Below are positions 1-64,000 of a stretch of 64,000 nt of DNA, one piece after another (the first letter of the stretch is position 1; every line of letters begins with the position of its first letter). A program made the translations under genes and the position numbers. Source of the DNA: an uncultured Enterobacterales bacterium. Its GTDB lineage: Bacteria; Pseudomonadota; Gammaproteobacteria; Enterobacterales; Succinivibrionaceae. The notes beneath the pieces were generated by a model, which saw only the letters and a list, made by a program, of their open reading frames with translations, ran no database searches and was not told where the DNA came from. Location: contig CAZFNS010000004.1 in NCBI GenBank assembly GCA_964520475.1, positions 12,655-76,654 on the forward strand, written 5' to 3'.

Positions 1-262
1 CGATGATGTTGAAGCGGTGCTTCTTGTACTGATGGTCCATGCCGTCCCAGAAACAGGTGGTGGCGGCCGAAGTGATGGTGATGCCGCGCTCCTGCTCCTG
101 TTCCATCCAGTCCATGGTGGCGGCGCCATCGTGCACCTCGCCGATCTTGTGGTTCACGCCGGTGTAAAACAGAATGCGCTCTGTGGTGGTGGTCTTGCCG
201 GCGTCGATGTGAGCCGAAATACCGATGTTGCGGTAGAGCTCAATTGGTGTTTGACGAGCCAA
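1..262 (-). CDS. fusA: Elongation factor G, N-terminal fragment (gene continues beyond window start)
   Basis: This ORF is not in the ORF track because it runs off the window. The reverse complement reads (TTG)[71 protein letters not shown], which is the EF-G G-domain with the [10 protein letters not shown]-loop. An AGGA lies about 9 nt upstream of the TTG start. It follows rpsG as in the str operon. Confidence 0.9.
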
Positions 263-346
263 AATAAAAATCCTCTCAATTCGTCCGGATCGCGGACGGA
301 ATAACTAATGCGACGGAAGGCCGCGCCGGAGCGCGGCCCGGGGATC

Positions 347-817
347 CTACCAGCGGTAGTGGGCGAACGCCTTGTTCGCCTCCGCCATGCGGTGAATGTC
401 TTCACGCTTCTTAACGGCGGCCCCTTTGTTGTCGGCGGCGTCCAGCAGCTCGCCGGCCAGGCGCTGGGCCATGGATTTTTCGCCGCGGGAGCGGGCGGCG
501 TCGACCAGCCAGCGCATCGCCAGAGCGTTGCGGCGCACCGGGCGCACTTCCACCGGAACCTGATAGGTTGAACCGCCGACGCGGCGGGATTTGACTTCAA
601 CCGAAGGACGGATGTGATCGAGCGCCTCTTCGAAAATAACCAGATGCTCCTTGCCGCTCTTCTGGGCGATGATGTCAAGGGCACCGTAAACGATGCTTTC
701 CGATACTGACTTCTTACCGTCTACCATGACGATATTGATGAATTTAGCCAGCAATTCCGAACCGAACTTGGGATCAGGCAGAATCTTGCGCTGTCCCGCG
801 ACACGACGTCTAGGCAT
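347..817 (-). CDS. rpsG: 30S ribosomal protein S7
   Basis: The 156-aa product [28 protein letters not shown]...HYRW is a typical S7. It has an ATG start and sits between rpsL and fusA. Confidence 0.97.
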
Positions 818-910
818 TTAAAAAATTCCTCGTATTTTCAGGGTTTACCCAAAACCATATGTAAAATTCAGTTAAAAACGCAAGTTTGGCCTTACTTAAC
901 GGGGAATCCG

Positions 911-1285
911 TCAGGCCTTGGGCCTTTTCACGCCGTACTTGGAACGGCCCTGCTTGCGATCCTTCACGCCCGCGCAGTCCAGCGCGCCGCGGATGGTATG
1001 ATAGCGCACGCCCGGCAGATCCTTGACGCGGCCGCCCCTGATGAGCACCACGGAGTGCTCCTGCAGGTTGTGACCCTCGCCGCCGATGTATGAGGAAACC
1101 TCAAAACCGTTGGTCAAACGCACGCGACATACCTTCCGAATGGCCGAGTTGGGCTTCTTCGGGGTAGTGGTGTACACACGGGTGCATACGCCGCGTTTCT
1201 GCGGGCAGGCTTCAAGGGCGGGAACCTTGTTCTTGACGACCTGCTTGACACGGGGCTTGCGCACCAGCTGATTGATTGTAGCCAT
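911..1285 (-). CDS. rpsL: 30S ribosomal protein S12
   Basis: The 124-aa product [12 protein letters not shown]...[22 protein letters not shown] is a canonical S12. Confidence 0.97.
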
Positions 1286-1394
1286 TTACGCTCCCAAAAT
1301 TATCTGCAAAAAATACCGGCCGGACGAATCCGGTCGCGCTGCGGTTTCCCCTCTTTTCGCAGCCGGCGAAAAAAAACGGGAAAACAGTCAGCGA

Positions 1395-1423
1395 ATTATA
1401 CATTTACGCGAAGCAAAATTCAA
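1395..1423 (-). promoter_or_regulatory. sigma70-type promoter for rpsL-rpsG-fusA (TTGAAT-17 nt-TATAAT)
   Basis: The minus strand reads TTGAAT tttgcttcgcgtaaatg TATAAT about 110 nt upstream of the rpsL ATG. It lies just downstream of the tusB stop. Confidence 0.55.
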
Positions 1424-1447
1424 CAAAAGCCCGCGGATAAAGCGAAA

Positions 1448-1717
1448 TTATTTCCACACCAGCGGGCTGCCGCCCGCGGCGATCAGGGCGGCGATGTCCC
1501 GGCGGTCCGCCGCGGGGACGCCGCGCCCGGCCGCCTCGGCGGCCAGGCCGAAGGCTCTCAGGGAATCCCCGTCGGCCAGGACGCGGACCCCGGGAGGAAA
1601 ATCCTCCCCGAGGAAGGACACCCCCCGGCCGGCGAGGACGACGGCGTCCCCCGGGGAGGCCAGCGCCAGGCAGGCGCGGAAAGACGCGGCGTCGCCGCCG
1701 GCGACCAGATGGATCAT
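1448..1717 (-). CDS. tusB: Sulfurtransferase complex subunit TusB (DsrH family)
   Basis: The product is 89 aa, MIHLVAGG...SPGDAVVLAGRGV...SPLVWK. Size, pattern and position immediately upstream of rpsL match E. coli tusB (yheL). Confidence 0.8.
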   Translation of the reverse strand: MIHLVAGGDAASFRACLALASPGDAVVLAGRGVSFLGEDFPPGVRVLADGDSLRAFGLAAEAAGRGVPAADRRDIAALIAAGGSPLVWK

Positions 1718-1724
1718 GACGGCC

Positions 1725-2108
1725 TCACAAGGTAAAAAAATGGTCGCACTCCGCCGCGAGGGCGGCGCAGCCCGCGGCGTCGAGGGGCCGCGCCAGCCGG
1801 ACGAAGGCGGCGCACCGCCCGTCGTCCTTCACCGCGTCGAAATACGCGGCGAGGGCGCGGTCCGGGGCGTCGAGATAAAAAACGCGGGTGACGTCGTAAA
1901 GCTCCAGCATGCCGAGGGTTCTGACGAAATCGCGCTCCCCCGCGCCCTCCGGGGCAAGCTCGGCGAGGCGGCGGAGCAGCGGGAGGGATCCCCCCGCGAA
2001 CAGCACGCGCGTGTCCGCGTTGAAGGCGCTCACGCCCAGAATGAAATCGAGCGCCTCCCTGAATCTTCCCGGCGTCGGGGCGGTCACGACGCATAAAATC
2101 TTCTTCAC
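1725..2108 (-). CDS. tusC: Sulfurtransferase complex subunit TusC (DsrF family)
   Basis: The ORF track frame 1725..2186 was trimmed to the GTG at 2106-2108 (VKKILCVVTAPTPG...). This start aligns with E. coli TusC MKRIAFVFSTAPHG. The GTGA overlaps the tusD stop. Confidence 0.78.
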   Translation of the reverse strand: MKKILCVVTAPTPGRFREALDFILGVSAFNADTRVLFAGGSLPLLRRLAELAPEGAGERDFVRTLGMLELYDVTRVFYLDAPDRALAAYFDAVKDDGRCAAFVRLARPLDAAGCAALAAECDHFFTL

Positions 2109-2461
2109 AGCGAAATCACCCTGTCCGCCTCCGCGGCGAGCCCGGAAAGCTCGCCGAGCCCCGCCGGCCGGAAGGCGGGATGGCACGCCGCGGCCGTCAC
2201 CCCGCGCCTCAGCCCGGCGGCCTCGCAGTAAAAAACGTCCGCCGCCGCGGCGATGCGCTTCAGCTGCGCGAGGGGGTCGTACTCGTCGGACGCGGGCGAA
2301 ACGGCGCTCAGCGCGTTGTAAACGCCGTCGCCGTACAGGAACAGGCTCAGCCGGTGGCCGAGCCCGACGACGGCCTCGGCGAGATCGAGCGCCAGCTTGA
2401 GCGCGGGATCGCCGTAAGGCGGGGCGGTGACGACAATCAGAAATTTCACGGCGGGAACCAT
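2105..2461 (-). CDS. tusD: Sulfurtransferase TusD (DsrE family)
   Basis: The frame 2105..2500 was trimmed to the ATG at 2459-2461 (MVPAVKFLIVVTAPPYG...). The GTG at 2449 is an alternative start. It resembles E. coli TusD MRFAIVVTGPAYG. Confidence 0.78.
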   Translation of the reverse strand: MVPAVKFLIVVTAPPYGDPALKLALDLAEAVVGLGHRLSLFLYGDGVYNALSAVSPASDEYDPLAQLKRIAAAADVFYCEAAGLRRGVTAAACHPAFRPAGLGELSGLAAEADRVISL

Positions 2462-2558
2462 CCGGCCGGGAGCGGGCGGGGGAGCCGCGTCCCGGATCAT
2501 GCGGCGGGGAGCCGGCCGCGGGCGGCCGGGATCTCCCCGTCCTTATTTATTAATGACG

Positions 2559-2581
2559 AAAAAGCCCCGCCGGAGCGGGGC
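2559..2581 (-). terminator. Rho-independent terminator after ridA
   Basis: The minus strand reads CCCCGC-tccg-GCGGGG followed by CTTTTTCG, about 40 nt after the ridA stop. Confidence 0.6.
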
Positions 2582-2620
2582 CGCGGCGTCCGCGCGCGGG
2601 GTTTTCCCCGCGGGAGCCGC

Positions 2621-3004
2621 CTACTCCTTCCAGGCGACGAGCTCGACCTCGCACCGGACGTCCTTCGGGAGCCTCGCCACCTCCACGCACGATCTCGCGG
2701 GCGCGGACTTGCCGAAATACTCGGCGTAGACTTCGTTGAACGCCGCGAAATCGTTCATGTCGCTGATGAAGCAGGTCGTCTTGACCACGTCGGCAGGCTC
2801 GTAACCCGCGCTCGCCAGGATGGCGAGGAGATTTTTGCACGCCTGGCGGGCCTGATCCTTCACGTCGCCGGCCACCAGGGCGCCGGTGTGCGGATCCAGC
2901 GGGATCTGCCCCGAAGTGAACAGAAAATTGCCGGCTTTTACGGCCTGAACGTACGGGCCGATGGCTGCCGGAGCCTCTGATGTGTAGATAACGGTTTTGG
3001 TCAT
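2621..3004 (-). CDS. ridA: RidA/YjgF-family reactive-intermediate (enamine/imine) deaminase
   Basis: The 127-aa product [38 protein letters not shown]...[21 protein letters not shown] is a canonical YjgF/RidA signature. Confidence 0.88.
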
Positions 3005-3113
3005 GATGTCCTATCCTCCGCGGCGTTCCGCCGGAATTGCCGGGGCCCTCCATACAGCAAACAGTCCCCCGCCTTTACAGGAGAGGGACCGGATGCGCGG
3101 GAAGGCCGCGCCG

Positions 3114-3473
3114 TTACTTGAGCTCGACCTTGGCGCCGGCGTCCTCGAGAGACTTCTTGAGGGCTTCGGCCTCGGCCTTGGCGATGGCTTCCTTGATCTT
3201 GGCCGGAGCGGACTCGACCAGTTCCTTGGCCTCCTTGAGGCCCAGGCCGGTGGCGGCGCGCACGGCTTTGATTACGTTGATCTTGTTGGCTCCGAAGTCG
3301 GCGAGGATGACGTCGAACTCGGTCTTCTCCTCGACCGGGGCGGCGGCGGCCGGGCCGGCGACCACGGCGGCCGCGGCGGAAACGCCGAACTTCTCTTCCA
3401 TGGCGGCGACGAGATCCACAACCTCGACCACGGTCATCTTGGCAATCGCATCTAAAATTTCTTCTTTAGTCAT
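3114..3473 (-). CDS. rplL: 50S ribosomal protein L7/L12
   Basis: The product is 119 aa, with an Ala-rich hinge and a C-terminal ...[20 protein letters not shown]...VELK. Confidence 0.97.
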
Positions 3474-3512
3474 TTGATTATTTCCTAAACTTGGTAAAAG
3501 CTGAAACTGTAA

Positions 3513-4013
3513 TTAAGCCGCTTCCTTGAGCTTGTCGGCGTACGCGGCCAGGGTACGGACGAGTTTGCCCGCGGCGGCTTCCTTCATGGTAGCCATGAGA
3601 CGGGCGATCGCTTCGTCGTAGGTCGGCAGCGTGGCCAGAAGATCAATGTCGTCGGCCGGAATGAATTTGCCTTCGAACGCGGCGCCTTTAATGGTGAAAT
3701 TCTTGTTCTGCTTCGCGAATTCCTTGAACAGGCGGGCGGCGGCGCCCGGATGATCGAAGGAGAAAGCGACAAGAGTCGGCCCGGTAAAGGTCTCGGCCAT
3801 GCACTCGTACTCGGTGCCCTTGACGGCGCGGCCGAGCAGTGAGTTGCGCACCACGCGGGCGTCCACCTGGTTGTCGCGGCACAGCTTGCGCAAGGCAGTC
3901 ATGTCGGCGGCGGCGACGCCGCGGGAATCCGCGGTCACGGCTGATTTAGCGTTCTTGGCAAGTTCGGCGACTTCGGCTACTATAGCTTTCTTGTCGTTGA
4001 TTAATAATGCCAT
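3513..4013 (-). CDS. rplJ: 50S ribosomal protein L10
   Basis: The product is 166 aa and the gene lies directly upstream of rplL. The L10-like sequence is [17 protein letters not shown]... Confidence 0.95.
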
Positions 4014-4217
4014 TTAGCATAACTCCTGGAAAAAACCCGGCTCGCGCCGGAACAACCCTTATTCAGGGACTTCGGAAATATCCAGAAAAAAGAAGCTTTT
4101 CTCTGAGTCGTTTCCGTCTGCGCAGGAAATTAAGGTTACCCGCCTGCGGTCTCGGACGGGAGATGGACTCCCGAACATTCTGGGGCGCGCGCCGGCGGCG
4201 CGCGCCCGTAATCAGGT
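4014..4217 (-). promoter_or_regulatory. rplA-rplJ intergenic leader (expected L10 leader/promoter region) with an 11-bp GC hairpin at 4183-4207
   Basis: This is a 204-nt non-coding gap between rplA and rplJ, as in E. coli where the L10(L12)4 operator lies. A perfect hairpin GGGCGCGCGCC-ggc-GGCGCGCGCCC sits 10 nt after the rplA stop and has no U-tract. Confidence 0.4.
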
Positions 4218-4913
4218 TCAGTCGGCGAGAGTGCTCTTGTCGAGAGCCACGCCCGCGCCCATCGTCGACGACAGGAACACCTTGGTGATGTACTGTCCCT
4301 TCGACGCGGCCGGCTTGGCCTTCTTGATCGCGGAGATCAGAGCGTTGATGTTCTCGATGATCGCCTCGTCGGTAAAGCTGACTTTGCCCACCGCGGACTG
4401 GATGTTGCCCTGCTTGTCGTTGCGGTAGCGCACCTGGCCGGCGATGGCGTTCTTCACGGCCTCGGCGACGTTGGGGGTCACGGTGCCGACCTTCGGGTTC
4501 GGCATCAGGCCGCGGGGACCGAGGATCTGGCCCAGCTGGCCGACCACGCGCATCGCGTCCGGAGAGGCGATGACCACGTCGAAGGCGATTTCGCCGCTCT
4601 TGACCTGCTGCGCGAGGTCTTCCATGCCGACGTACTGCGCCCCGGCGGCTCTGGCCTCGTCGGCCCTGGCCCCCTGGGTGAACACGGCGACGCGCACGGT
4701 CTTGCCGGTGCCGTTGGGCAGAACCACCGAGCCGCGCACGGTCTGATCCGACTTGCGCGGATCGATGCCGAGGTGCACGGCCACGTCGACGGACTCGTCG
4801 AACTTGCAGGTGGCGAACTTGCGGATTATCGCGACCGCCTCGGCGACCGGATACTCGCGGGATCTGTCGAGGCCTTCCCTGATTGCCTTCACGCGCTTAG
4901 ATAATTTAGCCAT
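4218..4913 (-). CDS. rplA: 50S ribosomal protein L1
   Basis: The product is 231 aa, [14 protein letters not shown]...[14 protein letters not shown]. It lies 3 nt after rplK. Confidence 0.97.
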
Positions 4914-4916
4914 CCG

Positions 4917-5345
4917 TCAATCCTCCACCTGAATGCCCATGGAACGCGCGGTGCCGGCGATCGAGCGGGCCGACGCCTCGGCGTCCGCTCCCGTCATGTC
5001 GCCTTCCTTCTTGCCCGCGATCTCGAGGAGCTGAGCCTTGGTAATCCTGCCCACGGACTCCGAGCCCGGCTTGTGGGAGCCGGTTTCGATGCCGAGGGTC
5101 TTCTTGATGAGGTAGGAAGCCGGCGGGGTCCTGGTGATGAAAGTGAACGATTTGTCGGAATATACGGTAATGACGACCGGTACGGGCGAGCCCTTGTCCA
5201 TCTTTTCGGTTCTGGCGTTGAACGCCTTGCAGAACTCCATGATGTTCACGCCGTGCTGACCGAGGGCCGGTCCGACCGGAGGGGCCGGATTGGCCATGCC
5301 GGCCTTTACCTGAAGCTTGACATAAGCCTGAACTTTCTTAGCCAT
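4917..5345 (-). CDS. rplK: 50S ribosomal protein L11
   Basis: The product is 142 aa, [44 protein letters not shown]. Confidence 0.97.
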
Positions 5346-5440
5346 ATTTATGTGTGCCTCACGGGTGCGAACGCGCGCGCCGGGCGCGCGCTCCCCATTG
5401 ATTGAAAAGAATAACGCCTCCGCGGAACGGAGGTGTTGAG

Positions 5441-5468
5441 ATTATACCCAATTTCCGCCGCGAGTCAA
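5441..5468 (-). promoter_or_regulatory. sigma70-type promoter for rplKA (TTGACT-16 nt-TATAAT)
   Basis: The minus strand reads TTGACT cgcggcggaaattggg TATAAT. It lies between the nusG terminator and rplK. Confidence 0.6.
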
Positions 5469-5481
5469 CAGAATTATGCGC

Positions 5482-5514
5482 CAAAACAAAAAGGCTTCCC
5501 GCGGAAGCCTTTTT
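5482..5514 (-). terminator. Rho-independent terminator after nusG
   Basis: The minus strand reads AAGGCTTCC-gcg-GGAAGCCTT followed by TTTGTTTTGG. Confidence 0.65.
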
Positions 5515-5547
5515 CGCCGGGCGTGAACCGCCCGGGACGGATCCCCG

Positions 5548-6114
5548 TCAGAGATCCTTTTCCACCTGCGAGAAATCCAGGTCGACCGGGGTGTCGCGCC
5601 CGAAAATGGAGATCGAGACGGTGACGCGGTTTTTCTCGTAATCGACCTCCTCGACGATGCCGGTGAAGTCCTTGAAGGCGCCGTCCTTGGCCCTGACCTT
5701 CTCCCCGACCTCGAACTTGGTCTTCTGGGTGGGGGCGTTCTCGGTCTCCTTGAGCCGGCCGAGGATCTTTTCGGCCTCTTCGTCGGTGATCGGCATGGGG
5801 TGGTCGATGTTGCCGCCCACGAAGCCCAGCACCCGGTCCGTGTAGCGCACGAACAGCCACGACTTTTCGGTCATCGCCATATGGATGAGCACGTAGCCGG
5901 GGAAGAACTTGCGCTGGGACTCCTTCTTCTTGCCGTCCTTATATTCCTTGACCCTTTCCATGGGAACCAGGACATCGTCGATCAGCTCCTTCATCTCCTC
6001 GTTGTTTTCGAGGCTCTGGAGCAGATTCTCCTTAACCCGCAGCTCGTATCCGGAGAAAGCCTGAATGACGTACCATCTCTTCCTGGGCTGCTGATTCGCG
6101 TTGTCTGTCGTCAT
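5548..6114 (-). CDS. nusG: Transcription termination/antitermination factor NusG
   Basis: The track ORF begins at the TTG at 6135. It was trimmed to the ATG at 6112-6114, which has GGGGA upstream. The sequence ...PRKRWYVIQAFSGYELRVKENL... matches E. coli KKRWYVVQAFSGFE. Confidence 0.95.
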   Translation of the reverse strand: MTTDNANQQPRKRWYVIQAFSGYELRVKENLLQSLENNEEMKELIDDVLVPMERVKEYKDGKKKESQRKFFPGYVLIHMAMTEKSWLFVRYTDRVLGFVGGNIDHPMPITDEEAEKILGRLKETENAPTQKTKFEVGEKVRAKDGAFKDFTGIVEEVDYEKNRVTVSISIFGRDTPVDLDFSQVEKDL

Positions 6115-6131
6115 AGCCGTGTCCCCGCGCG

Positions 6132-6584
6132 TCAAATGGAGTTGATTTTATCCAGAATAAACATAAAGATCATGTCGAAGACCCAGAGCATCGCGGCTAT
6201 GAGCACCGCGATGAAGCCGACCATTATGGTCACCTGCTTGGTCTTCTGGGCGTCGGGCCACACGACCTTCCGCACCTCGATGTAAGACTCCCTGGCGAAG
6301 GACAGGCCCTGCCGGCCCTTGTTGGTGAACAGCGCGACCACGACCGCCAGCAGCACGACGACGACCACGCCGACGCCTTTGAGCAGCGCGTTGACGCTGT
6401 CGGCGAACACGTCGCCGTATTCCTTGTTCAGATAGTAGTTGCCGAAAACGGCGGCCGCGCACAGCAGCACCGATAAAAACCAGAGAAAGGCGTTCGCGGC
6501 GCCGGAGATCTGGGTGTTCAGAAAACCGTCCGCGCTCCGGGAAGCCGTGCTAACCGGATTTTTGTTCTCAGCCTTGGGAGCCAT
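6132..6584 (-). CDS. secE: Preprotein translocase subunit SecE
   Basis: The product is a 150-aa membrane protein with several hydrophobic segments. Its C-terminus ...VRKVVWPDAQKTKQVTIMV... is SecE-like. The gene lies between tuf and nusG. Confidence 0.85.
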   Translation of the reverse strand: MAPKAENKNPVSTASRSADGFLNTQISGAANAFLWFLSVLLCAAAVFGNYYLNKEYGDVFADSVNALLKGVGVVVVVLLAVVVALFTNKGRQGLSFARESYIEVRKVVWPDAQKTKQVTIMVGFIAVLIAAMLWVFDMIFMFILDKINSI

Positions 6585-6668
6585 TGCGTAAAATCCTTAA
6601 AACCGGTCTGTGTTCGCCGCGGACCGGCTCCGCCGGTTTTAAACGGAGCCGGTCCGGTGTTGGTATCT

Positions 6669-6697
6669 AAAAAAACCCCGTCGTCCGGCGGGGTTTT
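6669..6697 (-). terminator. Rho-independent terminator after tuf
   Basis: The minus strand reads CCCCGCCGGACGACGGGG followed by TTTTTTT. Confidence 0.65.
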
Positions 6698-6714
6698 CGT
6701 CCGGCGTCGGGCTT

Positions 6715-7899
6715 TTACTCGATGACGTTGGCCACCACGCCGGCGCCCACGGTGCGGCCGCCCTCGCGGATCGCGAAGCGCAGACCCTGCTCCATGGCGA
6801 TCGGGTGAATCAGCGTTACGATCATCTTCACGTTGTCGCCCGGCATTACCATCTCGGCGCCGCCCTCAAGCTCGATCGTGCCCGTGATGTCCGTCGTCCG
6901 GAAGTAGAACTGCGGACGGTACCCCTTAACGAACGGAGTGTGACGGCCGCCTTCTTCCTTGGTCAGCACGTACACTTCCGACTCGAACTTGGTGTGCGGA
7001 GTGATCGAACCCGGCTTCGCCACAACCTGCCCGCGCTCGACTTCCTCTCTCTTCGTGCCGCGCAGCAGTATGCCCACGTTGTCGCCCGCGCGTCCCTCGT
7101 CCAGCAGCTTGCGGAACATCTCGACGCCCGTGCAGGTCGTCTTGCTCGTCGGCCTGATGCCCACGATTTCGATTTCGTCGCCCACGTGGATAACGCCGCG
7201 CTCGACGCGACCCGTCACCACGGTGCCGCGGCCGGAAATCGAGAACACGTCCTCAATCGGCAGCAGGAACGGATGGTCGACGTCGCGAACCGGGTCCGGA
7301 ATGTACGAGTCGAGCACGTCCGCCAGCTCGGTGATCTTCTCTTCCCACTGCGCCTCGCCGTTCAGCGCGCCCAGCGCCGAACCGCGGATGATCGGGGTGT
7401 CGTCGCCCGGGAACTCGTACTCGGTCAGCAGGTCGCGGACTTCCATCTCAACCAGGTCCAGCAGCTCCTCGTCGTCCACCATGTCGCACTTGTTCAGAAA
7501 CACCACGATGTACGGAACGCCTACCTGACGCGCCAGCAGAATGTGCTCGCGGGTCTGCGGCATCGGTCCGTCCGTCGCCGCGACCACCAGAATCGCCCCG
7601 TCCATCTGCGCGGCGCCCGTGATCATGTTCTTCACGTAGTCCGCGTGGCCCGGGCAGTCGACGTGCGCGTAGTGACGCGTCTTCGTCGCGTACTCCACGT
7701 GCGACGTGTTGATCGTGATGCCGCGGCTCTTCTCTTCCGGAGCGTTGTCAATCTGGTCAAACGCCTTCGCCTCGCCACCGTACTTCTTCGCCAGCACCGT
7801 GGTGATGGCGGCCGTCAGGGTGGTCTTCCCATGGTCTACGTGACCGATTGTACCTACGTTCACGTTAGTCTTTGTACGTTCAAATTTTTCCTTTGACAT
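6715..7899 (-). CDS. tuf: Elongation factor Tu
   Basis: The 394-aa product [33 protein letters not shown]... is a canonical EF-Tu. Confidence 0.98.
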
Positions 7900-7982
7900 A
7901 CTTAGTTCCTCTAATTAAGCGATCACTGCAGGCTCAATCGCCACAGTTTCTGACAATGTGAAAAAAATGGATCTTAAACACC

Positions 7983-8057
<75 letters not shown>

Positions 8058-8080
8058 CCTTATCGTATACAAGCCGTGAA

Positions 8081-8165
<85 letters not shown>

Positions 8166-8211
8166 AGTCAGGCTATGCTCCGGTGACTTCTCAGCCACCC
8201 TGTGAGAGCGC

Positions 8212-8240
8212 ATATTACATTAAAAAAGAATCGCGTGCAA
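8212..8240 (-). promoter_or_regulatory. Strong sigma70-type promoter for tRNA-Tyr/tRNA-Gly/tuf (TTGCAC-17 nt-TAATAT, GC-rich discriminator)
   Basis: The minus strand reads TTGCAC gcgattcttttttaatg TAATAT gcgctc. An AT-rich stretch lies upstream and resembles an UP element. The promoter is about 45 nt before tRNA-Tyr. Confidence 0.65.
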
Positions 8241-8399
8241 CATGTATTTGTGATTAAATGCCAATTTCGGTCCGGCGGAGCCGCGCGTTAATTAAGGTAA
8301 AAAACGCCCGCCGCGCGGGGCCCGCGGACGCTTTTCCGCGCGCCCCGGAACGGCGTCCCGGGGCGCCGGAGGGGTGCCGCCCGGACGGCGGATTTAAGG

Positions 8400-8405
8400 T
8401 ATAAT
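8400..8405 (+). promoter_or_regulatory. Candidate -10 hexamer (TATAAT) for coaA
   Basis: A ggTATAATgg lies 32 nt upstream of the preferred coaA ATG. No clear -35 element is present. Confidence 0.35.
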
Positions 8406-8436
8406 GGTATCCGCGGGGTGCGGGAGGACGCTTATC

Positions 8437-9285
8437 ATGCCTGGTTTCGAAGATTTCGGCGGGTACCGCCGCGTTTACGCCGGCCCGTCCCCCGCGGACG
8501 ATCCGCTGACCGCGCCCCTGGACGCGCTGATCGCGGCTTCCGGTTTGGCGGGCGCCCTCGCGGACGGCCGCCGCGCCGTCGCGGGCATCGCCGGCCCGGT
8601 GGCCGCGGGGAAGACGACCGCGGCCCGGGCCCTCAAAAAAGCGCTGGAAAGGGCGCTGCCCGGCGCCGGGGCGGAAATTCTCTCCACCGACGGCTTCCTG
8701 TACCCCGCCGCCGCACTCAGGCGCGCCGGCGTCATGGACCTCAAGGGCTTCCCGGTTTCCTACGACTACCCCGCCCTTTTCGCCTTCCTCCGCGCCTTCC
8801 GGGCCGGGGGGAAGAACCTCGCCCACCCCGTCTACTCGCACGAGCTTTACGACGTCCTGCCGGAGCCCGCGGTGCTCAGAGACTGCCGGATCCTCATCAT
8901 CGAGGGAGTCAACGTGCTGTGCGACGCCCCGGGTCCGGCGGGCGGGCCCGAAATCCGGGATTTTCTCGATTTGTCCGTGTACCTGCACGCCGGGCGCCGG
9001 GATCTCCGCCGCTGGTTCGAGGCGCGGTTCGCGCGGCTCGTCGCGGCCGCGGGGGACTCCCCCGGCTCGGCGTTCGCGCGTTTCGCGGCCCTGCCCGCCG
9101 CGGAGGTGCGGCGGGAGATGGACCGCCGCTGGTTCGGCATCAACCTCAGGAACCTGGAGGAGCACATCGGGCCGTCCGCCCGGCACGCCGGGTTCGTCGT
9201 CCGCAAAAACGGCGATCACACCGTGGCCGAGGTTCTGCGCAGAGAGCCGGGGGATCCCGCCGGGTCAGTCCTCGCCGGGTCTTAA
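8437..9285 (+). CDS. coaA: Type I pantothenate kinase
   Basis: The track ORF 8404..9285 was trimmed to the ATG at 8437, which has GGGAGGA 8 nt upstream. The P-loop is IAGPVAAGKTTAAR, followed by ...STDGFLYP...KGFPVSYD...PVYSH..YD...ILIIEGVNVL. Position next to birA and the tRNAs matches E. coli. Confidence 0.85.
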   Translation: MPGFEDFGGYRRVYAGPSPADDPLTAPLDALIAASGLAGALADGRRAVAGIAGPVAAGKTTAARALKKALERALPGAGAEILSTDGFLYPAAALRRAGVMDLKGFPVSYDYPALFAFLRAFRAGGKNLAHPVYSHELYDVLPEPAVLRDCRILIIEGVNVLCDAPGPAGGPEIRDFLDLSVYLHAGRRDLRRWFEARFARLVAAAGDSPGSAFARFAALPAAEVRREMDRRWFGINLRNLEEHIGPSARHAGFVVRKNGDHTVAEVLRREPGDPAGSVLAGS

Positions 9286-10224
9286 GCTCATGTCGCCGGC
9301 GCGGACGAGCACGATTTCCCCGTCGTCCGTCTCCAGCCTGAGCGAGCCGTCGGAAGCCACGCCGCGGTCGGTGCCGCGCAGGCGCCTCCGCCCGTCCGAA
9401 AGCACGACCCGCCGGTTCAGGCTGATGTCGAGGGCGCCGAAGAGCTCCGCGAAACCCGCGAGCCCGCTTTCCCGGAAGGCCGCCGCCGTCCGGTCCAGGC
9501 TCCGGCACAGGGCGAGGAGGAGGGCGGCCCGGCCCCGGCCGTCCGCGCCGGCCGCGCGCGTGAAGCCCGGCTCGCGGCCGACGGCTTCCCGGATCCCGGG
9601 GGCGCGGGCGAATTCGGCGGAGGTGTTGAGACCGACGCCCGTGACGGCGAGCACCCCGCCGGGCCGCGCGGCGGTCTCGACGAGGATGCCGGCGGCTTTG
9701 CGCCCGTCCACGTAAACGTCGTTCGGCCACTTGAGGCGGACGTTCTTTTCCCCGGCCCGCGCGAGGGTCCCGGCGACGGCGACCCCGGCGGCTATGCTCA
9801 GCCCGCTCGCCCCGCCCAGGCCGGGGAAAACGGCGGCGTGGCTGAACGTGATCTGGGCGCCGAAGGCGGAAACGAAGGACCGGCCCCGGCGCCCCCGCCC
9901 CGCGGTCTGGAAGTCGGCCGCGACCACCGTGCCCTCGGGGAGGAAGCTTTTCGCGAGCAGGTATTGGTTGGTGGACGCCACGGAATCGAAGTAAATGAGA
10001 TTGGGGCGGGTCTTGAGGAGTTCCCGGTCGTACGGCGCCGGCGCGTAGCGCAGCCGGTACCCGCCGCCGGGCGCGGCGTCGACCGGCAGGCCGTTTTCCG
10101 CGAGGACGCCGGCGATTTCCGCCGCGCTCCCGCTCACGCCGGGAAGCGCCTCCAGTTCGGCCGCGCCGTGGCTCTCCCCGTCGGAAAGGAGCCGCAGGAC
10201 GGCCCGCTCCCCCTCGGTGAACAT
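9265..10224 (-). CDS. birA: Bifunctional biotin-[acetyl-CoA-carboxylase] ligase / bio operon repressor
   Basis: The 568-aa track ORF is an artefactual N-terminal extension into murB. The real protein starts at the ATG at 10224 (MFTEGERAVLRLL...) or at 10254. It has the motif GRGRRGRSF, KWPNDVY and an HTH-like N-terminus. Its 3' end overlaps coaA by 21 nt. Confidence 0.85.
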   Translation of the reverse strand: MFTEGERAVLRLLSDGESHGAAELEALPGVSGSAAEIAGVLAENGLPVDAAPGGGYRLRYAPAPYDRELLKTRPNLIYFDSVASTNQYLLAKSFLPEGTVVAADFQTAGRGRRGRSFVSAFGAQITFSHAAVFPGLGGASGLSIAAGVAVAGTLARAGEKNVRLKWPNDVYVDGRKAAGILVETAARPGGVLAVTGVGLNTSAEFARAPGIREAVGREPGFTRAAGADGRGRAALLLALCRSLDRTAAAFRESGLAGFAELFGALDISLNRRVVLSDGRRRLRGTDRGVASDGSLRLETDDGEIVLVRAGDMSLRPGED

Positions 10225-10241
10225 TTTCGCGCCGCAGACGT

Positions 10242-11255
10242 CTACAACCCGCATTCGCCCGTCCTGCCGTAGATCCTGACTTCCGGCTCCAGTAAGACCC
10301 CGAACTTCGCGAAGACCTTGCCGCGCACGAGCTGCGCGACCAGCACGATTTCCGCCGGCGCGGCGCCGCCGTAGTTCACCACGACGAGCGCCTGCTTCGC
10401 GCTGGTGCCGGCGTTGCCGACGCGCATGCCCCGGCAGCCGGCCCGGTCGATGAGCCAGCCCGCGGCGAGCTTGACTTTGCCGTCCTCTCCGGCGGGATAG
10501 GCGGGGACGGACGGGTACGTCCCGAGCAGCATGTCGTAAACGGCCGCGTCCACGACGGGATTCTTGAAGAAGCTCCCGGCGTTGCCCAGCTCCCGCGGAT
10601 CCGGCAGTCTGTCCCGGCGCAGCGCCGCGATATGGCGGTAAATGTCCCAGGCTTCCGCCCCCTCCAGGCCGGCGAGGCTCTCGTAGCCCAGGTTGGGGGT
10701 CCAGGCTTTGGGGATCTTGAGCTCCACCGCGGTTATGATGTACCGCGCGGCGTTCTCCGGCTTTTTGAAAATGCTGGTCCGGTAGCCGAAGCCGCAGTCG
10801 GCGGCCCCGATCCGGTCCAAGCGGCCGGTCGCGAGATCCAGGACCTCGACGTAGCGGCAGAAATCGGCGAACGAGGCCCCGTACGCCCCGATGTTCTGCA
10901 CCGGGGCCGCGCCGGCCGTGCCGGGAATGAGCGCCAGGTTCTCGAGGCCGCGGATCCCGCGGGCGAGGCACGTCCGGATCGCCTCGTCGAAATCCTCCCC
11001 GGCCTGGATCTTCACGTAGTGGAAGTCCCGGTCCTCGTTGAACTCGAAGCCTTTGAGGGCGTTTATCAGCGCCACGCCCCCGAAGTCTTCGGTGAACAGC
11101 ACGTCCGAGCCCCGGCCGAGCACGAGGAACGGCAGCCCCGAACCGGCGATTTTTTCCAGCGCCGGGGCGAACATGGCGAAATCGCCGATCACGTACCCGT
11201 GCGCCGCCCGCACGTCGAGGCCGAAGGTGTTGTGATTTTTCAGGCTGAAACTCAT
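10242..11255 (-). CDS. murB: UDP-N-acetylenolpyruvoylglucosamine reductase
   Basis: The product is 337 aa, MSFSLKNHNTFGLDV...GRGSDVLF...GAAPVQNIGAYG...AGSFFKNPVV. It is typical MurB. Confidence 0.92.
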   Translation of the reverse strand: MSFSLKNHNTFGLDVRAAHGYVIGDFAMFAPALEKIAGSGLPFLVLGRGSDVLFTEDFGGVALINALKGFEFNEDRDFHYVKIQAGEDFDEAIRTCLARGIRGLENLALIPGTAGAAPVQNIGAYGASFADFCRYVEVLDLATGRLDRIGAADCGFGYRTSIFKKPENAARYIITAVELKIPKAWTPNLGYESLAGLEGAEAWDIYRHIAALRRDRLPDPRELGNAGSFFKNPVVDAAVYDMLLGTYPSVPAYPAGEDGKVKLAAGWLIDRAGCRGMRVGNAGTSAKQALVVVNYGGAAPAEIVLVAQLVRGKVFAKFGVLLEPEVRIYGRTGECGL

Positions 11256-11330
11256 GCGCAGCTTTCTCCGGTAAAAAAGCGGGCGCCGCCGGCCCGGCCG
11301 GCGGCGCGGATTAAAGGCTTCCCGCGGCCG

Positions 11331-12587
11331 TCAGGAGATCCGTTCGATGGATCCGCCCAGGGCCCGGAACTTTTCCTCGATCTTCTCGTAGCCGCGGTCC
11401 ATGTGGTAGATGCGGTCCACCACGGTCGTGCCCTCGGCGATCAGGCCGGCGATGACGAGCGAGGCGCTCGCCCGCAGATCCGTGGCCATGACCTGGGCCC
11501 CGCTGAGCCCGTCGCAGTCGAGGCAGACGGCCCGGTTGCCCTGCAGCTCGATGTTGGCCCCCATCCGGTTCAGCTCGGGCACGTGCATGAACCTGTTCTC
11601 GAAGATCGTCTCGGTGACGATGCCCGTGCCCTTGGCCACGGCGTTGAGCAGGGTGAACTGCGCCTGCATGTCCGTGGGGAAGGCGGGGTACGGGGCGGTG
11701 GTTATGTCCACGGGCCGCAGCGTCCGGCCGCGCATGTCGAGCCTGACGGTGTCCTTCCCGCACTCCACCAGGGCTCCGGCCTCCTCGAGCTTCGCGAGCA
11801 CCGCGTCCAGGGCCGCGGGATCGGTCTTGTGGCAGGTGACGCAGCCGCCGCTCACGGCCGCCGCCACCAGGAACGTCCCGGTCTCGATGCGGTCGGGCTG
11901 GACCGTGTACTCGCCGCCGCGCAGCTTTTCCGCGCCGCGGACGGTGATGACGCCCGTCCCCTCGCCCGCGACGTCGGCGCCGAGGACCCTGAGGAATTTC
12001 ACGAGGTCGGCCACCTCCGGCTCCCGGGCGGCGTTGCCGATGCGGGTCACGCCCCGGGCGAGAACCGCGGCGGCCACCAGGTTTTCCGTGCCGGTCACCG
12101 AGATCATGTCCATGCCGATATGGCAGCCCTTAAGCCCTCCGGGAGCCCTGGCCCTGATGTATCCGCCCGAGATGGAGACCTCCGCGCCCATCTGCCGGAG
12201 GCCCTGGATGTGCAGGTTGACGGGGCGCGCGCCGATGGCGCACCCGCCCGGGAGGGAAACGTCGGCGGCGCCGTTCTTCGCGGTCAGGGGCCCGAGGGCC
12301 AGCACGGACGCCCGCATGGTTTTGACGAGGTCGTACGGAGCCTCGGAGTTGACGGCCCGGCCCCCGATCTCGTAGCCGTCCGGGGCGATTCTCCGGACGG
12401 TTTTGCCGGCGGTCTCCAGCAGCTTGAACGCGGTCCGCACGTCCCTGAGGTCCGGCACGTTGCGCAGGACGGTCTTTTCGTCGGTTAGGATGGTCGAAAG
12501 GATGATGGGGAGCGCGGCGTTCTTGGCCCCGGAGATCACCACGTCTCCGATGAGGGGATTGCCGCCCTGGATCTTAAACTTTTGCAT
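11331..12587 (-). CDS. murA: UDP-N-acetylglucosamine 1-carboxyvinyltransferase
   Basis: The track start is the GTG at 12596. The ATG at 12587 gives [30 protein letters not shown], which aligns with E. coli MDKFRVQG...[12 protein letters not shown]. Confidence 0.95.
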
Positions 12588-12694
12588 ATCTGGCACGCCT
12601 GACGGGGTATAAGGGAAGGCGGGTCCGCCGGAACGGCCCCGGACGCGGAAACGGGCGGGCCGCGCCCGCCCGGACGGTTCGGCCCGCGCCTTTT

Positions 12695-12723
12695 TTTATA
12701 GCAGATCCGCCCTCTCAAGTCAA
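12695..12723 (-). promoter_or_regulatory. sigma70-type promoter for murA (TTGACT-17 nt-TATAAA)
   Basis: The minus strand reads TTGACT tgagagggcggatctgc TATAAA in the mlaB-murA gap. Confidence 0.5.
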
Positions 12724-12781
12724 CATGAGCGGGGCCGCGGCGGGCGGGCCGCCGGCCCGGGCGGAAAGCCCGCGCGGGGCG

Positions 12782-13057
12782 TCAGGAGCCCTTTTCCTCC
12801 GCGGCGTTGCCGCCGGCCGTTTCCTCGACGGCGAACATGCCGCCGAGCCTGAACAGGGAAATCAGGTTCTTCGCCTCCGCGGGCGGGTTGACGAGCGTGA
12901 GCTTGCGGTGCTTCGCCCAGACCACCAGGAAAGCCACCCCCGCCGAGTCGATTTTGTCGACCGCGCTCATGTCGGCGACGCCGTCGGAAAAAATCTCGGC
13001 GCGCTTCTTCCACAGCCGCTCCACGCGGCCGTAGTCCAAAGATCCTTCCAAAATCAT
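12782..13057 (-). CDS. mlaB: STAS-domain protein MlaB
   Basis: The product is 91 aa with an anti-sigma-antagonist-like pattern (...MSAVDKIDSAGVAFLVVW...). The gene lies immediately after mlaC. Confidence 0.7.
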   Translation of the reverse strand: MILEGSLDYGRVERLWKKRAEIFSDGVADMSAVDKIDSAGVAFLVVWAKHRKLTLVNPPAEAKNLISLFRLGGMFAVEETAGGNAAEEKGS

Positions 13058-13060
13058 CCG

Positions 13061-13732
13061 TCAGTCCTTTTTATCCGGCTCGGCCGGGGCCTGTTTTTTG
13101 GCCGTCGCCCTGACATGCTCGTTCAGCTGCGCGGTCACCGCATCGATGCCCTTGTCGCGGATGAGCCCGCCGAGCTCCGACTGCTTCGCGCTCAGCAGGC
13201 TGATGCCCTCGGCGACCATGTCGTAAATCTTCCACAGGCCGGTCTTGGTGTTTTTGCGCAGTTTGAAAACGACCTCGATGTCCGGGGCCCCTTCCTCCCT
13301 GACCAGCACCTTAATCGAGGTGAATCCCTCGTCGGCGGCGATTTTGCCGGGAGGAACGACCGAGGCGGTCTGCGTGGTGTATTTTTTGAGGGCGTCGGCG
13401 TAGGTCGCGATGATGTACTCGGTGAAGGCGTCCGTGAACCGCGCGCGCTGCTCGGCGTTGGTGTTCTTGAGGTTCTGGTTGATGACCTTGAGGGCCGTGT
13501 ACTTGTTGTCCACGTAGGGCAGCAGCTCGTCCCGGATGATCCCCCGCGACACTTCGGTGTCGCCGAGCTTGCCGCTGTTGGCCTTGATCGCGGCGAAGGT
13601 GTTGTCCGCGAGGACCTGCATCATCTTGTAGGGATCGGACGAGTCCACCGGCTCCCCCGCCGCCGCGCCGGCGGCGCAAAAAAGCAGCGCCGCGGCCGCG
13701 CACGCCGCGAAAAACTTCTTAAGCATTTGCAT
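13061..13732 (-). CDS. mlaC: Phospholipid-binding periplasmic protein MlaC (Ttg2D family)
   Basis: The product is 223 aa with a signal peptide. It shows Ttg2D-like ...ELLPYVDNKYTALKVI...FTDAFTEYIIATYA...WKIYDMVAEGISL. Confidence 0.85.
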   Translation of the reverse strand: MQMLKKFFAACAAAALLFCAAGAAAGEPVDSSDPYKMMQVLADNTFAAIKANSGKLGDTEVSRGIIRDELLPYVDNKYTALKVINQNLKNTNAEQRARFTDAFTEYIIATYADALKKYTTQTASVVPPGKIAADEGFTSIKVLVREEGAPDIEVVFKLRKNTKTGLWKIYDMVAEGISLLSAKQSELGGLIRDKGIDAVTAQLNEHVRATAKKQAPAEPDKKD

Positions 13733-13804
13733 CTCCTGTATTTCCCTGTTTTTTATGTTTATGTTATGTTTCGCGCTCGCCGCGCCGCGGCGGCCCGGGG
13801 AGCG

Positions 13805-14308
13805 TCACTCTCCCGGCTCGGCGGATTTTTCCCCGCCGTCCTTGTTCACGGAGTAAAGGAACTTGCCGATCAGATCCTCGAGGACCACCGCCGAGCCCGT
13901 GTCGTTGATGCGGTCGCCGTCCTTGAGGTAGGTGGTCCCGAGATCCTCGTCGTAGAACCCCGGGGTGATCCCGACGTACTGCTCGCCGATGAGGCCCGCG
14001 GTCAGAATCGCGGCTTTGCTCTCGCTCGAAAGGTTGTCGTACTCCTTGTCGATCTCCATCACCACCACCGGGGTCATCTTTTCCCGGTCGACGTAGATGC
14101 TCTCCACCCTGCCGATGAGCACCCCGCCGATCTTCACCGGGGCCCGGAGCTTCAGGGAGCCGACGTTGTCGAAATAGCCGTACACTTTATAGGTGCTGCC
14201 CTTAAAGTCGAAGGTCAGCCCCGCGACGTTCAGCGCGAGCATGACGCCGCAGAAAATGGCTCCTATCACAAAGCAGCCGACCGTAAATTCAATTTTGCTA
14301 AACTTCAT
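13805..14308 (-). CDS. mlaD: MCE-domain protein MlaD
   Basis: The product is 167 aa. It has an N-terminal TM segment followed by the MCE pattern ...GSLKLRAPVKIGGVLIGRVESI... Confidence 0.85.
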   Translation of the reverse strand: MKFSKIEFTVGCFVIGAIFCGVMLALNVAGLTFDFKGSTYKVYGYFDNVGSLKLRAPVKIGGVLIGRVESIYVDREKMTPVVVMEIDKEYDNLSSESKAAILTAGLIGEQYVGITPGFYDEDLGTTYLKDGDRINDTGSAVVLEDLIGKFLYSVNKDGGEKSAEPGE

Positions 14309-14317
14309 TTCCCATCC

Positions 14318-15097
14318 TCAAAACATTACGGCAGTTAAAACAAAGTCAAGACCGAGAACAGCCAGGGAGGACTGCACCACCGTGCTGGTGGTGGCCTTGC
14401 TGATGCCCACCGAGGTCGGCACCAGATCGTATCCGTTGAAAAGCGCGATCCACGTGACCGTGACCGCGAAGACGACGCTCTTGATGGCGCACATCATCAG
14501 GTCGTCCCAGAAATCTATGTTGCTCTGCATGCCGCTCCAGAAGATGCCGTCGTCGACGCCGAGCCAGTCGACCCCGACCAGCTTGCCGCCGTAGATGCCG
14601 ACGAGCGTAAAGATCACGGTGAGCAGGGGCAGGGATATCACCCCGGCCCAGAAGCGCGGGGCGATCACCCGGCGCAGCGGGTCCACGGCCATCATCTCCA
14701 TGGACGAGAGCTGCTCGGTGGCCTTCTTGAGGCCTATTTCCGCGGTGAGCGCGGAGCCCGCCCGGCCGGCGAAGAGCAGCGCGGCCACCACGGGGCCGAG
14801 CTCCCTGATGATGGCGAGCGCCACCATCTGCCCGAGGGCGCCCTCCGCCATGAAATCGACGAGGATGTTGAACCCCTGCAGCCCGAGGACCATGCCGATG
14901 AAGAGGCCCGACACCACGATGATGCTGACGGACTGCACCCCGACGACGTAGATCTGCCTGATGAGCTGCGGGAAATTCTTCCGGAACTGGGGCTTGCCGA
15001 ACAGGGAATAGCCCAGCATGACGGTCGCGGCGCCTATGGCCGAGATCCTGCGCACGCCCCGCCGCCCGAGGCCCTGGATAATATTCAGTAACATCAT
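14318..15097 (-). CDS. mlaE: Phospholipid ABC transporter permease MlaE
   Basis: The product is a 259-aa polytopic membrane protein. The sequence ...[37 protein letters not shown] is typical MlaE. An ATGA overlaps mlaF. Confidence 0.9.
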
Positions 15098-15882
15098 AAA
15101 TCCTGTAAATAGCCGGTTTCCGCCGGATAGTTGAACGGCACCGGACCGTCGTACTCGCCGTTTATGAACTGCCGGACGCGCGGATCCGGGGAACGCCTCA
15201 GCTCCTCCGGGGTGCCCTCGGCGACGACCTTCGCCCCGGCGAGGATATAGGCGCGGTCGGCGATGCTCAGGATCTCGGCGACGTCGTGGGTCACCACCAC
15301 GGAGGTCAGGCCGAGGGTGCGGTTGAGCACCTTGATGAGCCTGACCAGGACGGCCATGGTGATCGGATCCTGCCCGGTGAACGGCTCGTCGTACATCACC
15401 AGCTCCGGGTCCAGGGCGATCGAGCGCGCGAGCGCCGCCCGGCGCGCCATGCCGCCCGAAAGCTCGTGGGGCATCAGGCGGGCCGCGCCCCGGAGCCCCA
15501 CCGCCTCGAGCTTCATCAGCACGATGTCGCGGATGATCTCCTCGGGCAGTTTGGTGTGCTCCCGCAGGGGATAGGCCACGTTGTCGTACACGTTTATGTC
15601 CGTGAACAGGGCGCCGCTCTGGAAGAGCATGCTCATGCGCCGGCGCAGGCGGTAGAGCTCGGCGCGCCTGAGCCTGTGGACGTCGATGCCGTCGTACGTG
15701 ACGGTGCCGGACTGCGGGGCCAGCTGGCCGCCGATGAGCCGGAGCAGGGTGGTCTTGCCCGTGCCGCTCGGCCCCATGATCGCCGTGATTTTCCCCTTCG
15801 GTATGGTCAGGGTCACATCGCTGTAGATGTTCCTGGCGCCGTACGAAAAGGTAAGATTCTTGATTTCAATCAGATTGCCCAT
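15094..15882 (-). CDS. mlaF: Phospholipid ABC transporter ATPase MlaF
   Basis: The track ORF was trimmed to the ATG at 15882 ([15 protein letters not shown]...). It has Walker [10 protein letters not shown], signature LSGGMARR and Walker B VMYDEP. Confidence 0.9.
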
Positions 15883-16165
15883 ATGCCCCCGGTTCTCAAC
15901 CCCCGGCGTCCCTCTCCCGGAGAATCTCCGGCTGAATAATCCGCCGCGTTGTGCTAATATTTTCAAAGCGGCCGGGCCCGGAACGCCGCTCCCCGCGCGG
16001 TACGGATACGCCCAATCCGCCGTATGGGATAATTGTAAAGAATTAATGACGGTTTACCTAAATTTATTTTTCATTTTTTAGAATGCCGTGTCAGTAACTC
16101 CGGGGCGGGCGCCGCCGGGCGGCCGGAACGTTTTTCCGGCGAACTTCTTTAAGGGATCAGGACAG

Positions 16166-19100
16166 ATGAAAACCACAAACCAGGACACCATGAACCGGAC
16201 CGCGGGCGCCGCGGAACTCGAGGCGGAAATTTCCCCCGTTCTGAACTTCGCTCTGTGCCGCCGCGGGCTTCCTCTCGCGAAAAACATAACGGTCGCGGGC
16301 GGCGGCCCGGGGGATCTCACGCTCGAGGTCCGCGCCGGCGGCGGCTCCGGGGAAGTTTCCGCGCGGTGCGCCGCCGCGGTCGCCGCGGACGGCGCGGCCG
16401 CCGTTTCCGGCGTCCCCCTGCCGGAGGACGGCTTCAGGATCTTCCCGCCCGAGAAGGCGGAGACGGCCGGGGTCGGTCTCCGGGTCCTGGCGGCGGACGG
16501 GAAAGAGATCGCCGCCCTGGCCGGGAAAGCCGAAATCCAGCCCTTCGACTTCTGGCCCGGCTACGCCCTCAGCCCCGAGATAATCGCCTCCTTCGTCGTC
16601 CCCGGCGACCCCGGAGCCGCCGAAATAACGGCCCGGGCGGAGAAAATCCTGTCCGGGTCCGCGGGAGGCGGCTTCGACGGCTTCGGGAGCGGCGACCCCG
16701 CCCGCGCCGAAAAGCAGGCCGAGGCGCTGTTCGAGGCCGTCCGGGAGCTCAAAATCGCGGGCTCCCCCGCCCCGTCCGGGTTCGTCGAGCGCGGCCAGCG
16801 CGTCCGCTCCCCGGAGGCGGTCCTGGCCGCCCGGCGGGCGGACAGCCTCGAGGCCGCCTGCCTGTTCGCGTCCCTTCTGGAGCGCGCCGGCCTCAATCCG
16901 GTGGTCGCGTTCACCGACCGCCGGGCGCTCGCGGGATTCCGGACCGCCGACCGGATCCTGCCGGACGCGCTCACGGACAGCCGCCAGAGCGTGACCGGCG
17001 ACGATATCGTTCTCTTCGACGGCCTGGGCGCGGCCGCGGGCGGCGGGGACTTCGCCGCCGCCCGCGGGGAGGCCGCCCGCGCCCTCGCCGGGGAAAGCTT
17101 CGTCATGGCGGCGGACGTGCGCCGGTGCCGGCTCGCGGGCATCCGCCCGCTCCCGCGGCTCGAGGGGAGCGGCGCGGCGGCGAAAATAACCGAGTACGAA
17201 GCCCCCGCCGCGGCCGCCCCGGCCGGGGACGTCCTGGAAAGCGGCATCGCCGCGCGGAACGGCCAGAAGATCACCCGCCTCCAGTCCTGGGAAAACAAGC
17301 TGCTCGACCTCAGCCTGCGCAACCGCCTGCTCAACGTGAAATACGGGCGGGGATGCGTCCCGGTGATCCCCGCCTCGCTCTCCGGGTTCGAGGACAACCT
17401 GGCCTCGGGCGGAACCTGCGTCATAGAGCCGCTCCCGGAAAAGCTCTGCGACCAATGCGCGGCGAACGAGTACCGGGCGGACGCCGAGACCGCCGAGTTC
17501 CTGCGCGGGGAGGCGAAGCCGGACGCGGTGCTGCGCAGCCCCGTGAAAAACCCGGAGGAACTCGGCTCCCTGCTCCAGAAGTTTTACCGGGAGGCGCAGA
17601 ACTCCTACAGCGAAAACGGCTCCAACTCGTTCTTCCTGACCGCCGGCATGCTCAAATGGTACGAGTCGGAAGCCGCCCGCACCCCCAAATACGCCCCGAT
17701 CATCCTGATCCCGGTGGAGCTGTCCCGCAAAAACGTGCGCTCTCCCTTCACGCTGTCCGGGAAAGACGAGGAAAGCATCGTCAACTTCTCCCTGCTCGAG
17801 ATGCTGCGGCAGTTTTTCCGGATTGAAATCACCGGGCTGGATCCCCTGCCGCACGACGAGAAGGGCGTCGACGTGAACCTCATCCTCGCGACCGTGCGGA
17901 ACGCCGTCAAAGACATGCCGAACTGGGAGGTGCTCGAGACCTCGGTCATCGGCAACTTCTCCTTCAGCAAGTTCGTCATGTGGAAGGACCTGACGTCGAA
18001 CGCGGACATCCTGAGCCGAAGCCCCGTGTTCGCGGCGCTGTGCCGCGGCGAGGCCGGGGCCGCCGCGGCTTCCGGGAGCGGGGACGGCGCGGACGGGGAA
18101 CGGTCCGTGGACGGGCGCTTCTCCTACGGCAGGCTCTGCCAGCCCATCATGGCCGACACCAGCCAGATGGACGCCCTGCTCATGTCCGACGCCGGGGAGA
18201 GTTTCGTCCTGCAGGGCCCTCCCGGCACCGGCAAGTCCCAGACCATCACCAACATCATCGTGAACGCGCTCGCCCACAAGAAGAAAGTGCTGTTCGTGGC
18301 CGAAAAGATGGCCGCCCTCAGCGTCGTGCAGCAGCGCCTCGCCAAAATCGGCCTCGATCCCTTCTGCCTGGAACTGCACTCGAACAAGGTCAAGAAGACG
18401 GCCGTGCTCGAACGGCTCGACGCGGCCGTCGCCGCGGATTCGGCCAGCCCGCTCGAGGAATCGGCGAAAATCTGCGCGGAGCTGAACGCCCAGCGCGAGG
18501 AAATCGCCGGGCAGATCGCCGCCATGCACGAAAAAAGGCTGGCGGGTCTCAGCGTGTACGACGCGATGTGCCTGTGCGCCTCCGCGGACGCGGAGCTCCG
18601 GGATCTGGCCGCGGACGCCGGCGCCGCGGAAGGGATGACCGAGGAAAAGCTCAAAACGGCCGGCCTCGCCCTGCGGGAAATCGCCGTGCTGTCCGAGAAC
18701 CGGCGGCTGCTGTCCGAATACCCCCTGCGCTTCGCGCATCCCGCCGGCGCGGGCGGGGCGGCGCCCGAGGATCTCAAGGAATACGCGGGCGCGGCCGGCG
18801 CCTGCCGGGACGCCCTGGCGGCGCTCGGCGCCAAACTCGGTTTCGACGCCGGCAAAGTGACCGCGGGTCCGGGGCTTAAGGCCCTCGCGGATCTCTGCCG
18901 GGCCGCCGGCGCGGAGAACCTCGACGCGGCCCTGATCGCCTCGGGGGCCCTGTCCGGGGAAACGGAGGTCCTCGGCGCCCTGCGGCAAAAGACCGCCCGG
19001 CGGGCGGAACTCGCGGCGGAGCTCGGGGAGAACGCCGCGGACTTAAAGGATCTGGACGTGCACGCCCTGCTTAAGAAATGGGAGCTCGACGACCGGAAGT

Positions 19101-21301
19101 TCGTCCTGTTCCGCAAGCTGTCCCACGGCGGCGCCGTCAAGACCCTGCAGAACGCGCTCGGGGCGGCGGTCACGGTCACTCCCGAGAACTTCCCCGATCT
19201 CGCGCGCAAGGCCGAGGAATTCAAGAACCTCCTCGCCGGCATCGAAAGCGACGTCGCCCGCGTGGAAAAGCTCAACCCGGAGCTGGGCGCCGAGCTGCGC
19301 GCGTCCCCGGACGCGGCGTCCGGGCGGATCGGCGTGACCCTTAAATTCCTCGAGGCGGCCCGGGCCGCCGAGGCCGCGGTTCCCGGAGCCGCCGTGCTCG
19401 CGGGCGCCCGCGAGGCGCTGCGCGACCCCGCGGCGGGCCTGGCCGCGCTCAGGACCCTGGCCGCGGACTGCCTCGCGAAAACCGAAAAATTCGCGGCCCT
19501 GTCCGCCGCCGCGGAGGAATTTTTCCGGACGGATCCCGCCGAGCTCCCCGAGTCCCTGGACGAGCGCGCCGCGGCCGTGGGGGCCATGGCCGCGGCGGCC
19601 GGCGACCTGCCCGAATGGGAGGCGATAAGCTCGCGGCTCGACGCCCTCGCCGCGTGCGGCTTCGCCGATCTCGCCCGCAAACTGCGCCTCGGCCTGGTCT
19701 CCGCCAAAATCGGCGAGGACGCGGCCGCCCGAATCTTCGCGCGCTCGATGTGCGATTACTTCATCGCCCGGGAGCCGGCCCTCGGCTCGTTCCGGGGCAT
19801 CCTCTTCGAGGACCGCATGCTCCGCTTCAACGAGAACAACGAAAAATTCCGCGAGCTGTGCAAACGGAGCGCGGCCTACCTGCTCGCGAGCCTCCGGAGC
19901 ATCGCGCAGAACCGGCCCGACCTCGCCGCGGAGCAGACGTACCTCATCAAGGCCGTCAAGAGCAAAGGACGCAAGCAGAGCATCCGCGGCATCTTCGACA
20001 ACATCTCCGGGCTGCTGCGCGAGATGTGCCCGTGCATGCTCATGAGCCCCCTGTCGGCCGCGCAGTACCTGTCGCCCGACAAGTACGTCTTCGACCTGGT
20101 GATCTTCGACGAGGCCTCGCAGCTGCCCACCTCCGAGGCCGCCGGGGCGATCGGCCGGGGTAAGCAGGTCATCGTCGCGGGCGACTCCAAGCAGATGCCC
20201 CCGACCGATTTCTTCTCCGCGAAGCAGAACGACGAGGAAGACGAGACCGCCGATCTCGAAAGCCTCCTCGACGACTGCATCGCCCTGAGGATGCCGGTCA
20301 AAACGCTCAGCTGGCATTACCGGAGCACCCACGAAAGCCTCATCTCCTTCAGCAACGCCCTGTACTACGGCGGCGGGCTGTACACCTTCCCGTCCCCGGA
20401 CGACCGGGCCTCGCGGATCGAGTACCGCCCCGTGAAAGGGATCTACGACCGCGGCGGCAGCGGCCGGAACAAGGAGGAAAGCGCGGCGGTGATCTCCTGC
20501 CTGGCCGATTATCTCGCCAATCCGGACAACCTGTCCTCGTCCGTGGGCATCCTCACCTTCAACACCAAGCAGCAGACGCTGCTCGAGGAGGATCTGGAAA
20601 AGCTCTTCCGGGATCGCCCCGAACTCGAGGACGCCTCCCGCAAGCTTCCGGAGCCGCTGTTCGTCAAGAACCTCGAAAACGTCCAGGGCGACGAGCGGGA
20701 CGTCATGCTGTTCTCCATCGGCTTCGGCCCCGACAAGACCGGGCGGGTCACGCTGAACTTCGGGCCCCTCAACCGGGCCGGCGGGGAAAGGCGCCTCAAC
20801 GTCGCCGTCACCCGCTCGAAGAAACGGATGGTGATCTTCTCGTCGCTCGAGCCCGACGCCATGCACGTCTCGGACGTTTCCCCGCAGGGCGTGAAAGACC
20901 TCAAGGCCTTCCTCGCGTACGCCAAGAAGGGCGGCGGGGTCCTGCCGGCCGGGAAGGGCGCCGGCCCGGCCCGGGCGGACGCCCTGACGGCGGAAATCGC
21001 CGCCGCGCTCGGGAAGGCGGGCTACGAGTGCGACGCGAACGTCGGCGCCTCGCGGTTCAAAATCGATCTCGCGGTCCGGGATCCGCGGCGGCCGGACGTT
21101 TACCTGGCCTGCGTCCTGACCGACGGCCGGGGTTTCGGCTCCGACTGCATGATCGCGGACAAAACCGGCGGCCAGCCGGCGGCGCTCCGCCAGCTCGGCT
21201 GGAACATCGTCCGGGTGTGGAGCTGCGAATGGTACAAGAACCGGGACAAGGCGGCCGAACAGCTCGCCGGGCGGCTGCGCGAGCTCGGGGAGGGGCGGTA
21301 A
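16166..21301 (+). CDS. Giant Upf1-like SF1B helicase with four parts: a ~370-aa N-terminal region of unknown function, a DUF4011-like region, a split AAA_11/AAA_12 helicase core and a C-terminal restriction-endonuclease-fold domain
   Basis: The track ORF starts at the GTG at 16088. The first in-frame ATG is at 16166, preceded by AAGGGAtcAGGA. Residue numbers below count from 16088.
- Motif I: GPPGTGKS (aa 710-717, nt 18215-18238).
- Motif Ia: VLFVAEKMAALSVV.
- Motif II: DEASQ (nt 20108-20122).
- Motif III: VIVAGDSKQMPPT.
- Motif IV: LSWHYRSTHESLISFSN.
- Motif V: VGILTFNTKQQ and ENVQGDERDVMLFS.
- Motif VI: RRLNVAVTRSKKRMVIF.
- DUF4011-like: LQSWENKLLDLSLRNRLLN.
- C-terminal tail: FKIDLAV...VLTDG...LGWNIVRVWSCEWY. 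Confidence 0.85.
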   Translation: MKTTNQDTMNRTAGAAELEAEISPVLNFALCRRGLPLAKNITVAGGGPGDLTLEVRAGGGSGEVSARCAAAVAADGAAAVSGVPLPEDGFRIFPPEKAETAGVGLRVLAADGKEIAALAGKAEIQPFDFWPGYALSPEIIASFVVPGDPGAAEITARAEKILSGSAGGGFDGFGSGDPARAEKQAEALFEAVRELKIAGSPAPSGFVERGQRVRSPEAVLAARRADSLEAACLFASLLERAGLNPVVAFTDRRALAGFRTADRILPDALTDSRQSVTGDDIVLFDGLGAAAGGGDFAAARGEAARALAGESFVMAADVRRCRLAGIRPLPRLEGSGAAAKITEYEAPAAAAPAGDVLESGIAARNGQKITRLQSWENKLLDLSLRNRLLNVKYGRGCVPVIPASLSGFEDNLASGGTCVIEPLPEKLCDQCAANEYRADAETAEFLRGEAKPDAVLRSPVKNPEELGSLLQKFYREAQNSYSENGSNSFFLTAGMLKWYESEAARTPKYAPIILIPVELSRKNVRSPFTLSGKDEESIVNFSLLEMLRQFFRIEITGLDPLPHDEKGVDVNLILATVRNAVKDMPNWEVLETSVIGNFSFSKFVMWKDLTSNADILSRSPVFAALCRGEAGAAAASGSGDGADGERSVDGRFSYGRLCQPIMADTSQMDALLMSDAGESFVLQGPPGTGKSQTITNIIVNALAHKKKVLFVAEKMAALSVVQQRLAKIGLDPFCLELHSNKVKKTAVLERLDAAVAADSASPLEESAKICAELNAQREEIAGQIAAMHEKRLAGLSVYDAMCLCASADAELRDLAADAGAAEGMTEEKLKTAGLALREIAVLSENRRLLSEYPLRFAHPAGAGGAAPEDLKEYAGAAGACRDALAALGAKLGFDAGKVTAGPGLKALADLCRAAGAENLDAALIASGALSGETEVLGALRQKTARRAELAAELGENAADLKDLDVHALLKKWELDDRKFVLFRKLSHGGAVKTLQNALGAAVTVTPENFPDLARKAEEFKNLLAGIESDVARVEKLNPELGAELRASPDAASGRIGVTLKFLEAARAAEAAVPGAAVLAGAREALRDPAAGLAALRTLAADCLAKTEKFAALSAAAEEFFRTDPAELPESLDERAAAVGAMAAAAGDLPEWEAISSRLDALAACGFADLARKLRLGLVSAKIGEDAAARIFARSMCDYFIAREPALGSFRGILFEDRMLRFNENNEKFRELCKRSAAYLLASLRSIAQNRPDLAAEQTYLIKAVKSKGRKQSIRGIFDNISGLLREMCPCMLMSPLSAAQYLSPDKYVFDLVIFDEASQLPTSEAAGAIGRGKQVIVAGDSKQMPPTDFFSAKQNDEEDETADLESLLDDCIALRMPVKTLSWHYRSTHESLISFSNALYYGGGLYTFPSPDDRASRIEYRPVKGIYDRGGSGRNKEESAAVISCLADYLANPDNLSSSVGILTFNTKQQTLLEEDLEKLFRDRPELEDASRKLPEPLFVKNLENVQGDERDVMLFSIGFGPDKTGRVTLNFGPLNRAGGERRLNVAVTRSKKRMVIFSSLEPDAMHVSDVSPQGVKDLKAFLAYAKKGGGVLPAGKGAGPARADALTAEIAAALGKAGYECDANVGASRFKIDLAVRDPRRPDVYLACVLTDGRGFGSDCMIADKTGGQPAALRQLGWNIVRVWSCEWYKNRDKAAEQLAGRLRELGEGR

Positions 21302-21337
21302 AAAACCCCGCCCCGCGCCCCCAAGGCCCGATAATTT

Positions 21338-21346
21338 TGCTACAAT
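21338..21346 (+). promoter_or_regulatory. Candidate extended -10 promoter (TGcTACAAT) for kdsC-lptCAB
   Basis: A ttTGcTACAATat lies 70 nt upstream of the kdsC ATG. No -35 element is recognisable. Confidence 0.4.
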
Positions 21347-21414
21347 ATGCGTAAAAGCGCCCGGCGCGGCCGGAACGCGGATAATAAGTATACGATCGGA
21401 CTTGCGAAGAAAAA

Positions 21415-21981
21415 ATGGATGACATAGCGGCCCTCACCTGCCCGACCCCCTACGGACCGGTCCCGGCGGAGCTGATGCGGCGCGTCGGGAAGATCAGACT
21501 GCTGCTCAGCGACGTCGACGGAGTGCTCTCCGACGGCCGGATCTATCTGTCGAACAGCGGCGAGGAAATCAAGAATTTCAACGCTAAAGACGGCTTCGGC
21601 ATCGTGGCCGTGCAGAAGCGCGGCGTGGATTTCGGGGTCATCACCGGCCGGAAGTCCGCGATCGTCGAGAACCGCCTGAAGTCGCTCGGGGCCCGGTACA
21701 TCCGCCAGGGGGCGGAAGACAAAACCGCCGTTCTCGCGGAAATCATGAACGCCGCGGGCCTCGCCCGGGAAGAGGTGGCCTACATCGGCGACGACGTGAT
21801 CGACGTTACCGTGTTCGCCCGCTGCGGGCTGGCCTTCTGTCCCGCCGACGCCCACCCCACCGTGCGCGCCATAGCGGATTACGTGTGCCGGCTCCGCGGC
21901 GGCGACGGCGCCGTCAGGGAAGTGTGCGATCTCATTCTCGCGGCGCGGGGCGCCCTCGGCGCCGTGGGGGCGAGCGTATAG
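21415..21981 (+). CDS. kdsC: 3-deoxy-D-manno-octulosonate 8-phosphate phosphatase
   Basis: The product is 188 aa with the HAD motifs LLLSDVDGVLSDG and ...YIGDDVIDV... A KdsC-like GGDGAVREVCDLIL is also present. Confidence 0.9.
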   Translation: MDDIAALTCPTPYGPVPAELMRRVGKIRLLLSDVDGVLSDGRIYLSNSGEEIKNFNAKDGFGIVAVQKRGVDFGVITGRKSAIVENRLKSLGARYIRQGAEDKTAVLAEIMNAAGLAREEVAYIGDDVIDVTVFARCGLAFCPADAHPTVRAIADYVCRLRGGDGAVREVCDLILAARGALGAVGASV

Positions 21982-21983
21982 CC

Positions 21984-22592
21984 ATGATGAGACTGATAAT
22001 CCGGATCCTGCCTTTCGCCGTCCTCGCGGCGTGCTCGTATTTCTTCTACGACTGGGCCGACACGCGGGACCGGCAGGAGCGCGCGGACGTGAGCGAGACG
22101 ACCCCGGTGTTTTACGCGCGCAACGTCACCACCAAGCATTTCAACCCGGACGGCGTCCTGTACGGAACCGTCGCGGCCGGCGAGGCGGAGTATTTCCAGA
22201 ACTCCGACAAGACGGTCTTCACCATGCCCACGGTGACGTACGTTCCCGCCCTGGACCCCAACAACAAGGAAGCCGCCCGCGTGAACAACCGGAACGTCTG
22301 GATGATCAAGGCCGACCGGGGAACCATGGCCGGCTCGGACACCATCTTCCTTAAGGGCGGCGTGGTGGCCTCTTCGGCCGGCGGCGGCGAATCGCCCGTC
22401 CGGGAGATAAAAACCTCATACCTCGAAATAGATCTGGGCGCGGAGGAAATCAGGACCCCGGAGGTCGTGACCATCAGCGGGGATCATTTCACCAACAGCG
22501 GCAAAAATCTCACCGGCCGGCTGGCTTCGAAATATTTTGAACTTTCAGAGGATTGCCATGCGACATATTTCGGCTCCACTTTCGCCAAATAG
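21984..22592 (+). CDS. lptC: LPS export protein LptC
   Basis: The track ORF was trimmed to the ATG at 21984, which is 2 nt after the kdsC stop. The sequence MMRLIIRILPFAVLAACSYFF gives a single N-terminal TM segment. Size and position are as for lptC. Confidence 0.75.
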   Translation: MMRLIIRILPFAVLAACSYFFYDWADTRDRQERADVSETTPVFYARNVTTKHFNPDGVLYGTVAAGEAEYFQNSDKTVFTMPTVTYVPALDPNNKEAARVNNRNVWMIKADRGTMAGSDTIFLKGGVVASSAGGGESPVREIKTSYLEIDLGAEEIRTPEVVTISGDHFTNSGKNLTGRLASKYFELSEDCHATYFGSTFAK

Positions 22593-23130
22593 ACTGCTCG
22601 CCGCGGTTCTGGCGGCCGCGCTGCTCGCGCCGGCCGCGGCCCTCGCGAAGCAGAGCGATTTCAAAGAGCCCATCAGCGTAGACTCGGGCAGGCAGACGGC
22701 CGAGCTCGAAAGCAACAGGATAACCTTCACCGAAGACGTGATCATCCGGCAGGGCACCATCAAGATCACCGCCGACCGGGTCGAAATCCTCAGAACGCCC
22801 GAGGGGCAGATTAAAAGCGCCACGGCCACCGGCGCCCCGGCCACGTTTTTCCAGATCCTCGACAACGGCAAGCCCGTCCGCGCCGAGGGCCGCGCCATCG
22901 CCTACTACCCGGGCGCCCAGACCGTGGAGCTCAGGGACGGCGCCTCGATTGAGCAGGGACACTCGAAAATCGCCGGCGACACCATCACCTACAACATCGC
23001 CAAGGAAAGGATGGAAGCCACGGGCAGCGAAACCAAGGAGGGCAAAAGCGGCCGGGTGACCACGGTGTTCATCCCCGAGGAACTGAAGCGTCAGATCGAC
23101 GAAAGCAAAGGTTCCCGGAACAAGCGTTAG
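22558..23130 (+). CDS. lptA: LPS transport periplasmic protein LptA
   Basis: The track start is the TTG at 22537. The ATG at 22558 is preceded by AGGA. There is a signal peptide, then OstA-like ...[23 protein letters not shown]... The gene overlaps the lptC 3' end. Confidence 0.85.
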
Positions 23131-23150
23131 CGGGAACCGGAGAAAGGCAC

Positions 23151-23879
<729 letters not shown>

Positions 23880-23980
23880 CGCGGGCGCGGGCGTAACCCC
23901 CGCGCCGGCCGGATTATTTAACGACAAAAATTACATAAGGTTACGCCCGCCGGCGCAAACGCCGGCTTTGAAGGTTATTT

Positions 23981-25561
23981 ATGAAGACCGGCCTGAATTT
24001 ACGCCAAACCGGGGTGCAGACCCTGACCATGACGCCGCAGCTGCAGCAGGCCATCCGGCTGCTGCAGCTGTCCGCGGCCGAGCTGCGGCAGGAAATTCAG
24101 AATAACCTCGACAAGAACCCCTTTCTCGAAGCCGACGAAAGCGACGGCGACGCCGGCATCACCACATCGCTCGAGGCCATCAGCGAGAGCGAGTACAGCC
24201 GGGAAGTCAGCCCCGAAGACATCTCCCCCTTCAACGACGACACGACCCTGTCCCTCGACAACGCCCCGTACGCGGGCGGCGACAGCGACGGCGGGTACGC
24301 CGCGCTCGGCGGGGAGAACTCCCGCGACGGCAGCATTTCCCACGAAAGCGCCAACATCCAGAACGACGAGGTCGAGTACTGGCAGGACAACGGCGGAACC
24401 GGGCGCACCCCGCGGGGGAACGGCGTCCGCGGCGAGGACATCGGCGATTTTCAGGGCGCGGCGCCCCGGGGGCTCGCCGATTACCTCAAGTGGCAGCTTA
24501 ACCTGACCCCCATGCCCGACGCCGACCGGCTGATCGCCGAGGCGGTGATCGACGGCGTCAATGAATCGGGCTACCTGACCGAAACGACCGGGGACATCCT
24601 CCTCGCGGTCCGCGGGGATCTGCCGGCAGCCTCCGAAGCGGACGTGGAGCGGGTCCTCAAAACGGTGCAGCGCTTCGATCCCCCCGGCATAGCCTCGCGG
24701 TCGGTCCGGGAGTCCCTGCTCCTGCAGCTCGAGCAGTTCGACGCGGCGGACCCCGCCGTCGTCCTGGCCCGGAAAATCATCGCGGATCATCTCGAACTGC
24801 TCGGGAAGAAGGACTTCCGCGCCCTGGCGCGGAACCTCGAGCTCAAGGACCGGGACGCGGGCCTCCTCCGGGAGGCGGTCAAGGTCATCACCGGCCTCGA
24901 GCCGCGGCCGGGCAACTGCATCCCCCAGGAAAAAAGCGAGTACATCATTCCCGACGTCGCCGCGCGCAAGCGCGGCGGCAGGTGGATCGCGGAGCTGAAC
25001 CCGAGCGCCGTCCCCAAGATCCGCCTCAACGAAAAATACTGCGAGCTGTGCAGCTCCGTCCGGACCCCGCGCGAATCGAGCTACATCAAGACGCACATCC
25101 AGGAGGCCAGCTCATTCCTCCAGAGCGTCCGGAAAAGAAACGAAACGCTCTTCAAAGTGGCTTCCTGCATCGTGGAGCACCAGCAGGACTTCTTCGAGCG
25201 CGGCGCCCAGTTCATGCGGCCCCTGGTCCTCAACGACATCGCCGCCGAAACCGGCTTCCACGAGTCCACCATCTCCCGGGTGACCACGGAAAAATACATC
25301 CTCACCCCGCGGGGCACCTTCGAGCTGAAATATTTCTTCAGCAGCCACGTCAGCTCCGACAGCGGGGACGAGCTGTCGTCGACGGCCATCCGGGCCAAGA
25401 TCAAGGAGCTCATCGGCGCGGAGAACGCCCAAAAGCCCCTTTCGGACAGCCGGCTGTCCCGGATCCTGGCGGAAAGCGGGATCGTCGTGGCCCGGCGGAC
25501 GATCGCCAAGTACCGCGAAGCGCTGAACATCCCGCCGTCGAACCTGCGCAAATCCATCTGA
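23981..25561 (+). CDS. rpoN: RNA polymerase sigma-54 factor
   Basis: The product is 526 aa, starting MKTGLNLRQ...LTMTPQLQQAIRLLQLS. It has an acidic region II and the C-terminal RpoN box ARRTIAKYRE. Confidence 0.95.
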   Translation: MKTGLNLRQTGVQTLTMTPQLQQAIRLLQLSAAELRQEIQNNLDKNPFLEADESDGDAGITTSLEAISESEYSREVSPEDISPFNDDTTLSLDNAPYAGGDSDGGYAALGGENSRDGSISHESANIQNDEVEYWQDNGGTGRTPRGNGVRGEDIGDFQGAAPRGLADYLKWQLNLTPMPDADRLIAEAVIDGVNESGYLTETTGDILLAVRGDLPAASEADVERVLKTVQRFDPPGIASRSVRESLLLQLEQFDAADPAVVLARKIIADHLELLGKKDFRALARNLELKDRDAGLLREAVKVITGLEPRPGNCIPQEKSEYIIPDVAARKRGGRWIAELNPSAVPKIRLNEKYCELCSSVRTPRESSYIKTHIQEASSFLQSVRKRNETLFKVASCIVEHQQDFFERGAQFMRPLVLNDIAAETGFHESTISRVTTEKYILTPRGTFELKYFFSSHVSSDSGDELSSTAIRAKIKELIGAENAQKPLSDSRLSRILAESGIVVARRTIAKYREALNIPPSNLRKSI

Positions 25562-25820
25562 CGCCCGCCCGGGAGGCGTCCGGACGGGGCCCGCCGGCGC
25601 CGGCGGGCCGGCGCCAAAACCTCGTCTCCAGTCACTATTCTAAGGTTTCGCGGTGGATATTAATCAGGGCGGAATATAGAATTAGATCAGGCGGAGGGCC
25701 GGACCGGGCTCTCCCCCCGCGGGCCGCGCGCGGCCGGAACGCCGCGGATTCCCGTAAAAAACGCCGGCGGGAACGGCTTGCGCCTTTATTTTAAATGTAA
25801 TCATCCTATCGTTAAGGAGT

Positions 25821-26114
25821 ATGCCTATGCAGATTACTATCGTCGGCCACCACATCGAGGTGACCGAATCTCTTCGCGATTACGTTCTTACCAAAATGGA
25901 TCATCTCAAACGGCTCGAAGACTACGTCAAATCCATTCACGTGACCCTCAGCATCGAAAACCAGCAGCTTCACAAGGCGACCGCCAAAGTAAACGTCACC
26001 GGCAACGATCTCTACGCCGAATCGACGGCGGAATCGATGTACGCCTCCATCGACGTTCTCGCCGACAAGCTCGAGCGCCAGCTGGTCAAATACAAGGAAA
26101 AGCTGCCCAAATAG
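25821..26114 (+). CDS. hpf: Ribosome hibernation promoting factor (short HPF / sigma-54 modulation protein)
   Basis: The product is 97 aa, MPMQITIVGHHIEVTESLRDYV... AAGGAG lies upstream. Position after rpoN is conserved. Confidence 0.9.
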   Translation: MPMQITIVGHHIEVTESLRDYVLTKMDHLKRLEDYVKSIHVTLSIENQQLHKATAKVNVTGNDLYAESTAESMYASIDVLADKLERQLVKYKEKLPK

Positions 26115-26117
26115 CCG

Positions 26118-26603
26118 ATGCCCAACATTATCGGAACACTACTGGAAAAGGACAGCGTGCTAAGCCCTGTCCTTTGTTTCAGCAAGAAAAAAACCTACGA
26201 AGTCATCGCGGACGCGGCGGGCAAAAAAACGGGGCTGTCCGCGCCCGAACTCCTCAAGCTGCTCAACGAGCGGGAAAATCTCGGCAGCACCTACATAGCC
26301 AACGGTTTCGTGATGCCCCACGCGCTCGTCCCCGCCGAGTGCCGGGAAACGGCCGTGCTGGTGCTGCTCGACCGGCCGGTGAACTACAGCACTCCCGACA
26401 ATCTCTGGGCCGACGTATTCCTCGCGCTGTTCATCCGCGCCGAATCCGTCGCGAAATACAAGGACGACGTCGCGGAGCTGTGCCGCGAATTCGGCGATCA
26501 GGCCAAGATCAGGCAGCTCCGCACCATCAGGAACATCTCGTCGCACGTGTACAACTCGGTGATCAGGCATTTCGAGAACGCGGACGGGGAACCCGGCGAA
26601 TAG
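26118..26603 (+). CDS. ptsN: PTS-Ntr EIIA (nitrogen regulatory IIA protein)
   Basis: The product is 161 aa. The EIIA-2 pattern ...GSTYIANGFVMPHA... carries the phospho-His context. The gene lies 3 nt after hpf. Confidence 0.85.
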   Translation: MPNIIGTLLEKDSVLSPVLCFSKKKTYEVIADAAGKKTGLSAPELLKLLNERENLGSTYIANGFVMPHALVPAECRETAVLVLLDRPVNYSTPDNLWADVFLALFIRAESVAKYKDDVAELCREFGDQAKIRQLRTIRNISSHVYNSVIRHFENADGEPGE

Positions 26604-26611
26604 AAACGAAA

Positions 26612-26650
26612 GGGCCCGAACCCGCCGCGGCGGATTCGGGCCCGGTTTTT
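26612..26650. terminator. Bidirectional rho-independent terminator between convergent ptsN and rpoH
   Basis: The hairpin is GGGCCCGAA-c-CCGCCG/CGGCGG-a-TTCGGGCCC. It is flanked by GGTTTTT on the + strand and TTTCGTTT on the - strand. Confidence 0.65.
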
Positions 26651-26673
26651 CCCGGTCCGGGGGCTCCCGCGGC

Positions 26674-27549
26674 TCAGTCCGCGGCGGCGCCCTCCGGCGC
26701 GACCGGATCCATGGCCGCCTTTATCCTGTTCATGGCGGCCTTCTCCAGCTGCCGGACCCTTTCGAGGGAAACGCCCAGTTCGGCGGCGAGGTCGCTCAGC
26801 GTGGCCTTGTCGTCGTCGAGCCAGCGCCTTTTGATGATGCGGTAGGACCGGTCGTCGAGCTTGCCGAGCACCCGGTTCAGCACCAGCAGCTTCGCCCGGC
26901 CGTCGTCGGCGTTCTCATACCTGCGGCTGAAATCCGACGTGCGGTCGACCAGATAGTTGGCGGGGACGTTCTCGTCCTCGGCGTCGGGCGCGCTCCCGTC
27001 GTACGACACGTCGTTCGAGTTCAGGCGCAGCTCCATTTCGTTCACGTCCGCGGCCTTGACGCCCAGCTCGCGGGCCACCCTTTCGGCATCGCTCATGCTC
27101 AGCCAGCCCACGGTTTTCTTCGTGGCCTGGCGCAGTTTGAAGAACAGCTTCCGCTGGGCTTTGGTGGTGGCCACCTTGACGAGGCGCCAGTTCCTGATCA
27201 CGTAATCGTGGATCTCCGCCTTGATCCAGTGCACGGCGAAGGCCGCCAGCCTGACTCCCTGGGAGACGTCGAAACGCTTGACCGCCTTCATCAGCCCCAC
27301 GGAGCCCTCCTGGATGAGGTCCGCGAGCGGCAGCCCGTAGCCGATGTAGCCCCGGGCGATGCTCACGACGAACCTGAGATGGGCGAGCACCAGCTTGCGG
27401 GCCGCCTCGATGTTGCCGTTCGCGCGGAAGTCGACCGCCAGATCGTGCTCCTCGCGGGCGGTAAGCAAAGGAATGGCGCTCACCGCCCGGATATATCCTT
27501 CGATGTTGCTGCTGGGAACAAGCATCAAAGATTCCTGATTCCGATACAT
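26674..27549 (-). CDS. rpoH: RNA polymerase sigma-32 (heat-shock sigma factor)
   Basis: The track ORF was trimmed to the ATG at 27549 (MYRNQESLMLVPSSNIEGYIRAV...). The RpoH box is KAQRKLFFKLRQ. The gene is adjacent to ftsYEX as in E. coli. Confidence 0.95.
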   Translation of the reverse strand: MYRNQESLMLVPSSNIEGYIRAVSAIPLLTAREEHDLAVDFRANGNIEAARKLVLAHLRFVVSIARGYIGYGLPLADLIQEGSVGLMKAVKRFDVSQGVRLAAFAVHWIKAEIHDYVIRNWRLVKVATTKAQRKLFFKLRQATKKTVGWLSMSDAERVARELGVKAADVNEMELRLNSNDVSYDGSAPDAEDENVPANYLVDRTSDFSRRYENADDGRAKLLVLNRVLGKLDDRSYRIIKRRWLDDDKATLSDLAAELGVSLERVRQLEKAAMNRIKAAMDPVAPEGAAAD

Positions 27550-27789
27550 TGCCGTTATTCCTTCCCTGTTACCTTTCCGGCGCGCCCCGCGGGCGCGTCC
27601 CGGCGATACCGTGACGGGTATCACACTAACCGCCTATATGATAGATCATTTCGGCGGAAATTTGTGAATTATTTGAAGATTTCGTCCGCGACGGCTCCGA
27701 CCCGCGCATTCGTCTCATTCCCACCTATAACAATATAATAGCATTTTATTATATATTTATCCATATATAGCATAAATATATATAAAATT

Positions 27790-27831
27790 CTCCGGGAAAA
27801 CGCCGGGCCGGGCCCGGCTGTTTCCCCGGAG
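27790..27831 (-). terminator. Interrupted GC hairpin plus A/U-rich tail after ftsX (probable terminator)
   Basis: CTCCGGG...GCCGGGC-cgg-GCCCGGC...CCCGGAG is followed on the minus strand by AAUUUUAUAUAU. Confidence 0.45.
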
Positions 27832-27843
27832 AGAAAAATTCCC

Positions 27844-28779
27844 CTACTGCGCCCTGATCTTCGCGATGCCGCTTTTGGCCGCGAAAAACGCCGTGATCAT
27901 GCACAGGGACACCACGAACAGCAGGACGACGCAGAGCTCGGTCCCGCTCAGCCCGGTCACGGTCAGGCGCATGTCGTACTCGGCGGCTATCCCGGCGAGG
28001 TACTTCTCCGTCGCGAAAACCACGATCGTGCCAAGCCACAGCGCGCCCAGGCACCCGAGCAGGCCGAGCCACATGCCGAGGTACATGTAGGGGACCACGA
28101 TGTAGTTGTCCGTCGCCCCGACGAGTTTCATGACCTCGATTTCCTCGCGGTGGAACAGCACCCGCCCCGAGACGGAGCTGATGACGGTCAGCGCCAGGGA
28201 AAAGAGCAGCGCGGCGGAGACCGCGGCCGTCACGAAGCGGAGCGCGTCCGCCACGGAGCGGACCTTCCGGAGCCAGTCCCGGTCCATGCGGACCGTCTCC
28301 ACGTTTTTGTCGAGCCTCAGGCGCTTCGCCAGGACCTCGAGCCCGCGCCCGTCGCGCTCCGCCGCGTCGGACGGCACGAGCACGACGGCGTGCGGCAGCG
28401 GGTTCACCTCGTCGGCGAGGGCCTCCTTCTCGTCGATGCCGAGCGCGGCCGAAAAGGATTTGAGCCCCTCGCTCTTGGTAATCAGCACGGCCTCCCTGAT
28501 CAGGGGATCCCTGAGGAGATCGTTCCGGATCCGGGCGGCCTCCGCGGGATCCAGCTCGCTTTTCAGGTACACGGTTATGCCGCGCCCCATGGCCATGTCG
28601 GTGGTGTTCGCCCGGAAAGTCTGCAGGAAGATGTAAAACAGGCAGGGAATGGTCAGGGTGGCCGCGATGGCCGCGATGGTGAGCAGGGTGCTCCCGAAAT
28701 TCACCCGCACCATGGCGTTGTAGGTGTAGGCGATGTCCCGGACGTTTCTCCCCAGAAGATTAAAAAAACTGCCGCTCAT
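27844..28779 (-). CDS. ftsX: Cell division ABC transporter permease-like protein FtsX
   Basis: The product is 311 aa with four TM segments and a periplasmic loop. The gene lies directly after ftsE. Confidence 0.9.
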   Translation of the reverse strand: MSGSFFNLLGRNVRDIAYTYNAMVRVNFGSTLLTIAAIAATLTIPCLFYIFLQTFRANTTDMAMGRGITVYLKSELDPAEAARIRNDLLRDPLIREAVLITKSEGLKSFSAALGIDEKEALADEVNPLPHAVVLVPSDAAERDGRGLEVLAKRLRLDKNVETVRMDRDWLRKVRSVADALRFVTAAVSAALLFSLALTVISSVSGRVLFHREEIEVMKLVGATDNYIVVPYMYLGMWLGLLGCLGALWLGTIVVFATEKYLAGIAAEYDMRLTVTGLSGTELCVVLLFVVSLCMITAFFAAKSGIAKIRAQ

Positions 28780-28797
28780 ATCTCGTCTTCCCCGCCG

Positions 28798-29487
28798 TCA
28801 CCGCCCGCCGGCCCCGTCCCGGGCGAAAGCCCCGTCGTACACGAGGCGCCCCTGCCTGACCTCGATCAGCCGCCGCGGTATCGTCGCGAGCAGATCCATG
28901 TCGTGGCTCGCCATGATGACGGTGGCGCCGTCCGCGTTCAGGCCCGCGAACAGTTCCAGAATGTCCAGGGACAGCTTTTTGTCCAGGTTCCCCGTCGGCT
29001 CGTCCGCGAGCAGGATGTCGGGCCTGGCGGCCAGAGCCCTGGCGATGCCCACCCGCTGCTGCTCCCCGGCGCTCAGGAACGCGGGATAATCGTCTTCCCG
29101 GTTGAACAGCCCGACCCGGCCGAGCGCCTCCCGGACCCGCGCCGCGGTCTCGGCGGGATCGGCGTTCCGGATGCGCAGGGGCAGGGCCACGTTCTCCGCC
29201 ACCGTGCGGTTCATCATCAGGTGGTGGTCCTGGAAGATCATCCCCACCCGCCGGCGGTAAAAGGGCACCTCTTTGGCGGGCATGTCCGTGACGTCGGCCC
29301 CGTTGAACAGGATGTTCCCCATGCTGACTTTTTCGATCAGGGCGATCAGGTGCAGCACGGTGGTCTTGCCGGCGCCGGAATGGCCCGTCAGGTAGACGAA
29401 TTCCCCGGCGTCCACCGCGAAGCTGATGTTCTGCAGCGCCTTGCGCCCCTGGCCGTATATCTTGCTGACGGACTTGAATTCGATCAT
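28798..29487 (-). CDS. ftsE: Cell division ATP-binding protein FtsE
   Basis: The track ORF was trimmed to the ATG at 29487. MIEFKSVSKIYGQGRKALQNISF...LTGHSGAGKTT aligns with E. coli MIRFEHVSKAY...LTGHSGAGKST. Confidence 0.92.
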   Translation of the reverse strand: MIEFKSVSKIYGQGRKALQNISFAVDAGEFVYLTGHSGAGKTTVLHLIALIEKVSMGNILFNGADVTDMPAKEVPFYRRRVGMIFQDHHLMMNRTVAENVALPLRIRNADPAETAARVREALGRVGLFNREDDYPAFLSAGEQQRVGIARALAARPDILLADEPTGNLDKKLSLDILELFAGLNADGATVIMASHDMDLLATIPRRLIEVRQGRLVYDGAFARDGAGGR

Positions 29488-29513
29488 GGCGGTCATCGCG
29501 GTCGCTCCTTCCG

Positions 29514-30695
29514 TCACCCGTCCCCGAAGAGGGCCCGCACGAAATCTTCGGCGTCGAACTCCCTCAGATCGTCGATCCCCTCGCCGATGCCGATGTAGCG
29601 GATGGGGATGCCGAACCGGTCGGCGATGTTGAAGATGACCCCGCCCTTGGCCGTGCCGTCGAGTTTGGTCAGGGTTATGCCGGTCACGGGAACCGCCTCG
29701 CCGAACAGCTTCGCCTGGCTCACGGCGTTCTGCCCGGTGCCGGCGTCGAGCGTCAGCATCACCTCGTGCGGCGCGGTCGGATCGAGCTTGCGCATCACCC
29801 GGACGATCTTCCGCAGCTCGTTCATCAGGTTGGTCTTGTTCTGCAGGCGGCCCGCCGTGTCGGCGATCAGCACGTCGGCGCCCCGCGCGCGGGCGCTCGC
29901 CAGGGCGTCGTAGATTACCGAAGCGCTGTCGGCTCCCTCGTCCTGCGCCACGACCGGCACGTTGTTCCGCCGGCCCCAGACCCGCAGCTGCTCCACGGCG
30001 GCCGCCCTGAAGGTGTCGCCGGCCGCGAGCATGACCTTCAGGCCCCGGGCCTCGAACCGCTTCGCCAGCTTGCCGATCGTGGTGGTCTTGCCGGCGCCGT
30101 TCACGCCGACCATGAGGATGACGAACGGCTTTTTCGCGGGATCCGGCGCGAGGGGCCGGGAGACCCGGAGCAGGATGTCCCGGAGCTCGGCGCTCAGCCG
30201 GTCCGTGAGGCTCTCGGCGTCCCGGAGCTCGCGCAGCGACGCTTCTTTGGTCAGCTTGCCGATCAGCCTGCCGGCGGTTTCGACGCCGACGTCGGCCGTG
30301 ATTAATTTCGTCTCCAGTTCCTCGAAGAGATCGTCGTCGATTTTCCGGCCCTTGAACAGCGCCCTGATCCCGAGCCCGAGGTTCTCCCGGGTGCGGGTCA
30401 GCCCGCCGAACAGGCGCCGGAAGAACCCGGGCCGGTCCTCCTCAGGCGCGCCCGCGGGTTCCGCGGCCCCGCCGTCCGCCGCGTCCGCGCCGTCCGGAAC
30501 GGGTTCCTCCCGCCCGGCTCCCGCGCTTTCCGCCCCGCCGTCCGCGGCGGCGGGGGCGTTTTCCCCCGCGGTCGCCGCCGCGCCGGCGCTCCCGGCGCCG
30601 TCTTCCTCTCCGGGCGCGTCCGCGCCGGCCCCGTCCTCCGGGGCCCCGGGCTCACCGTCGCGGCCGAACCAGGGGAACCAGCCTTTGTTTGCCAT
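29514..30695 (-). CDS. ftsY: Signal recognition particle receptor FtsY
   Basis: The product is 393 aa. It has an acidic Ala/Gly/Glu-rich A-domain followed by an NG domain with MVGVNGAGKTTTIGKLA, DTAGRLQNK and LTKLDGTAKGG. Confidence 0.93.
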   Translation of the reverse strand: MANKGWFPWFGRDGEPGAPEDGAGADAPGEEDGAGSAGAAATAGENAPAAADGGAESAGAGREEPVPDGADAADGGAAEPAGAPEEDRPGFFRRLFGGLTRTRENLGLGIRALFKGRKIDDDLFEELETKLITADVGVETAGRLIGKLTKEASLRELRDAESLTDRLSAELRDILLRVSRPLAPDPAKKPFVILMVGVNGAGKTTTIGKLAKRFEARGLKVMLAAGDTFRAAAVEQLRVWGRRNNVPVVAQDEGADSASVIYDALASARARGADVLIADTAGRLQNKTNLMNELRKIVRVMRKLDPTAPHEVMLTLDAGTGQNAVSQAKLFGEAVPVTGITLTKLDGTAKGGVIFNIADRFGIPIRYIGIGEGIDDLREFDAEDFVRALFGDG

Positions 30696-30887
30696 AATCT
30701 GTCACTTGTCTTTTGTGAATGGTTGTGAATAGTCAACGGATCGCGGCGCGGATCCGCCGGCCGCGCGCCCGCTAAAAACCGGGCGCGGATCGCCGCCGCG
30801 CCCGCGAAAACATTATCATTTTAGCGGAATCGGGTTTCAAAATACACAGGTTTATCCTTTTTGCCGGTAGAACCGCGCGCCCGGAGC

Positions 30888-30917
30888 TTGACCGGGCCGG
30901 GGGAAGACTGCTATATT
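30888..30917 (+). promoter_or_regulatory. Candidate sigma70 promoter for rsmD (TTGACC-18 nt-TATATT)
   Basis: TTGACC gggccgggggaagactgc TATATT lies about 45 nt upstream of the rsmD ATG. Confidence 0.4.
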
Positions 30918-30962
30918 GCGGCCGTGCCGGCGGGAGGCGCGCCGGCGGGGACGCGAGGAGCC

Positions 30963-31559
30963 ATGAGCAAAAACCGAAAGAGCCCCGCCCCGGGCGGGAC
31001 GGTCAGAATCATCGCGGGAGCGCACCGGGGGCGGAGACTGCCCGTCCCGGACGTCCCCGGCCTGCGGCCCACCTCGGACCGGGTCAGGGAGACGCTTTTC
31101 AACTGGCTCATGTTCCGGATCCGGGGGAAAAAGGTCCTCGACGCCTTCGCCGGGGCGGGATCGCTCGGGTTCGAGGCCCAGTCGCGGGGCGCCCTGGAGG
31201 TGACCATGCTCGAGCTGAACCCGGCGGTGTGCGCCCGGCTCAGGGCCGGCGCCGCCGCGCTCGGCTGCGCCAACGTGAACGTAATCGCGACCGACGCGCG
31301 CGCGTTCCTGAGAAGCCGCCGCGAGCCTTTCGACGTTATCTTCCTGGATCCCCCGTTCCGGACCGGCCTCCTGGAGGAGTGCCTCCCGCTCCTGACCCCC
31401 GCGATCGCCCCGGCCGGGACCCTGCTGTACCTCGAGCACGAAAAGGAAAGCGCCCCGGTCCCGCCGGGCCGCTTCAGGCCGCTCAGGGAGATGACGGCGG
31501 GACAGACGGCCTGTCGTCTTTACGAGGCGGGGCCCGGCCCCGCCGGGGGAACTGCCTAA
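30963..31559 (+). CDS. rsmD: 16S rRNA (guanine966-N2)-methyltransferase
   Basis: The track ORF was trimmed to the ATG at 30963. The sequence is ...RIIAGAHRGRRLPVPDVPGLRPTSDRVRETLFNWL...DAFAGAGSLGFEA...VIFLDPPF. The gene is divergent from ftsY as in E. coli. Confidence 0.85.
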   Translation: MSKNRKSPAPGGTVRIIAGAHRGRRLPVPDVPGLRPTSDRVRETLFNWLMFRIRGKKVLDAFAGAGSLGFEAQSRGALEVTMLELNPAVCARLRAGAAALGCANVNVIATDARAFLRSRREPFDVIFLDPPFRTGLLEECLPLLTPAIAPAGTLLYLEHEKESAPVPPGRFRPLREMTAGQTACRLYEAGPGPAGGTA

Positions 31560-34500
31560 AGATCCATGAGCACGTCGTCTTCCGCGCCGGCGTCGCCGAG
31601 CATGGCGAGGTATTTGACGGCCATGGCCTGGCTGTTCTTCAGATCGCGCGGGTTCATCAGGGACAGGAGGCTGACCTTGAAGTTGGCGGCTTCCCTGAAG
31701 GCGCTGTCCAGCGACAGGCAGACGAGCGTCCACACGTAGGCGTCGACGACGCTTTTTCCGACCCCGAGCCCGTCCCGGTACATCTTGGCGAGCTCGAGCT
31801 GCGCGGCGCAGTCGCCGCACTTGGCCGCCGTCAGCAGCAGTTCGGCCGCCCGGGAGTAATTGATCTCGCAGCCCAGCCCGTACCGGTACAGGATCCCCAG
31901 TTTAGTCGCGGATTTGAGGTGGTACTTCTCCGCCGCGCGCTGCAGGTAGCCCAGGGCCCGGCCGTAATCGTTCCTGTAGTATTTGCCGTCGATGTACATG
32001 CAGGCGAGATAGTAGAGCGCCTCGGGATAGCCGCGGTCCGCGGCCTCGTTGACCAGCTTCAGCCCGTATTCGGCGGAGCTGTTCCTCAGCTTCTCCTCGA
32101 TGTGCAGGATGCCGAGCCGGTAGGCGCACTCAGGGATGTTTTTCTTCGCCCCGATGTACAGCCACTTCTCGGCCTCGTCGTAGTTGATCCGCGAGTTCGA
32201 ATCCTCCCGCAGGTACATGTTGGCGAGCAGCAGATAGGCCCGGCCGCAGTTGTCGTTGACCAGGATGCGGTAGTAGTGCGCCGCCTCGTCGGGATCGCAC
32301 GCGCAGCCGATCCCCTTCTCGTACATCCGGCCCAGGGCGTAATAGGCCTTCTGGTAGCCGAGCTCGCCCGCCTTCCTGAAATACTCGAGGGCCTCCCAGG
32401 GCTTCGAAACGATGCCGATGCCCTTGTAGCAGCACACGCCCATCATGTAGAGCGACTTCAGGTAATTTTTGTCGGCCGAGGCCTTGAAATGGGTCAGCGC
32501 CTTGCGGAAGTCCCGCTCCGCGAATTTGCCCTCCAGGTAAATCATGCCGAGCTCGTAGAGGGCCTCCCGGCTGCCGCCGTCCGCGAGTTTCTTAAGCAGC
32601 CCGAGGCCGGCCTCGGGATCCCGGGCGGGGCCGTCCTCCTGCAGGTACAGCCGGCTCAGGACCAGCATGCTGCGGCTGTGGCCGAGCCCGACGCCCTTTT
32701 TCAGGAACTCGAGCGCCTTCGCGATGCTGTACACCGCGCTGTCCGGCGACAGGTACAGCGAGGCGAGCAGATCCACCGCCCTGCCGCTGCCGAGGGCCGC
32801 GGCCTTCAGCAGGTGCTTTTCGGCCAGTTTCTCGTTTTTGTCGCAGCCGGTCCCGTTCATGTAGCAGGACGCCAGATCCTCGAGGGCCGGCAGGTAGCCG
32901 CTCTCCGCGGCCCGGGCGTAGAGCCGGTACGCCTTTTTCGGGTCCTTTTCCACCCCGCGGCCTTCCGAGTACATTTTGCCGAGCCGGTAGGAAGCCGCCT
33001 CGTTGCCGCTCTCGGAGGCCTGCCGGTACCACTCCGCCGACTTCTGCAGGTTCACCGCGGGGACGTTGCCCTTGTCGTAAATCTCCGCCATGTGCATGCG
33101 GGCTTCCATGTTCCCCCGGTTCGCCGCCTTTTCCGACCAGTCGGCGGATTTGGCGAAGTCCTGCTTGGTCCCCTCGCCGCTCGCGTACATCTGCGAGACC
33201 ATGTACTGGGCCCGCGAATCGCCCCCGAGCGAAGCCTTCATCAGGTACTCGAACGCCTCGCGGTACTTCGGGTCGCCGCCGTTTTCCTTCGGCTCCCCGC
33301 CGTTCTCCGGGGCCGCGGCCGCCGGCGCGCCGCCCGCCGCGGGGGCTCCCGCCGCTTCCGGGGCGCGGCCCGCGGCCTCCTCGTCGGCCCGCTTTTTCAG
33401 GAGGCACCCGTACTCGTACATCGCCCCGGCGTGCTCCTGCTCGGCGGCTTTCCGGTACCATTCGCCGGCGGCGTCCGCGTCGCCCTCGCGCGCGTAGATG
33501 CCCCCGAGGGTGTACTGCGCCTCGGCGTGGCCGAGCTCGGCCGCCTCGCGGTACAGATCCAGCGCCTTGCGCGCCAGATCCTCCGGGCTGCCTTCCGGCC
33601 CGGCGGCTTCCCCGTCCGGAGCCGGCTCTTCCTTCCGTTCCCCGGCTTCGGCCGGATCCGCGGGCTGGTCGGCGGCGCTCAGTTTTTCGTATATGACCCC
33701 GAGGAGATAGACGGCCTCGCCGTCCCCGCGCTCCGCCGCGTGCCTGAGCAGGGGCAGCGCCTCCAGGGGCTTCCGCTCGTTCATGAGGAGCCTCGCGATC
33801 TCCACGTACGACTCCGGCACGCCCGCCGCCCGGGCCCGGCCGAGATAATCGCGGGCCTTGTCCATGTCGCGTTCCACGATCTCGCCGCGGAGGTAGATCC
33901 GGGCCAGCATCATGTACGCCTCGGGGCACAGTTCCTTGACCCGGTCGAGGAGTTTCACCCCCTCGCGGGGCGCGTAGAACCGGCTCTTCTTGTCGGTGTA
34001 CACGCCGGCGAGGCTGCAGTAGGCCCCGTACACGCCCCGGTCCATGGCCCGCCCGAGCCACAGCACGGCCGACAGCTCGTCCCGGGCCGCGCCCTTCTCC
34101 CGGAGGCACAGCCGGCCGAGCTCGTACTGGGCGAGCGGGTGGCCCTGGCGCGCGGCCCTTTCGAGCCAGAAGGCGCCCTCCCCGGCGTCCGGGCCGCCGC
34201 GCCCCAGGCACGCCATGCCGTGCGCGTACATCGCGCCGGCGGAACCCTGGCCGGCGTAATACCGGTCGGGCCCGCCGCGGTCCGCGCCGGCCTCCGGGGC
34301 CTCCGCCTCCGGGGTTTCGCCCGCGGCGCCGTCCCCGCCGGGCGCCGGGGCGGACGCGCCCGCGAAAAAGCCGCCGCTCCGGTAGCGCGCCGGCAGGAAG
34401 CCGAGCTCCGCGCTCTTTTTGAGGAGCTCGCCCCCGTCCTCCCCCGCCGCCGGGGAAACGTTGTGATCCAGAATCATGCTGCCGAGGAAAAACATGGCCT

Positions 34501-34621
34501 CCGCGGCATCCGCGCCGCGGCACTCCCTGAAGCACCCGGCCGCCTCGTCGTACCTGCCGGAACGATACAGTTCCCTGCCCCGGCTCAGCCCGGATCTGTC
34601 TTCCGCTGGTTGGTTCTCCAT
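31556..34621 (-). CDS. Very large Sel1-like repeat (SLR, TPR-related) protein, about 1,020 aa, no recognisable signal peptide
   Basis: Roughly two dozen tandem units of about 36 aa fit the SLR pattern A..Y.LG.MY..G.GV.KD...A..W..KAA..G. Examples are ASYRLGKMYSEGRGVEKDPKKAYRLYARAAESGYLPA, KAYYALGRMYEKGIGCACDPDEAAHYY and AAQLELAKMYRDGLGVGKSVVDAYVW. The start is uncertain: ATG at 34621 (MENQPAEDR) or ATG at 34708. Confidence 0.85.
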   Translation of the reverse strand: MENQPAEDRSGLSRGRELYRSGRYDEAAGCFRECRGADAAEAMFFLGSMILDHNVSPAAGEDGGELLKKSAELGFLPARYRSGGFFAGASAPAPGGDGAAGETPEAEAPEAGADRGGPDRYYAGQGSAGAMYAHGMACLGRGGPDAGEGAFWLERAARQGHPLAQYELGRLCLREKGAARDELSAVLWLGRAMDRGVYGAYCSLAGVYTDKKSRFYAPREGVKLLDRVKELCPEAYMMLARIYLRGEIVERDMDKARDYLGRARAAGVPESYVEIARLLMNERKPLEALPLLRHAAERGDGEAVYLLGVIYEKLSAADQPADPAEAGERKEEPAPDGEAAGPEGSPEDLARKALDLYREAAELGHAEAQYTLGGIYAREGDADAAGEWYRKAAEQEHAGAMYEYGCLLKKRADEEAAGRAPEAAGAPAAGGAPAAAAPENGGEPKENGGDPKYREAFEYLMKASLGGDSRAQYMVSQMYASGEGTKQDFAKSADWSEKAANRGNMEARMHMAEIYDKGNVPAVNLQKSAEWYRQASESGNEAASYRLGKMYSEGRGVEKDPKKAYRLYARAAESGYLPALEDLASCYMNGTGCDKNEKLAEKHLLKAAALGSGRAVDLLASLYLSPDSAVYSIAKALEFLKKGVGLGHSRSMLVLSRLYLQEDGPARDPEAGLGLLKKLADGGSREALYELGMIYLEGKFAERDFRKALTHFKASADKNYLKSLYMMGVCCYKGIGIVSKPWEALEYFRKAGELGYQKAYYALGRMYEKGIGCACDPDEAAHYYRILVNDNCGRAYLLLANMYLREDSNSRINYDEAEKWLYIGAKKNIPECAYRLGILHIEEKLRNSSAEYGLKLVNEAADRGYPEALYYLACMYIDGKYYRNDYGRALGYLQRAAEKYHLKSATKLGILYRYGLGCEINYSRAAELLLTAAKCGDCAAQLELAKMYRDGLGVGKSVVDAYVWTLVCLSLDSAFREAANFKVSLLSLMNPRDLKNSQAMAVKYLAMLGDAGAEDDVLMDL

Positions 34622-34766
34622 AATGATGATTTCCCCGTGGCCAAAACACCGGCCCGCCGCCCCTTTCCCCGGCGAGGCCGGTTCGGGCGGCAAAGCCCCT
34701 TTTGCCATGTTAGCACGACTCGGGCGCGGCCACGCCGTCCGGTGCCGATTTTATGAGCTTCATAAC

Positions 34767-35558
34767 CTAAAAAAGATTCGGAACGGAACCCGCGCCGGCC
34801 GGCCCGCCCGCGGGTCCGTAGACGTCGAAACGGTGATTTTCCGTAAAAACGGCCGCCGCGCGGTTTTTTTCGTCGAGCGCGGGGGCCCATTTGGGATTCT
34901 TCATGACGACCCGGCGGACGGCGAGCCCGCGCGCCAGTTCCAGCAGCCGGCCGCGGTCGGCGTCGGGCCCGATCAGGAAACGGAACAGCCGCATTTCCTT
35001 TTTGACCAGGGCGGTTTTGCGCCGCGGGGGGTACATCGGATCGAGGTAGACGGCGTCGGGGCGCGCATCCCCCGCGTAGTCCCCGATCGTCGGGGCGTCG
35101 TCGAGGATCAGCCGGGTCGCGAAAAAGCCGGAGGAATCGGCGGCCCGCGCCCGGTCCAGGCCGTTCCGGAGCAGGAGCCGCGCCGCCGGGTTGCGCTCGA
35201 ACAGGCGCACCGTGGCGCCGAGACGGGCGCAGACGAAGGCGTCCCGGCCGAGCCCGGCCGTCGCGTCGAAGATCAGGGGATGCGCCTGGTTCCCGAAACA
35301 CGCCCGCGCCACCGCCTCGTCCCGGCGGGAGACGCCGGGACGGCCCCGGCGCGCGAGGGCCCCGCCGGCGAAGTCGGCCGTGACCGGGCCCTGGCGGGGC
35401 AGATCCGCCGACCCGAGCCCGACCGTCCCGTCCGCGAGCCGGAGGAACAGCGGGGCGGAGCAGGTCAGGGCGCGGCAGCGCTCGAGATCCTCCGCGTACC
35501 TCCCGGCGAGTTCCCGGTCCTCGACGCGGATCTCGAGTCCGTAAACGCCCTCAGCCAT
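34767..35558 (-). CDS. rsmJ: 16S rRNA (guanine1516-N2)-methyltransferase
   Basis: The product is 263 aa. The pattern ...[27 protein letters not shown]...[22 protein letters not shown]... is the YhiQ/RsmJ signature. The gene overlaps the aroE stop by 8 nt. Confidence 0.8.
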
Positions 35559-36384
35559 GTCGGCCTTCGCGCCGGAGGGCGTCGCGCAGCGCCGCGAGGA
35601 CCGCGCCGGCGTCCGGCTCGACGCCCCGCCACAGCTTGAAGCTCAGGGCGGCCTGGCCGACGAGCATGCCGAGCCCGTCGGCCGCGCCCGCGGCGCCGAG
35701 CTCGAGCGCGCGGCGGGTGAACACGGTGCCGCCGGTCCGTCCGTACATCAGGTCGTAGGCCAGGGCCCCCTCGTACAGATCGTCCGGGAGATCCGGCAGC
35801 CGGCCCGCCAGGCTCAGGGAAGTGGCGTTCACGACGACGTCGTAGCGGCCGCGGCCCCGCAGCCCTTCGTAGGAGGAAACGGCGGCGGCGCCGCCGGTCA
35901 GATCCCGCAAAGCCTCAGCTTTGGCGAGGGTCCGGTTCGCGATCGTCAGCTCCGCGGGCTTTTCGGCGAGAATGAAGCCGGCGACGCCCCGCGCCGCGCC
36001 GCCCGCGCCGAGCAGCAGCGTTCTTTTGCCGGCGAGGCTCCAACCGAGGCGCCGCAAATCGAAAATGAAACCCGCCCCGTCGGTGTTGTCGCCCGTCGCC
36101 CGCCCGTCCGGGCCGAACGCCAGGGTGTTGACCGCCCCGGCCCTTTCGGCCCGCTCCGTGAGCTCGTCGGCGTAGGCGAAAGCGTCCTCCTTGAACGGCA
36201 CCGTCACGTTAAGCCCCCGGCCGCCGGCCGCCCGGAAGGCGCCGGCGGTCCGGGCGAACCCGCCGGGCGGGCAGAGCACCCGATCGTAAACCATGCGCTG
36301 GCCGGTCCGCTCCGCGAACATGGCGTGAATGAACGGCGAGAGACTGTGCTCCACCGGATTGCCGAGAACCGCGTATCTATCCAT
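35551..36384 (-). CDS. aroE: Shikimate dehydrogenase
   Basis: The product is 277 aa, [23 protein letters not shown]...LNVTVPFKE...NTDGAGF...GAGGAARG. Confidence 0.9.
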
Positions 36385-36952
36385 CTTTCAAACAACCTCT
36401 CAGGACCCGCCCCGTCAGGCCGTCCACGATTACGCTCGGGGAATTCCGGCCGTCCGTGGGGCCGCGCACCGTCAGATCGACGGCGCCGCCGAACCGCGCG
36501 GCCGCCTGCCCGTACTCCCCGGCCGGGGGCTCCCCGCTGACGTTGAGGCTCGTGGACACCAGGGCGCCGCCGAAGGCCGCGCACAGGGCCCGCACCACGG
36601 GATGGGCGCTTACCCGGCAGGCTATCGAGTCCCGGCCGCCGGTGAGCAGATCCGGGAGTCCGGCCCGCGCCGGCAGGACGATGGTGACGGGGCCGGGCCA
36701 GTACCGGGCGGCGAGCTCCCGGCAGCGCCGGTTGAACCTCGTCTCGTCCGCGTAGGGCCGCAGCTGCTCCGCCGCCGCGGCGACCAGGATGAGCCCCTTT
36801 TCCGGGGCCCGGTTCTTAAGCCGCAGGATCCGCGCCAGGGCGCCGGCGTCCGCGGGATCGCACCCCAGGCCGTAAACCGATTCCGTGGGATAGGCGACGA
36901 CCCCGCCGCGGCGCAGCGCCCCGGCGGCCGCGGCGATCTCGGCGGCGTCCAC
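36377..36952 (-). CDS. tsaC: L-threonylcarbamoyladenylate synthase type 1
   Basis: The product is 191 aa with a GTG start. The sequence ...[16 protein letters not shown]...[13 protein letters not shown]...WPGPVT...STSLNVSG matches E. coli TsaC/YrdC. The gene is adjacent to aroE as in E. coli. Confidence 0.85.
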
Positions 36953-36958
36953 GGCCGG

Positions 36959-37459
36959 TCAGTCCCCGCCCCTCAGAGCCCGGTCCTTGGCCCGGACGCC
37001 CTCGGCCGCCTTAAGGCGCTGCTCCCGGATCCGCCCGGCGAGCTCCGGATCGGACACAGCCAGAATCTGCGCGGCGAGGAAACCCGCGTTCTTCGCCCCG
37101 GCCTTGCCGACGGCCACGGCGGCGACCGGGATCCCGGCGGGCATCATTACCGTCGAGTACAGCGCGTCGACGCCGTTCAGCGGGCCGCAGTCGACGGGAA
37201 CGCCGATCACGGGCTTCACGGTCAGGGCGGCCACGGCCCCGGCGAGATGGGCGGCGAGGCCGGCGACGCAGACGAACACCCCGCAGCCGCGCCGCTCGGC
37301 GTCGGCCACGTAGGCGCGCGTGTCGTCGGGGGTGCGGTGCGCCGAGGTGATCTTCAGCTCGGCGCCGACGCCGAATTCCCCGAGCACGTCCGCCGCGCTC
37401 CGCGCGAGCGGCAGATCCGAATCCGAACCCATTAAAATCGCAACAAAATTGTCAGACAT
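36959..37459 (-). CDS. purE: N5-carboxyaminoimidazole ribonucleotide mutase
   Basis: The product is 166 aa, ...[12 protein letters not shown]...SAHRTP...AGLAAHLAG...PVIGVP. Confidence 0.92.
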
Positions 37460-37485
37460 TTCCAGGCACCTGTCGTTAAGGGAAC

Positions 37486-37516
37486 AAAAAAGGCCGCCGC
37501 GCCGGACCGCGGCGGC
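37486..37516 (-). terminator. Terminator-like hairpin plus U-tract inside the purE 5' leader
   Basis: The minus strand reads GCCGCCGCG-guccgg-CGCGGCGGC followed by CUUUUUUGUU. It ends about 27 nt before the purE ATG. Confidence 0.5.
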
Positions 37517-37577
37517 TCACGCCAATTCTAGCACAAAACGGTGCCCCGGCGGGGCGCCGCCCGGGAAAAAGCGCGCG

Positions 37578-37604
37578 AAAAAAAGGACGCACCGCGGTGC
37601 GTCC
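37578..37604 (-). terminator. Rho-independent terminator after the TsaP-like gene
   Basis: The minus strand reads GGACGCAC-cgcg-GUGCGUCC followed by UUUUUUU. Confidence 0.6.
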
Positions 37605-37637
37605 TTTCCGGTTGTTTCTTACGTCCGGCCGGCCGGA

Positions 37638-38684
37638 TTACCGGGGCTTGACGGCCAGGAACCCTTCGTGAACCGAAGCGTTGCACTTCATGATCACGGC
37701 CAGGGACACCTCGTCGAAGGTGCGGTACACGAGCACCTGCCCGATGTTGTCGTCCGGCAGCACGTTGTCCGAGGAGGCGATCAGTTTCCTGCCGACGGAA
37801 GCCATGCCGTAGTACTCGACGCTGTCACCGTCGTTGCCGACCAGTCTGGCGCCGTTGCGGGCCACGGTGAACACGTCGCCGACCGAAACGCCGGTCTTGC
37901 TGCCCTTGCCGAGAACGACCGTGTCATACTGACCCGCGACGCCCTGATTGTCATCGTTCCCGAGCGTCACGATGGCCGTGTCGACCGTGGCGGCCTTCGG
38001 CACGAAGTACAGGTTGTAGCCGCTGTCGTCGTTGAGGGGCATGATGTAGTCGCCGGTGGTGACCGCGCTCTTGGACTTCACCAGGTAGGCGTCGTTGAAC
38101 TCGCCCTTCTGCTCGCCGCCGACCAGAACCCCGACGTACTCGGCGCGGTAGCCGACCTTGTCGCCGTTATCGTTTCTGATGACCTTGCCCTTGTGGTACA
38201 CGCCGTACTGCTGGCCCTTGTTGAGGCTGCCCTTGACGAAGACGCCCCCGGTCTCGGCGAAGATGCGGCGCTCCTCGTTGTTGCCGGCGACGAACGGCAG
38301 GCTGTCGAGCGCGTCCGAGTCATACGGCAGCAGGAGGTCGTTTCTCAGGAACGTCTTGACGGTCTCGGCGTCGATGGTCGGAACGGGAGATTCCTTCTGA
38401 ACCGTGGCCTCGCGCTTTACGTAAGGCTTGCCGTCGATCCATACCAGGGTGAGCACGTCGCCGGGATAAATCCAGTGCGGGTCGTCAATCTGGGGGTTGA
38501 CATTCCAGATCTTGGGCCAGTACCAGGGTTTCTTCAGGAATTTTCCTGAAATGTCCCAAAGAGTATCGCCCTTCTGAACCACGTATTTGGTAGGATGATT
38601 CTCATTAACTTCCAAGGTATCGGCCATCGATGCTGCAGCTAACAGCGCTGAAGCAACAAAAATTCCTATTTTCTTAAGTATCAT
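37638..38684 (-). CDS. LysM-domain periplasmic protein, TsaP-like
   Basis: The product is 348 aa. It has the signal peptide MILKKIGIFVASALLAAASMA and the LysM motif YVVQKGDTLWDISGKFLKKPWYWPKIW. The gene is adjacent and divergent to def, like the Pseudomonas LysM/TsaP gene. Confidence 0.7.
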   Translation of the reverse strand: MILKKIGIFVASALLAAASMADTLEVNENHPTKYVVQKGDTLWDISGKFLKKPWYWPKIWNVNPQIDDPHWIYPGDVLTLVWIDGKPYVKREATVQKESPVPTIDAETVKTFLRNDLLLPYDSDALDSLPFVAGNNEERRIFAETGGVFVKGSLNKGQQYGVYHKGKVIRNDNGDKVGYRAEYVGVLVGGEQKGEFNDAYLVKSKSAVTTGDYIMPLNDDSGYNLYFVPKAATVDTAIVTLGNDDNQGVAGQYDTVVLGKGSKTGVSVGDVFTVARNGARLVGNDGDSVEYYGMASVGRKLIASSDNVLPDDNIGQVLVYRTFDEVSLAVIMKCNASVHEGFLAVKPR

Positions 38685-38726
38685 ACGGATCCCTGCTACT
38701 TTTATTCAGTCCATGCCGCACAAATC

Positions 38727-38735
38727 ATCATATCA
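38727..38735 (-). promoter_or_regulatory. Candidate extended -10 promoter (TGaTATGAT) for the TsaP-like gene
   Basis: The minus strand reads ttcTGaTATGATgat about 45 nt upstream of the ATG. An AGGGA Shine-Dalgarno sequence follows. Confidence 0.35.
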
Positions 38736-39062
38736 GAATTTTGTGCGATTCTCTCTCCAGTCATCTGCATTCCGGCATTATTTCTGTCAATGTATGGCAT
38801 CAACCCAATCCTGCAGGATCACTAAAATGACTCCAATTTAATCATAGTATTAATTAGATTAAGTTCTCACGGCGTTTGTAGCAATAAATACTAGTTTTTT
38901 TTAAATTGCTGATCACAATTTAACATCAAAAAGGCCGGGGGCCGGCGCGAGTTTTTTCGCGGCGCCCCCGCCGGGGCGCGGCGCGCCCGCGGGCGGAGGC
39001 CCCGCCCGCCCGCGCTCCCGGCCGCGCGCCGCGCCCGTTTATGGACGGTCCGGGGCCGGTTG

Positions 39063-39071
39063 TGCTAAAAT
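39063..39071 (+). promoter_or_regulatory. Candidate extended -10 promoter (TGcTAAAAT) for def-fmt-rsmB-trkA
   Basis: A gtTGTGcTAAAATga lies about 95 nt upstream of the def ATG. It is followed by a GC-rich leader hairpin. Confidence 0.4.
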
Positions 39072-39163
39072 GAAAGTTCCCGGAGCGCCGGCGGCGTTCC
39101 GGCGCCGCCGCGCGCGGATCCGCGGCGGCGGTCTCATTTAACCGAGGGAGCCCCGGCAGACTC

Positions 39164-39703
39164 ATGGCCATAATGGAACTGTTATACTACCCCGACGACA
39201 GGCTGCGCCGCGTTGCCCGGCCCGTCGAAGAGTTCGGCGGCGCCCTGAAAACCCTGATCGCGGACATGTTCGAAACCATGTACGCCGACGAGGGCATCGG
39301 CCTGGCCGCCCCGCAGGTCGGCGTCCCGCTGCGGGCGGTGGTCGTCGACGTCGTCGGCGAGCGGCGCGAAACGGACATGCTCGCGCTCGTGAACCCCGAG
39401 ATCGTCGCCCGCGAGGGCACGGCGGGCATCGACGAGGGCTGCCTGTCGGTCCCGGGGATCAAGGGGCACGTGGACCGCGCCGAAAAAATCACCGTCCGGG
39501 CCCGCGACGCGGACGGCAAAGCTGTTGAGATAAACGCGGACGGCCTCCTCGCGATCTGCCTGCAGCACGAACTCGATCATCTGGACGGCAGGCTGTTCAT
39601 CGACTACCTCTCCCCCCTCAAAAGGAACATGTACCGCGCGAAGGCGAAGCGCCTCGCCCGGGAGCGGGAAAGGGAAAAGCCCGGGAACGGCCCCTCCCGC
39701 TGA
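39164..39703 (+). CDS. def: Peptide deformylase
   Basis: The product is 179 aa with ...GIGLAAPQVG..., EGCLSVPG and HELDHLDG. Confidence 0.93.
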   Translation: MAIMELLYYPDDRLRRVARPVEEFGGALKTLIADMFETMYADEGIGLAAPQVGVPLRAVVVDVVGERRETDMLALVNPEIVAREGTAGIDEGCLSVPGIKGHVDRAEKITVRARDADGKAVEINADGLLAICLQHELDHLDGRLFIDYLSPLKRNMYRAKAKRLAREREREKPGNGPSR

Positions 39704-39730
39704 CATCGCCATGACAAGGAGCGCCGCGAC

Positions 39731-40672
39731 ATGAAGATAATTTTCGCCGGAACCCCCGATTTCGCCGCGGTTCACCTCGACGCGCTCATACGCCGCGGCG
39801 CCGACGTCCGCGCCGCGTTCACCCGGCCCGACCGCCCCCGGGGGCGCGGGCACCGCCCTTCCCCCTCCCCGGTGGCGGAGGCCGCGCTCGCCGCGGGCAT
39901 CCCCGTTTACCGGCCCGCGACCCTGCGGAACAATCCCGAAGCCGTCCGGCTGATTAAGGACCTGGGCGCGGATCTGCTGATCGTGGTCGCCTACGGACTG
40001 ATCCTGCCCGACGAAATCATCGCCGCCCCCCGCTTGGGGACGATCAACGTGCACGCGTCGCTCCTGCCGCGCTGGCGGGGCGCCGCGCCGATCCAGCGGG
40101 CGCTGTGGGCGGGCGACGAGCGCACGGGCGTGACCCTCATGAAGGTCGCCCGCGAGGTCGACGCCGGCGACGTCATCGCGGCGGCGGAGCTCGGGATCGA
40201 ACCGGACGACACCGCGGAATCGCTTTCCCGCAAACTGGCCGAGCTCGGGGCCGGGCTCCTCGCGGACTCGCTGCCGGACATCGGAAACCTGATCGCGCGG
40301 GCCGTCCCGCAGGATCCGGCGCTCGCGACCGCGGCCGCCAAACTGACGCGGGAGGAGGCGTTCCTCGATTTTTCCCTGGAACCGCGCGTCCTCGCCCGGC
40401 GCGTGCGGGCCTACCTCCCCTGGCCGGTGGCGCGTTTCACGCTCGGCGGCGCGACCGTGCTGGTCCACGGGGCGGAGGATCCGGGCGTGCCCTGCCGCGT
40501 GCCCCCGGGCCTCATCGTGAAGGCGGACCGGGAAGGCCTCGACGTCGCCGCGGGCGGGGGGATCCTCCGGATCACCCGGGCGCAGCTGCCCGGCAAAAAA
40601 ATCATGAGTTTCGGCGAGCTGCTCAACTCGCGGAAAGAAATGTTCGCCCCGGGCGGGAAGGCCGGCTCATGA
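39731..40672 (+). CDS. fmt: Methionyl-tRNA formyltransferase
   Basis: The product is 313 aa, MKIIFAGTPDFA...NVHASLLPRWRGAAPIQRA. Confidence 0.93.
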   Translation: MKIIFAGTPDFAAVHLDALIRRGADVRAAFTRPDRPRGRGHRPSPSPVAEAALAAGIPVYRPATLRNNPEAVRLIKDLGADLLIVVAYGLILPDEIIAAPRLGTINVHASLLPRWRGAAPIQRALWAGDERTGVTLMKVAREVDAGDVIAAAELGIEPDDTAESLSRKLAELGAGLLADSLPDIGNLIARAVPQDPALATAAAKLTREEAFLDFSLEPRVLARRVRAYLPWPVARFTLGGATVLVHGAEDPGVPCRVPPGLIVKADREGLDVAAGGGILRITRAQLPGKKIMSFGELLNSRKEMFAPGGKAGS

Positions 40673-42003
40673 CCCGGGCCCGGAACCCGCGGGAGGCCGC
40701 GGCGGAGGTCCTGGCCGGGACGCTGGACGAAAGGCGCCCGCCCGGCCCCGCCCTGAAAAAGCTGGGCGGGGAGATGTCCCCCGAAGACGCGGCCTTCCTG
40801 CGGGAGCTGGTCTTCGGCGTGCTGCGCCGCCGCCTTTTCCTCGAGGGGATCGTCGGCGCCCTGGCCGCGCGCCCGCTCCGGCGGAAGGCGCTCCGGGCGC
40901 GGCTCGCGATCCTGGCGGGCCTTTATCAGATCGCCTTCCTCGGCACCCCCGCCCACGCGGCGGTCAGCGAAACGGTGAACGCGGTGGCCGGGCTGGGCTT
41001 CCCGGAGCTGCGGGGTTTCGCCAACGCGATCCTGCGCGGCTACCTGCGCGGCCGGGAGGAGATCGACCGGAAGCTCAACGCCTCGCCCGAAACCCGCTAT
41101 TCCTTCCCCGGCTGGCTGATAAGCGACCTCGCGGAAGCGTGGGGAGACGAGCTCGAGCCGATCCTCGAGGCGTCGAACGCGCGGCCCCCCTTCACCGTCC
41201 GGGTGAACCCGCGCCTCTGCCCGCCGGAACGGTACGCCGCCCTGCTCGCGGCGCGGGGGCTTTCCGCCCGTCCCGTCCCCGGGGCGCCCGCGGCGCTCGT
41301 CGTGTCGCCGCCGGTAAACGCCGCGGAACTGCCGCTTTTCGCGGAGGGGGCCGTGTTCGTCCAGGACGCGGCGGCCCAGCTCGCCGCGCCCCTGCTCGAT
41401 CCCCGGCCCGGGGAGGCGATCCTGGACGCCTGCGCGGCGCCCGGCGGCAAGACCACGCACATCCTCGAGCTGTGCCCCGGCGCGGACGTGGTCGCCGCGG
41501 ACGCCGACGCGGACCGCCTCGCGCTTCTTTCCGCCAATCTGCGCCGGCTCGGACAGAAGGCGGAGGTCGTGAGGGCGGACGCGGCGGATCCCGATCTGTC
41601 CTGGAGCCCCCGCGCGGCCTACGACAAAATCCTGATCGACGCCCCCTGCTCGGCGACGGGGGTCATCAGGAGGCATCCCGACGTCAAATGGCTCAGAACC
41701 CCGGGGGAAATCGCCGCCATAGCCGGGGTCCAGCGGAAAATACTGGAAAACATGTGGCGTTTATTGAAGCCGGGTGGCATTATGATTTATGCGACGTGCT
41801 CGATTGAGCCCCGCGAGAACTCGCTGCAGATTGAAAATTTTCTGGCGCGGCACCCGGACTGCGCCCCCGTCCCCCTCGCCCCGGACGGCGCCCCCGCGCG
41901 CCCGGGGCTGCAGATTCTGCCGGGGCGGAACGGCATGGACGGCTTTTTCTACGCGAAGCTCGCCAAGTCCGTCCGGGATTTGAAACGGGAAGACAGCCTA
42001 TGA
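40669..42003 (+). CDS. rsmB: 16S rRNA (cytosine967-C5)-methyltransferase
   Basis: The track ORF 40105..42003 is an artefactual extension through fmt. The real start is the ATG at 40669, where ATGA overlaps the fmt stop. It has a NusB-like N-terminus, then ...DACAAPGGKTTH...DAPCSATGVIRRHPD...YATCS. Confidence 0.9.
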   Translation: MTRARNPREAAAEVLAGTLDERRPPGPALKKLGGEMSPEDAAFLRELVFGVLRRRLFLEGIVGALAARPLRRKALRARLAILAGLYQIAFLGTPAHAAVSETVNAVAGLGFPELRGFANAILRGYLRGREEIDRKLNASPETRYSFPGWLISDLAEAWGDELEPILEASNARPPFTVRVNPRLCPPERYAALLAARGLSARPVPGAPAALVVSPPVNAAELPLFAEGAVFVQDAAAQLAAPLLDPRPGEAILDACAAPGGKTTHILELCPGADVVAADADADRLALLSANLRRLGQKAEVVRADAADPDLSWSPRAAYDKILIDAPCSATGVIRRHPDVKWLRTPGEIAAIAGVQRKILENMWRLLKPGGIMIYATCSIEPRENSLQIENFLARHPDCAPVPLAPDGAPARPGLQILPGRNGMDGFFYAKLAKSVRDLKREDSL

Positions 42004-43406
42004 AGATCATCATTTTGGGCGCGGGACAGGTCGGCTCCGGCCTGGTCGAGTACCTGGTCAACGAGAACAACGAAATCACCCTGGTCGACAACAAGTACGA
42101 GCGCCTCCAGCAGATCAAGAACCGGTTCGACATCAAGGTCGTGCAGGGCTGCGGCACCTACCCCGCCACGCTGCGGAGCGCCGACGCCGACAACGCGGAT
42201 CTGATCGTGGCGGTGACGGACTCGGACGAGATCAACATGCTCGCCTGCCAGCTCGGCTACTCCCTGTTCAAAATCCCCCAGAAAATCGCCCGCATCCTCA
42301 ACCACGACTACCTGGCCGACAAGGATCTGCTGTTCGCGGACCGGGCCATCCCGGTGGACAACATCATCGCCCCGGAGAACCTGGTGATGCTCGAGATCGA
42401 AAAGCTCATCGAGTACCCGGGGGTCACCCAGATCGCCGAGTTCGCCACCGGGAAGCTGTGCATGGCGGCGGCCGTCGCCTACTACGGCGGCACGCTGGTC
42501 GGCTACCCGGTGGGCGGGCTGAAGAAGTTCCTCGGCAGCGCCGTCGCCAAAATCGTGGCCGTCTACCGGCAGGGCCGGCTGATCTCCGTCACCGACAGCA
42601 CGATCATCGAGGCGGACGACGAGGTCTACTTCATCGCGGCCAAGGGGCACGTGCGGCTGGTGATCTCGGCCCTGCAGAAGCTGGAGCTGCCGTACCGGCG
42701 GATCATGATCATCGGCGGGGACAACATCGGCAAGGAGCTGGCCCTCGCCGTCAGCGGCCGCTACAGCGTCAAGCTCATCGAAACGAGCCAGAAGCGCGCC
42801 AAGGCCCTCGCCGACGAGTTCGACAAGACCTCGGTGGAGGTGTACTGCTCCGACCCGTCCGACCAGAACTTCCTGACGGAGGAGCACGTGGACATGATGG
42901 ACCTCGTCATTTCCGTGACCGACAGCGACGAGACGAACGTGATGTCCGCCCTGCTCGCCAAGAAGCTCGGGGCCAAAAAGGCGATCGTCATGATCCAGAA
43001 GTACGCCTACATCAACCTGCTATCCAACAACGCCATCGACATTTACATCTCCCCGGGGGACGCCACCATCTCGGCGCTGCTCACCAACATCCGCCGCAAC
43101 GGCATCACCAGCGTCAAAACGCTCAAGCACGGCCTCGCCGAGGCCCTGGAGATCAAACTCGCCGGCGACCGGGAGCACAGCAGCGTCATCGGCCGGAGCA
43201 TCCGCGAGATCAGGCTCCCGGCCGGCATCACCCTCTGCGCCCTCGCCCGGGGCGACGAGGTGATCGTCCCCGACGACCGGACCGTGCTGCAGAGCGGCGA
43301 CACGGCGGTGTTTTTCGTGTCGGAGAAGAGAAACATCAGGGATCTGATAAAGCTCACCGCCCCGAAGGCGACTTACTTCGGCGGCGCGGAGCGCGGGGAA
43401 GACTGA
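42000..43406 (+). CDS. trkA: Trk potassium uptake system NAD-binding protein TrkA
   Basis: The product is 468 aa with two RCK/KTN halves (MKIIILGAGQVGSGL... and IMIIGGDNIGKEL...). ATGA overlaps rsmB. Confidence 0.93.
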   Translation: MKIIILGAGQVGSGLVEYLVNENNEITLVDNKYERLQQIKNRFDIKVVQGCGTYPATLRSADADNADLIVAVTDSDEINMLACQLGYSLFKIPQKIARILNHDYLADKDLLFADRAIPVDNIIAPENLVMLEIEKLIEYPGVTQIAEFATGKLCMAAAVAYYGGTLVGYPVGGLKKFLGSAVAKIVAVYRQGRLISVTDSTIIEADDEVYFIAAKGHVRLVISALQKLELPYRRIMIIGGDNIGKELALAVSGRYSVKLIETSQKRAKALADEFDKTSVEVYCSDPSDQNFLTEEHVDMMDLVISVTDSDETNVMSALLAKKLGAKKAIVMIQKYAYINLLSNNAIDIYISPGDATISALLTNIRRNGITSVKTLKHGLAEALEIKLAGDREHSSVIGRSIREIRLPAGITLCALARGDEVIVPDDRTVLQSGDTAVFFVSEKRNIRDLIKLTAPKATYFGGAERGED

Positions 43407-43447
43407 CCTCCCGGGGCTGACGGAGCGGGATCAAGGGGATTACGGCC

Positions 43448-44896
43448 ATGATGATCAATTACAAAATTATCCTATCGTTCCTCGGCAACACCATCATACT
43501 GCTGTCCGCCTTCATGCTCATACCCCTGGTGTACGCGTTCACCACCGTGACCCGGGGCAGCGCGGAGTTCCTCGCGAGCGCCGCGATCGCCCTGGTCGCG
43601 GGCCTGCTGCTCAAGCATTTCTCGCGGAACCACACCCTGACCATGACCATCAAGGACATGTTCCTGTTCACCACCCTGCTCTGGCTGACCATCATCGTCT
43701 TCGCGGCGGTGCCCATCAGCCTGATCATGCGCGCCGACATCCTGACGTCGTGCGTGGAGACGGCGGCGGCCGTTTCCACGTCGGGCAACACGGTCATCGG
43801 CAACGTGGATCTCATTCCCGGATCGGTGCTGCTCTGGCGCTCCATCCTGCAGTACCTCGGGGGCATCGGCTTCATCGCGGTGGGCATCGCGATCCTCCCG
43901 AACCTGAACGTGGGCGGCATGAAGCTGTTCAGCACCGAAAGCTCCAAGGAATCGACCGACCGGGTCATGCCCAAGTCGAAGTCGCTGGCGACGGGCATGC
44001 TCTTCACCTATCTCGGGCTCACCGCCCTCGCGTACGTGGTCTACTACCTGGTGGGCATGAGCTCCTTCGACGCTTTCAACCACGCGCTCACGTCGCTCTC
44101 GACCGGGGGCATGAGCACGCATCAGAACTCCATGAACTATTTCCCCGCGTCCATCCACTGGGCGGTCATCGTCTTCATGTTCCTGGGGGCGCTGCCGTTC
44201 CCGCTGGTGTTCGCGGCCGTGCACGGGCACGCCCGGGATCTGATCGGGGACGCGCAGGTGCGGGCCTTCGTGTGGCTCATCGCCGGGGTTTCCGCGGTTA
44301 CCGCCCTGAGCCTCGTGTTCGCCGAAAACTACCCCGTCGCCGACGCGCTCCGGCTCTCCCTGTTCAACACGGTGAGCGTGCTCTCGACCACCGGGTACGC
44401 GCTGAGCGACTACAGCGCCTACAACGATTTCATCACCCTGCTGTTCTTCTTCATCATCCCGCTCGGCGCCTGCTCGGGATCGACCTCGGGGGGCCTCAAG
44501 ATCTTCCGCCTCCAGATCGGGCTCACGCTCTTCAAACGCCAGATCCGGCAGCTCATGCACCCGGCGGCCATCTTCCCGCAGCGCTACAACAACCAGCCCG
44601 TCACCGACGTCATCATCCGCTCCATCATCACCTTCTTCTGCGCGGGCATCATCATCACCGTCGCGAGCTCCCTGCTGCTGTGCCTGAGCGGCTTCGGCAT
44701 GATCGACGCCCTGTCGGCCACGCTCGCCTGCCTGTCGAACCTCGGCATCGGCATCGGCCCGAACGTCGGCCCGAACGGCGATTTCAGCGTGCTTTCAAAC
44801 TGGCAGAAGATCATCCTCTGTTTCGACATGATTACCGGCCGGCTCGAAGTGCTGACGGTCATCATCTGCTTCATGCCCGGCTTCTGGAAGGTATAG
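43448..44896 (+). CDS. trkH: Trk potassium uptake system membrane protein TrkH
   Basis: The product is a 482-aa polytopic protein with repeated selectivity-filter-like GG motifs. The C-terminus ...GRLEVLTVIICFMPGFWKV resembles E. coli TrkH. Confidence 0.9.
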   Translation: MMINYKIILSFLGNTIILLSAFMLIPLVYAFTTVTRGSAEFLASAAIALVAGLLLKHFSRNHTLTMTIKDMFLFTTLLWLTIIVFAAVPISLIMRADILTSCVETAAAVSTSGNTVIGNVDLIPGSVLLWRSILQYLGGIGFIAVGIAILPNLNVGGMKLFSTESSKESTDRVMPKSKSLATGMLFTYLGLTALAYVVYYLVGMSSFDAFNHALTSLSTGGMSTHQNSMNYFPASIHWAVIVFMFLGALPFPLVFAAVHGHARDLIGDAQVRAFVWLIAGVSAVTALSLVFAENYPVADALRLSLFNTVSVLSTTGYALSDYSAYNDFITLLFFFIIPLGACSGSTSGGLKIFRLQIGLTLFKRQIRQLMHPAAIFPQRYNNQPVTDVIIRSIITFFCAGIIITVASSLLLCLSGFGMIDALSATLACLSNLGIGIGPNVGPNGDFSVLSNWQKIILCFDMITGRLEVLTVIICFMPGFWKV

Positions 44897-45589
44897 CTGC
44901 AGGCGGATCTCCCCGTCCCCGAGAAAATCCGCCGGCGCGAAGGCCCGGACGGGCGCGCCGGTGCGGGGATGGGGGAACGAGAGGAAAAACGCGTGGAGCT
45001 CGAGACGCCCGGTTCCCGGGGTTCCGTACAGCGCGTCGCCGCGCACCGGGTGCCCGAATTCCCGCAGATGGACGCGGATCTGGTGGGTCCGGCCCGTGCG
45101 CGGCTCGAGCACGACGACGGTGTGGCCCCCGGCGCGGTCCCTTTCGACGACCCTGAACAGGGTGAGCGCTTTTTTCCCGCCCGCGTAATCCACCCGCTGC
45201 ACCGGGGCCCCGCGCAGCGCCGACGCGGGCAGATCGCGGCTCAGGGGGTAGTCCAGCGCCCCGCGGTCCGCCGCGACGACGCCCTCGGCGCGGGCGACGT
45301 AAAGCTTCGCCGCCCGCCCGTCCCGGAAAGACGCGCACAGGCGCGCCGCGGCCTCCCGGTTCCTGGCGAACAGGACGATCCCCGAGGTCGCCTCGTCCAG
45401 GCGGTGCGCGGGGACGACGTACGGGCGGCCCGCCCGGAGCCGCTCCGTCAGGGAATCGGAGGAGCGTTTGCCGGGAACCGTGAGCAGGCCCGCGGGCTTG
45501 CCGGCGATCAGGATGTCCCCGTCCTCGTAAAGGACGGCCGGCGCGCCGGCCGGGGGACGGTAAACGTACGTATGCTGCCGATCTGACAT
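44795..45589 (-). CDS. rluA: RluA-family pseudouridine synthase with a C-terminal extension
   Basis: The track ORF was trimmed to the ATG at 45589. The sequence is ...VLYEDGDILIAGKPAGLLTVPG...HRLDEATSGIVLFA...TGRTHQIRVH...FAPADF. E. coli RluA ends at ...KAPADF, whereas this ORF continues for about 42 more codons. Confidence 0.8.
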   Translation of the reverse strand: MSDRQHTYVYRPPAGAPAVLYEDGDILIAGKPAGLLTVPGKRSSDSLTERLRAGRPYVVPAHRLDEATSGIVLFARNREAAARLCASFRDGRAAKLYVARAEGVVAADRGALDYPLSRDLPASALRGAPVQRVDYAGGKKALTLFRVVERDRAGGHTVVVLEPRTGRTHQIRVHLREFGHPVRGDALYGTPGTGRLELHAFFLSFPHPRTGAPVRAFAPADFLGDGEIRLQLYLPEAGHEADDDRQHFEPAGNHVETEDDLLPV

Positions 45590-45671
45590 GGCGGTCCGCG
45601 TCTTCCGCAAAAACAAAAAACCGGGGTTAAGGAAAGAGGAAAGGCCCGCGCCGGCGCGGCGCGGGCCCGTT

Positions 45672-46574
45672 TTACGCGCCCGGGCGCTTCGCGCCGCTCG
45701 CGAGCATCCGGTTGCGCCGCGTTCTCCGGTCGGCCCTGACCCGGCTCAGCCAGTAGATGAAGGTGCAGACGGACACGATGAACACGATGATGGTGGCCAG
45801 CGCGTTGATTTCGGGGTTGAGCCCCCTCCTGACCTTGGAGAACACCAGCACCGGCAGGGTCGAGGAATTCGGGCCGGACACGAACTGGGTGATGACCAGA
45901 TCGTCCATGGACAGCGTCAGCGCCAGGAGCCAGCCGGAAACGATCGCCGGCATGAGCGACGGCAGGATGATGTAGAAGAAGGTCTTGATGGGCCCCGCCC
46001 CCAGGTCGAGGGCCGCCTCCTCGATCGAGGTGTCGAGCGCCACCATGCGCGAGCGGACGACCACCGTCACGTAGGAGGACGTGAGGGTCACCATGGAGAT
46101 CCAGATGGTGATCATGCCCTTCTCCGGCCACCCCAGCAGATTCACCATGGCCACGAACAGCAGCAGCATGGACAGGCCGATGATGACGTCGGGCAGAACC
46201 ATCGGGGCCGTGATGAACAGCGCGAACATCGTCTCCCCCCGGAACCGGCCGATCTTGACCAGCGCGATGGCGGCGAGGGTGCCGATGACCACGGACGTGG
46301 TGGCGGAGCTGAAGGCGATGATGAGCGAGTTGAGCACCGCGTCGATCATCTGGCGGTCCGCCAGCAGCTCGAAGTACCATTTGACCGAGAAGCCGCTCCA
46401 GATCGTGACCAGCTTCGACTCGTTGAAGGAAAACACGATCAGCGAGACGATGGGCAGGTACAGGAAGGACAGCCCGAAAAAGAGAAAAACGGTCCTCAGA
46501 ACGCCGGCGCGCGTGAAGAAGCGCCGCCGCGCGCGGACGGCGGCCGGGACGACCGCCACGTTGTTTTCCGTCAT
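45672..46574 (-). CDS. potI: Putrescine ABC transporter permease
   Basis: The product is a 300-aa membrane protein with the EAA-loop IEEAALDLGAGPIKTFFYIILP. It is the last gene of the potFGHI-like cluster. Confidence 0.85.
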   Translation of the reverse strand: MTENNVAVVPAAVRARRRFFTRAGVLRTVFLFFGLSFLYLPIVSLIVFSFNESKLVTIWSGFSVKWYFELLADRQMIDAVLNSLIIAFSSATTSVVIGTLAAIALVKIGRFRGETMFALFITAPMVLPDVIIGLSMLLLFVAMVNLLGWPEKGMITIWISMVTLTSSYVTVVVRSRMVALDTSIEEAALDLGAGPIKTFFYIILPSLMPAIVSGWLLALTLSMDDLVITQFVSGPNSSTLPVLVFSKVRRGLNPEINALATIIVFIVSVCTFIYWLSRVRADRRTRRNRMLASGAKRPGA

Positions 46575-47518
46575 TGTCTCGCCCCCCGCGCCGCGGCCCG
46601 GCGCTGGTTACGGTAGAACATCATAATCGGGATGACCAGGATGAGCAGCATGATGGTCGCGAGCGCCGCGGCCAGCGGCCAGTCCCGGTTCATGAAGTAT
46701 TCGTTCCAGATGGTGCGGCCGATGAGGTTCGACCCCGGCCCGCCCAGGAGCTCCGGGATGACGTACTCGCCCACGGCCGGGATGAACACCAGCATGGAGC
46801 CGGCGACGATCCCGCTGTAGGTCTGCGGCACGAACAGCCTGAAGAAGCAGGCGGCCGGCCGGCACCCGAGGTCGTAGCCCGCCTCGATGAGGGTGTAGTC
46901 CACCCGGATGATCGCCGTGTAGAGCGGCAGGATCATGAACGGCAGGTAGGCGTACACTATGCCCACGTACACCGCGAAATCCGTGTGCAGGAGCTGGAGC
47001 GGCTCGTCGATCGCCCCGATGTACTGCAGGAAGTTGTTGAGATAGCCCTCGGGCTTGAGGATGCCCATCCACGCGTAGATGCGGATGAGGAAAGACGTCC
47101 AGCTCGGCAGCACGATCAGCATGAGCAGGACGTTCCGGGCCGCCCGGCCGAAGCTCGCGATCGCCCACGCCATCGGGTAGCCGATCGCGAGGCACAAAAG
47201 CGTCGAGATCAGGGCTATCTTGACCGACTTCAGGTACGAGTACAGGTAGGAGGAATCCTCGAAAATGCTCTGGTAGTTGCCGAGGTACAGCTCCAGGTTC
47301 AGCTTGAGCTCCTCTTTGTCGAAGGAGAGCAGCGAGGTGTACGGCGGGATGCTGTCGTCCAGGCTCTCGGCCAGGCTTATTTTCAGGATGATGAGGAAAG
47401 GCACGAAGAAAAACAGGGACATCCACAGGTACGGCAGGGCGATGACCGCGTATTTCCGCCATCCCCCGATCCTTTTAAGATGCCTCCTGCGGTTTCCCGG
47501 GCCGGACTGTCGCTTCAT
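46571..47518 (-). CDS. potH: Putrescine ABC transporter permease
   Basis: The product is a 315-aa membrane protein with the EAA-loop LIEAGYDLGCRPAACFFRLFVP. ATGA overlaps potI. Confidence 0.85.
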   Translation of the reverse strand: MKRQSGPGNRRRHLKRIGGWRKYAVIALPYLWMSLFFFVPFLIILKISLAESLDDSIPPYTSLLSFDKEELKLNLELYLGNYQSIFEDSSYLYSYLKSVKIALISTLLCLAIGYPMAWAIASFGRAARNVLLMLIVLPSWTSFLIRIYAWMGILKPEGYLNNFLQYIGAIDEPLQLLHTDFAVYVGIVYAYLPFMILPLYTAIIRVDYTLIEAGYDLGCRPAACFFRLFVPQTYSGIVAGSMLVFIPAVGEYVIPELLGGPGSNLIGRTIWNEYFMNRDWPLAAALATIMLLILVIPIMMFYRNQRRAAARGARQ

Positions 47519-47531
47519 TTCCGCGCCTCCG

Positions 47532-48716
47532 TCAGAAGGTTAACGTCACGCAGGACTCGGGATCCCAGCTGAGGAACACCCGGTCGTCCCAAGTCGGCAG
47601 GCCCTGGTTGAACCGGTCGACGTTCGGCAGCGTGGTGATGACCACCTTGCCCGAGGGCAGCCTGACGTGGTAAATCGAGATGTCGCCCATGTAGGCGATT
47701 TCGGTGACCGTGCCCTCGGCGCAGTTGTACTCCCGCGCCGCCGCGCCGCCGGCCGCCTGGGGGATCTTCTCGATGTAGATCTTTTCCGGCCTGATGGCCA
47801 CGGTGACCTCCATGCCGTCGTCGAGGTCGACGTCCAGGTCGAGATGGATGTCCCGCTCCAGATCCGGGCAGCGGATCCGCGAGCCGATATCCGGCCCCGA
47901 GGTGACCAGGGTGGATTCGAACATGTTCACGGAGCCGATGAACTCCGCCGCGAAGCAGCAGTTCGGGTTCTCGTAGATCTGCCGGGGCGGACCGACCTGG
48001 ATGAACTCGCCGCGGTTCATGATGGCGATCCTTTCGGCCATGGTCATGGCCTCTTCCTGGTCGTGGGTGACCATGATGCAGGTTACGTCCACGCTGTCGA
48101 TGATGTTCACGAGCTCGAGGCGCATCTGCTCCCTGAGTTTCTTGTCGAGGGCTCCCATCGGCTCGTCGAGGAGCAGGAGCTTCGGCTCCTTCGCGAGGGA
48201 GCGCGCGAGCGCGACGCGCTGGCGCTGCCCGCCCGACAGCTGATCGGGCTTGCGGTCCGCGAACTCCTCCATGTGCACGAGCTTCAGCATCTTGTCCACG
48301 CGCGCGGCGACGACGTCCTTGGCCAGGCGCTCCTGCTTGAGGCCGAAGGCGATGTTCTGCTTCACCGTCATGTGCGGGAACAGCGCGTACGACTGGAACA
48401 TCATGTTGAGCGGGCGCCGGTACGGCGGGATGCCGGTGAGATCCTGCCCGTCGAGGACGATGGTGCCGCTCGTGGGGTTCTCGAAGCCGGCGATCATGCG
48501 CAGCAGCGTGGACTTCCCGCACCCCGAGGAGCCGAGCAGCGCGAAAATCTCCCCTTCGTAAATGGTCAGGTCGACGTTGTCGACGGCCGTGATCTCCCCG
48601 AACTTCTTGGTGACGCCTTTGATCTCGAGAAAAGGACGGCGCGCCTTCTTCACCGGCTCGCGGGGCTTGCCGCCGCCCGCGCCGGCCCGCTCGTTTGCCT
48701 TAGCTGCTTCTGTCAA
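47532..48716 (-). CDS. potG: Putrescine ABC transporter ATPase
   Basis: The product is 394 aa. The TTG start is preceded by AGGAG 8 nt upstream. It has GSSGCGKST, LSGGQRQRVALAR and LLLDEP. Confidence 0.88.
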   Translation of the reverse strand: MTEAAKANERAGAGGGKPREPVKKARRPFLEIKGVTKKFGEITAVDNVDLTIYEGEIFALLGSSGCGKSTLLRMIAGFENPTSGTIVLDGQDLTGIPPYRRPLNMMFQSYALFPHMTVKQNIAFGLKQERLAKDVVAARVDKMLKLVHMEEFADRKPDQLSGGQRQRVALARSLAKEPKLLLLDEPMGALDKKLREQMRLELVNIIDSVDVTCIMVTHDQEEAMTMAERIAIMNRGEFIQVGPPRQIYENPNCCFAAEFIGSVNMFESTLVTSGPDIGSRIRCPDLERDIHLDLDVDLDDGMEVTVAIRPEKIYIEKIPQAAGGAAAREYNCAEGTVTEIAYMGDISIYHVRLPSGKVVITTLPNVDRFNQGLPTWDDRVFLSWDPESCVTLTF

Positions 48717-48833
48717 GATGTCTTCTCCTAAAAAAAGAGAATTAAGGGAGCCCGCTCCCTTAATTCATCGGTGTCAGCGAATTGTGCCAGCCATGTTAAG
48801 CCCTGCGCGCCAGCGCGGCCGCCCCGGAGGGGG

Positions 48834-49934
48834 TCAGCTCGACTTGACGCGGTTCCAGATCTTGTTCATCTCTTTGGTGATCTTGCGCGGATGAACCTCC
48901 GGAACCCACATCTTGCGCAGCAGATCGTCGGGGATGTAGATGTTGGGATTGTTCCTCACCTTGTCTATGACCATCGGCTCGGCCGCCTTGTTGGCGTTGT
49001 TGTACGAAACGTACGAGGCGTTCTTCGCGGCGACGTCCGGGCGCATGATGAAATCCATGAACTTGTAGGCGTTCTCGATGTGCTCCGCGTCCTTCGGGAT
49101 GGCGAACATGTCGTAGAACATGTGCGCGCCCTCGCGCGGGACCAGATACTCGATCTCGACGCCGTTCTGGGCCTCCACGGCCCGGTCCGCGGCCTGGAGC
49201 ACGTCCCCGGACCAGCCGAGGGTGATGCAGATGTCGCCGTTGGCGAGGTCGTTGATGTTCTGCGAGGAGTGGAAGTACGTGACGTTCGGCCGCATCTTCA
49301 TGAGCAGCTCCTCGGCCTTCTTATAGTCGGCGAGGTTGGTGGAGTTCGGGTTGAGGCCGAGGTAGTTGAGCGCGGTCGGGATGACCTCGGTCGGCGCGTT
49401 CAGCACCGCGACGCCGCAGTCCTTGAGCTTGGACAGCAGCTCCGGCTTGAAAATGACGTCCCAGGTCTTCATGTCGAAGTCCGGGCCGAGCCGCTCGGCG
49501 ATCATCTTCTTGTTGTAGGCGATGCCCGCGGTGCCCACGAAATACGGGATGCTGTGGGCGTTGTCCGGGTCGAGCTTGGCGATGAACTCGAGCTGCACCG
49601 GATCGATGTTCTTCAAGTTGGGCAGCTTCGACTTGTCGAGCTCGAGGTAGACGCCCGTCTTGATCTGCCTCGCCAGAAAATCGAGCCCCGGAGCCACGAT
49701 GTCGTAGTTGGTCTTGCCGGAGAGGATTTTGGCGTCCAGCACCTCGTTGCTGTCGAACACGTCGTAAACCACCTTAATGCCGGTTTCCTTCTCAAACATC
49801 GGAATTATTTCGGGGTCGATGTAGTCGCTCCAGTTATAGATGTTAAGCACTTTTTCCTCTTCCGCGCCGGCCGGGCCGAAACCGCCCAGCAGGGCGAGCG
49901 CGACCGCCGCGAAAGTCAGAGTTTTCTTGAACAT
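48834..49934 (-). CDS. potF: Putrescine-binding periplasmic protein
   Basis: The product is 366 aa. A signal peptide is followed by ...LNIYNWSDYIDPEIIPMFEKETGIKVVYDVFDSNEVL..., which is almost colinear with E. coli PotF. Confidence 0.88.
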   Translation of the reverse strand: MFKKTLTFAAVALALLGGFGPAGAEEEKVLNIYNWSDYIDPEIIPMFEKETGIKVVYDVFDSNEVLDAKILSGKTNYDIVAPGLDFLARQIKTGVYLELDKSKLPNLKNIDPVQLEFIAKLDPDNAHSIPYFVGTAGIAYNKKMIAERLGPDFDMKTWDVIFKPELLSKLKDCGVAVLNAPTEVIPTALNYLGLNPNSTNLADYKKAEELLMKMRPNVTYFHSSQNINDLANGDICITLGWSGDVLQAADRAVEAQNGVEIEYLVPREGAHMFYDMFAIPKDAEHIENAYKFMDFIMRPDVAAKNASYVSYNNANKAAEPMVIDKVRNNPNIYIPDDLLRKMWVPEVHPRKITKEMNKIWNRVKSS

Positions 49935-50148
49935 TATTCGGGTTCCTCAAAATAAACGGGTTAAGGAAAAAACCTGTCCGGGGGCGCCGTGCCGGCGTGC
50001 CTTTTCGGATATGTGCATTGTAATTTAAATCGCCTAAAATTTCGCTTTCTTTTTTAATTTTTTTGCCCGCGGCCGGCGGGCGGGAGCGGGTTCGGGAAAA
50101 CCCGGGGAAACGCGCGGCGGGAGGGCCGCGCCGGGGCGGGCCCCGGCC

Positions 50149-51693
50149 TCAGCCCGCGGACGGGGCGGGCCGCTCCGCCGGGGCCTCTTCCGCCCGGGGT
50201 TTGGCTTCCCGGTTGTGCAGCTCGTAGGATTTGCTGTAGGAGACGTAGAACTGGGACACTTTACGCACGTACCGGACCGTCTCGACGGCGTCGTGCCGGG
50301 CCGCGATCTTTTCGACGTTGTTGAACCAGACGTCGGGATCGAGGCCCTCGAGCCGCGCCTCCTTGCGGAACCGCATGATCCGCGCCGGGCCGCTGTTGTA
50401 CGACGCCAGGGCGAACAGCAGGCGGTCGCTGCCGCTGATGGACTCGTCGCTGAAATAGCTGTCGATCATGTAGCGCATGTACTTGGTCCCGGCGTGCACG
50501 TTGTTGTCGAGGTCGGTCACGCTGTTCAGATTTATGTAGCGCTCGCGGGCGGTGCGGGGCAGGACCTGCATGATGCCCACGGCGCCGCGCTTGGAGACGG
50601 CCGCGGGATTGAGCGTCGACTCCTGGTAGGCCTGCGCCATCAGGAGCTTCCAGTCGATGTCGTACTTGGCGCCGTATTTCCGGAAAATCCTTATGAACCG
50701 CTTCAGACTGTCCGGCGTGATGCCGAGCCAGTGTTTCCGCTTCGCGTACCGCGACTCGTAGGCGGGCGCCGTTCTCATGTAGCGGTCGTACACGGGCGTC
50801 CCCTGCGGCGTGCCGTCGCGGAACTTCCGCAGGAAGAGGTTGATCGTCCGGTAGAGTTCGGGGGAGTCGTGGCGCACGGCCCACACGAGCGTGCCGTTGA
50901 CCCTGATGGGCACGTCGGCGGCGAAGTTCACGTTCCCGAACAGGCGCTTCCACACGACGAGCTTGGCGTTGCTGGTGATCGTGCCCTTGATCTCGCCCCG
51001 GTCGACCATGTCCACCAGATCGGCGTCCGTCACGTACTCGTCGGCGTAAACCGCCACGGCCGGGGGCAGGTTCATGGCCTTGAGGTACGTGTTGAGATTG
51101 TTCAGGCTCTCGGCGTAGTCCGAGCTCTTCCTGATCGTGAAGTACCGGCCGGAGAAGTCCCGGATGTCCCGGATGGGCGGCTGGTTCCGGCCGGTGACGG
51201 CGATTTCCTTGATCCACAGCTTCTCGGGAACGGTGACGTCGACGTATCTCTTGAGGTCCGGGGTCGCCTGCAGGCCCACGGCGATGTCGCCGTAGCCGTC
51301 CATCACGTATTTGACGGCCTGGTCCTGGCGCACCGGGATGAAATAAATGCGGAGATTTTTCGCCTCCGCGTCCAGGGACGCGAGGAAATCGCCGAATTTC
51401 TGGAAAAGGGCGACGTAAAGCCCGTCGGGCCTGCCCTTGTTGAAGTAAAAGCCCACCTGATCGTAGGCGACGACCACCCGCAGGGCCTTCTGCCCGATCA
51501 GGGCGGGCAGATCGCCCAGCCTCTTCTCGGTGCCGCCCTCGTCCATGAGAACGCCCGCCGCCGGAGCCGGAAGAAAGAACAGCGCGGCGCACAGAGCGAG
51601 CAGGAGCGCCGCCGCGCGCGCGCGGAAACCGAGCGCGCCCGGCGCGGGCTCTACTTTATCCTCAGCTGGAAGATGATATTTTCCGCGGTGCAT
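50149..51693 (-). CDS. mltF: Membrane-bound lytic murein transglycosylase F-like (solute-binding-like N-domain plus SLT domain)
   Basis: The product is 514 aa. The C-terminal SLT motif is ...AQAYQESTLNPAAVSKRGAVGIMQVLPRTA...ALASYNSGP. There is an N-terminal signal/anchor and a periplasmic-binding-protein-like domain. Confidence 0.8.
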   Translation of the reverse strand: MHRGKYHLPAEDKVEPAPGALGFRARAAALLLALCAALFFLPAPAAGVLMDEGGTEKRLGDLPALIGQKALRVVVAYDQVGFYFNKGRPDGLYVALFQKFGDFLASLDAEAKNLRIYFIPVRQDQAVKYVMDGYGDIAVGLQATPDLKRYVDVTVPEKLWIKEIAVTGRNQPPIRDIRDFSGRYFTIRKSSDYAESLNNLNTYLKAMNLPPAVAVYADEYVTDADLVDMVDRGEIKGTITSNAKLVVWKRLFGNVNFAADVPIRVNGTLVWAVRHDSPELYRTINLFLRKFRDGTPQGTPVYDRYMRTAPAYESRYAKRKHWLGITPDSLKRFIRIFRKYGAKYDIDWKLLMAQAYQESTLNPAAVSKRGAVGIMQVLPRTARERYINLNSVTDLDNNVHAGTKYMRYMIDSYFSDESISGSDRLLFALASYNSGPARIMRFRKEARLEGLDPDVWFNNVEKIAARHDAVETVRYVRKVSQFYVSYSKSYELHNREAKPRAEEAPAERPAPSAG

Positions 51694-51935
51694 GAAAACT
51701 CGATCTTTACTTTTCTGACCAGCTCCGCGCCCTCGCCGGAGTCCTCGAAGCTCGCCTTGGCGGCGGCGGAGACCTTCTCCGCCTCGCCGGCGAGGCGCCG
51801 GTACTCTTCTTCGACTTTCTCGGGGGTTCCGGACAGCTCGCAGGTGAAAACCTGATCGTCATCGTGGATGACGGCGCCCATTTCCATGGTGCACCCGCAT
51901 TCGTAGCCGCAGTCCTTAAGCACTTCGTCAGACAT
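51651..51935 (-). CDS. yfcZ: YfcZ/DUF406-family small protein
   Basis: The product is 94 aa. The C-terminus ...KIEFSCTAENIIFQLRIK resembles E. coli YfcZ ...DFTFACEAEMLIFQLGLR. A strong Shine-Dalgarno sequence (GGGAGGTG) is present. Confidence 0.7.
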   Translation of the reverse strand: MSDEVLKDCGYECGCTMEMGAVIHDDDQVFTCELSGTPEKVEEEYRRLAGEAEKVSAAAKASFEDSGEGAELVRKVKIEFSCTAENIIFQLRIK

Positions 51936-52088
51936 AAATCACCTCCCGTCGACACAGACCATACTTTCATGGTAACACACGGAGCGCGGGGTTTCCCGCG
52001 GAAAGCCCGAAAACGGCGCAGAATTGCGAATCGAGTCCTGATCCTGAGCAAATTTTAACCGGTAAGGAGCCGGGCGGCCCGCCGGGAC

Positions 52089-52994
52089 TCAGAGCAGACA
52101 CGCGGCGGCGACGGTCAGGTTGACGAGGGCCGCCCCCAGCGAGGTCCGCTTCAGCATGGGATCCAGCGCCGCGCCGGTGTTCCCGGGCCGGACGCAGAAC
52201 AGGGCCGCGCGGGCGATCGGGATCAGGGAAAGGAGCGCGAGCGCCCTTGCGGGGGAACCGTTCCCCAGGACGGCCCCGGCCGCGCAGAGCGCCGCCCCGG
52301 CCAGCAGCAGGGCGTGGTAGATCTTGCCGTTCCGCACGCCCATGAGCACCACCAGGGATCTCTTGCCGCAGGCCCGGTCGCTCTCGAAGTCCCTGAGGTT
52401 GTTGACGTTGAGGACCATCACGGCCATGAACCCCGCCGCCGCCCCGAGGCAGACGCACGGCCGGGAGAGGGTCCCGGTTATCATGAAATAGCTGCCGAGC
52501 ACGGCCATGAGCCCGAAAAAGACGAACACGGCGGCGTCGCCCAAGCCCTTGTAACCGTAGACCAGGCCGACGGTGTAGGTTATCGCGGCGGCTATCGAGA
52601 GCGCCCCGAACAGGGCGAAAAGCAGGAAGCCCGCGGGATCGCCCGGGAAGGCGAGCGCGAGGGCGGCCGTGCCGGAAACGAGCGCCGCCGCCGTCACGGC
52701 GAAGAGGCCGCGCCGCATCTCCGCCATGGTCATCTCCCCGGACTGGAGGGCGCGGCGCGGCCCGACGCGGGTTTCGCCGTCCGCGCCCGACAGGGCGTCG
52801 CCGTAGTCGTTGGCGAAATTGGACAGGATCTGCAGGAACACGGCCGTTACCGGGATGGCGGCGGCGAGGAGCGCGGTCCGGAGGCCGGATCCGCCGGCGT
52901 CGCCGATCCCCAGGAGACAGCCCGCGAGCACGGCCGAGAGCGACAGCGGCAGCGTGCGCAGCCGCGCGGCGACAATCCACTTCCCGAGGTTCAT
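52089..52994 (-). CDS. menA: 1,4-dihydroxy-2-naphthoate polyprenyltransferase
   Basis: The product is a 301-aa polytopic UbiA-family protein with ...LQILSNFANDYGDA... and ...NNLRDFESD. Confidence 0.85.
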   Translation of the reverse strand: MNLGKWIVAARLRTLPLSLSAVLAGCLLGIGDAGGSGLRTALLAAAIPVTAVFLQILSNFANDYGDALSGADGETRVGPRRALQSGEMTMAEMRRGLFAVTAAALVSGTAALALAFPGDPAGFLLFALFGALSIAAAITYTVGLVYGYKGLGDAAVFVFFGLMAVLGSYFMITGTLSRPCVCLGAAAGFMAVMVLNVNNLRDFESDRACGKRSLVVLMGVRNGKIYHALLLAGAALCAAGAVLGNGSPARALALLSLIPIARAALFCVRPGNTGAALDPMLKRTSLGAALVNLTVAAACLL

Positions 52995-53033
52995 ACGCGT
53001 CTTTCCTTACGGCTGGGCCCGGCCGGGCGGGGC

Positions 53034-55106
53034 TCAGAGTTTCCCGTCGAGTTCCCCGATGACGGCGCGGGTCGCGTCGACTTCGGCGATCCGCACCCGG
53101 ACCGTCATGCCGAGCCGCAGCGCCGCGGCGTTCTGATCGAGGTACATCTCGCCCTTCGCGACGTTCGCGGTCAGCCTGCCCCGGCCCGGGCAGATCATGG
53201 CGCAGGGCACGAAGACCCGGGCCCCGTTCGCCGCCAGCGTCACCTTGACGCCGCCCCGCGAGACGTCGGAGACCTCGCCCTCGAACACGGTCTTTTTCGC
53301 GATCTCCGGCCGCAGATAGTCCGCGTACAGCCAGTCCCGGACCATCCTTTCGGCGGAGCGGTTCCGCTTTTTCGCCCGGTTCATCCGCGCGATGACGTCC
53401 TCCCCGGGCACGCGCGGGCGCGGGCCGCCGGTGAGGAAACTCTTGATGATGCGGTGATTCACCATGTCGCCGTACTTCCGGATCGGGGAAGTCCAGGTGG
53501 CGTAGCGCTCGAGGCCCAGGCCGAAGTGGGGCCCCGGGACCGCGGACATTTCGGCGTAGGCGGTGCAGCGCAGGATCCGGGCGTCCAGGTACGGCGTGCC
53601 GTTGTCGTAAAGCCAGCGCCTCAGCCGGCAGTACCCCTCCAGCTCCCCGACGGTTTCGAGCCCGTCCTCCGGGTACCCGGCCGACCGGAGCGCCTCGCGC
53701 GCCTCGGCGAGCCGGTCGGGCTCGATGCCGGCGTGGACGTTGAAAATCCCGGCGCCGCACTTTTCGGCCAGGAATTTGCCGGCGCGGCCGTTCGCGAGGA
53801 TCATCGCCTCCTCCACTATGGCGTTGCCGGGGCGCCGGACCGCGATCCTGATTTCCTTGAGGCCGCCCCGCTCGTTCAGGACGAACTCGTACTCGGGCTT
53901 CTCCCTGAACACGGAGGAGGTGTTTTTGCGGTACTCCCACCGCGCGAGGCTGAAATCGCGCAGCGTCTCGAGCTGCCCGCGGATCGCCGGATCGGGGGCG
54001 AAGGAGGTTTCCTTCCCCTCCAGGAGGTCGGACACGTCGTCGTAGGCCAGTTTGCCCCGGGATCTGATGTCGGCCGTCATGAACTCGACGTCCGAGGCGG
54101 GGCTCCCGTCCGGATTGACGGCGATCCGGCCCGCGAGGACGTGGCGGGGCTCGTTTTCCCGGAGCGAGCACAGGTCGTCGCTCAGCGTTCTGGTCAGCAT
54201 GGGGATGTCCATGCCGGGAAGGTAGATGGAAAAGGCCCGGTCCGCCGCGTAGGCGTCCAGGGCGTCGTCCTCCCCGATGTAGCCCGTGGGGTCGGCGATC
54301 GCCACCCACAGGTCCCAGCCCCCGCCGGGACGCTTTTCGACGAAGAGGGCGTCGTCCATGTCCCGGGTCTTGGCGGAGTCTATGGTGACGAAGGGCAGGT
54401 CCCCGAGGTCGGCCCGCGCCGCGCCCGCGCCCGTCCAGACGTATCCGGGCAAATCCTCCGGGGCGCTCCGGGGCAGATCCAGGCCGCGGAGGACCACCCA
54501 CCACGGGGTCTGCTCGTCGCCGGCGGCCGCGACGAACTCCCTTATCTCGGCCCGGTGGCCGCGCCCGCCGGTCATGGCGTGCTCCGTCAGGACGGCTATG
54601 ACCCAGTCGCCCTCCCGCAGCCTGCGGCCGCCCGGGACGCGGTTGTCGGCGTTGATGTTGAGCCCGATGTCGGGATGATCCGGAACCACGGTCAGCCTGC
54701 CCCCGACGTAGGCCACCCGGGCGACGAACCGGGACAGGAACGGCTGCACCAGGCTTATGCCGGTGACCCTGCTCCGGCCGTCCCGCGTCACCACCGTGCC
54801 GGAGATCCGGTCGCCGTGCATCAGTCTGGTCATTTCCCTGGGGGAGATGAAGAAGCTTTCCCGGGAATCGGTCTCGAGGAAGCCGAAGCCCCGCTCGTTG
54901 GCCCGGACGGTTCCCTGCTCGACGGTTCCGGCCCCGGCCGCGGCGGCCGCCGGCGCGGCGGGTTCCCCGCGCGGCCGCGCGCCGTCCCCGCCGGGACGCC
55001 CCTCGCCGGGCGCGCCGGCGCTTTTTTCGCCGGCCCCGTCCCCCGCCGCCGCGCTCTGCCGCTGCTTGAGCATCAGCAGGACGGGATTGTCTTTAAGTGA
55101 CCCCAT
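53034..55106 (-). CDS. rnb: Exoribonuclease II
   Basis: The track ORF was trimmed to the ATG at 55106. MGSLKDNPVLLMLKQ... corresponds to E. coli MFQDNPLLAQLKQ, and ...ERGFGFLE...MHGDRI... to the cold-shock domains. An RNB domain and a C-terminal S1-like domain follow. Confidence 0.88.
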   Translation of the reverse strand: MGSLKDNPVLLMLKQRQSAAAGDGAGEKSAGAPGEGRPGGDGARPRGEPAAPAAAAAGAGTVEQGTVRANERGFGFLETDSRESFFISPREMTRLMHGDRISGTVVTRDGRSRVTGISLVQPFLSRFVARVAYVGGRLTVVPDHPDIGLNINADNRVPGGRRLREGDWVIAVLTEHAMTGGRGHRAEIREFVAAAGDEQTPWWVVLRGLDLPRSAPEDLPGYVWTGAGAARADLGDLPFVTIDSAKTRDMDDALFVEKRPGGGWDLWVAIADPTGYIGEDDALDAYAADRAFSIYLPGMDIPMLTRTLSDDLCSLRENEPRHVLAGRIAVNPDGSPASDVEFMTADIRSRGKLAYDDVSDLLEGKETSFAPDPAIRGQLETLRDFSLARWEYRKNTSSVFREKPEYEFVLNERGGLKEIRIAVRRPGNAIVEEAMILANGRAGKFLAEKCGAGIFNVHAGIEPDRLAEAREALRSAGYPEDGLETVGELEGYCRLRRWLYDNGTPYLDARILRCTAYAEMSAVPGPHFGLGLERYATWTSPIRKYGDMVNHRIIKSFLTGGPRPRVPGEDVIARMNRAKKRNRSAERMVRDWLYADYLRPEIAKKTVFEGEVSDVSRGGVKVTLAANGARVFVPCAMICPGRGRLTANVAKGEMYLDQNAAALRLGMTVRVRIAEVDATRAVIGELDGKL

Positions 55107-55251
55107 ACTTTGTTCCGCCGTTGTTTCGATGTGCCCGCTTTTATAGCAGATTTGCCCCGGCAAGTCAACACGGGCCGGGCGGGCGGGACGCCCGGAAAAA
55201 AAGGGGTTCCCGCGGCGGCGGGAACCCCTCCGGCCCGGGCCGTCCCGGGGC

Positions 55252-57294
55252 CTAGGGGGCGATGCCCGAGTGGCGCAGCAGGGCCTCGGCCGAGGGTTCC
55301 CGGCCGCGGAACTCCCTGAACAGCTCCATGAAGTCCCGGGAGCCGCCGCTGCCGAGGATGATCCGCGCGAAATCCCGCCCGGCCGCGGGGCTGAGGATCC
55401 CTTCCTCCTCGAATCTGCCGAACGCGTCGGCGGACAGCACCTCGGCCCACTTGTAGCTGTAGTAGCCGGCGGAGTAGCCGCCCGCGAAGATATGCAGGAA
55501 GCTGTCCTGGAAGCGGTTGAACGGCGCGACGGGAACGACGCTCACGTCGCGGCGGACCTCGTCGAGGATCTCCTGCGGCGTCTTGCCGTTGCCGCGCTCG
55601 AGGAAGCACCTGAAGTCGAACAGGGCGAACTCGATCTGCCTGAGCATCGCCATGGCCGAATGGTAGTTCCGCGAGGCGACGAGTTTGCCGAGCGTCTCCT
55701 CCGGCAGGGGCTCGCCGGTGTCGACGTGCCCCGAGATCATGGCGAGGACCTCGGGCTGCCAGGTGAAGTTCTCCATGAACTGGCTCGGCACCTCGACGGC
55801 GTCCCAGGGGACGCGGTTTATCCCGGCCAGCTGGCCCGTGTCGACGGCGGTCAGCACGTGATGGAGGGCGTGGCCGAACTCGTGGAACAGGGTCTCGACC
55901 TCGTCGTGGCTCAGGAGGGCCGGCTTGTCCCCCACCGGCGGCTTGAAATTGGCCACGACGCAGGCGACGGGCAGCTGCAGCGCGCCGCCGGGCCGGACGC
56001 GCCGGCCGGAGCAGCCCTCCATCCACGCGCCGCCGCGCTTTTTCTCGCGGGCGTAGAGGTCGGTGTAGAAACCCCCGGCGCGGACGCCGTCCCGGTACAC
56101 GTCGTAATACGCCGCGTCGGGGTGCCAGACGGGAACCCCCGCGCGGGGGCGGATCTCCGCCCCGAACAGCGCGCGCGCGAGCCCGAACAGGCCGTCCAAG
56201 ACCTTGGGCAGCGGGAAATAGGGCCGGATCTCCTCGTCGGTGACGGCGTATCTTTCCTTTTTGAGCTTTTCGCTCAGGTAAGTCAGATCCCAGGGCTCCG
56301 GCTCGTAAGTCACGCGCAGCTTCTTCGCGTACGCGTAAATTTCGGCGGCTTCCCGCCGGCCCTGCTCCCGGCACCGGGCCGCGAGGCCTTCGAGGAACTC
56401 CGTGACCTCGGCGGGCGACCGCGCCATTTTCCGCGCGAGCGACAGGTGCGCCGCCGTGGGGAAGCCGAGCAGTTCGGCCCGCCGGGCGGCGAGGTCGAGC
56501 TCCCGCTCTATGATCCCCGCGTTGTCGAATTTGCCCGCGTCCGGGCCCAGCTCGGAGGCCCGGGTCACGTACGCCTCGTACATCTCCCGGCGCAGCGCCC
56601 GGCAGTCCGCGTGCTTCATGACCGCGAGGTACGACGGCAGCTGCAGCGTCAGGACGTAGCCGCCGAGCCCCCGGCTCCGCGCCTCCCGCTCCGCGAGGGC
56701 GAGATCGGAGGCGGGCAGGCCGGCCAGCTCCGCCGCGTCGGTCACGTGCCTGACGAACGAGCCGGTGGCGTCGAGCACGTTGTTGCTGAATTTCGAGGAA
56801 AGCTCGGCGAGCTCCGCGTCGATGCCGGCGAGGATCTCGCGCTGCTCCGCGGGCAGGGACACCCCGCTCAGCTCGAAATCCTTGAGCTCCTCTGCCACGG
56901 CCCGCCGCCGCTCGGGGGAGAGCCGCGCGAAGCCCTCCGACCGGCTCAGCCTCAGGTAGGCCCCGTACAGATCCCGGTTCTGCCCGAGCCAGGTGTAGAA
57001 AGCGGCGACTTCGGGCAGCAGCTCGTCGTGGATCCGGCGCAGCTCGTCGCCGCTCGTCACGCTGTTCAGGAGCCCTACCGCGTCCCACGCCCGGGAGAGC
57101 CCGTCCAGGCTTTCCTCGATCGGGTCGACCAGGGACTCCCAGGTCGGATCGGCGTCCCCGGCGTTCAGCCCGGCGACCCGGGTCACCGTGTCCCGGCACT
57201 CCCCCAGCAGCCGTCTGATCGCGGGCCCGACGCCCGCGGGATTTATCCTGTCGTATTCCGGAAGCGTTTTCATGTCAAGCAGCGGATCGGTCAT
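55252..57294 (-). CDS. prlC: Oligopeptidase A (M3 family)
   Basis: The product is 680 aa, MTDPLL..., with the zinc motif HEFGHALHH. Length and pattern match E. coli PrlC. Confidence 0.92.
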   Translation of the reverse strand: MTDPLLDMKTLPEYDRINPAGVGPAIRRLLGECRDTVTRVAGLNAGDADPTWESLVDPIEESLDGLSRAWDAVGLLNSVTSGDELRRIHDELLPEVAAFYTWLGQNRDLYGAYLRLSRSEGFARLSPERRRAVAEELKDFELSGVSLPAEQREILAGIDAELAELSSKFSNNVLDATGSFVRHVTDAAELAGLPASDLALAEREARSRGLGGYVLTLQLPSYLAVMKHADCRALRREMYEAYVTRASELGPDAGKFDNAGIIERELDLAARRAELLGFPTAAHLSLARKMARSPAEVTEFLEGLAARCREQGRREAAEIYAYAKKLRVTYEPEPWDLTYLSEKLKKERYAVTDEEIRPYFPLPKVLDGLFGLARALFGAEIRPRAGVPVWHPDAAYYDVYRDGVRAGGFYTDLYAREKKRGGAWMEGCSGRRVRPGGALQLPVACVVANFKPPVGDKPALLSHDEVETLFHEFGHALHHVLTAVDTGQLAGINRVPWDAVEVPSQFMENFTWQPEVLAMISGHVDTGEPLPEETLGKLVASRNYHSAMAMLRQIEFALFDFRCFLERGNGKTPQEILDEVRRDVSVVPVAPFNRFQDSFLHIFAGGYSAGYYSYKWAEVLSADAFGRFEEEGILSPAAGRDFARIILGSGGSRDFMELFREFRGREPSAEALLRHSGIAP

Positions 57295-57599
57295 GCGTTT
57301 CTCCTCCCAAATGTAAGGCCGCGCCGGGCGGCGGCGTTACCGATTATAGCAAACGGGCGCCCGGCGCAAGCGATTTTCGCGGGACCGGGAAGTTTTTCGC
57401 GCGAAACTGTGACGGGCGGCGGCCGCGGGTTCCGCGCCGGAGGGTCAAATATGTTTTGACACAAAACGCGCTTGTGCCTTATTATCACCTCAGAGCCCGC
57501 CGCCGCGGCGGACCGGGCGGCGCGGCGCGCGCAAAAACAACGGAGCCCCGCCGTCAGTATTGATTTTCCATCGGTAATTTTACGGAGGATAAGATTAAC

Positions 57600-58121
57600 A
57601 TGAAAAAGAAAAACATCGCCCTGCTCCTCGCCGGAGCCCTCGCTCTGTCCCTCGCGGGCGCGGCCGACGCCGCTTCCCTCCACTGGTACGAGCAGATCAA
57701 CCTCAAGGTCGACTTCGACTGGGACGACGGGCAGCTCGACGTCGATCTCGAGGGCCCGCTCTCGCAGTTCGTCTCCTTCGACGGCGTGCCGCAGAGCAAC
57801 GAGCAGAACGGCGAGCTGACGGCCGCCCAGAACACGCTCTACAACCCGGCGAACATTTTCTCGCTCAACCCGGAGGCCCAGTGCACCGTGACCGACATGG
57901 AGGTCAAGCCCGACTTCCACTACGGCAAGCGCTTCCACAAGCCTTCCGAGATGGAAGCCGACGTCGAGCTGGCCTGCCGCGATCTTTCCGCCGTCAAGCG
58001 CCTCAACGTGGAGCTGTTCAAGCACTTCCCCGGCATCAAGCAGGTCAACGTGATCGTGGAGGGCACTTTCGGCAACAAGCTGCTCACCGTCACTCCCCAG
58101 AGCAGTTCGGTGGACTTCTAG
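57600..58121 (+). CDS. Secreted/periplasmic protein, DUF2796 (ZrgA-like) family resemblance
   Basis: The product is 173 aa with the signal peptide MKKKNIALLLAGALALSLAGAADA and a GGAGGA Shine-Dalgarno sequence. The C-terminal pattern ...EADVELACRDLSAVKRLNVELFKHFPGIKQVNVIV... fits my recollection of DUF2796. The family assignment is tentative. Confidence 0.55.
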   Translation: MKKKNIALLLAGALALSLAGAADAASLHWYEQINLKVDFDWDDGQLDVDLEGPLSQFVSFDGVPQSNEQNGELTAAQNTLYNPANIFSLNPEAQCTVTDMEVKPDFHYGKRFHKPSEMEADVELACRDLSAVKRLNVELFKHFPGIKQVNVIVEGTFGNKLLTVTPQSSSVDF

Positions 58122-58224
58122 CGAACCGCCCGAACCCCGCCGCCCGGACGCCGTCCGCGGCGGCTTTTTTCCCCGCCGGACGCCGCGCGCGCCCGGCTCC
58201 TTTCCTTTACAGAGAAGCACCGGT

Positions 58225-60189
58225 ATGAACGACGATCAGAACTACAGCGATCAGAACGGCCCGGAAACCGGCGCGTCGGACTCTCTGCACTACAGCCGCC
58301 TGGACCGGCTGAGACAGCAGCTCCGCCGCGCGGATCTGGCGGCGCTGATCATCAGCCACGACGACGAGCACCTGAGCGAGCGGCTCCCGCCCGGGCGCGA
58401 GCGCCTCGCGTTCATATCGGGCTTCACCGGCTCGGCGGGCGCCGCCGTCGTGCTCGCCGACGAATACGCCATCGGGAAGCTCAGGGACAAAACCGCGGAA
58501 ACCGACGACGGCCCGGCCGCCCTCGCCGCGCCCGCCGCGCTCTTCACGGACGGCAGGTACACGGCGCAGGCGCGCATCCAGACCGACCCGAAGCTCTTCG
58601 ACGTTTTCCATTCCGGCCGGGTGAAGATCTCCGCCTGGCTCGCCGCCGTGCTCGGCCCCGGCTCGAACGTGGGCGTCGACGCCAGATGCGTGAGCTACAG
58701 CGCCTTCAGGAAGACGGCCGCCGAGCTGAAGAGCCGCGGCCTCAATCTCACGCCCACCGCGGCCAACCTGGTCGACGAGATCTGGACCGACCGCCCCGAT
58801 CCCGGCCGGCTGCCGGCGCGGATTTTCGACGATCGCCGCAACGGCAACCCCAGCATCGAGAAAAGAACCATGATCGCGCGGCTGCTCAAGGAGCGCGGCG
58901 CCGACGTCACCGTAATCGCCGGCAGCGAGTCGGTGAACTGGCTGCTGAACGTGCGCGGGCGGGACGTGCCCGGGCTGCCCGTGGTCAACTCCTTCGCGGC
59001 GGTCTACAGCTGCGAGGAGGTCGAGTGGTACGTCGACCTGCGGAAGATTCCCGAGGAGAAGATCTCCGATTTCCAGCACCATTTCGGGCACGTCACCTAC
59101 ATGGAGGAGAGCAGCCTGAAGGACCTGTTCGCCCGCCTGGCCAAAAACAAATACACCGTGTACATCGACGACCGCTCGACCAACGCCTGGATCATCTCCA
59201 GCCTGATCGACGCGGGGGTGCCGGTGATCTTCGGCCCCGACCTGTGCGAGCTGCCCAAGGCCCGCAAGAACCCCGCGGAGCTCCGGGGCATGAAGCGCTG
59301 CCACCACCGCGACGCGGTGGCCGTGTGCCGCTTCCTCGCCTGGTTCGACCATCTTACGGAAGGCCTGATCTCGGGGGACATCAAACCCAAGGCCGAGGAG
59401 ATCGTCCGCTCCCACAACGAGGCGACGCTCAGCGAGCAGCTGTTCCGGTTCCGCTCGGAGCAGGACGGGTTCATCGAGAACAGCTTCGACACCATTTCCG
59501 CGCTCGGCCCGGACGCGGCGATCATCCACTACAACCACGCCACCCTGAACCGCCCCCGCGGCCTGGGCCGGGATCCGCTCTACCTCGTGGACAGCGGCGG
59601 GCAGTACGACGACGGCACCACCGACATAACGCGGACCGTGCTGGCCGGCCCGGGGCTGACCGAGGACATGAAGACGACCTTCACCCTGGTGCTCAAGGGC
59701 ATGATCGCCCTCCACCGCGTGAAATTCCCCCGGGGAACCTTCGGCGGGGCCCTGGACAGCCTGGCCCGGGCCCCGCTGTGGCAGCACGGGCTCAACTACG
59801 ATCACGGCACGGGCCACGGCGTGGGCCACTGCCTCAACGTGCACGAGGGCCCGCAGTCCATCTCCTGGCGCGCCGGCCAGACCCCGCTCGAGGAGGGGAT
59901 GGTCACGTCCATCGAACCGGGCTGCTACGTCGAAAACGAATACGGCGTCAGATGCGAGAATCTCTGCGTGGTGGAAAACGTGCAGGACAGTCAAATTCAC
60001 GCCGATATGCTTGCTTTTATCCCCCTCACTTATGTACCATTTGACATCAGGCTCATAAGGAAGGATCTGCTTACCGACGGGGAAAGGAACTGGATAAACG
60101 ACTACCACCTGAAGGTAAGGGAAATCGTTAGGGAACATCTGAGCGACATGGAAATAAACTGGCTGCTCAAGGCGACGGCGGCGATTTGA
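58225..60189 (+). CDS. Long-form Xaa-Pro aminopeptidase (M24B, aminopeptidase P family)
   Basis: The product is 654 aa. It has creatinase-like N-domains followed by the pita-bread core ...VDSGGQY.DGTTDITRT..., HGTGHGVGHCLNVHEGP and EPGCY. Confidence 0.85.
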   Translation: MNDDQNYSDQNGPETGASDSLHYSRLDRLRQQLRRADLAALIISHDDEHLSERLPPGRERLAFISGFTGSAGAAVVLADEYAIGKLRDKTAETDDGPAALAAPAALFTDGRYTAQARIQTDPKLFDVFHSGRVKISAWLAAVLGPGSNVGVDARCVSYSAFRKTAAELKSRGLNLTPTAANLVDEIWTDRPDPGRLPARIFDDRRNGNPSIEKRTMIARLLKERGADVTVIAGSESVNWLLNVRGRDVPGLPVVNSFAAVYSCEEVEWYVDLRKIPEEKISDFQHHFGHVTYMEESSLKDLFARLAKNKYTVYIDDRSTNAWIISSLIDAGVPVIFGPDLCELPKARKNPAELRGMKRCHHRDAVAVCRFLAWFDHLTEGLISGDIKPKAEEIVRSHNEATLSEQLFRFRSEQDGFIENSFDTISALGPDAAIIHYNHATLNRPRGLGRDPLYLVDSGGQYDDGTTDITRTVLAGPGLTEDMKTTFTLVLKGMIALHRVKFPRGTFGGALDSLARAPLWQHGLNYDHGTGHGVGHCLNVHEGPQSISWRAGQTPLEEGMVTSIEPGCYVENEYGVRCENLCVVENVQDSQIHADMLAFIPLTYVPFDIRLIRKDLLTDGERNWINDYHLKVREIVREHLSDMEINWLLKATAAI

Positions 60190-60191
60190 CG

Positions 60192-61562
60192 ATGAAGATA
60201 CTGAAAAAGATAACCCGGCAGCCCGGCCCGGCCGGATCCCCGCTCGACGCTCTGCCCGGGATCCCCGTGGACGCCGGCGGCTACGCGATTCTCGAGGATC
60301 CGCGGCTGTTCCGGGAAAGGCTGCTGGCGCTCATCGGCGGCGCGACGACCCGCGTCTGCATCTGCGCCCTGTACTGGCAGAACGACGAAACGGGCCGGGA
60401 GGTCATGGACGCGCTGCGCGCGGCCATGCGGCGCAATCCCGATCTGGCCGTGCGCGTCTTCGTGGACTACCACCGCGCGCGGAGGGGTCTGATCGGCAAG
60501 TCCGGGCAGGCCGTGAACAGCGACTGGTACCGGGAGCTGGCGGCGGACGGCGGCGTCCGCGCGCCCGTCTTCGGCGTGCCCGTCAAAACGCGCGAGGTGT
60601 TCGGGGTGTTCCACCTCAAGGGCTTCGTCATCGACGACACCGTGCTTTACAGCGGCGCCAGCATCAACAACGTTTATCTGCACCGCGGCGACCGCTACCG
60701 CATCGACCGCTACCACGAGATCCGGTCGCGCGAGCTGGCCGACGCCATGTACGGCTACTGCCTGGGCGTGCTGGGGCGCGACCGCGCCGTCCGCGATTTC
60801 GCGGCGGGCGATCTCCCCGGGGGCAAGGAGTTCCGGCAGGAAATCAGAAAGAACCGCCGCGGCCTGAGCGGCGCCGCGTACCGCTTCGCGGGCGGCGTTC
60901 CGGGCGCCGGCCAGGTGACCGTCACCCCGCTCGCGGGTCTCGGCAAGAAAAACAACCTCCTGAACGAGACCGTCATCGACCTCATCGAGTCGGCGCGGGA
61001 AGAGCTCACCGTCTTCACCCCGTACTTCAACTTCCCCGGCCGGATCCTCAAAGCCATAAACCGGGCGCTGAAGCGGGGCGTGCGCGTCACCGTCACGGCC
61101 GGCGACAAAACCGCCAACGACTTCTACATCCGCGAAGGCGAGGAGTACAACAAGATCGGGGCGGTGCCGTACATTTACGAAATGAACCTGGCCGCCTTCA
61201 CCGCCGCCCATCAGCAGGAGATCGGCGAGGGCCTGCTGACGGTCAGGCTGTGGAAGGACGGCCTGAACACCTTCCACGTCAAAGGCTTGTCCGCGGACGG
61301 GCGCCGCCACCTCATCACCGGAAACAACCTGAACCCGCGGGCCTGGGGCCTCGATCTGGAAAACGGCCTGCTCGTCCGCGACCCGGACCGCCTGCTGCTG
61401 GACAAAATCGTCCATGAGCGGAACCGGCTCTACGAGCACACCGCGACGCTGACCGGGCCGGACCAGCTGCAGTCGCTCGCCGACTACCCCGAGGAATACC
61501 GCAAGGTAATCGTCAAAATCAAGAAATTCGGGGCCCAGTGGCTGCTAAGGAAGCTTTTGTAG
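60192..61562 (+). CDS. pssA: CDP-diacylglycerol--serine O-phosphatidyltransferase (PLD-type)
   Basis: The track start is the TTG at 60186, and the ATG at 60192 was preferred. The protein is colinear with E. coli PssA. Shared segments are VFVDYHRARRGLIG, HLKGFVIDDTVLYSGASINNVYLH, GDKTANDFYI, TFHVKGL...LITGNNLNPRAWGLDLENG. Confidence 0.92.
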   Translation: MKILKKITRQPGPAGSPLDALPGIPVDAGGYAILEDPRLFRERLLALIGGATTRVCICALYWQNDETGREVMDALRAAMRRNPDLAVRVFVDYHRARRGLIGKSGQAVNSDWYRELAADGGVRAPVFGVPVKTREVFGVFHLKGFVIDDTVLYSGASINNVYLHRGDRYRIDRYHEIRSRELADAMYGYCLGVLGRDRAVRDFAAGDLPGGKEFRQEIRKNRRGLSGAAYRFAGGVPGAGQVTVTPLAGLGKKNNLLNETVIDLIESAREELTVFTPYFNFPGRILKAINRALKRGVRVTVTAGDKTANDFYIREGEEYNKIGAVPYIYEMNLAAFTAAHQQEIGEGLLTVRLWKDGLNTFHVKGLSADGRRHLITGNNLNPRAWGLDLENGLLVRDPDRLLLDKIVHERNRLYEHTATLTGPDQLQSLADYPEEYRKVIVKIKKFGAQWLLRKLL

Positions 61563-61602
61563 ACCGGCCGGAGACGGCTCCGGCGGACGGTCGCGCGCGC
61601 GT

Positions 61603-63663
61603 ATGGACATATCTCAGATCCCGGTAAGCGCCATCAGGGGCGTCACCTCCAGGCAGGTCGCCGCGCTGCGGAAGACCGGCGTCCTGACGGTCATGGACCT
61701 GCTGCTCCGCTTCCCCGTTTCCTACCTCGACCGGACCAGGCTCACCCCCATGGGGGAGCTGGCGCCGGATCGCGTCGCCAGCGTCCGGGGGATCATAGTT
61801 TCCCGGCGCCAGGGCCGGAACAGCCAGCTTTACCTGACCCTGGCCGACGACACGGGCCGCCTCAACGTGACCATGTTCAACTGCCCGGTCTTCATGAGCC
61901 GGGAGCTCGCGCCGGGCGCCGTCGTCACCTGCCACGGCAGGGTCGGCGTTTTCCAGAACGCCCTGCAGATGGCCAACCCCGAGCTCGACTTCAAAAATTC
62001 CCCGCCCCCCGCGGGCTACACCCCTAACTACCGGCTCACCCGGGGCATCAGCATGCAGTCCATGCGCAACCTGGTCGCGAAGGCGCTCGATCTCGCCGCC
62101 GCCGCGGATGCCTGCGCCGAGCTCGTCCCCGCCGAGCTCAACGAAACCGGCCTCACCCTCGCCGAGGCGCTCCGGAAGGTCCACGCCCCGGATCTGGACA
62201 CCCCGCTCGACGAGCTCGCGCGCTGCGAGGCCCCCGCGCAGCAGCGGGTGATCCGCGAGGAGCTGATCGCCCAGCAGCTGTCCGTCCTGACCCTCAAGGA
62301 GCAGAACCGCCGGCTGAACGGCATCCCGCTCCCCCCGGCGCCGGACCTGACCGCGAAATTAATCGCCTCCCTGCCCTTCGAGCCGACCGGCGCGCAGCTG
62401 CGCGTTTTCGGCGAGATCAGCCGGGACATGTCCGGAGCCCGGCCCATGAGCCGGCTGGTGCAGGGCGACGTCGGCTGCGGCAAAACCCTGGTGGCGGTGC
62501 TCGCGGCGCTGCAGGCGGCGGCCGCCGGCTTCCAGACCGCCATCATGGCCCCGACCGGCATCCTCGCCGAGCAGCACTACGCGGGCGTCAAAGACCTGCT
62601 CGCGCCCCTCGGCGTCGGCGCGGCCCTGCTCACGGGGGGCCAGAAGGCCGCCGAAAAGAAGCGGCAGCTCAAACTGATCGCGGACGGGGAAGCCCTGATC
62701 GCGGTCGGCACCCACGCGATCTTCCAGGAGGCGGTCGCCTTCGCCAATCTGGGCCTCGTCGTCATCGACGAGCAGCACCGCTTCGGCGTGGAGCAGCGGA
62801 TGAGGCTGCGGGACAAGCGCGCCGCCGGCGGCCGGATGCCGCACATCCTGGCCATGACCGCCACCCCCATCCCGCGCACCCTGGCGCAGACGATCTACGC
62901 GGACATGAGCGTGTCGGTGATCGACGAGATGCCGCGGGGCCGGATCCCGGTCACTACCTACCGGCTGGACGAGAGCTACCGGGACAAGACCATCGACCAG
63001 ATCGGCGCGCGGTGCGCGGAACCCGGCGGGAAGCAGGTCTACTGGATCTGCCCCCTGGTGAGCGAATCGGATTTCATGGAGTCGCAGGACGCCGTCAACG
63101 CCCGGGATTACATCGCGCGGCGGCTGCCCCGCCTGAAAGTCGGGCTGATGCACGGGCAGATGAAGGCGGCGGAAAAAGACGAGGTGATGCGCGCCTTCAG
63201 GAACGGGGAGATCCAGGTGCTGGTCGCCACCTCGGTCATCGAGGTGGGCGTCGACGTGCCCAACGCCTACCTGATCGTCATCGAAAACGCCGAAAGATAC
63301 GGCCTCGCGCAGCTCCACCAGCTGCGGGGACGGGTGGGCCGGGGCTCCATCCCCTCCTTCTGCGAGCTGCTCCACTCCAAAAACATCAGCCCGGTCGGCG
63401 CCGAGCGTCTCGACACGCTGTGCCGCAGCACCGACGGCTTCGTCATAGCGCAGAAGGATCTCGAGCTCCGCGGCCCCGGCGATCTGCTCGGCACCCGGCA
63501 GACGGGCGCGGTCAGCTACCGGGTGGCCGATCCGGTGCGGGACTTCCCGTGCCTGGATCGGTGCGCCGCGGCGGCCGGCGAAATCTACGCGAGCCGCCCG
63601 GAGCTCCGGGACCGCCTCATCCGGAGATGGTTCCCCGACTGCGGGGACGCCGGCGCCATGTAG
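61603..63663 (+). CDS. recG: ATP-dependent DNA helicase RecG
   Basis: The product is 686 aa. It has a wedge domain, then Walker A GDVGCGKT, DEQHRFGV, the TATPIPRT motif and QLHQLRGRVGRG. Confidence 0.95.
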   Translation: MDISQIPVSAIRGVTSRQVAALRKTGVLTVMDLLLRFPVSYLDRTRLTPMGELAPDRVASVRGIIVSRRQGRNSQLYLTLADDTGRLNVTMFNCPVFMSRELAPGAVVTCHGRVGVFQNALQMANPELDFKNSPPPAGYTPNYRLTRGISMQSMRNLVAKALDLAAAADACAELVPAELNETGLTLAEALRKVHAPDLDTPLDELARCEAPAQQRVIREELIAQQLSVLTLKEQNRRLNGIPLPPAPDLTAKLIASLPFEPTGAQLRVFGEISRDMSGARPMSRLVQGDVGCGKTLVAVLAALQAAAAGFQTAIMAPTGILAEQHYAGVKDLLAPLGVGAALLTGGQKAAEKKRQLKLIADGEALIAVGTHAIFQEAVAFANLGLVVIDEQHRFGVEQRMRLRDKRAAGGRMPHILAMTATPIPRTLAQTIYADMSVSVIDEMPRGRIPVTTYRLDESYRDKTIDQIGARCAEPGGKQVYWICPLVSESDFMESQDAVNARDYIARRLPRLKVGLMHGQMKAAEKDEVMRAFRNGEIQVLVATSVIEVGVDVPNAYLIVIENAERYGLAQLHQLRGRVGRGSIPSFCELLHSKNISPVGAERLDTLCRSTDGFVIAQKDLELRGPGDLLGTRQTGAVSYRVADPVRDFPCLDRCAAAAGEIYASRPELRDRLIRRWFPDCGDAGAM

Positions 63664-63688
63664 CGCCCGGCCGCCGCGCCCTCCGGGG

Positions 63689-64000
63689 TCAGTCCCCGCC
63701 GTTCTTCCCTTTTTTGTACATGGAGAGCCCCGCCGAGATCTCGGCGCCCAGCAGCACTATGTACCAGTTCACGTACGTCCACACCATCAGGAGCGGCAGG
63801 GCCGCGACGGCGCCGTAAATGATGGTGTAGCTGGTGAAGTTCGTGATGTAGTAGGTGAAGCACCGCCGGATGACTTCCTGGATCGCCGCCGAGAACAGCG
63901 CCCCCGCCGCGGCGTGGCCGAAGTTGACCTTGGTGCACGGCACCGCCGTGAACAGCAGGGTGAAGATGACGAAGGACAGGAAGCACGGGATCATCTTCAT
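63689..64000 (-). CDS. yihY: YihY/BrkB-family membrane protein, C-terminal part (gene start beyond window end)
   Basis: The sequence ...[42 protein letters not shown]... parallels E. coli YihY ...[40 protein letters not shown]. Confidence 0.8.
   Translation of the reverse strand: [103 protein letters not shown]

Follow-up and report, generated by a model that had tools for sequence, protein, structure and literature searches.

A single-protein helicase-nuclease of the ProA / PDC-S37 family, divergent and shortened, in a core mla-lpt locus

We find that a large solitary gene in a 64-kb stretch of DNA from an uncultured Succinivibrionaceae bacterium (hereafter the window) is, as judged from sequence, a divergent, cut-down member of the catalogued ProA / PDC-S37 family of single-protein helicase-nucleases, and not an unknown kind of system. 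Its profile matches are far stronger than chance would give. Two modules typical of the family have been lost, namely the Cys/His dyad of a putatively protease-like domain near the N-terminus and the C-terminal DUF3320 region, yet the gene appears to be under selection. Our preferred reading, which we hold to be probable with some reserve, is that this trimmed family member works as a single-protein helicase-nuclease against phage or other foreign nucleic acid, a function that we infer.

Placement in the ProA / PDC-S37 family

The NCBIfam model NF058533, an equivalog model named "anti-phage protein ProA" (release 20.0, 2026; 1,903 positions), aligns collinearly with almost the entire protein, residues 27-1708 matching model positions 1-1707 at 1490.1 bits, 10 bits below the cut-off of 1500. 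The best PADLOC match, judged by profile score, is to PDC-S37, a single-gene phage-defence candidate of PADLOC-DB 2.0.0 (2023), at E 2.4e-284 and 945 bits; here residues 370-1705 match profile positions 8-1339 of 1550, and the last ~210 positions of the profile are unmatched. The preliminary description of this DNA had regarded the gene as a defence-type helicase-nuclease that was neither Mokosh nor Nhi, a view with which the profile scores agree. Its further statements, that the architecture fits no named system and that giants of the DUF4011 type have no assigned function, have to be given up, given the matches to ProA and PDC-S37 and the presence of Hhe and ProA in NCBIfam and of Hhe and PDC-S37 in PADLOC.

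The likeness to ProA extends to the order of the parts (a beta-sandwich, an alpha/beta domain with Cys and His, DUF4011, a helically split SF1B helicase and a Vsr-like nuclease) and to the organisation as a single gene without a partner; PDC-S37 is likewise a stand-alone gene. The differences are that the last ~200 profile positions of ProA (DUF3320) are missing here, that the Cys/His pair of the family is lost, and that R1664 and R1666 are altered. Whereas typical ProA members reach 2070-2300 bits (2073-2302 for the homologues P0002, P0008, P0010, P0029 and P0048), the present protein scores far lower, and truncation alone does not explain this, since P0048, which is also without DUF3320, still obtains 2073 bits. 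The nearest relative is ~38% identical, no member exceeds 38%, and the protein sits on a long branch. A literature search returned no paper describing ProA or PDC-S37, and the 'anti-phage' status of ProA rests on its database label together with genomic association. DefenseFinder carries a system named 'Prometheus', for which we claim no link to ProA.

Open reading frame and evidence of maintenance

The frame proposed in the preliminary description is indeed uninterrupted, and all motifs and coordinates quoted there are correct in the translation. On the + strand the frame is open from 16088 to 21301, ending in a stop codon at 21299-21301, and the ATG at 16166 is preceded by AAGGGATCAGGACAG. 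An independent assembly (sister sequence P0121) calls the same ATG as the start, and the length of 1,711 aa is identical in four assemblies. A hairpin in the 5' leader is a possible regulatory element (Table 1). The copy from a second sample (L081) differs from the gene by 16 synonymous and 6 non-synonymous changes; four of the six non-synonymous changes fall within the helical insertion described below, and none in the helicase core or nuclease. This ratio, drawn from 22 differences only, indicates that the gene is maintained by selection.

Two AlphaFold2 models, built from alignments of 39 rows, are confident throughout (mean pLDDT 82.5 and 86.8). The domains that we recognise from these models and from profile searches are collected in Table 1. 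Their order is the one suggested previously, running from an N-terminal domain of unknown kind through DUF4011 and a split Upf1-like SF1B helicase to a Vsr-like tail, and of the five profiles named there as a check, DUF4011, AAA_11, AAA_12 and REase_MTES_1575 are all found, and DUF3320 is not.

Table 1 Features of the helicase-nuclease gene and its immediate surroundings (positions are those of the window)
Feature	Residues	Positions	Strand	Basis or remark
5' leader hairpin		16122..16140	+	just 5' of ribosome-binding site; consensus scan only
Intact ORF, divergent helicase-nuclease of the ProA / PDC-S37 family		16166..21301	+	1,711 codons plus stop
N-terminal beta-sandwich	9-124	16190..16537	+	AlphaFold2 model mb28a38d2c364, block pLDDT 71-93
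Alpha/beta domain, putatively papain/transglutaminase-like	130-345	16553..17200	+	
Codon of S227, position of the family's near-invariant Cys	227	16844..16846	+	
Codon of R253, position of the family's near-invariant His	253	16922..16924	+	
DUF4011 region, with W375..LLDLSLRN	371-627 (in model)	17276..18046	+	Pfam and AlphaFold2
RecA1, first part, SF1B helicase	660-745	18143..18400	+	Walker A GPPGTGKS at 18215-18238
All-helical insertion in RecA1, ~540 residues	~746-1285	18401..20020	+	AlphaFold2 model m81daa5f02fe9
RecA1 remainder plus RecA2	1286-1565	20021..20860	+	motifs II-VI
Vsr-like restriction-endonuclease-fold domain (REase_MTES_1575, PF18741)	1610-1703	20993..21274	+	Pfam 62.7 bits, cut-off 38.2
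Short spacer, helicase-nuclease stop to kdsC		21302..21414	.	113 bp

DUF4011 and the helicase core

The DUF4011 region expected ahead of the helicase core is present, with a Pfam match at residues 378-547 (E 8.9e-36), invariant columns at W375, L379, L380, D381, R385, G485, W498, P511 and N540, and a model pLDDT that lies mostly at 80-97. The complete SF1B motif set described earlier is likewise borne out: GPPGTGKS occupies residues 684-691, with the Walker-A lysine K690 encoded at 18233-18235; motif II, DEASQ, occupies residues 1315-1319 (20108-20122); and VIVAGDSKQMPPT, LSWHYRSTHESLISFSN, VQGDERDVMLFS, RRLNVAVTRSKKRMVIF and LQSWENKLLDLSLRNRLLN are all found in the translation. Motifs I-VI are invariant across 26-81 homologues. 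Pfam places AAA_11 at residues 664-743 (E 1e-15) and again, more weakly, close to motif II, and AAA_12 at residues 1365-1560 (E 2e-15). Foldseek matches the helicase to IGHMBP2, UPF1, SETX and Dna2 at E 3e-10 to 7e-10 (3e-10 for both IGHMBP2 4b3f and UPF1 2wjv), and sequence searches of the PDB also match the helicase core. Taken with motifs I-VI, the two-RecA fold predicted by the models assigns the protein to the SF1B (Upf1-like) helicase superfamily.

The helicase is split, as had been noted, by an all-helical insertion that breaks the first RecA domain. This insertion is common to the family, the ProA profile aligning through it; its sequence is poorly conserved (19% identity to the family), whereas the first part of RecA1 is 70% identical to the family, equal to the level within the family.

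N-terminal domains and the lost Cys/His pair

The beta-sandwich at the N-terminus is the most diverged region of the protein, with 16% identity to the family vs 28% inside the family, and its Foldseek matches are weak and of an Ig-like or sandwich kind only. The alpha/beta domain that follows is modelled with a helix at residues 227-240 and strands at 245-250, 254-259 and 281-284, and the family motif GTCLD...GHAF.G.WL...E.T sits on the helix and on the strands 254-259 and 281-284. Foldseek returns weak matches for the N-terminal region to 3kd4_A and to TG2 (9bc2_A), at E ~0.01 and probability 0.6-0.66 over ~345 columns. Pfam finds nothing at E<=1 in this region of the present protein, P0002 or P0029, nor does a domain-only N-terminal profile find any PDB sequence at E<=10; in consequence, we regard the domain as putatively papain/transglutaminase-like, a fold suggested by the model.

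Within this domain, two alignment columns hold Cys and His in 76/80 homologues each and a third, at D285, holds Glu or Asp in all 80. The corresponding residues here are S227, R253 and D285, so the acidic position is kept and the catalytic dyad appears to be lost. Without Cys and His, the putative papain/transglutaminase-like domain could serve only as a scaffold or binding module. A further substitution, W259R, affects a position that is Trp in 74/80 homologues. The loss of the Cys/His pair had escaped the preliminary description. When used as a query, the N-terminal domain retrieves 1,050 cluster representatives (50% identity) at E<=1e-10, and most of the proteins among the best 150 matches listed are ~1,700-2,300 aa long.

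Nuclease domain and the missing DUF3320 tail

The nuclease-fold tail proposed at the C-terminus is a Vsr-like domain that clears its Pfam cut-off comfortably (Table 1), matches RAP-domain chains by family profile and is modelled at pLDDT ~83-94. Three near-invariant aspartates, D1634, D1653 and D1665, are kept and would be catalytic by analogy. Close to the last of these, R1664A and R1666K replace residues that are Arg in 70/80 and 79/80 homologues, respectively.

Homologues continue for 208-302 residues beyond the end of the present protein. No Pfam match to DUF3320, a region treated as winged-helix in a 2013 HEPN survey (PMC3710099), is found in it, and the 113-bp spacer to kdsC carries no trace of the ~200-residue tail and has no room for it. 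The absence of this tail had also gone unseen.

Genomic setting and possible domestication

The flanks of the gene, as had been reported, are housekeeping in character. On one flank are murB, murA, mlaC, mlaD, mlaE and mlaF, encoded on the - strand, on the other a kdsC-like gene, lptC, lptA, lptB and rpoN, encoded on the + strand, and the remainder of the window consists of housekeeping genes. Between mlaF and kdsC the helicase-nuclease gene is solitary, with no partner gene adjoining it, also as described, and no further defence gene occurs within the 64-kb window. The best matches of MlaE, at 73% identity, are from Aeromonas and Succinivibrionaceae. Across 80 gammaproteobacterial mla-lpt loci the gene order is the same and a homologue of the helicase-nuclease is absent from all 80; we propose that in this lineage the gene entered the mlaF-kdsC interval as a single unit. 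A search for repeats over 15900-21500, as scars of a mobile element, gave chance G+C-rich matches only. The 12-mer GCGGCCGGAACG, which flanks the gene on both sides, was considered as an insertion scar and set aside; a further copy follows rpoN, and the match is not significant.

A potential explanation for such a setting is that the gene descends from a ProA-type defence gene and has been domesticated for a host task, for example in DNA repair, in RNA quality control or in clearing R-loops or stalled complexes; the conserved helicase core would do the work, and the parts for sensing and regulation that are specific to defence would have been stripped away. We consider this unlikely, despite several observations in its favour. 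The gene lies alone in a core envelope-biogenesis locus without defence or mobile-element neighbours, its codon composition is close to that of the genes around it (GC3 0.90 vs 0.85-0.91), and purifying selection is in evidence. Moreover, divergence is much stronger in the beta-sandwich, transglutaminase-like and Vsr-like domains than in the helicase core, which keeps the family's level of conservation, and both the Cys/His pair and DUF3320 have been lost. However, the nuclease aspartates are retained, a host function has no positive evidence in its favour, and absence from all 80 related loci implies that this is not a general housekeeping gene. Its solitary position, which the preliminary description treated as unusual, says little either, as canonical family members (P0008 and P0034) are likewise alone among housekeeping genes.

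The family at large is one of single and mobile genes, which favours the defence reading. Among seven family contexts we see no conserved neighbour, and four of the seven adjoin defence, toxin-antitoxin or mobile-element genes (a retron-type RT with WYL and GmrSD; BREX with ParE and Fic; type I R-M in a mobile-element setting; and MNT-HepT). Family copies also occur on plasmids. A phage-borne origin was considered and rejected: there is one full-length match only, in an unannotated faecal 'Bacteriophage sp.' contig, and the family is not typically phage-borne.

Possible decay of the gene

Alternatively, the gene might be a functionally dead relic, a former defence gene heading for loss whose frame is open by chance. 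The substitutions C227S and H253R affect residues conserved in at least 95% of 80 homologues, W259R, R1664A and R1666K add to these, the C-terminal domain is absent, and the branch is long, with 38% identity to the nearest relative; all of this is what decay might look like. Even so, a 5.1-kb stop-free frame at 68-70% G+C is unlikely to last without selection, the four assemblies agree in length, synonymous differences outnumber non-synonymous ones, and the helicase motifs and three nuclease aspartates are intact in a protein that is modelled with confidence. Decay is consequently an improbable account.

Comparison with other Upf1-like systems

That the protein belongs instead to one of the other named defence systems of the Upf1-like kind, namely Hhe, Mokosh or Nhi, is most improbable and is already refuted by the profile scores. 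Such a placement could appeal to partial matches only, to Hhe over the C-terminal half and to MkoA and MkoC over the helicase; ProA and PDC-S37 are matched from end to end and much more strongly. Specifically, the NCBIfam Hhe model NF042953 gives 663 bits where its cut-off is 2000, the match being restricted to residues 1095-1707, and PADLOC Hhe (PDLC02194) matches residues 1253-1707 only, the C-terminal half, at E 2.8e-149. The Mokosh matches (MkoA at E ~3.7e-26, MkoC at E ~1.1e-22) are confined to helicase residues 1304-1562, with no adjoining partner gene and no PLD domain found by the Pfam search, and the Nhi match (E 0.021) covers the P-loop only.

Hhe is a DUF4011 domain-containing anti-phage protein of the SF1 Upf1-like type (bioRxiv 10.1101/2024.02.29.582594); the PADLOC 2021 paper makes no mention of it. 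As in the present protein, a single large polypeptide joins DUF4011 to a Upf1-like helicase and a Vsr-like nuclease, and the C-terminal halves are homologous, but the N-terminal half does not align to Hhe models, which match only from ~residue 1095 onwards. Proteins of the MTES_1575 type, the source of the PF18741 name, share the Vsr-family REase domain. Anantharaman et al. 2013 (PMC3710099) list MTES_1575 with a transglutaminase domain and with repeats of the winged-helix type that overlap DUF3320; in the present protein the DUF3320 region is absent and the transglutaminase-like dyad is lost. The same survey describes a fusion to HEPN (SWT1/Abi2), and no HEPN match was found in the present protein. 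UPF1, IGHMBP2, SETX/Sen1 and Dna2 have the core fold and all the motifs in common with it, but the accessory domains of UPF1, IGHMBP2, SETX and Dna2 are unrelated, and the ~540-residue insertion in RecA1 belongs to the helicase-nuclease. Dna2 also joins a nuclease to an SF1B helicase; its nuclease, however, is N-terminal and of the PD-(D/E)xK kind, while that described here is C-terminal and Vsr-like.

Proposed mechanism and implications

Our search found no paper on the mechanism of DUF4011-group helicase-nucleases, and PDB searches found no ProA or Hhe relative whose structure has been solved. If the protein acts in defence, as we prefer, its domain content suggests that the Upf1-like SF1B motor would bind single-stranded nucleic acid of the invader (e.g. 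replication or recombination intermediates, or transcripts) and track along it 5' to 3' at the expense of ATP. Engagement of the motor would then license DNA cleavage by the Vsr-like endonuclease at the C-terminus, by which the invader would be destroyed or the infected cell stopped, and DUF4011, the helical insertion and the N-terminal domains may provide recognition or auto-inhibition. With the dyad lost and DUF3320 absent, any steps needing those two activities would have been dropped or replaced. If ProA cannot work without DUF3320, the Cys/His pair or R1664/R1666, the present protein may no longer act in defence.

More speculatively, and we would not expect it to hold, the gene could be a natural 'minimal ProA' within a core mla-lpt locus, one that has shed the protease-like dyad and DUF3320 and is nevertheless under selection, either because these modules are dispensable or because the gene has been domesticated. 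If they are dispensable for immunity, the protein would show what the functional core of the ProA family is; if it has instead taken on a new role in the host, it would offer an example of the domestication of a defence gene. The value of this gene is comparative, lying in its contrast with canonical ProA and not in any new class of system. The DUF4011 group of large one-polypeptide helicase-nucleases is widespread, its N-terminal domain alone retrieving more than 1,000 clusters (50% identity), and a maintained copy of this kind would amount to a natural dissection of the modules that the motor-nuclease core needs.

Family placement

The helicase gene at 16166-21301 encodes a divergent, trimmed member of a family that is known and catalogued. 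In NCBIfam it is matched best by NF058533, the 1903-position equivalog model for 'anti-phage protein ProA', with residues 27-1708 aligning to model positions 1-1707 at 1490.1 bits (curated cut-off 1500), and its best PADLOC match is the phage-defence candidate PDC-S37 (E 2.4e-284, residues 370-1705). The preliminary description had held that no function is assigned to giant DUF4011 proteins and that no named system has this architecture; given these matches and a further one to Hhe, a second NCBIfam model with an anti-phage name, neither statement is supported. What it observed was accurate, but its claim of novelty fails for a family already catalogued. The 'anti-phage' label of ProA is a database annotation, and in the literature searched we found neither a primary paper behind the name nor an account of how the family works. 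DefenseFinder includes a system called 'Prometheus', for which we claim no link to ProA.

Within a collection of 5.8 billion proteins, the nearest homologues reach 2073-2302 bits against the ProA model; almost all span 1,900-2,050 residues and include DUF3320. UniRef attributes one family member of 2,932 residues (P0059) to the plant Tanacetum cinerariifolium, most likely through bacterial contamination of that assembly.

Gene structure and domain architecture

The plus-strand frame is open without interruption from 16088 to 21301; the start codon (ATG, 16166) is preceded by AAGGGATCAGGACAG and is also the one called in an independent assembly, giving a product of 1,711 residues. Every motif that the preliminary description had assigned to a single intact ORF was recovered in place from the translation, including the motif III-VI strings and LQSWENKLLDLSLRNRLLN, and of the Pfam profiles it had proposed, DUF4011, AAA_11, AAA_12 and REase_MTES_1575 were matched and DUF3320 was not found in the protein.

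Coordinates of features of the helicase-nuclease gene and states of conserved positions (counts from 80 homologues)
Feature	Residues	Window positions	Strand	Basis or state
Hairpin GCCGGAACGTTTTTCCGGC, 5' leader, ends ~25 nt before start codon		16122-16140	+	Consensus scan only
Beta-sandwich	9-124			AlphaFold2 model
Alpha/beta domain	130-345			AlphaFold2 model
Conserved position	227			Family Cys 76/80; here Ser
Conserved position	253			Family His 76/80; here Arg
Conserved position	259			Family Trp 74/80; here Arg
Conserved position	285			Family Glu/Asp 80/80; Asp kept
DUF4011 region	371-627			Pfam and AlphaFold2 model
DUF4011	378-547			Pfam, E 8.9e-36
Two-RecA SF1B helicase	660-745 + 1286-1565			AlphaFold2 model
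AAA_11	664-743			Pfam, E 1.1e-15
Walker A GPPGTGKS	684-691	18215-18238	+	Translation
K690	690	18233-18235	+	Translation
All-helical insertion (~540 residues) splitting RecA1	746-1285			AlphaFold2 model
DEASQ (motif II)	1315-1319	20108-20122	+	Translation
AAA_12	1365-1560			Pfam, E 2.3e-15
REase_MTES_1575	1610-1703			Pfam, 62.7 bits (cut-off 38.2)
Vsr-like nuclease domain	1610-1703			Pfam and AlphaFold2 model
Nuclease aspartates	D1634, D1653, D1665			Near-invariant; all kept
Conserved position	1664			Family Arg 70/80; here Ala
Conserved position	1666			Family Arg 79/80; here Lys

Two AlphaFold2 models, each built from a 39-row alignment, are both confident, averaging a pLDDT of 82.5 over residues 1-660 and 86.8 over residues 650-1711. 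Foldseek matched the C-terminal model to IGHMBP2, UPF1, SETX, Dna2 and Aquarius (E 3e-10 to 1e-9), and PDB sequence searches returned the same helicases, together with RAP-domain chains over the nuclease region when the family profile was used; no ProA- or Hhe-like structure was among the PDB matches. By sequence and fold the protein is an SF1B motor whose set of catalytic motifs is complete, and it bears a Vsr-like nuclease domain with conserved acidic residues.

The hairpin in the 5' leader could be a regulatory stem-loop. One 12-mer, GCGGCCGGAACG, is repeated exactly in three intergenic spacers, namely upstream (16119-16130) and downstream (21366-21377) of the gene and after rpoN (25730-25741); this count, reached by 15 of 100 shuffles, is not significant, the flanks of the copies do not align, and the repeat is probably due to chance, or else a REP-like motif of very short length.

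Departure from typical ProA proteins

The next relative is only 38% identical, and the N-terminal domain lacks a near neighbour in a 50%-identity library, its best non-self match reaching 144 bits against 776 for itself. The protein stops 5-8 residues past the nuclease domain, where homologues run on for 208-302 residues, and only 113 bp separate its stop codon from kdsC, so that the absent tail is not a frameshift artefact. Another family member, P0048, is also tail-less yet scores 2073 bits on the ProA model; the low score here therefore reflects divergence as well as truncation. This divergence is uneven, the helicase core being conserved as in other members and the accessory domains having drifted much further: median identity to the family, against that within it, is 70% vs 71% for the first part of RecA1 and 56% vs 62% for the rest of RecA1 with RecA2, but 16% vs 28% for the beta-sandwich, 32% vs 44% for the transglutaminase-like domain and 31% vs 43% for the Vsr-like domain.

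The N-terminal alpha/beta domain has no match in Pfam or in PDB sequence searches. Across the family it carries a near-invariant pattern, GTCLD ... GHAF.G.WL ... E.T, in the columns of residues 225-229, 252-259 and 285 of both family alignments (A1/A2). In the AlphaFold2 model the Cys position lies at the start of helix 227-240 and the His and acidic positions on the strands that follow, which, as modelled, is the layout of papain/transglutaminase-like enzymes. Weak Foldseek matches over ~345 columns were to 3kd4_A (a putative transglutaminase-like protease) and transglutaminase 2, and the MTES_1575 protein is credited with a transglutaminase domain in a HEPN survey of 2013 (PMC3710099). We infer that the family domain has a probable papain/transglutaminase-like fold and, where the Cys/His/acid set is present, is probably enzymatic in that manner. 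The protease-like domain of the present protein, to judge from its residues, cannot be catalytic. Cys and His are also lost in family member P0038.

Genomic setting and origin

The earlier picture of a solo gene in a housekeeping neighbourhood holds. The gene lies directly between mlaF and kdsC (15967-21414), flanked on the minus strand by murB, murA, mlaC, mlaD, mlaE and mlaF and on the plus strand by a kdsC-like HAD phosphatase, lptC, lptA, lptB and rpoN; other large housekeeping genes of the window are ftsY, trkA/trkH, recG, and those for a lytic transglycosylase, oligopeptidase A, an aminopeptidase, an RNB-domain ribonuclease (RNase II/R type) and a PLD-type synthase (probably cardiolipin). 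A Sel1/TPR repeat protein of 1,050 residues (31556-34708, minus strand; Sel1 E 6e-71) also sits among housekeeping genes.

A scan with MlaE, taking one genome per species, gave 80 gammaproteobacterial loci, with the best matches (73% identity) in Aeromonas and Succinivibrionaceae. The murA-mlaCDEF / kdsC-lptC-lptA-lptB-rpoN arrangement is kept in the loci inspected in detail, and none of the 80 carries a homologue of the gene, so it is a lineage-specific single-gene insertion. Among the loci compared (L001-L012), the mlaF-kdsC gap is ~1.2-2.2 kb in Aeromonas and Enterobacterales, the extra sequence presumably being kdsD (with yrbG), to go by the order of genes established for E. coli; in Succinatimonas (L006) mlaF and kdsC nearly abut. 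Neither flanking repeats nor an integrase or tRNA were found around the gene, whose G+C and GC3 are close to the values for adjacent genes; the insertion is therefore not visibly recent.

Contexts of other family members

No conserved partner gene was found across seven family members examined. P0002 adjoins a retron-type RT, WYL, an RNase T-like exonuclease and two GmrSD_N genes (L082 2215-8854), P0010 adjoins BREX, ParE and Fic, P0029 a type I R-M system in a mobile-element context, and P0091 an MNT-HepT toxin-antitoxin pair (L089 16695-17341); P0008 and P0034 each stand alone amid housekeeping genes, and P0106 has a mixed context. The surroundings of P0091 and P0002 look like defence islands and could hold further uncharacterised genes. 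Plasmid-borne copies occur in Bacteroides, Pseudomonas and rhizobia. The best annotated-record matches (~40% identity) lie on a 45.8-kb Bacteroides finegoldii plasmid (H1, NZ_OY725931.1) and on an 11.4-kb 'Bacteriophage sp.' contig of human faecal origin that carries no annotation (H16, MT836269.1), which may be the same element because their match scores and extents are nearly equal. Judged by these contexts and plasmid copies, the ProA-type family behaves like a mobile single-gene defence system, with a solitary location falling within its normal range.

Maintenance and possible function

The same 1,711-residue protein is present in four assemblies, one of which, from a second sample (L081), matches the window over 21 kb at 99.7% identity and in gene order. 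Between these two the gene differs by 16 synonymous and 6 non-synonymous changes, the latter six all confined to the helical insertion and the N-terminal domains; as about three quarters of sites are non-synonymous, these counts point to purifying selection, on few events.

The protein is a single polypeptide without a partner, in a family that bears an anti-phage label and whose members often lie in defence islands, and we favour, with moderate confidence, its being a working defence-type helicase-nuclease. Its recruitment to a host function seems unlikely. That it is inert we regard as quite improbable, since the selection signal and the integrity of both the 5.1-kb frame and the helicase and nuclease residues argue against a dead relic. 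Membership of Hhe, Mokosh or Nhi can practically be dismissed: the model for the 'DUF4011 domain-containing anti-phage protein Hhe' aligns with the C-terminal half alone (663 bits vs a cut-off of 2000), those for Mokosh match the helicase core only, and Nhi matches at noise level.

As a defence-type helicase-nuclease, the motor would load onto an invader's single-stranded nucleic acid and track along the strand, and its engagement would release or position the nuclease, which would then cut DNA; recognition or auto-inhibition may fall to DUF4011, the N-terminal domains and the helical insertion. Helicase activity on aberrant DNA licenses the nuclease in other defence systems, namely Hachiman and Druantia III, which offer analogies only. 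Because its protease-like domain appears non-catalytic and the DUF3320 tail is gone, the protein would work with a reduced set of modules, and its chief value lies in offering a natural deletion and mutation series with which ProA-type proteins can be dissected.
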